From Eledone cirrhosa (lineage: Eukaryota), in contig OZ024764.1 of NCBI GenBank assembly GCA_964016885.1, positions 7,192,001 to 7,256,000 on the forward strand: 64,000 nucleotides of DNA. The letters run 5' to 3'. Shown here piece after piece: positions 1-64,000 of the stretch (its first letter is position 1; each line of letters begins with the position of its first letter). The notes under the pieces were generated by a model. It saw only the letters and a list, made by a program, of their open reading frames with translations, did not search any database and had not been told where the DNA came from. A program made the translations under genes and the position numbers.

Positions 1-173
1 GAAGAGGAAGGAACAGAGAAAAGATTTTGAGAAAGTTTTGATGAAAAATATGTGAATTCTGTCAGCCATTTTGGAGAATAAGAAATATATCTATCCGTGT
101 GTTATTGATGAATGTGAGAAAAAGTACTCAATGCTGAAGTAGAGTTTGAATATTCATTTATTATGACTAAGTG

Positions 174-278
174 GTGAACCTTGTTACTCTGGAGTTTCAC
201 TTACACACTTGCAGGCTCATCAGATAAGACTCTTGTCTGATGATCCTGCAGGTGAAACTCCAGAGTAACAAGGCTCAC
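174..278. ncRNA. Two inverted type-I hammerhead ribozyme motifs (plus 232-272, minus 180-228)
   Basis: Plus strand: cttgt-CTGATGA-tcctgcaggt-GAAAC-TCCAGA-GTA-acaag with a perfect stem I. The minus strand has the same core with a longer stem II. Confidence 0.75.
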
Positions 279-508
279 TACTTGCCAGACTTGATTCATA
301 AGTGGGACCACCCAGTCCCACAATATTCGTGTGGTTGGTGTTAGAAAAGGCATCCAGCAATTGTAAAAATCCCAACCAAAACACAGGTCCTACTATGATC
401 AGGGTACAACGTGGCCAACTGGCCAGACCTACCTCCTAATGGGACCATCTAGTTTTATAGTTCTACTACAAGCAGGGTACGCATGGCCAACTGACCAGAC
501 CCTCTCAT

Positions 509-740
509 AAGAGTGTGGTACCCCTAACATGGCCGTAGTCTAATGACTGAAACCAGTAAATAAATAAAAGAGTGTGGTACCCCTAACATGGCCGTAGTCT
601 AATGACTGAAACCAGTAAATAAATAAAAGAGTGTGGTTCCCCCAACATGGCCGTAGTCTAATGACTGAAACCAGTAAATAAATAAAAGAGTGTGGTACCC
701 CCAACATGGCCGTAGTCTAATGACTGAAACCAGTAAATAA
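509..740. repeat. 59-bp tandem repeat, about 4 copies, resembling a SINE 3' end
   Basis: Unit aagagtgtggtacccctaacatggccgtagtctaatgactgaaaccagtaaataaataa. Confidence 0.9.
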
Positions 741-778
741 TTTTTAAAAAAAGGAAAAGTCCCTGCAGAAAAATTTAC

Positions 779-883
779 CTTGAGTTTTGCTAAGGCAGAT
801 GTTTTACTCCAGTTGTCTAACCAGTCAGTTTCTTCTATAACTTCTTTTGTTGCTTCCAACAGATAAACACCAATGGAATCGGC
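779..883 (-). CDS. M13 peptidase exon (ADSIGVYLLEATKEVIEETDWLDNWSKTSALAKLK)
   Basis: atccag acceptor, AAG|gtaaat donor, phase 0-0; M13 WxDxxTKxxAxxK motif. Confidence 0.9.
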
Positions 884-3800
884 CTGGATATACAATATAA
901 AGAAAAGAGAACTGTATCTATACATGGATGTACCATATTTGATGGTTTATAAGGTGCACAACAATTTGGGCAGGTTTTTAAAAACAATAACAAATAAATG
1001 GGTTTAAACTACAAACAGCAGTTATAAAGTTTGTATGTCATAAGGAAGTGTTAAAATTTAATTTAAGGGCCACTGCAGCACAAGAATTCCATGTGTTATA
1101 ATATATAGAGAGGGTGGTTTTAATATATAGAGAAAGGGATGGGTTTCTATATAGAGAGAGGGGGGTTTTAATAGAGAGAGACGGGATTATCCGTGAATTT
1201 TTTCACGGGTCCAGCTAGTATATTTAAATACATATGTAGTTTTAATAATAAAACTACTTCTGGGCAGCATGGTATAGCAAGTTGCATGAGACACTGGAAT
1301 AGTTCCTTTATTTTCGTTGGAAGAAGAGATGTTAATCTTGAAATATCAGGACATAAAAATAAATTAAGGTTATAATAAACTACTTAACTGCATTCCTGAG
1401 AACTTTTTATTCTTTTCTTTGTAAATTGTGTATGATCCTTTTTCTTTTATGCACCTTTATTATAATTTAATTTAATATATGGCTAGTGAAATAAATGTTA
1501 AGAGAAAAATAAATTATTACAAAATGTTCCTTTTAACTAATGAATTGATTTTTCCATTTGCAGATAGAAAAATTAAAATATTTATTTTTAAATTGAGGCT
1601 CCTGAGGTGTGTGGTCCTAAGTTTTAAAGTAAGGTAAGTCCAGCACTGTTTGTCATTATCTTACAGAAACATTATTCTATTTACCATGTAATGTTGTTGC
1701 ACATCAAAATGTTTTCTTCTATACATCCAGCTGAGTACATCATTCATCAGTGTCGCAATGTTGAAACACAAGTTAGTTTCTTTTGTTGAATTAATAAACT
1801 GATAAGGAGAAAAGAGTTGATAAATATAAAATCATAATACACAAATAAATAAAGATATGTGTATAGTTTTTATAGCATTTAGGTTGTGGCCATGCGAGGG
1901 CAGTAACTTTTGAAAAGTTTTTATTTATTTATTGGGATTGCACCGCAAGCACGATCCTCCCAAGACATGAAGAAATACTCTGACTAACCAGGAAACTACA
2001 ATAGATATTTTATTATATTTTATCATTGTTGTTATGTTTTTATATGTGAACAAAGATTGTGCAAGTTATCCTACACACTGTTAAGTGTAAGTGAAGTCTT
2101 ACAAACTCATGGAAATGAGGCAACAAAGAAAAGTTCCCATGAAAATATTTATAAAACATCAATGAGAGGTAACAACAAAAAAGATTAAAAAAAGTTAGTG
2201 AAGCAGACTAAAGCTACATAATCACCTCAAAGTGTTCCACTGGTTGGTTGGAAAGATTTGGGTAATCTGAGAAAAGATTGCCAAATATTTCGAGAAACAC
2301 TAGAATCAGGAAATCCCTGAAATGAAAATTTAGTAGTAATAAATGGAATGAGCGAGATATAAAATTAATTACATAGAAAATTAATTGCTATAAATGTTAA
2401 TAGCTCAGATAATTAGGTAAAATACCCCTATAAACATAAAAGAAGTGACCAGCAGCAGCTATGAATAATTGAACTACATTCCTCTCCCTATGAACAAAAG
2501 GTTGGTTGTATGATGCCTGTGTGAGATGTGTGATGCTGCTTGGTAGTGAGACATGGGCAGCAACTGTGGAGGATGTGCGAAGGCTGGAGAGAAATGAAGC
2601 AAGCATGCACCGATGGATGTGCAATGTCAATGTGTGTGAACGACCAAGCATGGACGAGTTGAGAGTGAAGCTGTGTATAAGAGGAATAAATTGTAGTGTG
2701 CTGGAGAAAAGACTACGTTCGTATGGACATGTGATGTGCATGGATGATGACCACTGGGTGAAGAAGTGCCAAGTAATCCCAGTGGAAGGAAGATGCAGTA
2801 GAGGAAGACCATGGAAAACATGGACGGAGGTGGTGAGAGCTGATCTCAGATCACTGAAGCTTGCAGAGGAGATGACGAAAGACCATGACTGTACTGAATA
2901 GATCCCGTCACACCCTTGTAGGCAGGGAAAAGCAGGTGTAAAATGATGATAACGATTATATATACACATAAATAAAGGTAAATGAAAACAACAAACCTAT
3001 ACCAACCAAAGCCCACCACACAAAATATAACTTGAAAAAATATATTAGGGTCAATATGATCAATTTTAAGGCAGTGTCCTAGAATGGGCACAGCCTAATG
3101 AGAAATCTGTAATAGAATAAAAATTTAGACCTTACTTTTGCTCTGTTTCCTGTATGATATTGTTCAACCATTTAAGGGTCTTTATGTCTTCTATTACAAA
3201 ATAAACATTGTTGATGTCTTCATTGGCCACATTCAGTATGTCCTCAAATAGGGTAACAAGATCAAACTGTAAATAAGAAAAGAAACTAATTTAATATTTT
3301 CTTTGGGCTGAGGTAGGCAAAGACACAAACAATTAGACCCCCTGCCCCCAACATCACCACAGCCACCACCATCATCGTTTTTACATACACTTGCAGGGAT
3401 TGGACGGATCTTTTTACAGCACAGCTCTTCCCTTGCCACGATCCTTTGTCATCTCTGTTGAGTTTAAGCAATTTCAGATAAGCTTGCACCACCTCAGGCC
3501 ACGTCTTCCTTGGTCTTCCTCTACTGTGGCTTGCTTCCACTGGGATTTCCTGGCACTTTACCCCTCAGTCATCATCCATGTGCATCCCATGTCCATACCA
3601 ATGCAGTCTTCTCTCTTCTACTATATCAGATATAATTCACTGCATGGCATAAAACAAGTGTATATACAGAGTGGGTGGAAAGAAACTACCGATTTAAAGT
3701 TGTTACAAAATGTATCAATTATTGGTCAATTTTCATAAAACATTTTATTTGACAGCCTAGCGAACATCCTGGAAAATGGACATGAAGCCACTCACAAAGA

Positions 3801-6800
3801 GTGCATGCATGAATCTGAGGTCATTGAGGTTGTCCAAAGTGGTCATATTAGGCCAAAAGTAATTTTCAATAGGGCGTTACTTTCCACCCACCCTGTATAT
3901 ATATATTGTTATATTTAGGGAGGGTCATATTGTTATATTGCCAGAAATAATAATTGTTTCTACTTTAGGCACAAGGCCAGCAATTACCCAGTACATTACT
4001 GGTACTTTATTTTATCAACACCGTAAGGATGAAAGGCAAAGTTAACCTCGGCGGGATTTGAACTCAGACTGTAAAGGGATGTAACTATGCTAGAAAGCAT
4101 GGCATCCAACCCTCTACCGTTACTGCCAATTCACCACCCTAATAAATAATAAAACACGTTCACTGTATATTTTATATCTCTATAGTTAATTTAGCTGGCA
4201 ATCAATGTTTATCATTAGTTGATCAATGGTTAATATATATATATATATATATAGTCTATCAAAGTTCTTTCATCACACACCTGTGACATCATCAGGGGTA
4301 CTATTACGTTTCCTCCCATTGTGTTGTAATGTCTATTCCATTTTTAATTATTTATTTATTCTTGTCTCTGCATGCGTCTGTGTGTGTGTTTTACCCCTTT
4401 AAAAAAACCCACTGTATGAATAAGAAATGTGTTATTTGTGGAATAAATCCACAAATAAACTGTAAAGCTAGAAATGTAGTCTATAGCATAAGATGTACAG
4501 AGGTTACCTGCAGAAACATGACAATGACATACATAGGTGAGACAGCTCACAGCATAGGGGAGAGATTAGACCAACACTGGGGGGAAACTAAAAGGACAAA
4601 AAGACAGTTCGCTACTATACAAACATGCCAGACAAAGACATGATGGTAACATAGACAACATAGAAATTAAAATAATATATAAACATAGAAATGACCCAGC
4701 AGATAGGTAAATCAGAGAGGCCAATGAAATAGAACTTAGAAAGCCAAAGCTAAACAGAAAAAATGAATGGAATAACAACTACCACCATACACAAACAATA
4801 CTGACCTAAGGTAAATATAAATAAATATACACAGGTACAACAACAACCATACATAAACACACAATACTGACCTAAGGTAAATATAAATAAATATACACAG
4901 GTACAACAACAACCATACATAAACACACAATACTGACCTAAGGTAAATATAAATAAATATACACAGGTACAACAGCAACCATACATAAACACACAATACT
5001 GACCTAAGGTAAATATAAATAAATATACACAGGTACAACAACAACCATACATAAACACACAATACTGACCTAAGGTAAATATAAATAAATATACACAGGT
5101 ACAACAACAACCATACATAAACACAATACTGACCTAAGGTAAATATAAATAAATATACACAGGTACAATAACAACCATACATAAACACAATACTGACCTA
5201 AGGTAAATATAAATAAATATACACAGGTACAACAACAACCATACATAAACACAATACTGACCTAAGGTAAATATAAATAAATATACACAGGTACAATAAC
5301 AACCATACATAAACACACAATACTGACCTAAGGTAAATATAAATAAATATACACAGGTACAACAACCATACATAAACACACAATACTGACCTAAGGTAAA
5401 TATAAATAAATATACACAGGTACAATAACAACCATACATAAACACACAATACTGACCTAAGGTAAATATAAATAAATATACACAGGTACAACAACCATAC
5501 ATAAACACACAATACTGACCTAAGGTAAATATAAATATACACAGGTACAATAACAACAACCACACATAAACACACAATACTGACCAAAGGTAAATATAAA
5601 TATACACAGGTACAATAACAACAACCACACATAAACACACAATACTGACCTAAGGTAAATATAAATATACACAGGTACAATAACAACAACCACACATAAA
5701 CACACACTAGTGAGCAAAGATAGAATACAAACACACAGACATGAACACACACACACAAACGCATACACAAACATATATATATTTTTAAAATAAACATATG
5801 AAACAATCACAGGGAATAATTTGTAAAGTGTGTAATTACACATAGCTAGGTAGGTAACTAATTAAAGTTTAACTAGAACTTCAAATATTACCTTTTAAAA
5901 ATGATTAATCTTCCTTGTATAGAGAAATATATTTCACCATTAATCCGTAAAGTCACAGTAGTCAAAATCCCGGATCTTCAGCAAGGGGGGAAGAATCAAC
6001 TATCTGTGTTTACACATCAAATGCAAATCTGCAAATGACCAGTTGCACGTGTTGCATCCCTAAAACTACACACATCGTGTCAACGTCATCCCGGTGGCGT
6101 GAATAGGGTTATCGACAGCTAGAAATAGCAGCCGAGTCCTTTCAATTGAGTTAGCTCTACAATTAAGGGGCTGTGTATATATCCAAAATTTAGTTAAATT
6201 AAGGGAGTCATGTCCGAGACATGCACCATATCCACCGTAGAATAAGCTCAAAGATTCCAATGAATAGATCCGAGCATTTTATATAAACTAGAAATTGATT
6301 GACATATATGGAGGCACATGGCTTAGTGGTTAGAGCATTGGCCTGGCAATCGAAAGGTTGTGAGTTCAATTCTTAGACCGGGTGATGTGTTGTTTCCTTG
6401 AGCAAGACACTTTATTTCACATTGCTCCAGTTTACTCAGCTGTAGAAATGATATGATAGGGACTGGGGTCCCTATCATTCCACTGCAAAGTGGTCGTGGA
6501 GGTGCCACGGCAAAAAAGCACCCAGCACTCACTGTAAATGAGGTTGGTGTTAGGAAGGGCATCCAGCTGTAGAAATCAAGCCAGAATCAGTTGCCGTCCC
6601 ACCCTTGCAAGCAGGGAAAAGCGGGCGTAAAAACGAAATGAATGAAATTGATTGACATATATATATATATTTAAAATAAACACATGAAACACTTTACAAA
6701 TTATCCCTCCCCTGTGATTGCTTCATCATCATCATCATCATCATTTCATTTTAGGTCCGCTTTTTCCCTGCTTGCAAGGGTGGGACGGGAACTGATTCTG

Positions 6801-9800
6801 GCTTGATTTCTACAGCTGGATGCCCTTCCTAACACCAACCTCATTTACAGTGAGTGATGGGTGCTTTTTTGCCATGGCACCTCCACGACCACTTTACAGT
6901 GGAATGATAGGGACCCCAGTCCCTATCATCTCATTTCTACAGCTGAGTAAACTGGAGCAATGTGAAATAAAGTGTCTTGCTCAAGGAAACAACACATCAC
7001 CCGGTCTGAGAATTGAACTCACAACCTTTCGATTGCAAGGCCAATGCTCTAACCACTAAGCCATGTGCCTCCATAATATATATATAGAGAGAGAGCGAGA
7101 TAATATTTATTTTGTTGCACTAAAAAACATGTCTACTGATGATGAAGATTATCTTAAATTTACTAATTATCTGGTATATTTTAATTATGGTAAATAGTAT
7201 TTTTCTCTTGGTTTAAAACTGTAGTATAGGCAAGAATTTAATTAATATAAGAGAAAATTTCTGTCTTGCTTCTGTCTCCTGCCTCGTCATATGTATTACA
7301 AAATATAATTATTGTTGTTCCCATGATAACAGTGTATAAGTATGCTCTGAATTATGGGACTTGCACCTAGAAAGTACAAGTACAAGTACAAGGCACAAGT
7401 ATGGGCAAGGTGTTTTTGTGAAAGACCAACAGTTGCCCATGTACATCAGTTTACCTTCTTCATACCATTAATGTTGTCCAAGGTAAAGTCTAATAGAGCT
7501 TGGCATCACATTTCTACAGTTGTGTGAATGGGAGCAACATGAATAATAAAGTGTTTTGCTCAAGGAAACAACACATCCCCTCTTCTGAGAATTGAATTCA
7601 CAACCTTATGATTGTGAAGCCAACTCTCCAACCACTAAGCTATACACTCTCAAAAGATATGTATGTGTTGTTGACTTGGCTAGTGTGCTGTCAAAATATT
7701 GTATGTATACTTACAGCAGATAATATCGTCCTTAGTTGATCAGTAGTATAAATAGCTGGTATTTTATCACTCTGTCTCTAAAGAGGTAAAACAAACAAGG
7801 AAGAGAATCAACATTTATTACTATTTTCTCCATCAATCATATATTTTCTATCTGATCTTTACACTTTCATTAAGTTCTCAACACTAGATAGAGTCATCTG
7901 ACTGCCTCTATAGAACAACATTTCTAACTACTGTATATAAACAAATAAGAGCTGACCTCCACCATTTTATGTCTGAGAGATGGGCAAAAATCCAAACCCT
8001 GTATATAAGACAAGGCAACATATAAACACATTATGTTTAGATGGTGCAGTTGTGAAATTCTCATGAATGGAGAATATATTTATAAAGTTTTTATATTTTG
8101 ATATTTAAAAGGTTTTAAGTGTCATTTAAAGAATAGTTTTTGTTTCACAACTCCATTACATAATGTTTTTACCAATTTCTGACTCTTTTGAAGGCCATAT
8201 TCATTCAAAACACAGAAAGCAATAAGAAAAACAAATTTCACCTCCAAAGTGAAACAGGTGTAATATTCCCCTCCAAAGTGAAACAGGTGTAATATTCCCC
8301 TCCAAAGTGAAACAGGTGTAATATTCACCACCAAAGTGAAAATATTTTAGTACTTCACTTAAAAATTCTGTTGCTAATACATGCAACACATACCACATAT
8401 GAGTGTATACAGTATTTTCTTATTCAATCATATATTTTCTATTTGGTAGATTTATAAAGAAATAAGATATTCTTATACAACAGAGTGAACCAACTTTCTG
8501 GGCTGAAGATTTGGCAATCACTATGATATCATCATGCCAGCTTAACCCTTTAACATACATATTACTCTATATATACTATTATATTTTCATGGTAGAGGCT
8601 TTACCTCGCATAATTATCTCACATAATATCGAATCTATGAGATTTTGAAAGTATTTATTTTGAGAACAATACCTTAACATCAGTTTGAATGACCAGTTAT
8701 ATCCAGTTTCAACAGAAAAGGGTAGAGAATTCTGGCCGGTTTTGGCCGGTTTGAACATTAAAGGGAAAATCTCAAACCAAGAAGACTTATAGAGCTGCTA
8801 CAATATCAAAATTGGCTTACCTTTGTTGATACTTGCTTATAAAATTCCTGTATTGTTTCAGGATTAACATGTTTTGGAAACATGTTATGTAGAGTTTCAA
8901 GATAACTATCAGGGAGTTGAACATTAAAAATAAGTTGCAGCTGAAAATAGTTGGCATATGAAAACATATTAAAATATATTATGCAGACTTGGTGGCTGTG
9001 GGGCTCAGGAGTTTGTTTCATAACCATGTATTTTCAGGTAAAGCCAAACTACATGGGCCTTTTGTCAAGTGTCTACTATTTATTTTTTCCAGGGGCAAGA
9101 CAGATAAAACATAATTACATATATCATCATCACTGTTTAATGTTCATTTCTCTGCTAGCATTGGTAAGACGAGTTGCCCTGTTGTGAGACAAACCAAGTC
9201 AGATGACCATGTCTAGCTCATAGAGAACTGACATTGGTTTGGTTTCTACAGCTGGATACCCTTCCTAATACCAACCACATTTACACTGTGTAGTGGGTGC
9301 TTTTTGTTATGGCACCTACATGGCCACTTTACAGTACAGGTTGAGTGCTTTTTGTTGTGACACCTACACAACGACTTTCCAGTGTGGACTGGGAACTTTA
9401 TACATATATATATGAGAGAGGGAGAGAGATTGGAAAATGTGTGAAATCCTTGGTACAGTGAGGTATATTTGAAAAAAAGGAAAAGAATGACTTCACTGGT
9501 AGTTGGTATTCTAAACAATTTAGTTTTATAATTTTACAATTTTGTTATGTAGATGTACATAACAAAATTGTGAAATTGTAAAATTAAATTGTTTAGAATA
9601 CCAACTACCAGTGAAGTCATTCTTTTCCTTTTTTCAAATATATATATATATGTATATTTACGTATATTTTACATAATAAACAACACGATATAATTATTTC
9701 ATTACTGAAGGTTTCAAACCATATCATTCTTGTAAGAAACATCCAGCTTGTTCGTCAGACAAAACAATTACCAATTATTTTGACGAACGAGCTGGATGTT

Positions 9801-12800
9801 TCCTACAATGATCATCTAGTTTCTTGAAACCTTTGGCAATGATATAATCATCATCATCATCATTTTACGTCCGCTTTTCCCTGCTTGCAAGGGTGGGACG
9901 GGTCATATTCAGCACAGCATCTCTCTACTTGTCACGGTCCTTCATCATCTCCACCGTGAGCTTCAGCGATCTGAGGTCTGTTCTCACCACTTCCGCCCAT
10001 GTTTTTCGTGGTCTACCTCTACCACGTCTTCCTTCAACTGGCATTTCCTGGCACTTCTTCACCCATCAGTCATCCTCCATGCACATCACATGTCCATACC
10101 ACCTCAGTCTCCTCTCTCGCACACTACATTCTATCCCTCTCAGACACAGTTTCTCTCTCAACACATCACATGTCCATACCACCTCAGTCTCCTCTCTCGC
10201 ACACTACATTCTATCCCTCTCAGACACAGTTTCTCTCTCAACGCATCACATGTCCATACCACCTCAGTCTCCTCTCTCGCACACTACATTCTATCCCTCT
10301 CAGACACAGTTTCTCTCTCAACACATCACATGTCCATACCACCTCAGTCTCCTCTCTCGCACACTACATTCTATCCCTCTCAGGCACAGTTTCTCTCTCA
10401 ACACATCACATGTCCATACCACCTCAGTCTCCTCTCCCGTACACTACATTCTATCCCTCTCAGGCACAGTTTCTCTCTCAACACATCACATGTCCATACC
10501 ACCTCAGTCTCCTCTCCCGTACACTACATTCTATCCCTCTCAGACACAGTTTCTCTCTCAACACATCACATGTCCATACCACCTCAGTCTCCTCTCTTGC
10601 ACACTACATTCTATCCCTCTCAGGCACAGTTTCTCTCTCAACACATCACATGTCCATACCACCTCAGTCTCCTCTGCCGTACACTACATTCTATCCCTCT
10701 CAGGCACAGTTTCTCTCTCAACACATCCATGCTGGGTCACGCACATTGACACTGCACATCCAACGGAGCATGCTTGCCTCATTTCTCTCCAGCCGTCGCA
10801 TATCCTCTGCAGTTGCTGCCCATGTCTCACTACCATGCAGCATCGCACTCCTCACACAGGCATCATATAACCGGCCTTTCATACGCAGGGAGAAACCCTT
10901 CTTCATCAGCAGAGGAAGCAGCTCCCTAAACTTCTTCCAACCTGTCCTTATTCTAGATACTATGGCCTCAGAACACCCCACTCCCATGCTAATCTGATCT
11001 CCTAGGTACCGAAAGCTATCCACCACTTCTATAGCATCCGCCCGCATTTGAAAAATGTGTCTATCAATGTGACTTCTACTGTCTAATTTCCTGTACATCT
11101 ACTGCATACGTATTTCTCCCTACCTGTTAGTTTGCCTGCTATCCCACTACATCTTTTGTGTACCCAGGATCTGCATTGTGTGCATTTTATAGAATTTATG
11201 CCAGTTCCTTTTCTGCATATCGAACATGGCCATTTCCCTGACGGAATCAGAGTTTTGTCCTCTTTTCTACTCATCAACACTTTTGTCTTAGCTAGGTTCA
11301 CTCTCAGTCCTCTGGACTCCAACTGTTGTTTCCATAGCCAGAATTTATTCTCTAGCTCCTCTACTGATTCTGCTATAAGAACCAGATCGTCAACATAGAG
11401 AAGTTCCCATGGACAGTCAGTCTTAAACTCCTCTGTTATGGCTTGGAGGACTATAATGAACAAGAGTGGGCTGAGGACCGAACATTGATGTACTCCTACT
11501 TGTATCTGGAATTCCTCACTAAACTCCATTCCTACCCTGACTTTACTGACAGTGCCTCTGTACAAAGTTTGCACTGTCCTCACAAGCCATTCCTCAACAC
11601 CTAGTTTCCTTAGGGACCACCAGATGACAGATTGGGGGTACCCTATCAAAGGCCTTCTCTAGGTCAACAAAGCCTAAGTATAGTGGCTTATTTTTCTCTA
11701 AGAACCTCTCTTATAATCATACTATATAATTAAATAGCTCTGTACAATACATTGAGCATTCTTCTTTCCTTTACTTTTTCTATGGAAATACTTAACTCTC
11801 AGACTCAGAAGCTCCCGCGTCTTGCGACGCATGAGGCAATCGTCGTGTTCCATCGCGTTCGGTCAGCAGCCAGTTGCACAGCGTCCCGCCATTGTCTGTT
11901 TGTCGCTCGCAGGTCCCTCTCAACTGTCTTGCACCAGTTCATTTTGGGTTGCCCCCTCTGTCTGCTTCCCTGCAGGCTCCATTTAAGTACTTGGTTCGCC
12001 AGTCTCTCCGGGGGAAGTCTCAAAGTCCAAACCAACCCAGGCGTCGCTTGCAGATGTTAGAAGAGACTAGCTGCTGGTTGGTGCGGTTCCTGACTTGCTG
12101 GTTTGTTACACACACCCGTATATATATATATAATCAACACACACATATAATTAACAGACACCCGTATATATATATATAATCAATACAAAAAGAAAACCAA
12201 GGTTGTTATTGAAACTCCATCTTATAGACCACATACACTCTCATGAACACTTCTGTGTTGCTGATGGAACATTTAAAAAGCCCATAACGCTGTATGTGGG
12301 TTGGTATGTGTTCAACAGTCCCCACAATGAGGGTCCCAAGTGTGCCAGCTGTATATTTAGTTCCTCCAATGTCCTAATGACTCAGCCAATTTACCACCTT
12401 ATAAAAAAAGAATTACTTACCTTGATAATAACTTTGCCAGTCTTGCTTGTATCTTTCCATATTTGGTACTTAGTCCAAGGCAACTGACCAGTGAGATGTA
12501 AATATTTATGTAAAATATTGCTATGGTTTGCATGATTGTTCAAATGGAAATTAGTCAGAATATAATTCAGTGAGGAGATCAGTGTTTCCAATTTGCTTCC
12601 TGAAATAGAAAGTTAAAACATTAGTTTCTTATAGATATTGGTTACTTTATCATTATTTAGCCCTTTAACATATCAAGGCATAGTCAGCCGACTGGACACT
12701 GCACTCAACAGGACAACCCGTCTAACCCATGCTAGCGTGGAAGAACGATGTAAAACGGTGATGATGATGATGATTACCCTATATATACTATTGTATTTCC

Positions 12801-15800
12801 ACAGTAAAGGCTTTACCTCTCTTAATATCTCACATAACATTTTCATTACTCTATATATACTATTGTATTTTCACAGTAAAGGCTTTATCTCACATAATAT
12901 CTCACATAACATTTACATTACTCTATATATACTATTGTATTTTCACAGTAAAGGCTTTATCTCACATAATATCTCACATAACATTTACATTACTCTATAT
13001 ATACTATTGTATTTCACAGTAAAGGCTTTACCTCACATAATATCTCACATAACATTTACATTACTCTATATATACTATTGTATTTTCACAGTAAAGGCTT
13101 TATCTCACATAATATCTCACATAACATTTACATTACTCTATATATACTATTGTATTTTCACAGTAAAAGCTTTGCCTCACATAATATCTCACATAACATT
13201 TACATTACTCTATATATACTATTGTATTTTCACAGTAAAGGCTTTACCTCACATAATATCTCACATAACATTTACATTACTCTATATATACTATTGTATT
13301 GTCACAGTAAAGGCTTTACCTCACATAATATCTCACATAACATTTACATTACTCTATATATACTATTGTATTTTCACAGTAAAGGCTTTACCTCACATAA
13401 TATCTCACATAACATTTACATTACTCTATATATACTATTGTATTTCACAGTAAAATCATTACCTCACATAATATCTCACATAACATTTACATTACTCTAT
13501 ATATACTATTGTATTTTCACAGTAAAGGCTTTATCTCACATATCTCACATAACATTTACATTACTCTATATATACTATTGTATTTTCACAGTAAAGGTTT
13601 TACCTCATAATATTTCACATAGCATTTACATTACTCTTTATATACTATTATATTTTCACAGTAAAGGCTTTACCTCACATAATATCTCACATAACATTTA
13701 CATTACTCTATATATACTTTTGTATTTTTATGGTAAAAGTTTTACCTCACATAATGTCACATAACATTTACATTACTCTATATATACTATTGTATTTTCA
13801 CAGAAAAGGCTTTACCTCACATAATATCTCACATAACATTTACATTACTCTATATATACTATTTTATTTTCACAGTAAAGGTTTTACATCACATAATTAT
13901 CTCACGTAACATTTACATTACTCTATATATACTATTGTATTTTCACAGTAAAGGCTTTACCTCACATAATATCTCACATAATATTTACATTACTCTATAT
14001 ATACTATTGTATTTTCACAGTAAAGACTTTATCTCACATAATATTTACATTACTCTATATATACTATTGTATTTTCACAGTAAAAGCTTTATCTCACATA
14101 ATATCTCACATAACATTTACATTACTCTATATATACTGTTGTATTTTCACAGTAAAGGTTTTATCTCATAATATCTCACATAACATTTACATTACTCTAT
14201 ATATACTATTGTATTTTCACAGTAAAGGCTTTATCTCACATAACATTTACATTACTCTATATATACTATTGTATTTTCACAGTAAAGGCTTTACCTCACA
14301 TAATATCTCACATAACATTTACATTACTCTATATATACTATTGTATTTTCACAGTAAAGGCTTTACCTCACATAATATCTCACATAACATTTACATTACT
14401 CTATATATACTATTGTATTTTCACAGTAAAGACTTTACCTCACATATCTCACATAACATTTACATTACTCTATATATACTATTGTATTTCACAGTAAAAT
14501 CATTACCTCACATAATATCTCGCATAACATTTACATTACTCTATATATACTATTGTATTTTCACAGTAAAGACTTTACCTCACATATCTAACATAACATT
14601 TACATTACTCTATATATACTATTGTATTTCACAGTAAAATCATTACCTCACATAATATCTCACATAACATTTACATTACTCTATATATACTATTGTATTT
14701 TCACAGTAAAGGCTTTATCTCACATATCTCACATAACATTTACATTACTCTATATATACTATTGTATTTTCACAGTAAAGACTTTACCTCACATAATATC
14801 TCACATAACATTTACATTACTCTATATATACTTTTGTATTAATATGTCGCATAACATTTACATTACTCTATATATGCTATTGTATTATCACAGTAAAGGC
14901 TTTACCTCACATAATATCTCACATAACATTTACATTACTCTATATATACTATTGTATTATCACAGTAAAGGCTTTACCTCACATATCTCACATAACATTT
15001 ACATTACTCTATATATACTATTGTATTTTCACAGTAAAGGTTTTACCTCATAATATTTCACATAACATTTACATTACTCTATATATACTATTGTATTTTC
15101 ACAGTAAAGGCTTTACCTCACATAATATCTCACATAACATTTACATTACTCTATATATACTATTGTATTTCACAGTAAAATCATTACCTCACATAATATC
15201 TCGCATAACATTTACATTACTCTATATATACTATTGTATTTTCACAGTAAAGGCTTTACCTCACATAATATCTCACATAACATTTACATTACTCTATATA
15301 TACTATGCTTTCACAGCATCAATAACACAGCATGCATGGATAAGACAACAATAATAATAATAATAGCAATAGAGTAAGTAAGTTAATACAGAGGTTAAGA
15401 AGCAAGGTATATATAGAGAGAACATAATGACTACAATTACGGATACATTGGGGTGGTCATTATAACAACAGAGGGAAGGTGATATCTCAAGGACTGTGGT
15501 AGTAGTCAAATAATGTACTTGGAATTAAGTTCGTCTGTTGAGAATCAAGAGTGAGGAAGTTGTGTTGACAGCAGCCGAGAAGAGATATATTTATGGGTTG
15601 ATAAGATATTTGCAGACATTACTGTGGTATAGAACAAGATAGAAAGGTCAATTTTCTGCAGACACAGGATCGCTACTAAATTCACAAGATTTAAGCCACC
15701 GTGATTCGAACCAACATAACTTAGCATTCAACATATGAAATCCGCACTCTCACACAGACCACCACAGAACTATAATATTCTTTAGGCAGCTTCTAGACTC

Positions 15801-16891
15801 CTTAATTTTATACCACAGTAATGTCTGCAAATGTTATAATGACCACCCCAATGTATCCGTAATTGTAGTCATTATGTTCTCTCTATATATACCTTGCTTC
15901 TTAACCTCTGTATTAACTTACTTACTCTATTGCTATTATTATTATTATTATTATTGTTGTCTTATCCATGCACGATGTGTTATTGATGCTGTGAAAGCTA
16001 AACAACCCATGATTAGAACTAACAACCCCTTCATCTAATATAGACCACTTAAATAAAGAATCCGCTTTACACCACATAAAAAATTGCCATCCTCACTACA
16101 ATGAAAATATTTTATCTGTCAGATAATAAATAATTCTTACGGTCAGCAAACCTACAGTAAAGTAAATGGTCCATTGTTTCAAGCCCCAGGTTATCTCTAC
16201 ACTATATATAATACACCCCATGATAACTTTTACATGTCAATTTCATACATCTGCTTCGTATCAGCTCGTTTTACATGCTAAAGTCATCAGTATACTCTAT
16301 GTCTTACTTAGATTGATGTGATTATTTTAAATATTTATGGTCTGGCTAATTTATTGTAGTATTGCTAGTATTGTTAGTATTGTTATTCATCATCATCATC
16401 ATCATTTCATTTTACGTCCGCTTTTCCCTGCTATCAAGGGTGGGACGGGAACTGATTCTGGCTTGATTTCTACAGCTGGATGCCCTTCCTAACACCAACC
16501 TCATTTACAGTGAGTGCTGGCTGCTCTTTTGCCGTGGCACCTCCACGACCACTTTGCAGTGGAATGATAGGGACCCCAGTCCCTATCATCTCATTTCTAC
16601 AGCTGAGTAAACTGGAGCAATGTGAAATAAAGTGTCTTGCTCAAGGAAACAACACATCACCCGGTCTGAGAATTGAACTCACAACCTTTCGATTGCAAGG
16701 CCAATGTTCTAACCACTAAGCCATGTGCCTCCATATATATATATATCAAGAAAGAAGAGTGACATGGTTTGCTATACAATAAGGGCTTTATTCACATTGC
16801 TGACAATTGTTTCTCTGAACTGGTAGGTCTAGAGATCGGTACCCGCCTGTTTTTGCATCAATCGATCACCAATACTATACTAATCGATCAC

Positions 16892-16922
<31 letters not shown>

Positions 16923-17034
16923 GAGAGTAAAACGAAGAAGCCTTCAATACATCTGTATTAACTTACTTACTCCATTGCTTACTCTTCAGCATCTTAATTA
17001 AATATATATATTACTTACTCTTCAGCATCTTAAT

Positions 17035-17076
<42 letters not shown>

Positions 17077-20000
17077 ATTAAGATGCTGGAGAGCACAACA
17101 AAGATTTATGAATACATGTATATATTGAATGGCTAACAAATGTTTCAAATATTGCGCCCGTAAGAGTGTACATTGATGTTGTGATATTGAATATAAATTG
17201 ATATTAGACCATTAAAAATAAATAAGTATTGACACACTTATTTATTTTTAATGGACTAATATCCATTTATATTCGATATCACATTATCAATACATGAAGC
17301 TAAATCCTAATTCTATTCTATTATAAGTTGAGCCAACTTATGCAGCTTTATATGCAAATGAGATTAATCACCTCATTTACACAGACGAGAAAACTATATT
17401 CTCGACTGTTTTCAAGTCCAGCAGTTGCAAGCATGGGAGTGATCGTCCTGATGGGAACCAGTTAAGTTCGAAATGCATTGATGATTGTTCCCCTTGCTTC
17501 TGCTGGACACCACCAGAGGGCATTAGCTCCAGTGTTTTGCATAGCCACGGCTTTCTAAATGTTTATCCATAAACACACTGTATTTCTTTAGAAATACAAC
17601 ATTTCAATACATATCTGTATACAGCTATACATGAAGCTAATTCCTATCTCTCTCTCTCTATATATATATATATACAATGATATTATATATATATATAACA
17701 GGTAAAGGATTATTAACACAAACAAGCGATATAATAGGGTTTTATTCCAAGTATTAACATGTTTCATCACTTGATATGCAATTAATTATGTCTTGAAATC
17801 GCTATAACCAATCAACTATAGACAATAGTGATTTCAAGACATAATTAATTGCATATTAAGTGATGAAACATGTTAATGCTTGGAATAAAACCCTATTATA
17901 TTGCTTATCCATGTTAATCATCCTTTACCTGTTATTAATACTCCAATAACTACTAACCACGGTACTTTGTGGAATCAACCCTCCGAAAAACCTAAGTAAA
18001 CATCTTGTTGACTCAACATAGCACTGCACATTGAAATATCCCTCGGTACAGATTACTTGTAACCTGATTTTAGATAACCTTAAATGATATCTTGTTTACT
18101 TTGATTGATATATATATATATATATATATTAGTACAGTTAATCTGAAGCATTGTGAAATGTGTAATAAAAAACCAATGAGTTTTAAAAAAAGTCTGGTAC
18201 AATGCAGTAGAAATATATAAAGGGCAAAAGATGACAAATAAAACAAAATAAACTAATGTTGTACCCAGTATATTTCAATATGATATTTCAGGGCTATAGC
18301 CCTCTTTTCAAATGTGAAACAAAAACAGTTCAAAACAAAAACAAACAATCGATGTGTTGAGGAAGATTGTACGTGACTGGGTGAGAGTAACAGAGCCAGC
18401 GATGAAAGTTGTAAAAGAAATGGAATGAAATGGTTGGGTCATGTGTTGAGGAAGGATAAAAATAACTGGGTGAGAGGAATAGAACCTGTGATGAATGTTT
18501 TAAAGAGAAATGGAATGACATGGTTGGGTCATGTGTTGAGGAAGGATAAAAATAACTGGCTGAGAGGAATAGAACCTGTGGCTAATGTTGTAAAGAGAAA
18601 TGGAATGAGATGGTTGGGTCATGTGTTGAGGAAGGATAAAAATAACTGGCTGAGAGGAATAGAACCTGTGGCTAATGTTGTAAAGAGAAATGGAATGAGA
18701 CAGTTGTTGTATGTAAGACCTTTTGTTTCTGAACAAGAAAGTAAAATATACAAACCTCTATTTTTGCAAGAACTGTACAACCTCTTGACTATTTTAACAG
18801 GCTGTATATCAAATATTGAATGTGGCTCTTCCAGTAAACCTGTTAGATAAAACAAAATTATAAAACTTTCTGTAAGATTACGACAGTGCTACCATCTAGA
18901 ATGGATAACTTAACCCTTTAGCATTTACATTACTCTATATACACTATTGTATTTTCATGGTAAAGGCTTTACCTCATATAATATCTCACATAACATTTAC
19001 ATTACTCTATATAAAGTATTGTATTTTCATGGTAAAGACTTTACCTCACATAATATCTCACATAACATTTACATTACTTTATATAAAGTATTGTATTTTC
19101 ACAGTAAAAGCTTTACCTTACATAATATCTCACATAATATGGAATCTATGAGTCTTTGATATTATTTATTTTGAGCACAGTACCTTAACATTAGTTTAAG
19201 TGGCCGGTTACAGCCGGTTTGAACAGAAAGAGGTGAGAGAATTCTGGCCTGATATGGCCGGTTTAAATGCTAAAGGGCTAAGAAATATCCCCTATATTAT
19301 TTATAACTCTGAGTGTTTACCTTGTGCAATTAAGAGCTCACATCCAGATTTGTTGCTTCCTTCAGTCATGAATGACCATGGATTTCCACCTAGAAAGTTG
19401 CCCTCCAAGGCACAATGTGTTTTTATGGAAGACCAGCAGTCACCCATGCATACCAGTCTCCCTTCTATATGCCACTGATGATGTCCAAGGGAAAGGCAAT
19501 GGCCAATTCAGCTTGGCTCTAGTGATGTTGTAATTCATATAGACTCCATATATACACAATATATATACACTGTATATAATGTTGTCCAAGGGAAATGCAA
19601 TGGCTGATAGAGCTTGGCACCAACATTCATCCCTGGCTCTACTCCTCTCACCCAGTCACTTTCATCATTCTTCAAATCATCATCCAACCATCTCATTCAA
19701 TTTCTCATCACAACATCCATCACTAGTTCTATTTCTCTCAACCAGTCACTTTTATCTTTCCTCAACACATGACCCAACCATATCATTCCATTTCTCTTCA
19801 CAACATCCACCACTAGCTTTAATCTCATCACCCAGTTACTTTTATCCTTCCTCATCCTATCTAGCCAAGCTTTGTAACTGATACTCTTGTGGCCACGACA
19901 AGGAGTATGCCCTAAGGACAACATAGTAGTAGTAGTAATGGTTTTTGATTTAGGCCAGCAATTTTGGTGAGGGGGAGGGGTCCGATTAAATCGAGCCCAA

Positions 20001-23000
20001 TGCATGACTGGTATTTTATTTTATCAACCCCATAAGGATGAAAGGCAGAGCTAACCACAGTAGGATTTGAACTCAGAATGTAAAGGGCCGTTACTTTATG
20101 CTGCAAAGCATTCTGTCTGACTACCAATTGGTTGATTGCAACTTGTTGAAGATATTATAAGTTTAATACATACCCATAACCACTGCATTAGTGGAATGTT
20201 GCATATCAGCTTTTACATCCTTCTTCAATGATGTGATATAGCTATCACAACTATATTTCCAGAAATCCTCACAAGCCATGTTTTGGTTGTCTGAAAATAT
20301 TCACAGAAATGATGGGTTAGAGTAAGAACAAAAATATCTATTGATAATCTTGTTGAATATGTAGCAGGAGAGATAAGCAGTGATTTGGCCACCAGTGAGA
20401 AGGTGTTACAGTTAAGAGTCAAAATACCCAGTGTATGTTGGACTCTGATGACATCAAATACTCCTAAACACGGCTGTGTTCATTGAAGGCAAATTAATGC
20501 AAAACATCTTCTTTAAGGTGTAATTCTTATAGATTTAAAACATCAATTTTCAATACAGTGAATGAACATTGCCTATAATAATATAACTATTGTGGAGTTA
20601 TGGGGGCCTTGCCAGAAATATTGTGGCTGTGATGTCACATGAAGGGAAGGGTATTAGTGATATGGCCTGCTTCTTTGAGAGCGTCGGTCTCTTTCTTGCT
20701 CATCCAGTGTAGTCGAGTGTGGACATGTCTGTGGGCAAGCTCTTGTAGACCTGTTAATCTCTGATCAGAGTCTGCCATATTTTGTAATGTTCTAGGAATA
20801 TCAAACCAAACCCATGTTGTTGGCTGGAGGTAGAGCTGAGTTCGCTGCCATTGTGTGGTGCAACTTCACATGGAACAAGGTTAGGCAGCTTTACCCAATC
20901 TCCGAGACACGCTGGCTGCCATAAGTCACCAAGGGGCAGATTTACAACTCCTGTGTGAGAAGTGTGTTGCTCCACACTAGCAAGACCTGGGCCATGTTAT
21001 CCGACTGTCTGAACCGGTTCAGAAGAAATCTTTCAACATGTCGCGATCCTTTGTCATCACCTCTGTGAAACATAGTGATTTGAGGTCAGTTCTCACAACC
21101 TCTGCCCAGGTCTGAACATGTCTGGATGTGAATAGTTATTATAGTCGGTTTGTATACTTTGATTTATTCTTTCAATTAATTTGTATAAACCATTCTATCT
21201 GTAGTTAATATATTCATTACTCTGGTGGTTTTATATATATGTGTGTATATTACTATGTTATAAAGAGCTCAGAATTTCTTCCTTGAGTTTATTTGATTAT
21301 AAGGGAATATTGTGAGTTTTTAACGCAACATTCTAATTATATATATATATATCATCATCATCATCACCATTTTATGTCCGTTCTTCCACGCTAGCATGGG
21401 TTAGACGGGTTGTCCTGTTGTGGGCAGTGTCCGGTCGGCTGACCTTGTCTTGCTCATATGGGAACTGATTCTGGCTTGATTTCTACAGCTGGATGCCCTT
21501 CCTAACACCAACCTCATTTACAGTGAGTGCTGGGTGCTTTTTTTTCCATGGCGCCTACATGTCTACTTTACAGTGAGTGCTGGGTGCTTTTTTGCCGTGG
21601 CACCTCCACGACCACTTTGCAGTGGGAGGGTGTGGGGGCATATTGTCTACATGCTTCAGCTTGTACCCGTGGAGGGGTCGGGTCATCTGTATTACTGCAT
21701 GACGCCAAAGGTCATGGTCGTGTGTCATCACCTCTGAGAGGTGTAATTGGGTAAGATCGGCTTTTATCACCTCATCCCAGGTCTTCTTGGGTCTCCCCAC
21801 TCCGCGGTTTCCATCGGATTTTAGTGCTCTGCACCTTTTCATGCAGCTGTCATGCTTCATACGCATCACATGTCCATACCAACGCAACCTCCTCTCCTGC
21901 ACACAGCATTTAATAATAATAATAATGAAATTATTGTGTACAGTGCTCAGGTGCACTACAACTCATCAAAGGTGCATGTATAGTACATAGAATAATGTAC
22001 AAATGTCAGGAAAATAAACAGTGTATGAGTCATGATATAATAACAATAACAATAATGAAATATTGTGCACAGTGCCCAGGTGCACCACAACCCATCAAAA
22101 AAGTGCATGTACAGTACATAGGGCAATGCACAAACATCAGTAAAATGAACAGTGCACGAGTCATGATACACACATGTGTGCATGTGTATGGAAGGGGCAC
22201 ATCAGGTGTAGTTTTGGCGTATTTCGGGAAGCATGAGTGTCTTAAAGGATGCAGATTCCTCTTATCCTCAGTCTCTCTCTCAGTTCGTTTATACTTTGCC
22301 ATTTGCGTATATTACTATTACACATCCATCGGAGCATGCAGGCTTCGTTTCTTTCTAATCTACGCAAGTCTTCTACAGACAGTGCCCAGGTCTCACTACC
22401 ATGTAACATTGCTGTTCGGATACACGCATCATATAGTCTGCCTTTCATTTTGAGGGAGAAGCCTTTTGCAGCCAGCAGTGGCAGTAGCTCCCTGAACTTC
22501 TTCCATCCCATTCTTACCCTAGTTATTGTATTTTCCAAACACCTACCTCCGCTCCTAATTCCGTCACCTAGGTAGCAGAAGCTGTCTACTGTTTCTACAG
22601 AGCCCTCCCAGAGTTTGGTGGTACTTGTTTCCTATGGCTGTTTGCTGCTTGCTGTCCCAGCACAGCTGCTACATGTGAAGCCTACATTTTTAATTAAGCT
22701 TCCTGAGATCCTGCTACATCTCTTGTGTACCCATTGTTTACATTTGCGGCAGAGAATGGAGTTCTTACCTACACCTTTCCTACATACTGAGCAAGGCCAT
22801 TTGCCTGAAGGGATCTGGGTTCTGTTTTCTCGTCTACTTACAAGGACCTTAGTCTTTGTCAGGTTGACTTTGAGACCCTTTCTTTCTAGTCCCTGCTTCC
22901 AAGTTTGGAATTTCTTCTCTAATTCTACCATAGATTCAGCTATAAGTGCGAGGTCATCTGCATACAGGAGTTCCCATGTGCATCCGGTCTTAAACTCCTC

Positions 23001-23696
23001 CGTTATTGCCTACAGGACTATGATGAACAGAAGAGGGCTAAGAACAGAGCCCTGGTGGACACCGACCTGTACACTAAATTCCTCGCTATAGTAATTGCTA
23101 ATCCTAACTTTGTTGACTGCTCCCCTATACATGGCTTGTACAGCTTTCACAAGCCATTCATCTACTCCTAGTTTTCTAAGAGCCCACCAGATTATAGCAC
23201 GGGGAACTCTGTCAAAGGCTTTCTCTAGATCGACGAATGCCAGGTACTTTTAGCTAGGTACTTTTTCTGTAACTGCCTCACAAGGAAGAGGGCATCAGTT
23301 GTGCCTCTTCCTGGCACAAACCCAAATTGCATCTCATCTAGTTTCACCCGGTCCCTAATCAACTGTGCTATAACTCTTTCTGTTACTTTCATGACCTGGT
23401 CCATCAGCTTTATACCTCTATAGTTTCCTCTATATAGTGCATCACCTTTATAAATTAGAAAACAATGAATTAGCAACTACATTGAGTGAAAATATTTGGA
23501 TGAAAAGAAAATGACGGAACTCTCATGATGAAAAATAAGAAGAATGAATATAAAAAATTTATTTCGAAGAAAAAAGATTTTACCTAAGTTTGTTGCATTA
23601 TTTTCGAAATTATGTTCATCACTCCTCTTTCCAGATTTGCTGATCAGTATAGATGTAATAATAGTAATGAAGATTATTACCGCCATCAGCAAGGCT
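779..23696 (-). CDS. Multi-exon M13-family (neprilysin/ECE-like) metallopeptidase gene, N-terminal half; continues beyond position 1
   Basis: Ten GT-AG exons with matching phases: 23584-23696, 20174-20290, 18756-18839, 12421-12599, 8821-8940, 7715-7777, 3136-3266, 2226-2316, 1685-1798, 779-883. The joined protein has a hydrophobic N-terminal segment, then ACEDFWKYSCDSY (M13 PCxDFYxFACGxW), LLEEP..VKRLYSSC, FDLVTLF and EETDWLDNWSKTSALAKL (M13 WMDxxTKxxAxxK). Confidence 0.9.
1095..1218 (+). mobile_element. Helitron-like 3' terminus
   Basis: Hairpin ccgtgaa..ttcacgg (1191-1208) followed by CTAG|T at 1215-1219; 5' boundary uncertain. Confidence 0.55.
1685..1798 (-). CDS. M13 peptidase exon (FINSTKETNLCFNIATLMNDVLSWMYRRKHFDVQQHYM)
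   Basis: ttatcag acceptor, ATG|gtaaat donor, phase 0-0; conserved Cys and YxxxHF segment. Confidence 0.85.
2226..2316 (-). CDS. M13 peptidase exon (DFLILVFLEIFGNLFSDYPNLSNQPVEHFE)
   Basis: atttcag acceptor, GAG|gtgatt donor; phase 2-0 exactly bridges its neighbours. Confidence 0.8.
2480..2952 (+). mobile_element. RTE LINE 3' fragment
   Basis: YDACVR..GSETW..YGHVMCM..RGRPWKTW; (ATG)n tail. Confidence 0.9.
3136..3266 (-). CDS. M13 peptidase exon (FDLVTLFEDIL...IIQETEQ)
   Basis: tttacag acceptor, gtaagg donor, phase 0-2. Confidence 0.85.
3355..3640 (-). mobile_element. Degenerate RTE LINE 3' fragment
   Basis: RGRPRKTW motif; tail resembling other RTE copies. Confidence 0.8.
3667..3895. mobile_element. 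Tc1/mariner-type MITE
   Basis: TIRs cagagtgggtggaaagaaac / gttactttccacccaccctg flanked by TA. Confidence 0.75.
3952..4140 (-). mobile_element. tRNA-derived SINE family 2
   Basis: B-box gagttcaaatccc and gcctttcatcctt..gataaaataaagtaccag core. Other copies at about 19945-20130(-), 36990-37103(-), 45710-45897(+), 52050-52160(+), 52195-52383(+), 56455-56565(-), 62943-63068(+). Confidence 0.8.
4258..5830 (+). mobile_element. Penelope-like element remnant: GIY-YIG endonuclease fragment (about 4410-4772) with an inverted hammerhead-like motif (minus 4258-4299)
   Basis: C..C..C..NVVYSIRC..C..YIGET..SIGERLDQH, then after a frameshift ..LLYKH..H..R*IREANEIELRKPKLNRKNEW; minus strand CTGATGA-tgtcaca..tgtgat-GAAA. 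Confidence 0.8.
4788..5705. repeat. 62-66 bp minisatellite, about 14 copies
   Basis: Unit acaatactgacctaaggtaaatataaataaatatacacaggtacaacaacaaccatacataaacac, starting just after the GIY-YIG stop. Confidence 0.95.
6310..6646 (+). mobile_element. tRNA-derived SINE family 1 with RTE-derived 3' end
   Basis: A-box tggcttagtgg, B-box gagttcaattct, ccttgagcaagacacttt core; 3' end shared with RTE 3' UTRs. Confidence 0.9.
6724..7072 (-). mobile_element. SINE family 1
   Basis: Near-identical reverse complement of 6310-6646, with (ATG)n tail. Confidence 0.9.
7715..7777 (-). CDS. M13 peptidase exon (RQSDKIPAIYTTDQLRTILSA)
   Basis: ctttag acceptor, gtaagt donor, 63 nt, phase 0-0; lies at the position of the M13 'TLxELQ' segment. 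Confidence 0.8.
8241..8342. repeat. 29-bp tandem repeat, about 3.5 copies
   Basis: Unit cctccaaagtgaaacaggtgtaatattcc. Confidence 0.85.
8546..8765. mobile_element. piggyBac-type MITE with one 72-bp unit
   Basis: TTAA-CCCTTTAACAT...ATTAAAGGG termini; homologous to 18914-19277. Confidence 0.7.
8821..8940 (-). CDS. M13 peptidase exon (LQLIFNVQLP...QVSTK)
   Basis: ttttcag acceptor, AAG|gtaagc donor, 120 nt, phase 0-0. Confidence 0.85.
9464..9642. repeat. Long fold-back palindrome with arms of about 87 bp
   Basis: gaaaaaaaggaaaagaatgacttcactggtag... mirrored by ...ctaccagtgaagtcattcttttccttttttc, followed by (TA)n. Confidence 0.9.
9698..9842. ncRNA. Fold-back with a hammerhead-like motif on the minus strand (9698-9763) and a degenerate plus-strand mirror
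   Basis: Minus strand tttgt-CTGACGA-...-GAAAC-CTTCA-GTA-atgaa. Confidence 0.55.
9845..11710 (-). mobile_element. RTE LINE (subfamily A), 5'-truncated, RT plus PHD, with internal 80-bp x8 tandem expansion at 10083-10725
   Basis: GVHQCSVLSPLLF, LLYVDD, CSIC..CTQC..HKRC..CSRC; (ATG)n tail. Confidence 0.92.
11800..12062 (-). mobile_element. 3' fragment of a different RTE-clade LINE
   Basis: ..GSRQRGQPKMNW..AADRTRW. Confidence 0.8.
12421..12599 (-). CDS. M13 peptidase exon (SKLETLISSL...KTGKVIIK)
   Basis: atttcag acceptor, AAG|gtaagt donor, phase 1-0, open frame. Confidence 0.85.
12775..15305. repeat. 72-bp minisatellite, about 35 copies, derived from a piggyBac-type MITE
   Basis: Unit catttacattactctatatatactattgtattttcacagtaaaggctttacctcacataatatctcacataa; the same unit occurs in 8546-8765 and 18914-19277. 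Confidence 0.95.
15307..15998. mobile_element. About 160-bp inverted repeats (15307-15467 / 15832-15998) around a spacer; probable Penelope-like remnant
   Basis: Near-perfect reverse-complement arms; inner 24-bp inverted pair at about 15608-15631 / 15809-15832. Confidence 0.6.
16388..16732 (-). mobile_element. SINE family 1
   Basis: Near-identical to 6724-7072. Confidence 0.9.
17172..17291. repeat. Imperfect fold-back palindrome
   Basis: gtgatattgaatataaat..ccattaaaaataaataagt / acttatttatttttaatgg..atttatattcgatatcac. Confidence 0.8.
17442..17485 (+). ncRNA. Degenerate hammerhead motif (A9->G), related to 37677-37718
   Basis: tcgtc-CTGATGG-gaac.cagttaa.gttc-GAAA-TGCA-TT-gatga. Confidence 0.5.
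17695..17935. repeat. Fold-back palindrome with arms of about 115 bp, containing a hammerhead 3' half (GAAACATGTT) and AATAAA
   Basis: ataacaggtaaagga... / ...tcctttacctgttat, adjacent to (TA)n. Confidence 0.85.
18395..18700 (+). repeat. 90-bp x3 tandem derived from the RTE C-terminal 'RWLGHVLRKD' region; related copy on minus at about 19630-19860
   Basis: Repeated tggttgggtcatgtgttgaggaaggataaaaataactgg. Confidence 0.8.
18756..18839 (-). CDS. M13 peptidase exon (LLEEPHSIFDIQPVKIVKRLYSSCKNR)
   Basis: ctaacag acceptor, AG|gtttgt donor, phase 1-1; matches the M13 KxxxLYxSC motif. Confidence 0.88.
18914..19277. mobile_element. piggyBac-type MITE with three 72-bp units
   Basis: TTAA|CCCTTTAGCATTT...AAATGCTAAAGGG|CTAA. 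Confidence 0.8.
20174..20290 (-). CDS. M13 peptidase exon (NQNMACEDFWKYSCDSYITSLKKDVKADMQHSTNAVVM)
   Basis: ttttcag acceptor, G|gtatgt donor, phase 1-1; carries the CxDFxxxxC motif. Confidence 0.9.
21352..23450 (-). mobile_element. RTE LINE (subfamily B), 5'-truncated, interrupted by CR1 3' fragments
   Basis: NYRGIKL, QFGF, PHD finger, GSETW; frameshifts and stops. Confidence 0.92.
21910..22254 (-). mobile_element. Two tandem CR1 3'-end fragments
   Basis: Reverse complement of the 35030-35190 CR1 terminus (gtagtgcacctgagcact..tttcattattatt). Confidence 0.8.
23584..23696 (-). CDS. M13 peptidase exon: signal peptide/signal anchor (ALLMAVIIFITIITSILISKSGKRSDEHNFENNATNL)
   Basis: aaaacag acceptor and TTAG|gtaaaa donor; phase-1 end fits the next exon; possible ATG at 23686. 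Confidence 0.75.
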
Positions 23697-23885
23697 CTGT
23701 TTTAAAATATAGAAGAGAATTAATGTAAATAGTGATGTGTTTATGGTCGGAGTCTCTATGAAATAGGGTGAAGACACTTGAAGATGGAAAAATATGTTGC
23801 AAAATGTTTAGCTGCCATGTATATATAACCCATGCTAGTGTGGAAGATGGACGTTAATTGATGATGATGATGATGATGATGATAC

Positions 23886-26460
23886 ATCATCATCATCGTT
23901 TAATGTCCATCTTCCACACTAGCATGGGTTGGATGGTTTTGTCCCACTTGAGGCAAGATTGGTCAGGAGACCGTGGCAAGTTTTCTACAGCTGGATGCCC
24001 TTCCTAACACCAACCACATTTACAGTGTGGACTGGGAGCCTTTTACCATGACACCTACATGACCACTTTACAGCGTGGACTGGGTGCCTTTTGCTGTGTC
24101 ACCGACACAACCACATTACAGTGTGGACTGGGAGCCTTTTACCGTGACACCTACATGACTACTTTACAGCGTGGACTGGGTGCCTTTTGCTGTGTCACCG
24201 ACACAACCACATTACAGAGGACGGAAATGGAAGGATGGGGTAGGATGTGTGGTTTGGGGTGTATATTGGGTTAAGAGGTGCCTACTGACTGTAGGTTTAA
24301 GTTCGTATACAAGGGAAAGTGGGTCTTCTGTATTACTGCATGGCGCCAAAGATCTTGATTCATTGACATTGTCTTGGTGTAGGTGAGCAAGGTCAGTTTT
24401 TGTCACCTCGTCCCAGGTTTTTCTTGGTCTACCCACTCCGTAGCTTCCATCAATTTTCATTGCCCTGCACCTTTTTATACAGCTATCGTCCTTCATATGC
24501 ATCACATGCCACACCAACGCAATCTCCTCTGCTGCACACACATTTGATACCTCTTATGCTTAGTCTCTCTCTCAATTCGTTTATGCTCCACCTTTTGCGC
24601 ACATTGGAACATGCAAGCATCATTTCTTTCTAATCTATGCAGGTCTTCAGTACACAACACCCATGTCTCACTACCATGTAATATCGCTGTTCGTATACAT
24701 GCATTATACAATCTGCCTTTCTTTTTTAAAGAAAAACCCCTTGTGGCCAACAGCGGTATTAGCTCTCTGAACTTTTTCCATCCGGTTCTAACTCTGGCTA
24801 CTGTACTTTCAGAGCACCCTCCACCACTGTTAATTTTGTCACCCAGGTAACGGAAAGTGACTACCATTTCTATACAACCATCTGGGCAGTTGTAGGAGAT
24901 AGCATCCAGTGGGCCCTTGCTAATTACTGCACCTGAGCATCGGCCACATATAAAATCTACATTCTTAGATAGCTTACCTGTGATCCCACTACATCTTTTA
25001 TGTACCCATAGTTTGCATTTGGCGCATAAAATGGAATTTCTACCTATTCCCTTCTTACACACTGAGCATGGCCATTTTGCAGAGGGCACCTGTGCCCTAT
25101 TCTCCTTTCTACATACTAGAACTTTAGTCCTAAACAAGTTATCTCTAAGGCCTTTTGATTCTAGGCCATGCTTTCATGTTTGGAACTTCTCTAGTTCAGC
25201 CATAGATTCAGCTATGAGAGTTAGATCATCTGCACATAGAAGTTATAGCCTGTAGGACAATAATAAAGAGGAGGAGGCTAAGGACGGAGCCTTGGTGAAC
25301 ACCAACTATTACGCTAAATTCTTCCCTATGTTCATTGTTAATTCTAACCTTGCTGACTGTTTCTTTATACATGACTTGTATAGCTTTCACTAGTCATTGA
25401 TCTACTCCTAGTTTTCTAAGGACCCACCAGATAATGGAGCAGGGGACTATGTCAAAGGCTTTCTCCAAGTCAACAAAAGCTAAGTAGAGGGGTTTACTTT
25501 TTGCTAGGTACTTCTGTAGTTACCGTACAAGGAAGAGAGCATCCATGGTACTTTTACCTGGCACAAACCCAAACTGCATTTCATCTAGATCAATTTGGTA
25601 TCTAATTATTTGTGCAATAACTCTTTCAGTGACCTTCATGACCTGGTCAACTAACTTAATGTCTCTATAGTTGCCTCTATCCAGGGCGTCTCCTTTGCCC
25701 TTGTAACAGTTGATGATGATGCTGCTACGCCAGTCATTTGGTATGACCACATTCTGTATTTCTTGGTTTACTATCCGGGTGACCATAGTATGTCCCACCA
25801 TTCCAGATACCTTCAACATTTCAGCAACTATCCCCAAAGGCCCAGCTGCCTTGCCTGTCTTCATATCTCTGATTGCCTTACTTATTATACCTTCCGTTAA
25901 CTTGCACAGCTGGTCCTTCTGTTGGATCAATGTGGGGCAGACTATCTTTATTCCATTCATTCTCCTCATTCAGTAGTATTTCGTAGTGACACTTCCAAGC
26001 TACCTTCTTATCAGTATCAGTGAGGGCAAGTATACCATCGTCATTACGGACACATGTCTCCTTGACACATTGTCTCACAATCCTGAACACCTCACGTCTT
26101 TGGTACTTGCATTGTAGAACATGCTTGAACTTTCTATCCTCTGCTTCCCTCTTTGTAAAGTATACTTGTTGTCTAGCTTCTCTCCTTGCTACCCGATAGT
26201 ACTACCGCCATCCTGCCATTTTTTCCAAGCCTGCTTTTTGGCCTTGATGGACTCCACCACCTTATTGTTCCACCACCATGTCACTCTCCTCCTGCCTAAC
26301 GGCCTGCTCCAGCCACAGATTTCATCATTCACCTTCAACAGATTAACTTTCAGGAGTTCCCACTGTTCTTCTATATTGTATGTCTCTAATTGCTCTTCCT
26401 TACGATCAAAAGCATCAACTAATAGGTTTTTAAATCTTTGACAGATTTTGTTTTTAGTCC
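23886..26460 (-). mobile_element. RTE LINE (subfamily C), degraded
   Basis: KAAGP.GI, NYRDIKL, QFGF, PHD finger, GSETW; 3' UTR to (ATG)n tail. Confidence 0.9.
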
Positions 26461-26660
26461 TGCAGGATGTCCAAAGTCACCCTCCTCACCAAGAAACCTT
26501 GGTGGGGTTGCCAGTTTAGTCGCCAACGACCCGACCATGAGACAGGTTGTACTGGGAATCATGTTACCAGTAGCACCAACTGGTGACCTGACAACATACA
26601 TACATACATACATGATGGCTGCCCCCTCATTATCGAGTATAGCCAATGCACGAGAAAAAA

Positions 26661-26706
<46 letters not shown>

Positions 26707-26889
26707 CATTAATAACAATAATAATAATAATAACAATAATAATATACATATCATCATCATCATCCTCGTTTAACGTCCACTTTCCACGCTAGCATGGGTT
26801 AAACGGGAGTTGTCCCACTTGAGGCAAGGTTGGTCGGGTGACCGTGTCTCGCTCATATAGGACTATCTGGCAGGTTTTCTACGGCTGGA

Positions 26890-28730
26890 TCATCATCATC
26901 ACCGTTTTATGTCCGTTCTTCCACGCTAGCATGGGTTAGACGGGTTGTCCTGTTGTGGGCAGTGTCTGGTCGGCTGACCATGCCTTGCTCATACAGGAAC
27001 TGATCTGGCTTGATTTCTACAGCTGGATGCCCTTCTTAACACCAACCTCATTTACAGTGAGTGCTGGGTGCTTTTTCGTGGCGCCTACACATCCACTTTA
27101 CAGTGTGGGCTGGGTGCTTTTTTGCCGTGGCACCTCCACGACCACCTTGCGGTGTGGGGGCATATTGTCTATATGCTTCAGCTTGTACCCATGGGAGGTC
27201 GGGTCATCTGTATTACTGCGTGACGCCAGAAGTCACGGTCGTGTGTCATTGTCTTTGAGAGGTGTAATTGGGTAAGGTCGGCTTTTATCACCTCATCCCA
27301 GGTCATCTTGGGGCTCCCCACTCCGCGGTTTCCATCAACTTCTAGTGCTCTGCACCTTTTTATGCAGCTGTAATCCTTCATACGCATCACATGTCCATAC
27401 CAGCGCAACCGCCTCTCCTGCACACAGCATTTGATTCCTCTTATGCTCAGTCTCTCTCAATTCATATATGCTTTGTCGTTTGCGTATATTACTGTTACAC
27501 ATCCATCGGAGCATGCCGGCTTCGTTTCTCTCTAATCTACGTAAGTCTTCCACCTTCAGCGCCCAGGTCTCACTACCATGCAACATCGCTGTTTAGATAC
27601 AAGCATCATACAGTCTGCCTTTCATTCTGAGGGAGAAGCCTTTTGCAGCTAGCAGTGGTAGTAGTTCCCTAAACTTCTTCCATCCCGTTCTTACCCTAGT
27701 TATTGTACTTTCTGAACACCCACTCCCGTTGCTAATTCGGTCACCTAGGTAGCAGAAGCTGTCTACTGTTTCTTCAGGGCCCTCCCAGAGATTGGTGGTA
27801 CTTGTTTCCTGTGGCTGTTTGCTGCCTGCTGTCTCAGTACAGCTGCTGCATGTGAATCCTACATTCTTAATTAAGCTTCCTGAGATCCCGCTACATCTCT
27901 TGTGTACCCATTGTTTGCATTTGGGGCAGAGAATGGAGTTCCTACCTACACCTTTCCTACATACTGAGCAAGGCCATTTCCCTGAGGGGATCTGGGTTCT
28001 GTTTTCTCGTCTACTTACATGGACCTTAGTCTTTGTCATGTTGACTTTGAGACCCTTTCTTTCTAGTCCCTGCTTCCAAGTTTGGAATTTCTTCTCTAAT
28101 TCTACCATAGATTCAGCTATAAGTGCGAGGTCATCAGCATACAGGAGTTCCCATGGGCATCCGGTCTTAAACTCCTCCGTTATTGCCTGCAGGACTATGA
28201 TGAACAGGAGAGGGCTAAGAACAGAGCCCTGGTGGACCCCAACCTGTACGCTAAATTTCTCGCTATACTCATTGCTAATCCTAACTTTGCTGACTGCTCC
28301 CCTATACATGGCTTGTACCGCTTTCACAAGCCATTCATCTACTCCTAGTTTTCTAAGAGCCCACCAGATTACAGCACGTGGAACTCTGTCAAAGGCTTTC
28401 TCAAGGTCGACAAATGCCAAGTAGAGTGCCTTACTTTTAGCTAGGTACTTTTCCTGTAATTGCCTCACAAGGAAGAGGGCATCGGTGGTGCCTCTTCCTG
28501 GTACAAACCCAAATTGCATCTCGTCTATTTTCACCCGGTCCCTAATCAGCTGTGCCTTCAGCATCTCAGCAGCTATACCCGATGGACCGGTTGCCTCCCC
28601 ATCTTCATATCTTTGATTGCCTTACTTACTATGCTGCTGCTGACTTGTACTGCTGGTCCCTCTATAGGGTCTACTTGGGGTAGGGTCTCTTCTTCCCATG
28701 CATTCTCCTCATTTAGTAATCTATCATAAT
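26890..28730 (-). mobile_element. RTE LINE (subfamily B) with a 323-aa open RT plus PHD segment (27593-28564)
   Basis: QFGF, FVDLEKAFDRV, GVHQGSVLSPLLF, LLYADD, C4HC3 finger. Confidence 0.95.
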
Positions 28731-28734
28731 GACT

Positions 28735-30129
28735 CATGGATGCCCTTCCTAACACCAACCACATTTACAGTGTGGAACTGGAAACTTTTTACCGTGTTAC
28801 CTCCACGGCAACATTACAGCGTGGACTGTGTGTTTTTTTCTCGTGAAACCTACACAATCTCGATCTCATTTATCTCATTTATTTGGACTGGATGTTGTGG
28901 TACCAACTTTATAGAGAGGGGGTGGTGTTGGTGGGAGTGGGAGGATAGGGTAGGGGTAGTGGATTGGGGTGTATATTTGGTTAAGAGGTGCCTACTGACT
29001 GTAGGTTTCGCTTTGTACATAGGCAAGGCGGGTCTTCTGTATTACTGCGTAGCGCCAAAGATCTCGGTCCAGAGACATTGTCTTAGAGAGATGTAAGTGT
29101 GTAAGGTCGGAATTTATCAGATCATCCCAGGTTTTTCTGGGTCTACCTACTCCGTAACTACCATCAAATTAGATCGCCCTGCACTTTTTTATGTAGCTGT
29201 CATCTTTCATGCGCATCACATGACCATACCAACGTAGTCTTCTCTCAAGTAAACAGCATCTGATCTCTCTTATTCCTAATTTCTCACTTAGTTCATTTAT
29301 GCTTTGACGTTCACGTATATTACTATTAAACATCCAACAGAGCATGCATGCTTCGTTCCTTTCCAGTCTACGCAGGTCCTCTGCACGTAATGCCCATGTC
29401 TCACTGCCATGTAGCATTGCTGTTTGTATACAGGCATCATACAATCTGCCTTTCATTTTTAGAGAGAAACCTTTTGTGGCCAACAGCAGTATAAGCTCTC
29501 TGAACTTTTTCCATCCCGTTCTGACTCTGGATACTGTACTTTCAGAACACCCTCCACCACTGCTGATTTAGTCACCCAGGTAACGGAAAGTATCTACTAT
29601 TTAGAAATAGTAGACACTTTCCGTTACCTGGGTGACGAAATCAGCAGTGGTGGAGGGTGTTCTGTAGAACCATCTGGGCAATAGAAGGAACTAGTATCCT
29701 TTGGACACTTGCTACTTATTGCACCTGAGCATTGGCCACATATAAAGTCTACGTTCTTAGATAGTTTACCTGTGATCCCACTACATCTTTTATGTACCCA
29801 CACTTTGCATTTGGGACATAAAATGGAATTTCTGCCTACTCCTTCCCTACACACTGGGCATGGCCATTTCCCTGAGGGCACATGTGCCCTATTTTGCTTT
29901 CTACAAACTAGAACTTTAGTCTGACAAGTTAACTTTAAGGCCTTTTGATTCTAGGCCATGCTTCCATGTTTGGAATTTCTTCTCTAGTTCAGCCATTGAT
30001 TCAGCTATGAGCGTTAGATCATCTGTGTATAGGAGTTCCCATGGGCAGTCGATCTTGAACTCCTCTGTTATAGCCTGAAGGGCAATAATAAATAAGAGGG
30101 GGCTAAGCACAGAGCCTTGATGAATGCCA

Positions 30130-30133
<4 letters not shown>
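28735..30133 (-). mobile_element. RTE LINE (subfamily C) with internal fold-back duplication at 29543-29664
   Basis: LLYTDD, PHD finger, GSETW, WYGHVMR. Confidence 0.9.
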
Positions 30134-30177
<44 letters not shown>

Positions 30178-32139
30178 TATAAATATTCTGATGATCTGGT
30201 TAAGCTAACAACATATTTAAAACTTGCTCGGGTATCAAATAGCAGTTGTGTATAACATTTATGTCAATACTTCAGTGCTGCTTCGAAAACTATTCTTTTA
30301 CAAAATCATCGGCTTTTTCCAAAAGGGGGTTTCTGCCCCCAGTGGTCCCCTACTCAATATGTGCCAATTCTGAGAGTTCACGTTCGTCTGTAGAACAAAC
30401 GTAGCCCATGTGTCAGGTTTTGTGAAAATCAGTTGCGAACTCCAGAACGTTTTGTTGCATTGCACTGCAGTGCTTCAGTTGACTCCAAGGAAGTGGTTAA
30501 AGGGGGTTATCTGCCGGGAGGCCCTATAATCAATATCTGGAAAAATGAAAGTGCCCATGACCATCCGGAGTACATAAGTAACCTATGTCTTAAGTTTGGT
30601 GAAAATACTGTAGAAATGCATAAGGTTTATACATACGTATGCGTGCGTGTGTGTGTTTGTGGGTGTGTATGTATTTGTGTGTGCGTATGTATGTGTATGT
30701 CCGTCGGAGCATATGTATGTACTGGCCTAAATCTTCACTATTTACTTTTACTATTTTAATAACCTCTGCCATTTTGGTTTACAATTTTATTTACATCATT
30801 CTTAAACTCCGAGGCTGGAAATCATTCTGTTATTTTAAATAGAATATTAGTCTAACGACTCCATTTATACCATAAACTTGGTCTTGTCTCTGCATGAAAT
30901 TGTTCTTCTCGGTCCACATAACGACGTATTATCCTCGCTTTTTTTCTGTTCATTGCCAGTGAACGTCTTCACGAACCAAAATATCGCCTTCCTGTTTTCG
31001 TTCGGTTGCAACGTTTCTCGAAATATTTACTTCTGCGTTCACAGATTACTCTCAGTTCAATTTGAATGGGAAATTCCTGTTTCATCGATTTTCTCCGTAA
31101 CCATGGAAGCTTGTAGCTTGAAAGTCAACCCAACGCCTCCTCGGGTCATTCTGCATAACTGTATAATTGCTGCATTCCACCAAACCGTTTCGACGTTTAT
31201 CCGACTACACCTACTTATTTACTTAAATATACAACGTCCGACCACTTCCAATATATATAGTAGATTGAGTGGCACAGCTTCAAGTTTTCAGCAATTTTTA
31301 GACAACTTAATCAGTGAAACAATTGTTAATACTGTAAATAAAAACCTGTTTTTGTACTGTTGACGATGTTATTCTTCACACTTTCAATATTATTACTCCA
31401 AGATAAACTTACATAGGAATTCAAGAGAACTCAAATACTTGCCACCTACGGAAACCTCTTGTTGAGTCAATCAACGCCGTAGACTAAGACTAATCACAAT
31501 ACAGAGTATTCACAACCTCTACCTGGATTACCTATAACGATATTTTGTTATCCCTTATACGTGTATATATATATATATATATATAAATTAGCGAGAATCA
31601 CATTTCTGCTATTGGAAATTAGCGAAAAACAACTTCCGAGATGTGTGGCAAGCGCTCCATAGAAGCTAGTGAACTAGAGCAACAACATAAGTTAAAAGGC
31701 CAAACACACTGAGATGATGGTTAAACCATTATCCGCACAGCCATAGAAACGACCAAGTAATTCGGGTCTAGCCAGCCAAAATGGCAACAAGGAAGTTCGC
31801 TTGACCACGTCTTGACCAAACAAAATATAATATTTTCACCAAAAACTGCCCTTTAAACACATGTCAGATGGATTACAATATTCATTATTACAATTACTTT
31901 GACTGTTCCCTGACAACTAGTACCAGTTTCAAGATAGAATTATCTTAACGAAGTATATATAATTTGACTTGATTTTCGCCAACAAACCACGTGTGGACAT
32001 GGACGGGGAAAAAAGGAAAAAAAACAAAACAAATCACTACATCCCTTAAGGATCGCAGTAAGTACTCCACAAAACATATAAACAACAATATACACACAGA
32101 TTTATATACAGATATATACCATATGCATATACACACACG

Positions 32140-35100
32140 TGAAAAGAAACCACACTATTTTGTGTGAGAATACCGGCGAATCATGGAAAAGAGACACCAG
32201 CTGGTCTGAAAACACTGTACCCACAACAACTGACAATAAAGAAACTGAAAAAACTCTGGGAAACTAAATCAGAACAACCTGCCATCCCCTGCACATAATC
32301 ATAGACTGGAATCAAAGTACAAATTGTTGTCCTTGAATGCACGTAGTCTATGCAATAAGATTCATCTTTTTGACTCCTACGTCAAAAGTATCAACTCGGA
32401 CTTCATTACAGTCACGGAAACTTGGGCACATCCCTTACTCTGTGATGGGGTTTTCAGCATGACTGGCTACAGCCTGTTTCGTAAAGACCGTATTAATCAT
32501 GGTGGTGGTGTAATGGTCTACGTTCGGTCAAATCTGTCGGCAATTCCTTGTGCTGATTTGAACCAATCACAGCAGGAAGTTTTTTTCTGCGATATACGTA
32601 TGACCATGTCAACACTGCTACTTGGAGTCGTTTACCGTCCCCCAAATTACCATCAGGACACTCAACTTTGTGATATCTTCAGAGCTGCTGCCAGGAAGAC
32701 AGCCACTTATGTTTTCATTGCAGATGACTTCAATCACCCTGAGATTGAGTGGGAGACCTTTCGTTGGCTGCCAAGTGCAAATGACTTCCTTGAGCTGGTG
32801 CTGGACTCGAGTTTGTCCCAGGTGGTCACCTCCCCAACAAGAGGTGACAACACTTTGGACCTGCTCTTCACCACTACTCCTGAAACGGTCATTAGTGTTA
32901 CTGCTGAGGAACCTTTAGGTGACTCTGATCATGCTATGATCATTGCCAATCTATCCCTCATGGGCAGTAACAAGAACCACAACCATCTCCAAACTGCTCA
33001 CTTTGACTGGAATAAAGCAGACTGGAACTGTTACTGCACCGAGTTGCAACGGCCAAACTGGCTTGAGTTCTACGACTCTGGAGATGTCGACACTGTACTC
33101 CAGAACATCCTGAGCTCAATATGGACAGCATGTGCAGCATCGGTGCCACATAAGCGGAAAAAACATCCCAAAAGCGCAATTTGGGAGACTGCAGCAGTCC
33201 GTCTTGCCAGAAAAGAACGGCGTAATGCTGAACGTGAGTACAAATTTCACAAATCAGACATTAATAGGAAGAGGCGAAATAGATCGTCCAACCACCTCAA
33301 ACAGGTGACAAAAAAGGCAGTGCTTCAATTTGAGCAGCGCATAGCAACCAGCCCTGACAGTAAGGTGTTCTGGAAGTATGTTCACTCAAAGCAGAGGCCT
33401 CACTCTCCAGTTGGTCCTCTTCGCAATCCCCACACAAGCCAGGTTACTGACGACGCCAAGGAATGCGCAGAGCTCATTGCTGAATGCTATGCAGGCATTT
33501 TCACTATTGAAGACCAGAGTGTACCATCTCCACCACCTATGACACCGAACTCTATTACAACCATGGAATTTACACCTGCAATGCTGCGACGTCAACTAAA
33601 AAATAAACGCAACCATGTCTCTCCTGGTCTTGATGGTGTTACGTACCTGCTTCTTAAACGTGGTGGGTACTTCCTTCTACACCAGTTATCACGCTTCTTC
33701 CAATTCTGTCTGAACAACAGTGCTACTCCAGAACAGTGGAAAACTGCCAGTGTCATTCCTCTGTTCAAAAAGGGTGACCGCACATCACCTGTGAACTATC
33801 GTCCAGTCAGTCTTACTAGTTGCATCGCCAAACTGATGGAATCCTGTGTCAGAGAAACACTTTGGAACTTCTGGAGCTTTCACAGTCTTATCCGGCCCTC
33901 GCAATTTGGATTTATCCCCAACTCCAGCTGCTGTGATCAACTTATAGAGTTTCTTGAGGACATCACCCGGATCACTGATGGCGGCTCATGGGTGGATGTT
34001 GTTTACCTTGACTTTGCGAAGGCCTTCAATTCTGTGCCACACAAAAGGCTTATGGCAAAACTCTCTGCAATGGGTGTGAAGGATGATCTTTTTAACTGGT
34101 TGAAGTCCTTCATTCTCAGTCGAAGAGAGGTAGTCACGGTTCTGGGACAGCATTCCTCACCATATGAGATGTCATCTGGTGTACCACAGGGATCTGTTCT
34201 TGGCCCCCTTTTGTTTGTGGCATATATTAATGATATAGATGCCAACTTAAGGAATGCCACAGTGCTAAAGTACGCAGACGACATCAAGCTGTACCTTGAG
34301 ATAAAAAGGACAGATCCTGAACACTATAGATCTTACTTGCAGTCTGACCTGGACACAATGCAACAATGGATATCAGACTGGCAACTCAAGCTAGCTGTGG
34401 ACAAGTGCACCACCATGCATTTTGGGAGTAAAAACCCAGCGGCCACATACTCCCTCCACAGCACTAATATCAAGAAGTCTTCCTGTGAACGTGACCTGGG
34501 CATTACGGTCAGCAGCGATTTGCGTTGGATGAGGCACGTCTCTAAAATTGTCAAGAGGGCCGAGGGTGTCTTAGCATCACTCAGCAAGACCTTTGTCAGC
34601 CGCTCTCCAGATATCTATTTAAGGCTGTATACAGTTATGGTGCGACCACACTTAGAATTTGCATCACCAGTCTGGAACCCCTATCTTGCTCAGGACATTG
34701 ACCGCCTGGAAACTGTTCAGAGACGTGCAACCAAGCGAATACCCTCCATCAGGCATCTATCATACTCTGAGCGCCTTGCTTCCCTGGGTATGGATTCATT
34801 GAAGCTCCGACGCCTGGCAACTGAGTTAGTAAACACCCACAAAATTGTTAACCATGTTGCCAACAACAACCCTGAGTTCCTTTTCGATTTCCATGTGTCT
34901 AACACACGTGGACATGCCCACAAAGTAAGAAAACAGCACAGTTCCCATGACTTTCGGAAACATTTTTTCACGCTCATAGTTGCTGAAGCATGGAAGAAAC
35001 TACCTGCATCGGTTGTTAGCTGTCGAGACACTGCATCCTTTAAGGCCTCCATGCTTCCCGAGATCCGCCAACAGAACAGCTAACACATACATACATGTAC

Positions 35101-35191
35101 TTCCCTGACATTTGTGTATTATTCTATGTACTATATTGACGAGTTGTAGTGCACCTGAGCACTTTACACAATAATTTCATTATTATTATTA
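32140..35191 (+). mobile_element. CR1-clade LINE, 5'-truncated, with (ATT)n tail
   Basis: Full-length ORF2, short 3' UTR ending tttcattattattatta; 5' boundary approximate. Confidence 0.9.
32324..35083 (+). CDS. CR1 ORF2 (APE endonuclease plus reverse transcriptase), 919 aa, uninterrupted
   Basis: LNARS, VTETW, YRPP, DFN, LDL, SDH; NYRPVSL, QFGF, YLDFAKAF, GVPQGSVLGPLLF, YADD; TRGH C-terminal motif. Confidence 0.93.
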   Translation: MLSLNARSLCNKIHLFDSYVKSINSDFITVTETWAHPLLCDGVFSMTGYSLFRKDRINHGGGVMVYVRSNLSAIPCADLNQSQQEVFFCDIRMTMSTLLLGVVYRPPNYHQDTQLCDIFRAAARKTATYVFIADDFNHPEIEWETFRWLPSANDFLELVLDSSLSQVVTSPTRGDNTLDLLFTTTPETVISVTAEEPLGDSDHAMIIANLSLMGSNKNHNHLQTAHFDWNKADWNCYCTELQRPNWLEFYDSGDVDTVLQNILSSIWTACAASVPHKRKKHPKSAIWETAAVRLARKERRNAEREYKFHKSDINRKRRNRSSNHLKQVTKKAVLQFEQRIATSPDSKVFWKYVHSKQRPHSPVGPLRNPHTSQVTDDAKECAELIAECYAGIFTIEDQSVPSPPPMTPNSITTMEFTPAMLRRQLKNKRNHVSPGLDGVTYLLLKRGGYFLLHQLSRFFQFCLNNSATPEQWKTASVIPLFKKGDRTSPVNYRPVSLTSCIAKLMESCVRETLWNFWSFHSLIRPSQFGFIPNSSCCDQLIEFLEDITRITDGGSWVDVVYLDFAKAFNSVPHKRLMAKLSAMGVKDDLFNWLKSFILSRREVVTVLGQHSSPYEMSSGVPQGSVLGPLLFVAYINDIDANLRNATVLKYADDIKLYLEIKRTDPEHYRSYLQSDLDTMQQWISDWQLKLAVDKCTTMHFGSKNPAATYSLHSTNIKKSSCERDLGITVSSDLRWMRHVSKIVKRAEGVLASLSKTFVSRSPDIYLRLYTVMVRPHLEFASPVWNPYLAQDIDRLETVQRRATKRIPSIRHLSYSERLASLGMDSLKLRRLATELVNTHKIVNHVANNNPEFLFDFHVSNTRGHAHKVRKQHSSHDFRKHFFTLIVAEAWKKLPASVVSCRDTASFKASMLPEIRQQNS

Positions 35192-35574
35192 AACAAATAA
35201 AATATGATGGAAAATTATACCCGGACCCCTGGAAGGTTGGTAATATCCAGTATTGGGTTTCTGCAACTCCTAAATCAAGTACTGTCTACTTAGACAAATA
35301 ATGTTAAGCTTTTGGTATGATGATCGAACAAGGAAGTCACTTTTGCAACAGGCTTTTAGTTCAGTGCCAAGCCAAGGACTGACCGTTATCAAAACCCACG
35401 TGGGGCTTGATAGAGGGGGGGGGGGGCAGCCCTTAGTTTTGGCGGATGAATTCAGTATGTGTGTTATTGCAAAATTGCAAAATATCACAAAACGAATTAA
35501 GCTCTCAACAGAATGGTTTTAAAATTAACAAGAGCTATTAATCAGTCAATAGAATTAATATATATATATATGTG

Positions 35575-35818
35575 TGTGTGTGTGTCAATATGCGTGAACG
35601 ACAAGACCATAGATGAGTTGAGAGAGAAACTGGGGATGAGTTGTGGTGTGCAGGAGAGAACACAGATGGTATGGACAAGTGATGTGCATCGAGGATGACC
35701 GCTGGGTAAAGAGGTGCTAAAAAATCCCAGTAAAAGGAAGACCACGAAAAACATGGCCAGTGGTGGTGAGAGCCCAACCCTTGCAAGCAGGGAAAAGCGG
35801 ACATAAAATGATGATGAT
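35575..35818 (+). mobile_element. RTE subfamily A 3' fragment (paralog at about 55845-56107)
   Basis: DELREKLG region and cttgcaagcagggaaaagcggac-(ATG)n tail. Confidence 0.8.
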
Positions 35819-35941
35819 ATATATATATATATATAACGAAGGAAATGTGGTAAGGAACCAGGTGGACCATAACGCACCAAAGTACTCAATACTTGAGGTA
35901 GTAGAGTGGGTAATAGGAACCAGTAAGGGGTCTTACTGGTT

Positions 35942-35977
<36 letters not shown>

Positions 35978-36061
35978 AAGTTATATTTAAAATTGTTGGG
36001 TTACAACTAGTAAATATTTATAACTGATATAAAAGCACTCGACAAATATTTGGAGTATATT

Positions 36062-36413
36062 TACAATATTAAATAAATGGAAAACTATATTTATAAAACC
36101 ATATCTATTTCATTATATATATTTCGGGGATATCATATTAACAATATGCTATGCCTTCATCAGACAAAATACAATATAAACAGTTTTATAGATAAATATA
36201 TTCGACATACCGTAATAAACATCGACTTCATTTGCGTAAACCTCTTCAAATGAAGTCGATGTTTATTACGGTATATCGAATATATTTATCTATAAAACTG
36301 TTTATATTGTATTTTGTCTGATGAAGGCATAGCATATTGTTAATATGATATCCCCGAAATATATATAATGAAATAGATATGGTTTTATAAATATAGTTTT
36401 CCATTTATTTAAT

Positions 36414-36419
<6 letters not shown>
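36062..36419. ncRNA. Near-perfect palindrome with 173-bp arms carrying two inverted hammerhead motifs
   Basis: Arms 36062-36234 / 36247-36419 with a 12-nt loop; plus tttgt-CTGATGA(36318)-...catatt.gtt.aatatg...-GAAA(36356)-TATATA-TA-atgaa, mirrored on minus. Confidence 0.7.
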
Positions 36420-36450
<31 letters not shown>

Positions 36451-36526
36451 CATATGTAAGAGCTTTATAAAGATATGTTTTAAAGGCTTGCAACTCTTTC
36501 ATTATTCATTTTACCTATACATACAT

Positions 36527-36612
<86 letters not shown>

Positions 36613-36619
36613 TATTCAA

Positions 36620-36881
36620 AATGTTAACAAATGAAAAATATTCGCATAATCAAAATATATACTATATTATATATATTGTTGTTTTTTCAGTATGTCCTCA
36701 TCAGACAAAATATATGATTATGACATAGCGCTACCGTCTTGATTCTTCAATTCCAGTATTGGCAGTGACTGCAATACTGGAATTGAATAATCAAGACCGT
36801 AGAGGTATGTCATATACCTTTGAAATGTATATAATAAAGTATATATTTTGATTATGAGAATATTTTTCATTTGTTAATATT
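36620..36881. repeat. Imperfect fold-back with partial hammerhead core (minus ttttgtCTGATGA)
   Basis: Inverted arms centred at about 36765, next to (TA)n. Confidence 0.75.
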
Positions 36882-37588
36882 AAAAAGTCCAGGAAAACTT
36901 TCACTGTTGAGTGCTTCTAATCTATTGTAAAACTGTATTCGTTGAGTAATCAACGAACCATATTAATCTTTGGTTATATATATATAATTATAGTTTCTAC
37001 TTTTGGCACAAGGCCAGCGATTACCCCAGTGCACCACTGGTACTTTATTTTATCGACCTCGTAAAGATGAAAGGCAAAGTTAACCTCGGCGGACTTGAAC
37101 TCATATATATATATAAATATATGCGTATATATATGTGTATATATATATGTATATATATATGTGTCAGTGTGTATATATCATCATCATTTAAAGTCCATCT
37201 TCCATGCTAGCATGGGTTGGACGGTTTTGTCCCACTTAAGGCGAGATTGGTCAGCAGGCCGTGTCTCGCTTGTATATATGTATATATATGTGTATATATA
37301 TATGTATATATGTGTATATATTTGTGTGTGTATACATATATATATAGGGGTATATGTGTGTGTGTGTGTGTATAAAGGGAGAGGTAGAGGAAGGAGCAGA
37401 TTAAACAATGGTTAGACAGTATGTTAAGGTAACACTTACATCAATTTCTTCTTTATATTTGTGAAGCGTATCCTGTAATGAGAAAAATATAGTTAAATAT
37501 ATAAATAGATACACACACATACATATATATATATTACATTATTTATTTCTGTTCATACACAGAACAAAAGGGACTTAGGGTTTCAAGG

Positions 37589-37753
37589 CCTCTGGTGATG
37601 TCCAGCAGAAGCAAGGGGGACAACCGTCTATGCATTTCATACTTAACTGGCCAGCAGTCACAAGCAGTGGGCGGGACTGTCCTGACGATGGTCAGTTAAG
37701 CCTGAAATGCATAGACGGTTGTCCCCCTTGCTTCTGCTGGACATCACCAGAGG
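37589..37753 (+). ncRNA. Fold-back containing a type-I hammerhead motif (37677-37718)
   Basis: ctgtc-CTGACGA-...-GAAA-TGCA-TA-gacgg with palindromic stem III ATGCAT. Confidence 0.65.
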
Positions 37754-37881
37754 ACGTTAGCGTCCCAGGGTTTGCAGAGCTAAGGCTTCCTAAAACCGTA
37801 TTTCTTTGGAGATACGAAATATTTATACATATTGTATAAAGATATGCTTGAAGCGAAATCCTTTTTCTTTTATATATATAT

Positions 37882-39731
37882 ATCATCATCATTAACTGCT
37901 ACAAGGGTAAAGGAGATGCCCTAGATAGGGGAAACTATAGAGGCATTAAATTAATTGACCAGTTCATGAGCGTCACAGAAAAAGTAATAGCGCAACTAAT
38001 CAGAGAGAGAATTGATCTAGATGAAATGCAGTTTGGGTTTGTGTCAGGTAAAAGTATCACAGACGCTCTTTTCATTGTATGACAACTACAGGAGAAGTAC
38101 CTAGCTAAAAGTAAACCCCTTTACTTAGCTTTTTTTGACTTGGAGAATGCCTTTAACAGAGTCCCACGCCCCATTATCTGGTGGGCTCTCAGAAAACTAG
38201 GTGTTGATGAATGGCTTGTGAGAGCTATACAAGCCATGTATAAAGAAACAGTCAGCAAGGTTAGAATTAACAACGAATATAGTGAAGAGTTTAGCGTAAA
38301 AGTTGGTGTTCATCAGCGCTTTGTCCTTAGCCCCGTCCTATTTATTATTGCCCTTCAGGCTATAACAGAGGAGTTCAAGACCGGCTGCCCATGGGAACTC
38401 CTATACGCATATGATCTAACGCTTATAGCTGAATCAATGGCTGAACTAGAGAAGAAATTTGAAACATGGAAGCATGGCCTAGTATCAAAAGGCCTTAAAA
38501 TTAACCTGTCTAAGACTAAAGTTCTAGTATGTAGGAGGGAAAATAGGGCACTGGTCCCATCTGGGAAATGGCCATGCTCAGGAAAGGAGTAGGCAGAAAC
38601 TCCCTTTTATGTCCCAAATGCAAAGTGTGGGTGCATAAAACATGTAGTGGGATCACAGGTAAGCTAACTCAGAATATAGATTTTATATGTGGCCGGTGCT
38701 CAGATGCAATAAGTTGCAGCAAGTGCCCACAAAATACTAGCTCATTCCATTGCACAGATGGTTCTATAGAAATAGTGGACACGTTCCGTTACCTGGGTGA
38801 CAAAATCAGCAGTGGTGGAGGGTGCTCTGAAAGTACAGTAGCTAGAGTCAGAACTGGAATGAAAAAGTTCAGAGAGCTTATAGCACTATTGGCCGCTAAA
38901 GGGTTCTCTCTAAAAATGAAAGGCAGGCTGTATGATGCCTGCATACGAACAGCAATGTTACATGGCAGTGAGACCTGGGCATTGTGTGCAGAGGATCTAC
39001 GCAGACTGGAGAGGAACGAAGTTTGCATGCTCCGCTGGATGTGTAATAGTAATATACGTGAACGGCAAAGCATAAATGAACTAAGTGAGAAATTAGGAAT
39101 AAGAGGGATCAGATGCTGTTTACTCGAGAGAAGACTATGTTGGTATGGTCACGTGATGCGCATGAAAGACGACAGTTGTATAAATAGTGCAGGGCGATCA
39201 AAATAGATGGTAGCCACAGAGTAGGCAGACTCAGAAAACCCTGGGACGAATTGATAAATTCCGATCTCACACACTTACACCTCTCCAAGACAATGTCACT
39301 GGACCGAGATCTTTGGCGCTACGCAGTAATACAGAAGACCTGCCTTGCCTAAGTGCAAAGCGAAACCTACACTCAGTAGGCACCTCTTACCAAAATACAC
39401 CCCCGTCCAACTACCCCCACCCCATCCACACCACCCCTCTCGATGTAAAGTTATGTTGGTACCACAACATCCAGCCCGAAATAATGAGGTCGTGTAGGTG
39501 TCACGACAAAAAAAAAACACGGTCCAGGCTGTAATGTGGCCGTGTAGGTAACACAGTAAAAACCTCCCAGACCCACACTGTAAATGTGGTTGGTGTTAGG
39601 AAGGGCATCCAGCCGTAGAAAACCTGCCAGACAGTCCTATACGAGCAAGATAACCAATCTTGCCTCAAGTGGGAAAATTCGCATCCAAACCCATGCTAGC
39701 GTAGAAGATGAACATTAAACGATGATGATGA
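37882..39731 (+). mobile_element. RTE LINE (subfamily C), 5'-truncated, absent from the paralogous site at about 57310
   Basis: RT motifs, PHD finger, 3' UTR and (ATG)n tail, flanked by (TA)n. Confidence 0.93.
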
Positions 39732-39764
39732 TATATATATATATATATACATATGCACATAAAA

Positions 39765-40130
39765 TGTTTTGGCAGATCATCCACCGACTTCGTAATATGA
39801 AGCCCTCCTCCACACCTGCTATCAAGTATGAATCTGGGGTACTCCTGTGTTCAGAGAGGTGCATCCTCACAAGGTGGGAGAATATGCTGCTGACCTCCTA
39901 AACCCGATCACAACAGCATCTTTGGATGTAGATGAGGTGTATCTGGGAGTGGTGACTAATCTCTCAGAGGCTGAGGTCACGAGAACAGTTAAAGTGCTCA
40001 AATGTAGTAAAACTGCTGGGGAAGATGAAATCTGGCTTCAGATGTTAAAAGCCTTAAATAAAGAAGGTATTCTCTGACTGACTTGTGTGTGCCAGTTACC
40101 TTGATCTCTGGAAAGGCACTTAAGAAATGG
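39765..40130 (+). mobile_element. Degenerate internal RTE-clade fragment (paralog 57350-57650)
   Basis: EAEV..VKVLKCSKTAGEDEI..MLKAL. Confidence 0.75.
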
Positions 40131-40199
40131 CAATGTGTTGGCTGGGTTGTCCCATTGTGGGAGATCAGGTCAGAGGACCATGTTTCACTCACATGTAAC

Positions 40200-41098
40200 T
40201 GACTTTAGCTTGGTTTTTATGGTTGCAAGTCCTTTCTAATGCCAACCACATTTACACAGTGAGCTGGGTGCTTTTTGTAGGGACACCTACATGAACACTG
40301 TACAGTGTGGACTGGACATCTTTGTCATGGCTGCAGTGGGACCACTTTATGGTGAGGGTTGAGAACTTGTGTGGGGTGTTGGTGGTGGATTGTGGATGTA
40401 GTTATAGGGGTGGGATGATAACATCAATTAAGGTGTTTGGGAGGGATGATGGTGGGGAAGGTGTTACATACTAGATATATGCCTCAGCTCGTGGATTTAT
40501 GAGGGCAGGTCCTCTATAATTGTGTATAGCGCCAGAGGTCACCATCCTGTGTCATTGCCTTAGCTAGGTGTAATTGTACAAAGTCAGCTTTCCTTACCTC
40601 ATCCTAAGTCTTCCTAGACCTGCCCACTACACGGCTTCTGTAAACTTTGTGCGTTATGCACCTTTTTATATTGATGTCACCCTTCATACACATCACATGT
40701 CTGTACCAAAACAATCCCTCTCCTGCACACTGCATCTAATCCCTCTTATGCCTAATTTCTCTCCCAGTACATTTATGTTTTGCCATTTACATATATTGCC
40801 ATTTGCATATATCACTGAGCAGGACAGTTTACCTGAAGAGATCTGGGCCCAGCTTTCCTTTCTACTTACTAGAACTTTAGTCTTTACCAAATTGACTTTA
40901 AGACCTTTTGATTTTGATCTATACTCTTTTCTTCCAGGTTGTCTCCTAAGGTATGTTGGGAGGTGCATTCTTCACTAGGGAGGGACTTTGTGTTTATAAC
41001 AGTCACTCTGTCTTCTGGTAACAATGAAATCTATCTGGCTGGTGGGCTCACTTGATCTATAGGTTATTAAGTGGTTGTCTCATTTTTTGAAGTTTGTT
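40200..41098 (-). mobile_element. Degraded RTE (subfamily D); paralogs at 45950-47330, 52440-53300, 57650-57995
   Basis: GLKVNLVKTKV, RGVGRSRKTW. Confidence 0.8.
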
Positions 41099-41099
41099 T

Positions 41100-41735
41100 C
41101 AGACTGGAGAGGAACGAAGCATGAATACGCCGCTGGATGTGTAATAGTAATATACGTGAACGGCAAAGCATAAATGAACTAAGTGAGAAATTAGGAATAA
41201 GAGGGATCAGATGCTGTTTACTCGAGAGAAGACTACGTTGGTATGGTCACGCGATGCGCATGTAAGACGACAGCTGTATCAAAAAGTGCAGGGTGATCAA
41301 AATTGACGGAAGTTACGGAGTAGGCAGACCCAGAAAAACCTGGGACGATTTGATAAATTCCGACCTTACACACTTACACCTCTCTAAGACAATGTCACTG
41401 GACCGAGCTCTTTGGCGCTACGCAGTAATACAGAAGACCCGCCTTGCCTAAGTACAAAACGAAACCTACAGTCAGTAGGCACCTCTTAACCAAATATACG
41501 CCCCCATCCCACTACCCCTACCCCCACCCCCATCTCTGTAAAGTTATGTTGGTGACACAACATACAGTTCTAAATAAATGAGGTTGTGTAGGTGTCATGA
41601 CAATAAAACACAGTCCACGCTGTAAATTGGCCGTGTAGTTAACATGGTAAAAACCTCCCAGTCCCCACACTGTAAACGTGGTTGGTGTTAGGAAGGGCAT
41701 CCAGCCATAGAAAACATGCCAGATAGTCCTATACG
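41100..41735 (+). mobile_element. RTE subfamily C 3' fragment
   Basis: High similarity to 39003-39645. Confidence 0.85.
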
Positions 41736-43318
41736 ACACCCAAAAAATAAGGCAGTTTCAGGGGAAATAGTTAAAAAAATTTAGTGGCGCACTAAAGATT
41801 AAGACACTTCTTCTAAAACACTACAGTCACAAGTGGGTTTTAACTCACCGAGTAAACCAGCGTAGCCTAACCTTAACAAACCTATGGTAACCTACTTATA
41901 GTAATCTACCCTATGGTAACCAGCCCTATGGTATGGTAACATACCCTATGGCAACCTATCCCATGGTAACCTACTCTATGGCAACCAACCCTATAGTAAC
42001 CTAACCCATGGTAAGCCACCCTATGGTAACCTACACTATGGTAACCTATGTTATAGTAACCTACCCTATGGTAACCTATGTTATAGTAACCTACCCGATG
42101 GTAACCTATGTTATAGTAAGCTACCCTACAGTAACCTACTTTATGGTAACCTACCCTATGGTAACTTACCCTACAGTAACCTACCCTACAGTAACCTACC
42201 CTATGGTAACACCCTATAGTAACCTACCCTATGGTAACAACCTATAGTAACCTACCCTATGGTGACCTAATCTACAGTAACCTACCCTATGGTAACAACC
42301 TATAGTAACCTACCCTATGGTGACCTAATCTACAGTAACCTATCCTATGGTAACCAACCATATGGTAACAACCTATAGTAACCTACCCTATGGTAGCCTA
42401 ATTTAAGGTAATCTACACTATGGTAACCTACCCTACCGTAACCTACCCTATGGTAACCTATCCTACAGTAACCTACCCTATGGTAACCTACCCTACAGTA
42501 ACCTACCGTATGGTAACCTACCATATGATAATATAGCCTATGGTAACCTACCCCATGGTAACCTACCCTATAGTAACCTACCCTGAGGTAACCTACCCTA
42601 TGGTAACCTACCCTATGGTAACCTACCCTATAGTAATCTACCCTATGGTAACCTACCCTATAATAACCTGCCTTATGGTAACCTACCCTATAATAACCTA
42701 CTCTATAGTAACCTACCCTATGGTAACCTACCCTATAGTTTACCTACGCTATGGTAACATACCCTATAGTAACCTAACCTACAGTAACCTACCCTATGGT
42801 AACCTACCCTACAGTAACCTACCCTACAGTAACCTACCCTATGGTAACCTACCCTACAGTAACCTACCCTATGGTAACCTACCAGACAGTATCCTACCCT
42901 ACAGTATCCTACCCTACAGTAACCTACCCTATGGTAACCTACCCTACAGTAACCTACCCTACAGTAACCTACCCTATGGTAACCTACCCTATAGTAACCT
43001 ACCCTACAGTAACCTGCCCTATGGTAACCTACGCTACAGTAACCTACCCAACAGTAACCTACCCTATAAGCTACAGCAAGACATTGATATTACTATAATC
43101 TCTACGTTAAACTTAACAAATATGAGATTCAGTAGAAATAAATGTGGTGGGTTGTTAGAGTTATGGTAAGTGGTGTACAACAAGTGTTAGGCAGGCAGTT
43201 TCACTGTTTACCCCTCAGTGGTAAAGGTAACATACTATATTCAGCAGACAAGTCGACCCCTGGTTTTGGAGAGATATTTTTAGGCTCCAAATGTCAACTT
43301 GTACACTGGCATATATGA
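41736..43318. mobile_element. 5'-truncated Tc/pogo-type MITE containing a 15-bp (GTAACCTACCCTAYR)n array at about 41880-43070
   Basis: Right TIR aacttgtacactggcatatatga; paralog of 47727-49616. Confidence 0.75.
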
Positions 43319-43321
43319 TAT

Positions 43322-45060
43322 ATCATCTTCATCACTGTTTTACGTCCATTCTTCCACGCTAGCATGGGTTAGACGGGTTGTCCTGTTGTGGGCAGTGTCT
43401 GTTCAGCTGACCTTGTCTTGCTCATACGGGAACTGATTCTGGCTTCATTCCTACAGCTGGATGCCCTTCCTAACACCAACCTCATTTACAGTGAGTCCTG
43501 GGTGCTTTTTGTCTGTGGCGCCTATATGTCCACTTTACAGTCGGAGAGGGTGGGAGCATACGCTTCAGCTTCCGCGTGTAGCCCTGGGGAGTCGGGTCTT
43601 CTGTATTACTGCTTGATGCCAGAGGTGACGGTCCTGTGTCATCGCCTTTGAGAGGTGCAACTGGGTAAGGTCGGCTTTTATCACCTCATCCCAGCTCTTC
43701 TTGGGTCTCCCCACTCTACGGCTTCCATCGACTTCTACTGCTCTACACCTTTTTATACAGCTGTCATCCTTCATACGCATCACATGTCCAATGCAACCTC
43801 CTCTCCTGCACACAGCATCTCATTCCTCTTATGCTCAGTCACTCTCTCAATTCATTTATGCTTTGACGTTCGCGTATATTACTATTACACATCCATCGGA
43901 GCATGCAGGCTTCGTTTCTTTCTAATCTATGCAAGTCTTCCACAGACAGTGCCCAGGTTTCACTACTATGTAACATTGCTATTCGTATACCCACATCATA
44001 CAGTCTGCTTTTCATTTTGAGTAGAAAACCTTTTGCAGCCAGCCTACTCCTTTCCTACATACTGAGCAAGTATAGTTGCACCAAAGATTCGGCTATAAGT
44101 GTGAGATGATCCACATATAGGAGTTCCCATGGGCATCCGGTCATAATCACCTCCATTATTGCTTGCAATACTTTAACGAACAGGAGTGGGCTAAGAACAG
44201 AGCCCTGGTGGACACCGACCTCTAAACTAAATTCCCCGCTATAGTCAGCTGGCAACCCCAATTGGGGTGCGTAAGCTGATATTATTGTGGCAATTGTTTT
44301 ATTCAGGACTAGTCCAAGTTTCATTATTCTTGCATTCACCCTGTTCACTGAGATTACCTTATCTACCCATTTGTCAGCTAATAGGATAGCTACACCTCCC
44401 ATCCTGTTGTCATTTGCTACCCAGACAAATTGGTAGCACTGACTTCTGCCTGCAAGGACTCCAGCGGACTCTGCTCTCCATCTAGTCTCTTGCACACAGC
44501 ATACATCAATTTTCTTTCGCTCTAGCATCTCTACAATTTCTCCTGCTCTTCCTTTCATTGTGCTTACATTGATGGTTCCAACTCGGAGTTTTGGGCATTT
44601 GCCACCACTCGTGGGAAAGGGTGAATTTTTGCAGTGGGGTGTGTATGCTTCCTGTCTCTGAATTAAAGCTTTGCATGGGTGCTTGGTAACTCGCGGATTC
44701 ATATTCATTTATTAATTTGGGGTAGCCCCATTTATCCTCAGCCCATAGCTAGAAGGACAATAGTAGTAATAATGTCAGGGTTTGTTGGGGCTGGTAAGGG
44801 CTAGAAGAAAAGTAGAAGTAGTAGTAATGGCAGAGTTTGTTGGGGTTGGTAATGGGTGAGGGACATGTTTCTGAGGTTTGATTGGTCGAATAGACTATGG
44901 TGGTATGAGGGGGTGGGCAGGAGAGAAATTGTGAGATAGGTAGCCATCATGGTTTATAACATCCCAGGAGATTTGGGGGAAATAATCAGGTACAAGAACG
45001 CATATTAGACAAGGCGAATATGGGAGGACTTTGAAGATGTTCATCTAACTTCATAAACCT
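43322..45060 (-). mobile_element. Internally deleted RTE retaining its 5' end (EN N-terminus fused to an RT fragment)
   Basis: LRVGTINV..CCVQETRW..AYAPQ joined in frame to GVHQGSVLSPLLF; duplicate at 49620-51360. Confidence 0.88.
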
Positions 45061-45214
45061 TGAACAGAGAGAGACATAATAGCCAACATAAATAGAGAGA
45101 GAGAGTCATTATAGCCAACATAGAGAGGGAGAGAGAGAGTCATAATAGCCAACATAGCTCTCTATGTTGGAGAGAGTGTCATAATAGCCAACGTGGTTTA
45201 TAAGAGACAGAGTC

Positions 45215-45251
<37 letters not shown>

Positions 45252-45256
<5 letters not shown>

Positions 45257-45357
45257 AAATGAAAATCCGAAGGAAGGTAAGATTTCCAATCATTTTAATC
45301 ACGACGTGATTAAAATGATTGGAAATTTTACCTTGCCTTCGGATTTTCATTTTGATA
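45252..45357. repeat. Fold-back palindrome next to (TA)n (duplicate at 51600-51705)
   Basis: tatcaaaatgaaaatccgaagg...ccttcggattttcattttgata. Confidence 0.9.
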
Positions 45358-47374
45358 CAAATACTCCGTTTTACATCATCTAGCTGTTCCCTTGAATGGA
45401 ATTGGAGATATACAAAAGCGTGGAGAACTTAATATTGCTAACAAAAATTTATTGGACCGTTTTACACAACCAATAATACACCTTAGTATATATAAATATA
45501 TATATATATAAAGAGAGAGAGAGACGGGAAGGAACAGATAGAATAATGGTTAGATAGTGTGTAAAACTAAAACTTACCCCTCACTGTTTCCTCTAGCGGA
45601 ATTCTGCAGTGGATCAGTCCTGTGATTACAAAAAATATAGTTAAATATACAAATAGATACACACACACATACATATATATATATATATTACATTATTTAT
45701 TTATGTTCAGGCGGTGGATTGGCAATATCGGTAGAGGGTCGGACGCCATGCTTTGAAGCATAGTTACCTCCCTGTATGATCTGAGTTCAAATCCCGCCAA
45801 GGTTAACTTTGCCTTTCATCCTTACGGGGTCGATAAAATAAAGTACCAGTAATGCACTGGATAATTGCTGGCCTTGTGCCAAAAGTAGAAACAATTATTT
45901 ATGTTCATACACAGAACAAAAGGGACTCAAGGTTTTAAGGCCCAATATTGATTTTTGGCAGGACACCTACAAGACCACTGTACAGTGTGGACTGGACACG
46001 TTTGTCATGGCTGCAGCGGGACCACTTTATGGTGAGGTTTGGGAACTTGTGTGGGGTGTTGGTAGGGAAAATGTCTGGTGGATTGTGGATGTAGTTATAG
46101 GGGTGAAGGTGTTTGGGAGGGATGATTGTGGATGTAGTTATAGGGGTGAAGGTGTTTGGGAAGGTGTTACATACTAGATATATGCCTCAGCTCGTGGATT
46201 TATGAGGGCAGGTCCTCTATAATTGTGCATAGCGCCAGAGGTCACCCTCCTGTGTCATTGCCTTAGCTAGGTGTAATTGTGCAAAATCAGCTTTCCTTAC
46301 CTCATCCCAAGTCTTCCTAGACCTGCCCACTCCACGGTTTCTGTCAACTTTGTGCGTTTGGCACCTTTTTATACAGCTGTCACCCTTCATACACATCACA
46401 TATCTATACCAAAACAATCCCTCTCCCGCACACTGCATCTAATCCCTCTTATGCCTAATTTCTCTCACAGTACATTTATGTTTTGCCATTTGCATATATT
46501 ACTATGACACATCCATTGAAGCATGGAGGCTTCATTTCTTTCCAATCTTTACAGATCTTCTACACTCAGTGCCCAGGTCTCGCTGCTGTGCAACATTGTT
46601 GTTTGTATACCTGCGTCACACAGTCTGCCCTTCATTTTGATGGAAAAATGTTTTGTAGTTAGCAGTAGTAGTAGATCCCTGCACTTTCTCCAATCTAATC
46701 TCACTCTGCTTACTGAGTTTTTGGACCACCCTACTCCACTGCTGATTTGGTCACCCAGGTAACAGAAACTATCTACCACCTCTACAGAGACTTCTGGGTA
46801 TTTGAAGGAGATTGTAACCTGAGAGTTGTTGTTATTTACTGCTCCTGTTCATTGGCCACATATAGAAGCTACGTTCTTTGTTAGCCTCCCTGAGATCCCA
46901 CAACATCTTTTGTGTACCTATCATTTCTATATGGGACATAGGATGGGAATTTCTACCTACTCCTTTTCTGCACACTGAGCAGGACAGTTTACCTGAAGAG
47001 ATCTGGGCCGAGTTTTCCTTTCTACTTACTAGAACTTTAGTCTTTACCAAATTGACTTTAAGACCTTTTGATTTTGATCTCTTCTCTTTTCTTCCAGGTT
47101 GTCTTCTAAGGTATTTTGGGAGGTGCATTCTTCACTAGGGAGGGACATTGTGTTCATAACAGTCACCCTGTCTTCTGGTAACAATGAAATCTATCTATCT
47201 GGAGGGCTCACTTGATCTATCGGTTATTAAGTGGTTGTCTTGTTTTTTGAAGTTTGTGTTACAGATAAATAAGACATTTCCGTGAAGGAATTCTAAAGTA
47301 AATTCTCCAGTCAGACCTTCTGTTATTGTTTTAATGTATCTCTCTCACTCCCTCTCTTTCTCTCTATCTCTCTT

Positions 47375-47708
47375 TCATCATTTCATTTTACGTCCACTTT
47401 TCCCTGCTTGCAAGGGTGGGACGGGAACTGATTCTGGCTTGATTTCTACAGCTGTATGCCCTTCCTGTCACCAACCTCATTTACAGTGAGTGCTGGGTGC
47501 TTTTTTTGCCGTGGCACCTCCACGACCACTTTGCAGTGGAATGATAGGGATCCCAGTCCCTATCATCTCATTTCTACAGTTGAGTAAACTGGAGCAATGT
47601 GAAATAAAGTGTCTTGCTCAAGGAACCAACACATCACCCGGTCTGAGAATTGAACTCACAACCTTTCGATTGCATGACCAATGCTCTAACCACTAAGCCA
47701 TGTGCCTC
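47375..47708 (-). mobile_element. SINE family 1
   Basis: Near-identical to 6724-7072. Confidence 0.9.
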
Positions 47709-47726
47709 TATGCATATATATATATA

Positions 47727-49616
47727 CCATATATGCCGGTGTACAAGTCTATCCGGTACATAGGTCGGCCCCTAAAATTCTGAAGTATAATTTAGATTTA
47801 GGACGCTATTCGATTGATAAGATGACCCCAAAAAATAAGGGAGTTTCAGGGGAAATAGTTAAAAAATTTAGTGGTGCACGAAAGATTGAGACACTTCTTC
47901 TAAAACACTACAGTCACAAGTGAGTTTTAACTCACCGAGTAGACCAGCTTAACCTTAACAAACCTATGGTAACCTACTTTATGGTATGGTAACCTACCCT
48001 GAGGTAACCTAGCTTATGTTAACCTACCCTGTGGTAACCTACTTCATGGGAACCTACCCTATGGTAACTTACCCCATAGTAACCTACCCTATGGTTACCT
48101 ATCCTAAGGTAACCTACCCTATTGTAACCTATATTATAATAACCTACTTTATGGTACCCTACCCTATGGTAACCCACCATACAGTAACCTACCTTATGGT
48201 AACAACCTATAGTAACCTACCCATTGCTAACCTAACCTACAGTAACCTACCATATGGTAACCTATCCTGTGGTAACCTACCATATGGTAACCTATCCTGT
48301 GGTAACTTACCCTATGGTAACCTAATCTAAGGTATCCTACACTATGGTAACCTATGTTATAGTAACCTACACTATGGTAACCAACCATATCATAAACTAC
48401 CCTATGGTAACCCACCCTATAGTAACCTTGCCTATGGTAACAAACTACCCTATGGTAACCTATCTTATAGTAAACTACCCTAAGGTAACCTACTCTATGG
48501 TAACCTGCCTTATGATAACCTATCCTATGATACCCTACCCTATAGTAACCTACCCTACGGTAACCTACCTTATGGTAACCTACCTTATAGTAACCTACTC
48601 TACGATAACCTACCCTATAGCAACCTACCCTACAGTAACCTACCATATGGTAACAACCTATAGGAACTTACCCTATGGTAACCAATCCTATGCTAACATA
48701 CCCTATGTTAACCTACCCTACAATAAACTAACCTACGGTAAACTACCCTATGGTAACCTAACTTATGGTAACCTACCCTACAGTAACCTACCCTATAGTA
48801 ACCTACCCTACAGTAACCTACCTTATGGTAACCTACCCTACAGTAACCTGACTATGGTAACCTACCCTATGGTAACCTACCCTATAGTAACTTACCATAA
48901 GGTAACCTACACTATGGTAACCTACCCTACAGTTACCTACCCTATAATAACATACCCTATGGTCACCTACTCTGTGGTAACCTACCCTATGGTAACCTAC
49001 ACTACAGTAACCTACCCTATGGTAACCTAGCCTAGAGTAATCTACCCTACAGTAACCTATCCTATGGTAACCTACCCTACAGTAACCTACCCTACAGTAA
49101 CCTACCCTATAGTAACCTACCCTACAGTAACCTACCCTATGGTAACCTACCAGACAGTATCCTACCCTACAGTAACCTACACTACAGTAACCTACCCTAT
49201 GGTAACCTAGCCTAGAGTAATCTACCCTACAGTAACCTATCCTATGGTAACCTACCCTACAGTAACCTACCCTATAGTAACCTACCCTACAGTAACCTAC
49301 CCTATGGTAACCTACCCTACAGTAACCTACCCAACAGTAACCTACCCTATGGTATCCTACCCTATAAGCTACAGCAAGACATTGATATTACTATAATCTC
49401 TACGTTAAACTTAACAAATATGAGATTCAGTAGAAATAAATGTGGTGGGTTGCTAGAGTTATGGTAAGTGGTGTACAACAAGTGTTAGGCAGGCAGTTTC
49501 ACTGTTTACCCCTCAGTGGTAAAGGTAACATACTATATTCAGCAGACAAGTCGACCCCTGGTTTTGGAGAGATATTTTTAGGCTCCAAATGTCAACTTGT
49601 ACACTGGCATATATGA
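47727..49616. mobile_element. Tc/pogo-type MITE with internal 15-bp minisatellite at about 47960-49367
   Basis: TA|ccatatatgccggtgtacaagt ... acttgtacactggcatatatga|TA. Confidence 0.8.
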
Positions 49617-49619
49617 TAT

Positions 49620-51360
49620 ATCATCTTCATCACTGTTTTACGTCCATTCTTCCACGCTAGCATGGGTTAGACGGGTTGTCCTGTTGTGGGCAGTGTCTGT
49701 TCAGCTGACCTTGTCTTGCTCATACAGGAACTGATTCTGGCTTGATTCCTACAGCTGGATGCCCTTCCTAACACCAACCTCATTTACAGTGAGTCCTGGG
49801 TGCTTTTTGTCTGTGGCGCCTATACGTCCACTTTACAGTCGGAGAGGGTGGGAGCATACGCTTCAGCTTCCGCTTGTAGCCCTGGGGAGTCGGGTCTTCT
49901 GTATTACTGCTTGATGCCAGAGGTGACGGTCCTGTGTCATCGCCTTTGAGAGGTGCAACTGGGTAAGGTCGGCTTTTATCACCTCATCCCAGCTCTTCTT
50001 GGGTCTCCCCACTCTACGGCTTCCATCGACTTCTACTGCTCTAGACCTTTTTATACAGCTGTCATCCTTCATACGCATCACATGTCCAATGCAACCTCCT
50101 CTCCTGCACACAGCATTTCATTCCTCTTATGCTCAGTCACTCTCTCAATTCATTTATGCTTTGCCGTTCGCGTATATTACTATTACACATCCATCGGAGC
50201 ATGCAGGCTTCGTTTCTTTCTAATCTATGCAAGTCTTCCACAGACGGCGCCCAGGTTTCACTACTATGTAACATTGCTATTCGTATACCCACATCATACA
50301 GTCTGCTTTTCATTTTGAGTAGAAAACCTTTTGCAGCCAGCCTACTCCTTTCCTACATACTGAGCAAGTATAGTTCCACCATAGATTCGGCTATAAGTGT
50401 GAGATGATCCACATATAGGAGTTCCCATGAGCATCCGGTCATAATCACCTCCATTATTGCTTGCAATACTTTAACGAACAGGAGTGGGCTAAGAACAGAG
50501 CCCTGGTGGACACCGACCTCTAAACTAAATTCCCCGCTATAGTCAGCTGGCAACCCCAATTGGGGTGCGTAAGCTGATATTATTGTGGCAATTGTTTTAT
50601 TCAGGACTAGTCCAAGTTTCATTATTCTTGCATTCACCCTGTTCACTGAGATTACCTTATCTACCCATTTGTCAGCTAATAGGATAGCTACACCTCCCAT
50701 CCGGTTGTCATTTGCTACCCAGACAAATTGGTAGCACTGACTTCTGCCTGCAAGGACTCCAGCGGACTCTGCTCTCCATCTAGTCTCTTGCACACAGCAT
50801 ACATCAATTTTCTTTCGCTCTAGCATCTCTACAATTTCTCCTGCTCTTCCTTTCATTGTGCTTACATTGATGGTTCCAACTCGGAGTTTTGGGCATTTGC
50901 CACCACTCGTGGGAAAGGGTGAATTTTTGCAGTGGGGTGTGTATGCTTCCTGTCTCTGAATTAAAGCTTTGCATGGGTGCTTGGTAACTCGCGGATTCAT
51001 ATTCATTTATTAATTTGGGGTAGCCCCATTTATCCTCAGCCCATAGCTAGGACAATAGTAGTAATAATGTCAGGGTTTGTTGGGGCTGGTAAGGGCTAGA
51101 AGAAAAGTAGAAGTAGTAGTAATGGCAGAGTTTGTTGGGGTTGGTAATGGGTGGGGACATGTTTCTGAGGTTTGATTGGTCGAATAGACTATGGTGGTGT
51201 GAGGGGGTGGGCAGGAGAGAAATTGTGAGATAGGTAGCCATCATGGTTTATAACATCCCAGGAGATTTGGGGGAAATAATCAGGTACAAGAACGCATATT
51301 AGACAAGGCGAATATGGGAGGACTTTGAAGATGTTCAACTAACTTCATAAAGCTTGAACA
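49620..51360 (-). mobile_element. Duplicate of the internally deleted RTE at 43322-45060
   Basis: 217-aa ORF 50353-51006 nearly identical to 44055-44708. Confidence 0.88.
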
Positions 51361-51562
51361 GAGAGAGACATAATAGCCAACATAGAGAGAGAGAGAGAGA
51401 CATAATAGCCAACATAGAGAGAGAGTCATTATAGCCAACATAGAGAGAGAGAGAGTCATAATAGCCAACATAGAGAGGGAGGGAGAGAGAGAGAGTCATA
51501 ATAGCCAACATAGAGAGGGAAAGAGAGAGTCATAATAGCCAACGTGGTTTATAAGAGGAGTC

Positions 51563-51604
<42 letters not shown>

Positions 51605-53387
51605 AAATGAAAATCCGAAGGAAGGTAAGATTTCCAATCATTTTAATCACGACGTGATTAAAATGATTGGAAATTTTACCTTGCCTTTGGATTTTCATTT
51701 TGATACAAATACTCCGTTTTACATCATCTAGCTGTTCCCTTGAATGGAATTGGAGATATACAAAAGCGTGGAGGACTTAATATTGCTAACAAAAATTTAT
51801 TGGACCGTTTTACACAACCAATAATACATCTTACTATATATATATATATATATATATAAGAGAGAGAGAGACGGGAAGGAACAGATAGAATAATGGTTAG
51901 ATAGTATGTAAAACTAAAACTTACTCCTCATTCTTTTCTAGAGCGGTACTCTCCTTTGTATCAGTCCTGTGATTACAAAAAATATAGTTAAATATATAAA
52001 TAGATACACACACACATACATATATATATATTACATTATTTATTTAGTTACGTCCCTTTCCGATCTGAGTTCAAATCCCTCCGAGGTTGACTTTGCCTTT
52101 CATCCTTACGGAGTCGATAAAATAAAGTACCAGTAATGTACTAGGTAATTGCTGGCCTTGTGCCTAAAGTAGAAACAATTATTTATTTATGTTCAGGCGG
52201 TGGATTGGCAGTATCGGTAGAGGGTCGGACGCCATGCTTTGAAGCATAGTTACCTCCCTGTATGATCTGAGTTCAAATCCCGCCGAGGTTAACTTTGCCT
52301 TTCATCCTTACGGGGTCGATAAAATAAAGTACCAGTAATGCACTGGATAATTGCTGGCCTTGTGCCAAAAGTAGAAACAATTATTTATGTTCATACACAG
52401 AACAAAAGGGACTCAAGGTTTTAAGGCCCAATATTGATTTTTGGCAGGACACCTACAAGACCACTGTACAGTGTGGACTGGACACGTTTGTCATGGCTGC
52501 AGCGGGACCACTTTATGGTGAGGTTTGGGAACTTGTGTGGGGTGTTGGTAGGGAAAATGTCTGGTGGATTGTGGATGTAGTACTCTATAATTGTGCATAG
52601 CGCCAGAGGTCACCATCCTGTGTCATTGCCTTAGCTAGGTGTAATTGTACAAAGTCAGCTTTCCTTACCTCATCCCAAGTCTTCCTAGACCTGCCCACTC
52701 CACGGTTTCTGTCAACTTTGTTTGTTTGGCACCTTTTTATACAGCTGTCACCCTTCATACACATCACATGTCTATGCCAAAACAATCGCACTCCTGCACA
52801 CTGAATCTAATCCCTTTTATGCCTAAATCCTCTCACAGTATATATGGGACATAGGATATATATATGGGACATAGGATGGGAATTTCTACCTACTCCTTTT
52901 CTGCACACTGAGCAGGACAGTTTACCTGAAGAGATCTGGGCCGAGTTTTCCTTTCTACTTACTAGAACTTTAGTCTTTACCAAATTGACTTTAAGACCTT
53001 TTGATTTTGATCTCTACTCTTTTCTTCCAGGTTGTCTTCTAAGGTATTTTGGGAGGTGCATTCTTCACTAGGGAGGGACATTGTGTTTATAACAGTCACT
53101 CTGTCTTCTGGTAACAATGAAATCTATCTAGCTGGTGGGCTCACATGATCTATAGGTTATTAAGTGGTTGTCTCATTTTTTTGAAGTTTGTGTTCCAGAT
53201 ATATAGGACATTTTCGTGAAGGAATTCCAGAAGTCTGAAACCTTCCTCTTTTCTCTTAAAATTCTAAAGTAAATTCTCCAGTCAGACCTTCTGTTATTGT
53301 TTTAACTTATCTCTCTCAATCCCTCTATTTCTCTCTTTCACTCCCTCTCTTTCTCTCACTCTCTCTCTCTCACACTCTTTCTCTCCT

Positions 53388-54905
53388 CATCTTGGGTCTC
53401 CCCACACCGCGGTTTCCATCGACTTCTAGTGCTCTGCAACTTTTTATGCAGCTGTCATCCTTCATACGCATCACATGTCCATACCAGCGCAACCGCCTCT
53501 CCTGCACACAGCATTTGATTCCTCTTATGCTCAGTCTCTCAATTCATTTATGCTTTGTCGTTCGCGTATATTACTGTTACACATCCATCGGAGCATGCAG
53601 GCTTCGTTTCTCTCTAATCTACGTAAGTCTTCCACCTTCAGCGCCCAGGTCTCACTACCATGCAACATCGCTGTTCGGATACACGCATCATACAGTCTGC
53701 CTTTCATTTTGAGGGAGAAGCCTTTTGCAGCTAGCAGTGATAGTAGTTCCCTAAACTTCTTCCATCCCATTCTTACCCTAGTTATTGTACTTTCTGAACA
53801 CCCACCTCCGCTGCTAATTCGGTCACCTAGGTAGCAGAAGCTGTCTACTGTTTCTACAGAGCCCTCCCAGAGATTGGTGGTACTTGTTTCCTGTGGCTGT
53901 TTGCTGCTTGCTGTCCCAGCACAGCTGCTGCATGTGAAGCCTACATTCTTAATTAAGCTTCCTGAGATCCCGCTACATCTCTTGTGTACTCATTGTTTGC
54001 ATTTGGGGCAGAGAATGGAGTTCCTACCTACACCTTTCCTACATACTGAGCAAGGCCATTTCCCTGAGGGGATCTGGGTTCTGTTTTCTCGTCTACTTAC
54101 AAGGACCTTAGTCTTTGTCATGTTGACTTTGAGACCCTTTCTTTCTAGTCCCTGCTTCCAAGTTTGGAATTTATTCTCTAGTTCTACCATAGATTCAGCT
54201 ATAAGTGCGAGGTCATCAGCATACAGGAGTTCCCATGGGCATCCGGTCTTAAAGTCCTCCGTTATTGCCTGCAGGACAATGATGAACAGGAGGGGCCTAA
54301 GAACAGAGCCCTGGTGGACCCCAACCTGTACGCTAAATTCCTCGCTATACTCATTGCTAATCCTAACTTTGCTGACTGCTCCCCTATACATGGCTTGTAC
54401 CACTTTCACAAGCTATTCATCTACTCCTAGTTTTCTAAGAGCCTACCAGATTACAGCACGTGGAACTCTGTCAAAGGCTTTCTCAAGGTCAACAAATGCC
54501 AGGTAGAGTGGCTTACTTTTAGCTAGGTACTTTTCCTGTAACTGCCTGACAAGGAAGAGGGCATCAGTGGTGCCTCTTCCTGGTACAAACCCAAATTGCA
54601 TCTCGTCTAGTTTCACCCGGTCCCTAATCAACTGTGCTATAACTCTTTCTGTTACTTTCATGACCTGGTCCATCAGCTTTATACCTCTATAGTTTCCTCT
54701 ATCTAGTGCATCACCTTTACTTTTGTAACAGTTGACAATGATGCTACTGCACCAATCTTTTGGTATGACACCTTCTAGTATTAACGGGTTAACAATACGT
54801 GTGGTTATAGTGTGACCTACAGACCCAGATGCCTTCAGCATCTCGGCAGCTATACCCGATGGACCGGTTGCCTTCCCCATCTTCATATCTTTGATTGCCT
54901 TACTA
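53388..54905 (-). mobile_element. RTE LINE (subfamily B) internal fragment
   Basis: NYRGIKL, QFGF, DLEKAFD, YADD, PHD finger; in-frame stops. Confidence 0.92.
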
Positions 54906-55470
54906 CGTTGCTGTTCCACCGTGCAAGAGTACTCTTCAACCAGCTTGCTGTAGACTTGTGCGCAAAGATGGAATCTGAAAGGCTGTGCTACATAAGGAAC
55001 AATCAATATAAAGATTTACATATACACAAACTAGACAAAGTCATAGATATATATGTTTTTGGCAACCATTCACGATGTGGCTCAATGATGAATTAATAAA
55101 TTAAATAATCAGAGCAATATACTATAAATTTATCCTTGATAAATTTATAGAATTTATATCGAATTTATCCTTGATAGTATATTTCCAAATGCGAACGAAA
55201 CCCTAAAGGGTAGAAACGTAATCCTGGTATGTGTATATGCATTTTTTCTTCTAACTTTAATTTTATACCTAATTGTGTATGGTTGACGATATATTTAATT
55301 GATTTCCACATGCTATTGAAATGCTGTCGTTTATTTATCTACTATTTTATCATAGGTGCCTTTTAATCTTATAGCCTGGTCTAATTGATTTTTTGTGTGG
55401 TTGATTATGCTAATTGGGAGAGGAAATGGTGTATATATCTTATCAAATGGTTCTATGGACATAATTTGTA

Positions 55471-55505
<35 letters not shown>

Positions 55506-55507
<2 letters not shown>

Positions 55508-55622
55508 TTCTGATGATCTAGTTAAGCTAACAACATATTTAAAATTGAGTGGCACAGCTTCAAGTGTTCAGCAATTTTTAGACAACTTAATCAGTGAAAC
55601 AATTGTTAATACTGTAAATAAA
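55506..55622 (+). ncRNA. Hammerhead motif with a greatly extended stem II, followed by AATAAA
   Basis: tatt-CTGATGA(55510)-tctagttaag...cttaatcagt-GAAAC(55596)-AATT-GTT-aata. Confidence 0.6.
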
Positions 55623-57025
55623 AACCTTTTTTTGTACTGTTGACCATGTTATTCTTCACGCTTTCAATATTATTACTCCAAGATAAACTTACATAGGAAT
55701 TCAAGAGAACTCAAATACTTGCCACCTACGGAAACCTCTTGTTGAGTCAAACAACGCTGTAGACTAAGACTAACCACAATACAGAGTATTCACAACCTCT
55801 ACCTGGATTACCTATAACGATATTTTGTTATCCCTTATATGTGTGTGTGTGTGTCAATGTGCGTGAACGACAAGAGCATAGATGAGTTGATAGAGAAACT
55901 GGGGATAAGTTGTGATGTGCAGGAGAGAAGACTGAGATGGTATGGACAAGTGATGTGCATCGAGGATGACCGCTGGGTAAAGAGGTGCTAAAAAATCCCA
56001 GTAGAAGGAAGACGCAGTAGAGGAAGACCACGAAAAACATGGCCGGTGGTGGTGAGAGCCCTACCCTTGCAAGCAGGGAAAAGCGGACATAAAATGATGA
56101 TGATGATATATATATATATATATATATATATAACATATGTAAGAGCTTTATAAAGATATGTTTTAACGGCTTGCAACTCTTTCATTATTCATTTTGCCTA
56201 TAAATATATAGTCACTGCCAATACTGGAATTGAATAATCAAGACCGTAGAGGTATGTCATATACCTTTGAAATATATATAATAAAGTATATATTTTGATT
56301 ATGAGAATATTTTTCATTTGTTAATATTTTGAATAATATTAAAAACTCCAGGAAAACTTTCACTGTTGAGTGCTTCTAATCTATTGTAAAACTGTATTCG
56401 TTGAGTAATCAACGAACCATATTAATCTTTGGTTATATATATGTATAAATATAGTTTCTACTTTTGGCAGAAGGCCAGCGATTACCCCAGTGCACCACTG
56501 GTACTTTATTTTATCGACCTCGTAAAGATGAAAGGCAAAGTTAACCTCGGCGGACTTGAACTCATATATATATATATATATATGCGTATATATATGTGTA
56601 TATATATGTGTCAGTGTGTATATATGATCATCATTTAAAGTCCATCTTCCATACTAGCATGGGTTGGACGGTTTAGTCCCACTGAAGGCGAGATTGGTCA
56701 GCAAGCCGTCTCTCGCTTGTATATATGTATATATATATATGTGTATATATATATATATATGTGTGTGTGTGTATTCATATATATATAGGGGTATATATGT
56801 GTGTGTGTGTTTAAAGGGAGAGGTAGTAGAAGGAGCAGATTAAACAATGGTTAGACAGTATGTTAAGGTAACACTTACATCCCTTTCTTTTGTGTTTCAA
56901 ACCAGGTTTTCCTGTAATGAGAAAAATATAGTTAAATATATAAATAGATACACACATACATATATATATATTACATTATTTATATCTATTCATACACAGA
57001 ACAAAAGGGACTTAAGGTTTCAAGG

Positions 57026-57190
57026 CCTCTGATGATGTCCAGCAGAAGCAAGGGGGACAACCGTCTATGCATTTCACGCTTAACTGGCCAGCAGTCGCAA
57101 GCAGTGGGAGGGACTGTCCTGACGATGGCCAGTTAAGCCTGAAATGCATAGACGGTTGTCCCCCTTGCTTCTGCTGGACATCACCAGAGG
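57026..57190 (+). ncRNA. Duplicate fold-back with hammerhead motif (57114-57155)
   Basis: Paralog of 37589-37753. Confidence 0.65.
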
Positions 57191-58213
57191 ACGTTAGCGT
57201 CCCAGGGTTTGCAGAGCTAAGGCTTCCTAAAACCGTATTTCTTTGGAGATACGAAATATTTATACATATTGTATAAAGATATGCTTGAAGCGAAATCCTA
57301 TTTCTTTTATATATATATATGTATATATATACATATATATGCACATAAAGTGTTTTGGCAGATCATCCACCGACTTCGTAATATGAAGCCCTCCCCCACA
57401 CCTATCAAGTATGAATCCTGGGTTCCCTTATCTTCAGAAAGGTGCATCCTCACAAGGTGGGAGAATATGTTGCTGACTTCCTAAACCCGATCACAACAGC
57501 ATCTTTGGATGTAGATGAGGTGTATCTGGGAGTGGTGACTAATCTCTCGGAGACTGAGGTCACAAGAGCAGTTAAAGTGCTCAAATGTGGTAAAACTGCT
57601 GGGGAAGATGAAATCTGGCTCGAGATGTTAAAAGCCTTAAATAAAGAAGACCACTTTACAGTGTGGACTGCGCACATTTGGCATGGCTACAGCGGGACCA
57701 CTTTATAGTGAGGTTTGAGAACTTGTGTGGGGTGTTAGTGGGGAAAATGTCTGGTGGATTGTGGATGTAGTTATAGGGGTGGGATGATTACATCAATTAA
57801 GATGTTTGGGAAGGTGTTACATACTAGATATATGCCTCAGCTCGTGGATTTATGAGGGCAGGTCCTCTATAATTGTGCATAGCGCCAGAGGTCACCATCC
57901 TGTGTCTTGCCTTAGCTAGGTGTAATTGTGCAAAGTCAGCTTTCCTTACCTCATCCCAAGTCTTCCTAGACCTGCCCACTCCACGGCTTCTGTCAACCTT
58001 TTTATACATTATTTATTTATGTTCATACACAGAACAAAAGGGATTCAAGGTTTTAAGGCCCAATATTGACCATATCTCCAGATTATAAGAGGGATCAAAT
58101 TTGTGACCTAATCTTCAGGCACTTAGATGTCTATGTTATATAGATAGATTTACATATATGTATATATATATTTATAAAAGTAAAACAAAGAAGCCTTCAA
58201 TACATCAAAAGTC

Positions 58214-58259
58214 TTTATTAGCCAACAATGTTTCGTCCTATTAAGGACTCATCAGGGCA
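58214..58259 (-). ncRNA. Minimal hammerhead ribozyme in a Penelope-type terminus
   Basis: gcc-CTGATGA-GTCC.ttaata.GGAC-GAAAC-att-GTT-ggc, then AATAAA and an end motif also seen at about 16926-16952, then (TA)n. Confidence 0.75.
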
Positions 58260-59459
58260 ATTAAAACAGCAAGAAGTATTATCGGCCAATACAAGCCGAA
58301 AACTCCGAAGAATATGGAGTGTACATACACTAAAGTATTGCAAGATTATGGGTAAAAATATATAATAAAAATCACTAAGGAGGTGTATAACATTTAGAAC
58401 CATATTACAAATATAGTCCAAAGCAAAAAAAACCTAGAGCTAAACAAAGGTGGTTATATAGAGCGGGAATTATATATAATACTATATAATATAATATAAT
58501 ATAATATACTTGTAACAATATTAAAATTACAATAAAAATTAAAAGGTACAATATACATATGTATATATGTACGCACACGTACGCACATATACACATACAT
58601 TAATACACATATCCATCTTTAACAGCACAAATTAAACCTTATTAAGAGTTTAAATATAAATAAGCATGATAGGAATAAAAATAATAATAATAATAATAAT
58701 ACGTATATCTAATATACATGAGGTAATAATATGATATGATTATAAGTAGCACATATAATGTATAATAAACTATACAATTATATACTATATAATATTATAT
58801 AATAGATAATCTCCGGTTAATTTACACAAACAATATAGATGTCACGGCGATATCCAATTTTAGACAGCTAAAATTGGATATCGCCGATGTCCATTTAGAC
58901 AGCTAAAATTGGATATCGCCGAACATATATAATATATAATATATAATGGCATGTAAGTTAACAAATCAATTCATATAGAGTTACAGAGTAGGTGAGAAAA
59001 AAAATATAAATTGTACAATACCCAAAATTATGATGGTACAAAAATATAAACATCTTACATGATATATAAAATTTAACATATCATAATGTTAGTAATAAGG
59101 ATCGATAGTACAATAACTACAATATAAAATAATAAACATAACATAATATAATATATAATTACTTATAATTACAAGGTTGGTTATCAGACATATATGTGGA
59201 TGAGTGAGTAAGGGCCAGACAGAAAATACAATGCACATGTGTGTGTGTATATTAGATATTAGTTTAACAATAATAATAATAACGAATAATAATAATTGTT
59301 TCTACTTTATAATTTTAAAGGTATCGTAGACTGATGTTGTACTGAAACGAGTTAAAGAACAGACTAATTAAATCTTTCTCATCTAACCTCTACTTCATGT
59401 CTAGTCATTTGTTTTTCCTAGCACTATACCTTTAAATTTATATATATATATATATATTT

Positions 59460-60125
59460 GTTCGCAAGATTACTGTCTAGGAAAAAATAACACAGTAGTT
59501 TTATTTTTTAAGATTTATTTATCAAACTTGGGTCAGTTTGTCTTCATGACTTGTTCTTTTGATCTCACTCGATAAACCCGCCATTGGCTTCGATGACGGC
59601 CTCAAGGCGGCCTCGGAACCGGCTACAGGCCTTCGTCACTGTCCCCCGACTTAGGACCCTAAAGGCACTTGTGATCCTGGCCTTCAGATCGTCTTTTGTA
59701 TTGCAGCTAGATCTGTTTATGTCTTGTTCCACTGTGCCCCCACACAAAGAAGTCGAGGAGGTTGCAGTCAGGCGAGCTGGGAGGCCAGATGTCAGGTGAA
59801 GTGTGGTCGACGAAGTTCTCTGACAGCCAGGCTTGGGTCTTTCGGCTGGTATGGCAGGGCGCTGGGTCTTGCTGCCACACGTACGGCCTAACTGCAGCTA
59901 CCTGGTCGATCCAGGGTTTTACTACCTCGCTCAGAACGCGGATGTAGCCATCGGTGTTCAGCTTAAGGCCCTTAGGAAAGAAGTGAGGTGGCATGACATC
60001 ACCTTGACTGCTGACGACACCTAAGACCAATGTTGTTGCTGGAAACTTTGTCTGCATGACTCTGGGCACATCTTTGGATGAGACAGCGAGCCACCTGTTG
60101 TTCTGGGAGTTGATCTTCTGGTCTT
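59460..60125 (-). mobile_element. Tc1/mariner DD37D (maT-type) transposase 3' fragment, frameshifted
   Basis: QQDPAPCH...WPPSSPDCNLLD with 37 residues between the 2nd and 3rd Asp; C-terminus RLEAVIEANGGFIE. Confidence 0.88.
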
Positions 60126-60189
60126 ATTTGTCCTCCCGGCAGTAGAGTGGTGGACAGCAAGGGAGGGAGGGTAACCTCTCCGGATGAAA

Positions 60190-61140
60190 TGCAAGGGTGG
60201 GACGGGTCCTATTCAGCATCTCTCCACTTGTCACGGTCCTTCGTCATCTCCTCCGTGCGCTTCAGCAATCTGAGGTCTGTTCTAACCACCTCCACCCGTG
60301 TTTTTCGTGGTCTACCTCTACCACGTCTTCCTTCAACTGGCATTTCCTGGCACTTCTTCACCCATCGGTCATCCTCCATGCGCATCACATGTCCATACCA
60401 CTTCAGTCTCCTCTCTCGCACACTACATTCTATCCCTCTCAGACACAGTTTCTCTCTCAACACATCCATGCTCGGTCATTCATGCACATTTACACTGCAC
60501 ATCCAACGGAGCATGCTTGCCTCATTTCTCTCCAGCTGTCGCATATCCTCTGCAGTTGCTGCCCATGTCTCACTACCATGCAGCATCGCGCTCCTCACAC
60601 AGGTATCATATAACTGGCCTTTCGTAAGCCGGGAGAAACCCTTCTTCGTCAACAGAGGAAGTAGCTCCCTAAACTTCTTCCAACCAGTCCTTATTCTAGA
60701 TACTATGGCCTCGGAACACCCCACTCCCATGCTAATCTGATCTCCTAGGTACCGGAAGCTATCCAATTCTATAGCACCCACCTGCATTTAAAAAATGTGT
60801 CTATCAATGCGACTTCTACTGTCTAATTTCTCTGTACATCTACTGCATACATATTTCTCCCTACTTGTTAGTTTGCCTGCTATCCCACTACATCTCTTGT
60901 GTACTCAAGATCTGCATTGTGTGCATTTTATAGAATTTATTCCAGTTCCTTTTCTGCATATCGAACATGGCCATTTCCCTGACGGAACCAGAGTTTTGTC
61001 CTCTTTTCTACTCATCAACACTTTTGTCTTAGCTAGGTTCACTCTCAGTTCTCTTCATCCCAACTGCTGTTTCCATAGCCAGAATTTATTCTTTAGCCCC
61101 TCCACTGATTCTGCTTTAAGAACCAGATCGTCAGCATAGA
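60190..61140 (-). mobile_element. RTE LINE (subfamily A) 3' part
   Basis: Begins at YADD; PHD finger, GSETW; a single copy of the 80-bp unit amplified at 10083-10725. Confidence 0.9.
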
Positions 61141-62322
61141 CTAGCAGACTAGCACTCAACTAAAACCCCCACCTGTGTGAATAACTAGTAATCGTTTGGT
61201 ATATACGATGGCCAGCCAACGGTGGTGGACTTCCCGCTAACACACCCGACGCTTAAGACAGTTAACATTCCTGGAGTGCTCGGAAAAATAAATTTCCATT
61301 TCTTTCGCTAAACGAAAATCCTCGGAATGGTTGACATGCCGTTGGGCGCCGGGCTGGGCGGGGGTACGCAACGTCGCTGGTTATTGAGCGCTAAGCATGG
61401 GCTTAATCTTTACTCTATATTCTACCCTGACACTTTATCGTGACTATCTATAATACAATTAAACTTTTTCATAAAAGCCTCCTTCTGTAAATTCTTTAAC
61501 TAAATCACACTTTCCTAATTTCATCTTAAATGGCATATTTTAACTCTAAACATAAATTTAACGTTTCTACTTGTTAATCGTAATTTCTGTTTTATATGGA
61601 AAAAAAGTGGCTCGAAATGTTAGGTTTTTAGAGAAGTAATTTAGTTGGTTGGTTGGTGAATAAGTATAATAAATTTTGCACCAATTCGCGTTACAAAGTT
61701 CTTATTATATTTGCCTTCAAAAAAAGCAGGACTCAGGTTGTTTTTTCATATATGAGTGAAGTTTGGTTGGTTGATACAGTCACGTGAATAAGCACATCAG
61801 CTTTCATGCCTGTTTGTGTTTTCCTTATATTTTCACTTGGTCTTTTTTTCATTTTGTAAAAAAACCTCACTTTCTAATCTATATATCTATTTATAAACTA
61901 ATATGTAATATATCAGACTCTCTATCTGAAAGATTGAATCAGTGAAACATGGAACCAATCTGTGGATCTCACTGAACTACTTGCTAATGGATTACATTGA
62001 GTTCTAACTAGGGTATAGACCCTACCACGAAAGGTAAACCACATTGTATATATATATATATATATATAAGTTGTTTACTCCATGATACAAATGTGTTAGT
62101 ATTAATAGGTTAGTTAAAATATCTGTAAAAATAATATTTACCTAAGTAATTAATACAAAATCAAATTAATTGAAGTGGCAGAATTGTCAGTGTTTCAATT
62201 CATATATGTATTATAGATATTAAGCCAGATGTGTGTCTATAACTCTCTTTACGGTTTGTAGTTAAACTTGGGGTGAATAGAATTAAATTTCTCTCTTCAT
62301 GGAAACATATATTTATATATAT

Positions 62323-62669
62323 GGAGGCACATGGCTTAGTGGTTCGAGCATTGGCCTTGCAATCAAAAGGCTGTGAGTTCAATTCTCAAACCGGATGATG
62401 TGTTGTTTCCTTGAGCAAGACACTTTATTTCACATTGCTCCAGTTTACTCAGCTGTAGAAATGAGATGATAGGGACTGGGGTCCCTATCATTCCACTGCA
62501 AAGTGGTCGTGGAGGTGCCACGGCAAAAAAGCACCCAGCACTCACTGTAAATGAGGTTGGTGTTAGGAAGGGCATCCAGCTGTAGAAATCAAGCCAAAAA
62601 ATCAGTTCCCGTCCCACCCTTGCAAGCAGGGAAAAGCGGACGTAAAATGATGATGATGATGATGATGAT
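62323..62669 (+). mobile_element. SINE family 1
   Basis: A/B boxes, RTE-like tail with (ATG)n. Confidence 0.9.
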
Positions 62670-62675
62670 ATATAT

Positions 62676-62945
62676 ATCATTAACTGTTATAAGGGTAAAG
62701 GAGATGCCCTAGATAGGAGTAACTATAGAGGCATTAAATTAATCGGAGAGAGAATTGATCTAGATGAAATGCAGTTCGGGTTTGTGTCAGGCAAAAGTAC
62801 CACAGACGCTCTTTTCATTGTACGACAACTACAGGAGAAGTACCTAGCTAAAAGTAAACCCCTATACTTAGCTTTTATCGACTTGGAGAAAGCCTTCGAC
62901 AGAGTCTCCCGTTCCATTATCTGGTGGGCTCTTAGAAAACTAGGT
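62676..62945 (+). mobile_element. RTE subfamily C internal fragment
   Basis: INCYKGKGDALDRSNYRGIKL..QFGF..DLEKAFD. Confidence 0.85.
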
Positions 62946-63413
62946 TGACTTTGCCTTTCATCCTTATGGGGTCGATAAAATAAAGTACCAGTAATGTACT
63001 GGGGTTGATTTAATCGACTTTCCCCTCCCGCAAAATTGCTGGCCTTGTGCCTATATAAGAAACAATTATTATGGAATTTTTCATTGTTCTTTTATTACAT
63101 CCCCTGTTTTTGGGGGGTTTTTTACATGCAGAAATGCCCATTCGTACGGTCCTGTATTGTCCTGTATTGTCCTTAATGTCTACTTTGTCTAAACCCTTGT
63201 GGTTAATAAATAAAGCATTATTATTATTATTATTATTCTGGCCTTGTGCCAAAAAGTAGAAACAATTATTATTATTCGTTATTATTATTATTGTTAAACT
63301 AATATCTAATATATACACACACATACATATATATGATCAACAAATATATGTTAGTATTTTTAGAGAAATTAAAATATTGATCACAATATATCTTACCTTC
63401 AGGCGAGAAATTC

Positions 63414-64000
63414 AGTTTGATATGTCCAGGTACAAGTGAGGTGTAAGAATGACACAACTTACTCAGACACGAGCTTTCAAACAGTTTGATATGTCCAGGT
63501 ACAAGTGAGGTGTAAGAATGACACAACTTACTCAGACACGAGCTTTCAAACAGTTTGATATGTCCAGGTACAAGTGAGGTGTAAGAATGACACAACTTAC
63601 TTTCAAACAGTTTGATATGTCCAGGTACAAGTGAGGTGTAAGAATGACACAACTTACTTTCAAACAGTTTGATATGTCCAGGTACAAGTGAGGTGTAAGA
63701 ATGACACAACTTACTTTCAAACAGTTTGATATGTCCAGGTACAAGTGAGGTGTAAGAATGACACAACTTACTTTCAAACAGTTTGATATGTCCAGGTACA
63801 AGTGAGGTGTAAGAATGACACAACTTACTTTCAAACAGTTTGATATGTCCAGGTACAAGTGAGGTGTAAGAATGACACAACTTACTTTCAAACAGTTTGA
63901 TATGTCCAGGTGCAAGTGAGGTGTAAGAATGACACAACTTACTCAGACACGAGCTTTCAAACAGTTTGATATGTCCATGTACAAGTAAGAATGACACAAT
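63414..64000. repeat. 57/69-bp minisatellite, about 10 copies, running to the window end
   Basis: Unit tttcaaacagtttgatatgtccaggtacaagtgaggtgtaagaatgacacaacttac, with or without tcagacacgagc. Confidence 0.95.

What the first reader, a model, noticed from the sequence alone, without database searches (positions are those of the whole stretch)
174..278. Back-to-back bidirectional hammerhead pair inside a host-gene intron
Seen: plus-strand cttgt-CTGATGA-(cctgcagg)-GAAAC-TCCAGA-GUA-acaag with a perfect 5-bp stem I. An oppositely oriented copy 3 nt away has a different stem II. A transcript from either strand contains one sense ribozyme and its near-complement. Inference: the hairpin could mask the ribozyme, so that cleavage depends on folding kinetics. 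The minus copy is sense in the M13 pre-mRNA.
Basis: partly seen in the sequence, partly recalled or inferred. Interest (0 to 1): 0.75.

Follow-up and report, generated by a model that had tools for sequence, protein, structure and literature searches.

The report
Mirror-image Penelope retrotransposon stub with hammerheads
Two back-to-back self-cutting-RNA motifs do sit in this gene's intron, but they are the mirror-image end pieces of an old Penelope-type jumping gene, a layout repeated at many other places in this genome, and they likely stay locked in a hairpin rather than regulate the gene.

Summary
In detail: two type I hammerhead motifs lie head to head, 3 nt apart, in a 4,225-nt intron of a minus-strand M13 peptidase gene. 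They are not a gene-specific switch. Each is the 3' end (pLTR) of a decayed Penelope-like element with Hydra-clade motifs. A 21-mer of the motif has 663 exact matches in the genome; 49 of 90 sampled loci carry an inverted partner, and most have their own junction. Inverted, 5'-truncated PLE ends and opposite-strand hammerhead pairs are in print (Cervera 2014; Arkhipova 2013; Craig 2021). The scan also noted this layout before, in this and other genomes. The hairpin is predicted about 58-60 kcal/mol more stable than the ribozyme fold and captures the core before the ribozyme is fully transcribed, so masking is likely constitutive, not kinetic. Cleavage was not assayed. Two residues of interest remain. 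First, 85 of 90 arms end within the hammerhead or at the 5' edge of helix I, which hints at a fixed RNA 5' end. Second, the hairpin is invariant across four paralogous gene copies (empirical p about 0.05).

The parts
92..231 (-). Long arm: 3' end (pLTR plus optional tail) of a Penelope-like element, 5'-truncated at the start of helix I
   Evidence: Window 103-229 aligns at 79% to L179 8925-9052, which is collinear with an endonuclease remnant; tail present in the profile alignment; the outer end near 92 is read by eye
180..228 (-). Minus-strand type I hammerhead motif, core intact, helices I and II damaged; predicted cut after 185; sense in the M13 pre-mRNA
229..231 (.). Head-to-head junction (loop of the hairpin)
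   Evidence: junctions differ among other loci
232..272 (+). Plus-strand type I hammerhead motif, core intact, U10.1-U11.1, helix II shortened by a deletion to an 8-nt palindrome; predicted cut after 267
232..283 (+). Short arm: second, tail-less copy of the same PLE end
1..778 (-). In-window part of the 4,225-nt M13 intron (continues 3,446 nt left of the window)
779..883 (-). Upstream exon of the M13 (neprilysin-like) peptidase gene, 105 nt
   Evidence: downstream M13-type exons about 13, 31 and 36 kb left of the window (motifs recalled)

Best explanation
This is an old insertion of two 3'-end pieces of a Penelope-like retrotransposon (likely Hydra clade), joined head to head in an intron, whose hammerheads are predicted to stay locked in one hairpin and likely do not cut the host RNA. 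Shown: the family, its copy number, the physical link to PLE ORF remnants, the inverted layout at many loci, and the intron position. Inferred mechanism: the element's endonuclease-RT cuts both strands of a TA-rich target. It primes a cDNA from each end at one of two start points in the pLTR (hence a tail often on one arm only). Both cDNAs run about 60-150 nt and stop at or inside the hammerhead, probably at the template's 5' end, and their 3' ends are then joined by microhomology. The hammerhead serves the element's own RNA (likely as a dimer or with protein help), not the host. After insertion the arms decayed.
For: Family: 663 exact 21-mer matches; 181 and 385 matches for two 5'-half 18-mers. 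Layout: 49 of 90 loci inverted, 37 solo, 4 long solo; junctions differ among loci except in one carrier group. Parent: endonuclease remnant, then about 1.5-2.4 kb non-coding, then the arm, on one strand in L179, L198 and L210. An inverted arm adjoins ORF sequence of this family in five loci. Remnants carry KWK, DKT, GSFDG, YRDD, CxCX5C and CxxC..E motifs, close to the Hydra description in PMC8557442 section 11. Arms of one locus share a subfamily in 22 of 23 classifiable pairs (p 1.2e-5). A TA run lies at the arm's outer end in 56 of 90 loci against 17% background (partly circular, as the profile ends in TA). Decay: paired arms differ by 23% in unselected columns (33 loci); both cores are intact in 1 of 8 loci that span both, and that one is this window. 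The hairpin is 58-60 kcal/mol below the ribozyme fold. A spliced product across the intron exists. In print: opposite-strand dual min-HHRs and no monomer cleavage (PMC4209133); head-to-head palindromic junctions and a one-sided tail (PMC3846280; PMC8557442); both strands cut and extended, two RT starts, uncleaved RNA as template, protein-assisted HHR (PMC11167929).
Against: No intact parent ORF was found and no tree was built, so the clade rests on motifs. The tail is on exactly one arm in 27 of 43 pairs (both 4, neither 12), which is not significant against independence (p 0.064). Core columns in partner arms mismatch less than other columns (6.9% vs 11.6%, p 0.009); this could reflect selection in source elements or alignment bias, but it is not what pure decay predicts. 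The hairpin has 0 of 114 variable sites among four paralogous copies against 46 of 783 in the flanks (nominal p 0.0025; empirical 0.05). This copy has only a short TA tract at its left end and none at its right. Cleavage was not measured.
Confidence: 0.9

Rival explanations
1. Same origin, but the second arm arises by self-priming or fold-back of one nucleic-acid strand rather than by two cDNAs primed from both target ends.
For: Arms share subfamily and sometimes private variants. Some junctions sit in natural palindromes: in helix II (L038, L039) and in a 6-nt palindrome upstream of helix I (L300). Self-priming on an antisense template is proposed in PMC3846280.
Against: The two arms usually end at different outer points, and most junctions are asymmetric with small inserts. 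By eye I saw no junction of the form expected from a cDNA fold-back at helix I (not counted by script).
Confidence: 0.25
2. A PLE relic that the M13 gene has kept under selection: a hairpin-masked ribozyme or dsRNA element that tunes pre-mRNA level, splicing or editing.
For: Both cores are intact here but in none of the other 7 loci that span both. The hairpin is invariant among four paralogous copies. It is sense in the pre-mRNA, 550 nt from the 5' splice site. U10.1-U11.1 and 2-bp stem II variants occur in natural hammerheads (PMC3088659 passage).
Against: Of 114-column windows against the most diverged paralog, 5.0% also lack substitutions, and two longer identity runs exist in 8,466 aligned columns, which fits patchy gene conversion. 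The sense copy has damaged helices, and no kinetic window is predicted.
Confidence: 0.06
3. A MITE-like DNA transposon with long terminal inverted repeats that moves as a unit.
For: Palindromic shape and TA flanks. One group of 16 loci shares a single junction and downstream sequence.
Against: Other junctions differ at every locus, arms have variable 5' truncation and unequal outer ends, and long copies run into a PLE 3' region and ORF. The 16-locus group looks like one insertion copied inside a larger repeat.
Confidence: 0.03
4. A non-LTR retrozyme (tandem hammerhead monomers, circular RNA).
For: Type I hammerhead with a weak, near-palindromic helix III.
Against: No head-to-tail hammerhead arrays in the 90 loci; the only multi-arm loci are a double palindrome (L081) and split or stray pieces (L025, L029, L064). 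Copies begin upstream of the core, not at the cut site.
Confidence: 0.02

Closest known systems
Hydra-clade EN+ Penelope-like elements (Craig et al. 2021, PMC8557442; passages and section 11 read)
   Same: C-terminal GIY-YIG endonuclease with CxCX5C linker and CxxC/CxH motifs, DKT motif, hammerhead near the 3' end, (TA)n targets, inverted 5'-truncated copy, one-sided tail
   Different: Here most sampled insertions are 60-150-nt stubs; the non-coding 3' region is long (about 1.5-2.4 kb); the motif reads KWK rather than RWK; no intact copy was found
PLE min-HHRs and dual motifs on opposite strands (Cervera and de la Pena 2014, PMC4209133; parts 1-2 of 4 read)
   Same: Short helix I, long helix II, weak palindromic helix III, widespread stubs, pairs on opposite strands
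   Different: Their pairs are 100-700 bp apart, here 3 nt. G10.1-C11.1 is replaced: C-U 28, U-U 25, C-C 17, G-U 4, G-C 0 of 85 motifs
Adineta vaga Penelope insertions with palindromic head-to-head junctions (PMC3846280; passages)
   Same: Head-to-head inverted pLTRs, palindrome at the junction, optional tail on one pLTR
   Different: Those flank long ORF-bearing copies; hammerheads are not discussed in that paper's main text (0 occurrences)
Conserved intronic hammerheads of RECK and C10orf118 (PMC3088659; passages)
   Same: Hammerhead sense within a host intron
   Different: Those are conserved across mammals (RECK also in birds) and active in vitro; this one is one of hundreds of repeat copies, has an antisense partner and is untested
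Animal non-LTR retrozymes (bioRxiv 10.64898/2026.07.22.740005; part 1 of 5 read)
   Same: Non-coding PLE-derived type I hammerhead repeats
   Different: No tandem monomers here; the stubs are truncated ends of an ORF-bearing family

Membership tests
Type I hammerhead ribozyme | Core CUGANGA, GAAA, A15.1-U16.1, NUH | tested here: met
   Both copies
Type I hammerhead ribozyme | Three helices can form | tested here: inconclusive
   Drawable, but 5.7-6.7 (plus) and 10-13 (minus) kcal/mol above the ensemble as monomers; weak monomers are normal for PLE motifs
Type I hammerhead ribozyme | G10.1-C11.1 pair | tested here: not met
   U-U on plus, G-U on minus; 0 of 85 family motifs have G-C. U-U is a reported natural variant, so this is a strong preference, not an absolute requirement
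Type I hammerhead ribozyme | Match to an Rfam hammerhead model | tested here: not met
Type I hammerhead ribozyme | Self-cleavage | not testable with these tools
   Needs an assay
EN+ Penelope-like element | RT and C-terminal GIY-YIG ORF linked to the pLTR | tested here: met
   Broken remnants in other copies, linked to the same arm; no ORF at this locus
EN+ Penelope-like element | Inverted 5'-truncated copy at the 5' end | tested here: met
   49 of 90 loci; five arm-ORF inversions
EN+ Penelope-like element | Tail on one end only | tested here: inconclusive
   True at this locus and in 27 of 43 pairs; p 0.064
EN+ Penelope-like element | Partial-tandem (direct pLTR) full-length copy | tested here: inconclusive
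   Not seen among the loci fetched; the search was not exhaustive
Hydra clade | DKT, RWK, CxCX5C, CxxC/CxH motifs | tested here: met
   DKT, CxCX5C and CxxC..E found; CxH read by eye; RWK reads KWK
Hydra clade | No CCHH motif in the endonuclease | tested here: inconclusive
   None seen by eye in broken frames
Hydra clade | (TA)n targeting | tested here: met
   56 of 90 vs 17%, partly circular; weak at this locus
Hydra clade | Placement in the RT phylogeny | not tested
   No reference set was fetched; Pfam has no hit for two comparison ORFs
Non-LTR retrozyme | Tandem monomers, each with a hammerhead | tested here: not met
Host-conserved intronic hammerhead (RECK type) | Conservation across species at the orthologous site | not testable with these tools
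   No relatives are held for this genome; within-genome paralogs are borderline

The most novel reading that the evidence does not exclude
The stubs are 'strong-stop' DNAs of a Penelope-like element. RT starts internally in the pLTR, copies about 60-150 nt and runs off a fixed RNA 5' end that lies at the first base of hammerhead helix I, within an initiator-like TTAGTT. Two such cDNAs, primed from both strands of the cut target, join head to head. The junction pile-up would then map the element's transcription start from DNA alone and explain why back-to-back hammerheads are so common. Basis: 85 of 90 arms end between -13 and +21 of the core; of 50 arms that reach -6, 41 stop within the next 8 nt and 9 run on into the upstream region.
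Probability: 0.3. Interest if true: 0.55.

Novelty: new member of a known kind. Interest (0 to 1): 0.2.

Why it matters
As a locus it matters little: it is one decayed stub among hundreds. It is a useful caution, because back-to-back intronic hammerheads in PLE-rich animal genomes are a default insertion product and not evidence of a switch. The family-level pattern has some value. How PLEs make inverted ends, and what their hammerhead does, are open questions (PMC3846280, PMC8557442, PMC11167929). A sharp stop of cDNA at the hammerhead's 5' edge, with the uncut hammerhead copied, gives a concrete prediction for 5'-end mapping and in vitro TPRT.

Tried and rejected
Rfam: no hammerhead hit. An upstream second ribozyme setting the 5' boundary: the long form reads GAAAC-GUU just before the boundary, like half a min-HHR, but by eye there is no CUGANGA partner or usable helices and subfamily B lacks the motif; rejected. 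A 3' splice site as the boundary (as in D. virilis): no shared upstream exon sequence is seen at junctions (by eye); not supported. The tail as the ORF start, as in the anole element: the family's ORF 5' region begins with unrelated sequence; not supported. The intact-looking 729-aa ORF next to L100 and the ORF next to L104 belong to other families with no matching arm of their own; they were used only as tblastn queries. The PF01431 genome search did not list the C25 gene; the gene was placed. Expression: no RNA holder listed; X4 shows no cover over 201-240, which is no evidence either way. A cofold of the plus motif gave a dimer at -25.7 kcal/mol that I did not interpret. The energy used a wrong helix III index and is superseded. 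Sequence look-up in earlier findings returned nothing. One paper search for a described pile-up of junctions at the hammerhead (Penelope, hammerhead, truncation, template switch, inverted) returned 0 papers; one search does not show it is absent from print, and no supplements were read (hammerhead alignments in PMC8557442 file S2 and the PMC4209133 supplements could bear on it). Rows dropped: 11 duplicate or carrier-group loci; 10 of 60 loci. In one search the script's 'long' label looks wrong for L298 and missed for L255, so the count stays 9.

Full report
1. Observation. Both motifs are at the stated places. The plus copy has a 5-bp stem I, an intact core, an 8-nt palindromic stem II, a 3-bp helix III and GUA at 265-267. 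The minus copy has an intact core, one mismatch in stem I, a mismatch and a wobble in stem II, and GUA ending at 185. They are 3 nt apart. Together they form a hairpin of -77.4 kcal/mol (plus) or -70.5 (minus), beyond all 200 shuffles. Rfam does not recognise them. The host gene is an M13 peptidase on the minus strand: exon 779-883 and further exons left of the window. A contig of run X4 skips 4,225 nt with splice-type ends, and run X1 lacks that joint. X4 is not labelled RNA but behaves like it here.

2. It is a repeat family. The 121-nt pair has 837 first-look candidates in the 3.0-Gb genome, 40 scored; many match along the whole palindrome at about 80%. A 21-mer has 663 exact matches, control 0. 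I fetched 90 loci covering the first 93 of the 100 listed matches. They include four duplicated pairs and eight copies of one carrier group, and palindromes have two chances of being sampled, so they are over-represented. With a profile, 49 have an inverted partner, 37 are short solo arms and 4 are long solo arms. Each arm reads helix I, core, helix II, GAAA, helix III, AATAAA, optional tail, then (TA)n. In the window the minus arm keeps the tail to about position 92 and the plus arm stops at about 283.

3. The parent. A minority of copies run further 5'. Following them gives about 1.5-2.4 kb of non-coding sequence and then GIY-YIG remnants on the same strand in L179, L198 and L210. L179 and L210 align in a collinear chain from the endonuclease to the arm, and window 103-229 matches that arm at 79% (output partly cut, I cite only rows seen). 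RT and N-terminal remnants lie in the inverted 5' part of L216. In L231, L235, L243, L246 and L249 an inverted arm adjoins ORF sequence of this family. The motifs (DKT, KWK, GSFDG, YRDD, CxCX5C, CxxC..E) fit the Hydra clade as described by Craig et al.. All copies seen are broken, and I built no tree.

4. How the pairs form. Outside the carrier group, junctions differ from locus to locus, so the palindrome is made at insertion. Paired arms share a subfamily in 22 of 23 classifiable cases (20 of 43 unclassifiable) and are somewhat closer to each other than to other arms (0.229 vs 0.266; 33 loci; p 0.002). The tail is on one arm in 27 of 43 pairs (p 0.064). This is the published PLE layout (PMC8557442; PMC3846280; opposite-strand motif pairs in PMC4209133). 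The anole PLE protein cuts and extends both strands, starts RT at two internal sites, and uses uncleaved RNA; its hammerhead needs protein (PMC11167929, parts 1-2 of 4). Two cDNAs primed from both target ends and joined at their 3' ends is my inference from this; self-priming is the published rival. I noted the two-cDNA idea before looking at earlier scan notes, which say much the same for other families in this genome and for other genomes; they are unchecked AI notes and add no independent support.

5. The fixed boundary. Of 90 arms, 85 end between -13 and +21 of C3 (sampling required the 21-mer at about +22 to +42, and profile ends are fuzzy). Among 50 arms selected for reaching -6, 41 stop within 0-8 further nt and 9 continue. 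The edge coincides with the 5' end of an extended helix I and with the A of TTAGTT, which resembles an initiator (recalled consensus). The D. virilis promoter also lies in the pLTR, with the start 46 nt upstream of an intron (PMC2377424 passages) that ends at helix I. A fixed RNA 5' end is the simplest reading but is untested; RT pausing and trimming at the joint could contribute.

6. Function at this locus. The ribozyme fold is 58-60 kcal/mol above the hairpin on either strand. Because the motifs diverge, the antisense arm is always made first and captures CUGAUGA before GAAA exists (equilibrium prefixes). The pre-mRNA-sense copy is poor even alone. A spliced product exists, which does not exclude partial cleavage. 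Against pure neutrality: both cores are intact here, against none of 7 other spanning loci; core columns vary less in partner arms (p 0.009); and the hairpin is invariant among four paralogs (0 of 114 vs 46 of 783). But 5% of equal windows are also invariant against the most distant paralog and longer identical tracts exist, so gene conversion suffices. I put host function at about 6%.

7. Verdict. This is a real but ordinary feature: a new family member of a known kind. Interest 0.2. The family-wide stop at the hammerhead's 5' edge is the only part worth a specialist's time. Papers: PMC4209133 parts 1-2 of 4; PMC11167929 parts 1-2 of 4 plus passages; PMC8557442 passages and section 11; PMC3846280, PMC2377424 and PMC3088659 passages; bioRxiv 2026.07.22.740005 part 1 of 5; no supplements. 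The repeat landscape looks cephalopod-like (recalled, not tested).

Noticed in passing
L024, L026, L046, L084, L098, L100, L107, L109, L253, L256, L257, L260, L265, L270, L272, L280: One palindrome of this family, with the same junction and private variants, recurs at 16 sampled loci. In most it is followed by a short element and a tandem repeat; in at least six it is followed by ORF1 of an L1/Tx1-like LINE (APE and RT Pfam hits in L189). It is probably one insertion copied inside a larger repeat that the LINE targets; a LINE carrying the palindrome at its 5' end is not excluded.
   Followed up: partly
G000:C25 near 5.44, 7.19, 7.52 and 25.23 Mb: Four copies of the M13 gene region carry the identical hairpin; flank divergence runs from under 1% to about 4%, with patchy identity tracts. 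The nearly identical copy might be an assembly duplicate.
   Followed up: partly
window 4246-4760: A second PLE relic: a GIY-YIG remnant on plus (Pfam E 0.0033) joined to an inverted end with a hammerhead-like core on minus (4295-4257), next to a TA run.
   Followed up: partly
window 58209-58255 minus: Another hammerhead-like motif, with a G10.1-C11.1 pair and a 5-bp helix II, followed by AATAAA and a TA tract.
   Followed up: no
window 509-740: Four tandem 59-nt copies of what I recall as a common SINE tail; each holds CTAATGA..GAAAC but lacks hammerhead helices.
   Followed up: no
L100 521-2707 minus; L104 3226-3783; L181 8620-9240: Long open Hydra-like PLE frames of other families, one of 729 aa, with no Pfam hit for the two tested. 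A related hammerhead with U-U at the base of helix II lies near L104 (read by eye).
   Followed up: partly
L081; L040/L041: Two palindromes of the family in tandem in L081; two copies 1.6 kb apart in converging orientation inside a local inverted duplication in L040/L041.
   Followed up: no
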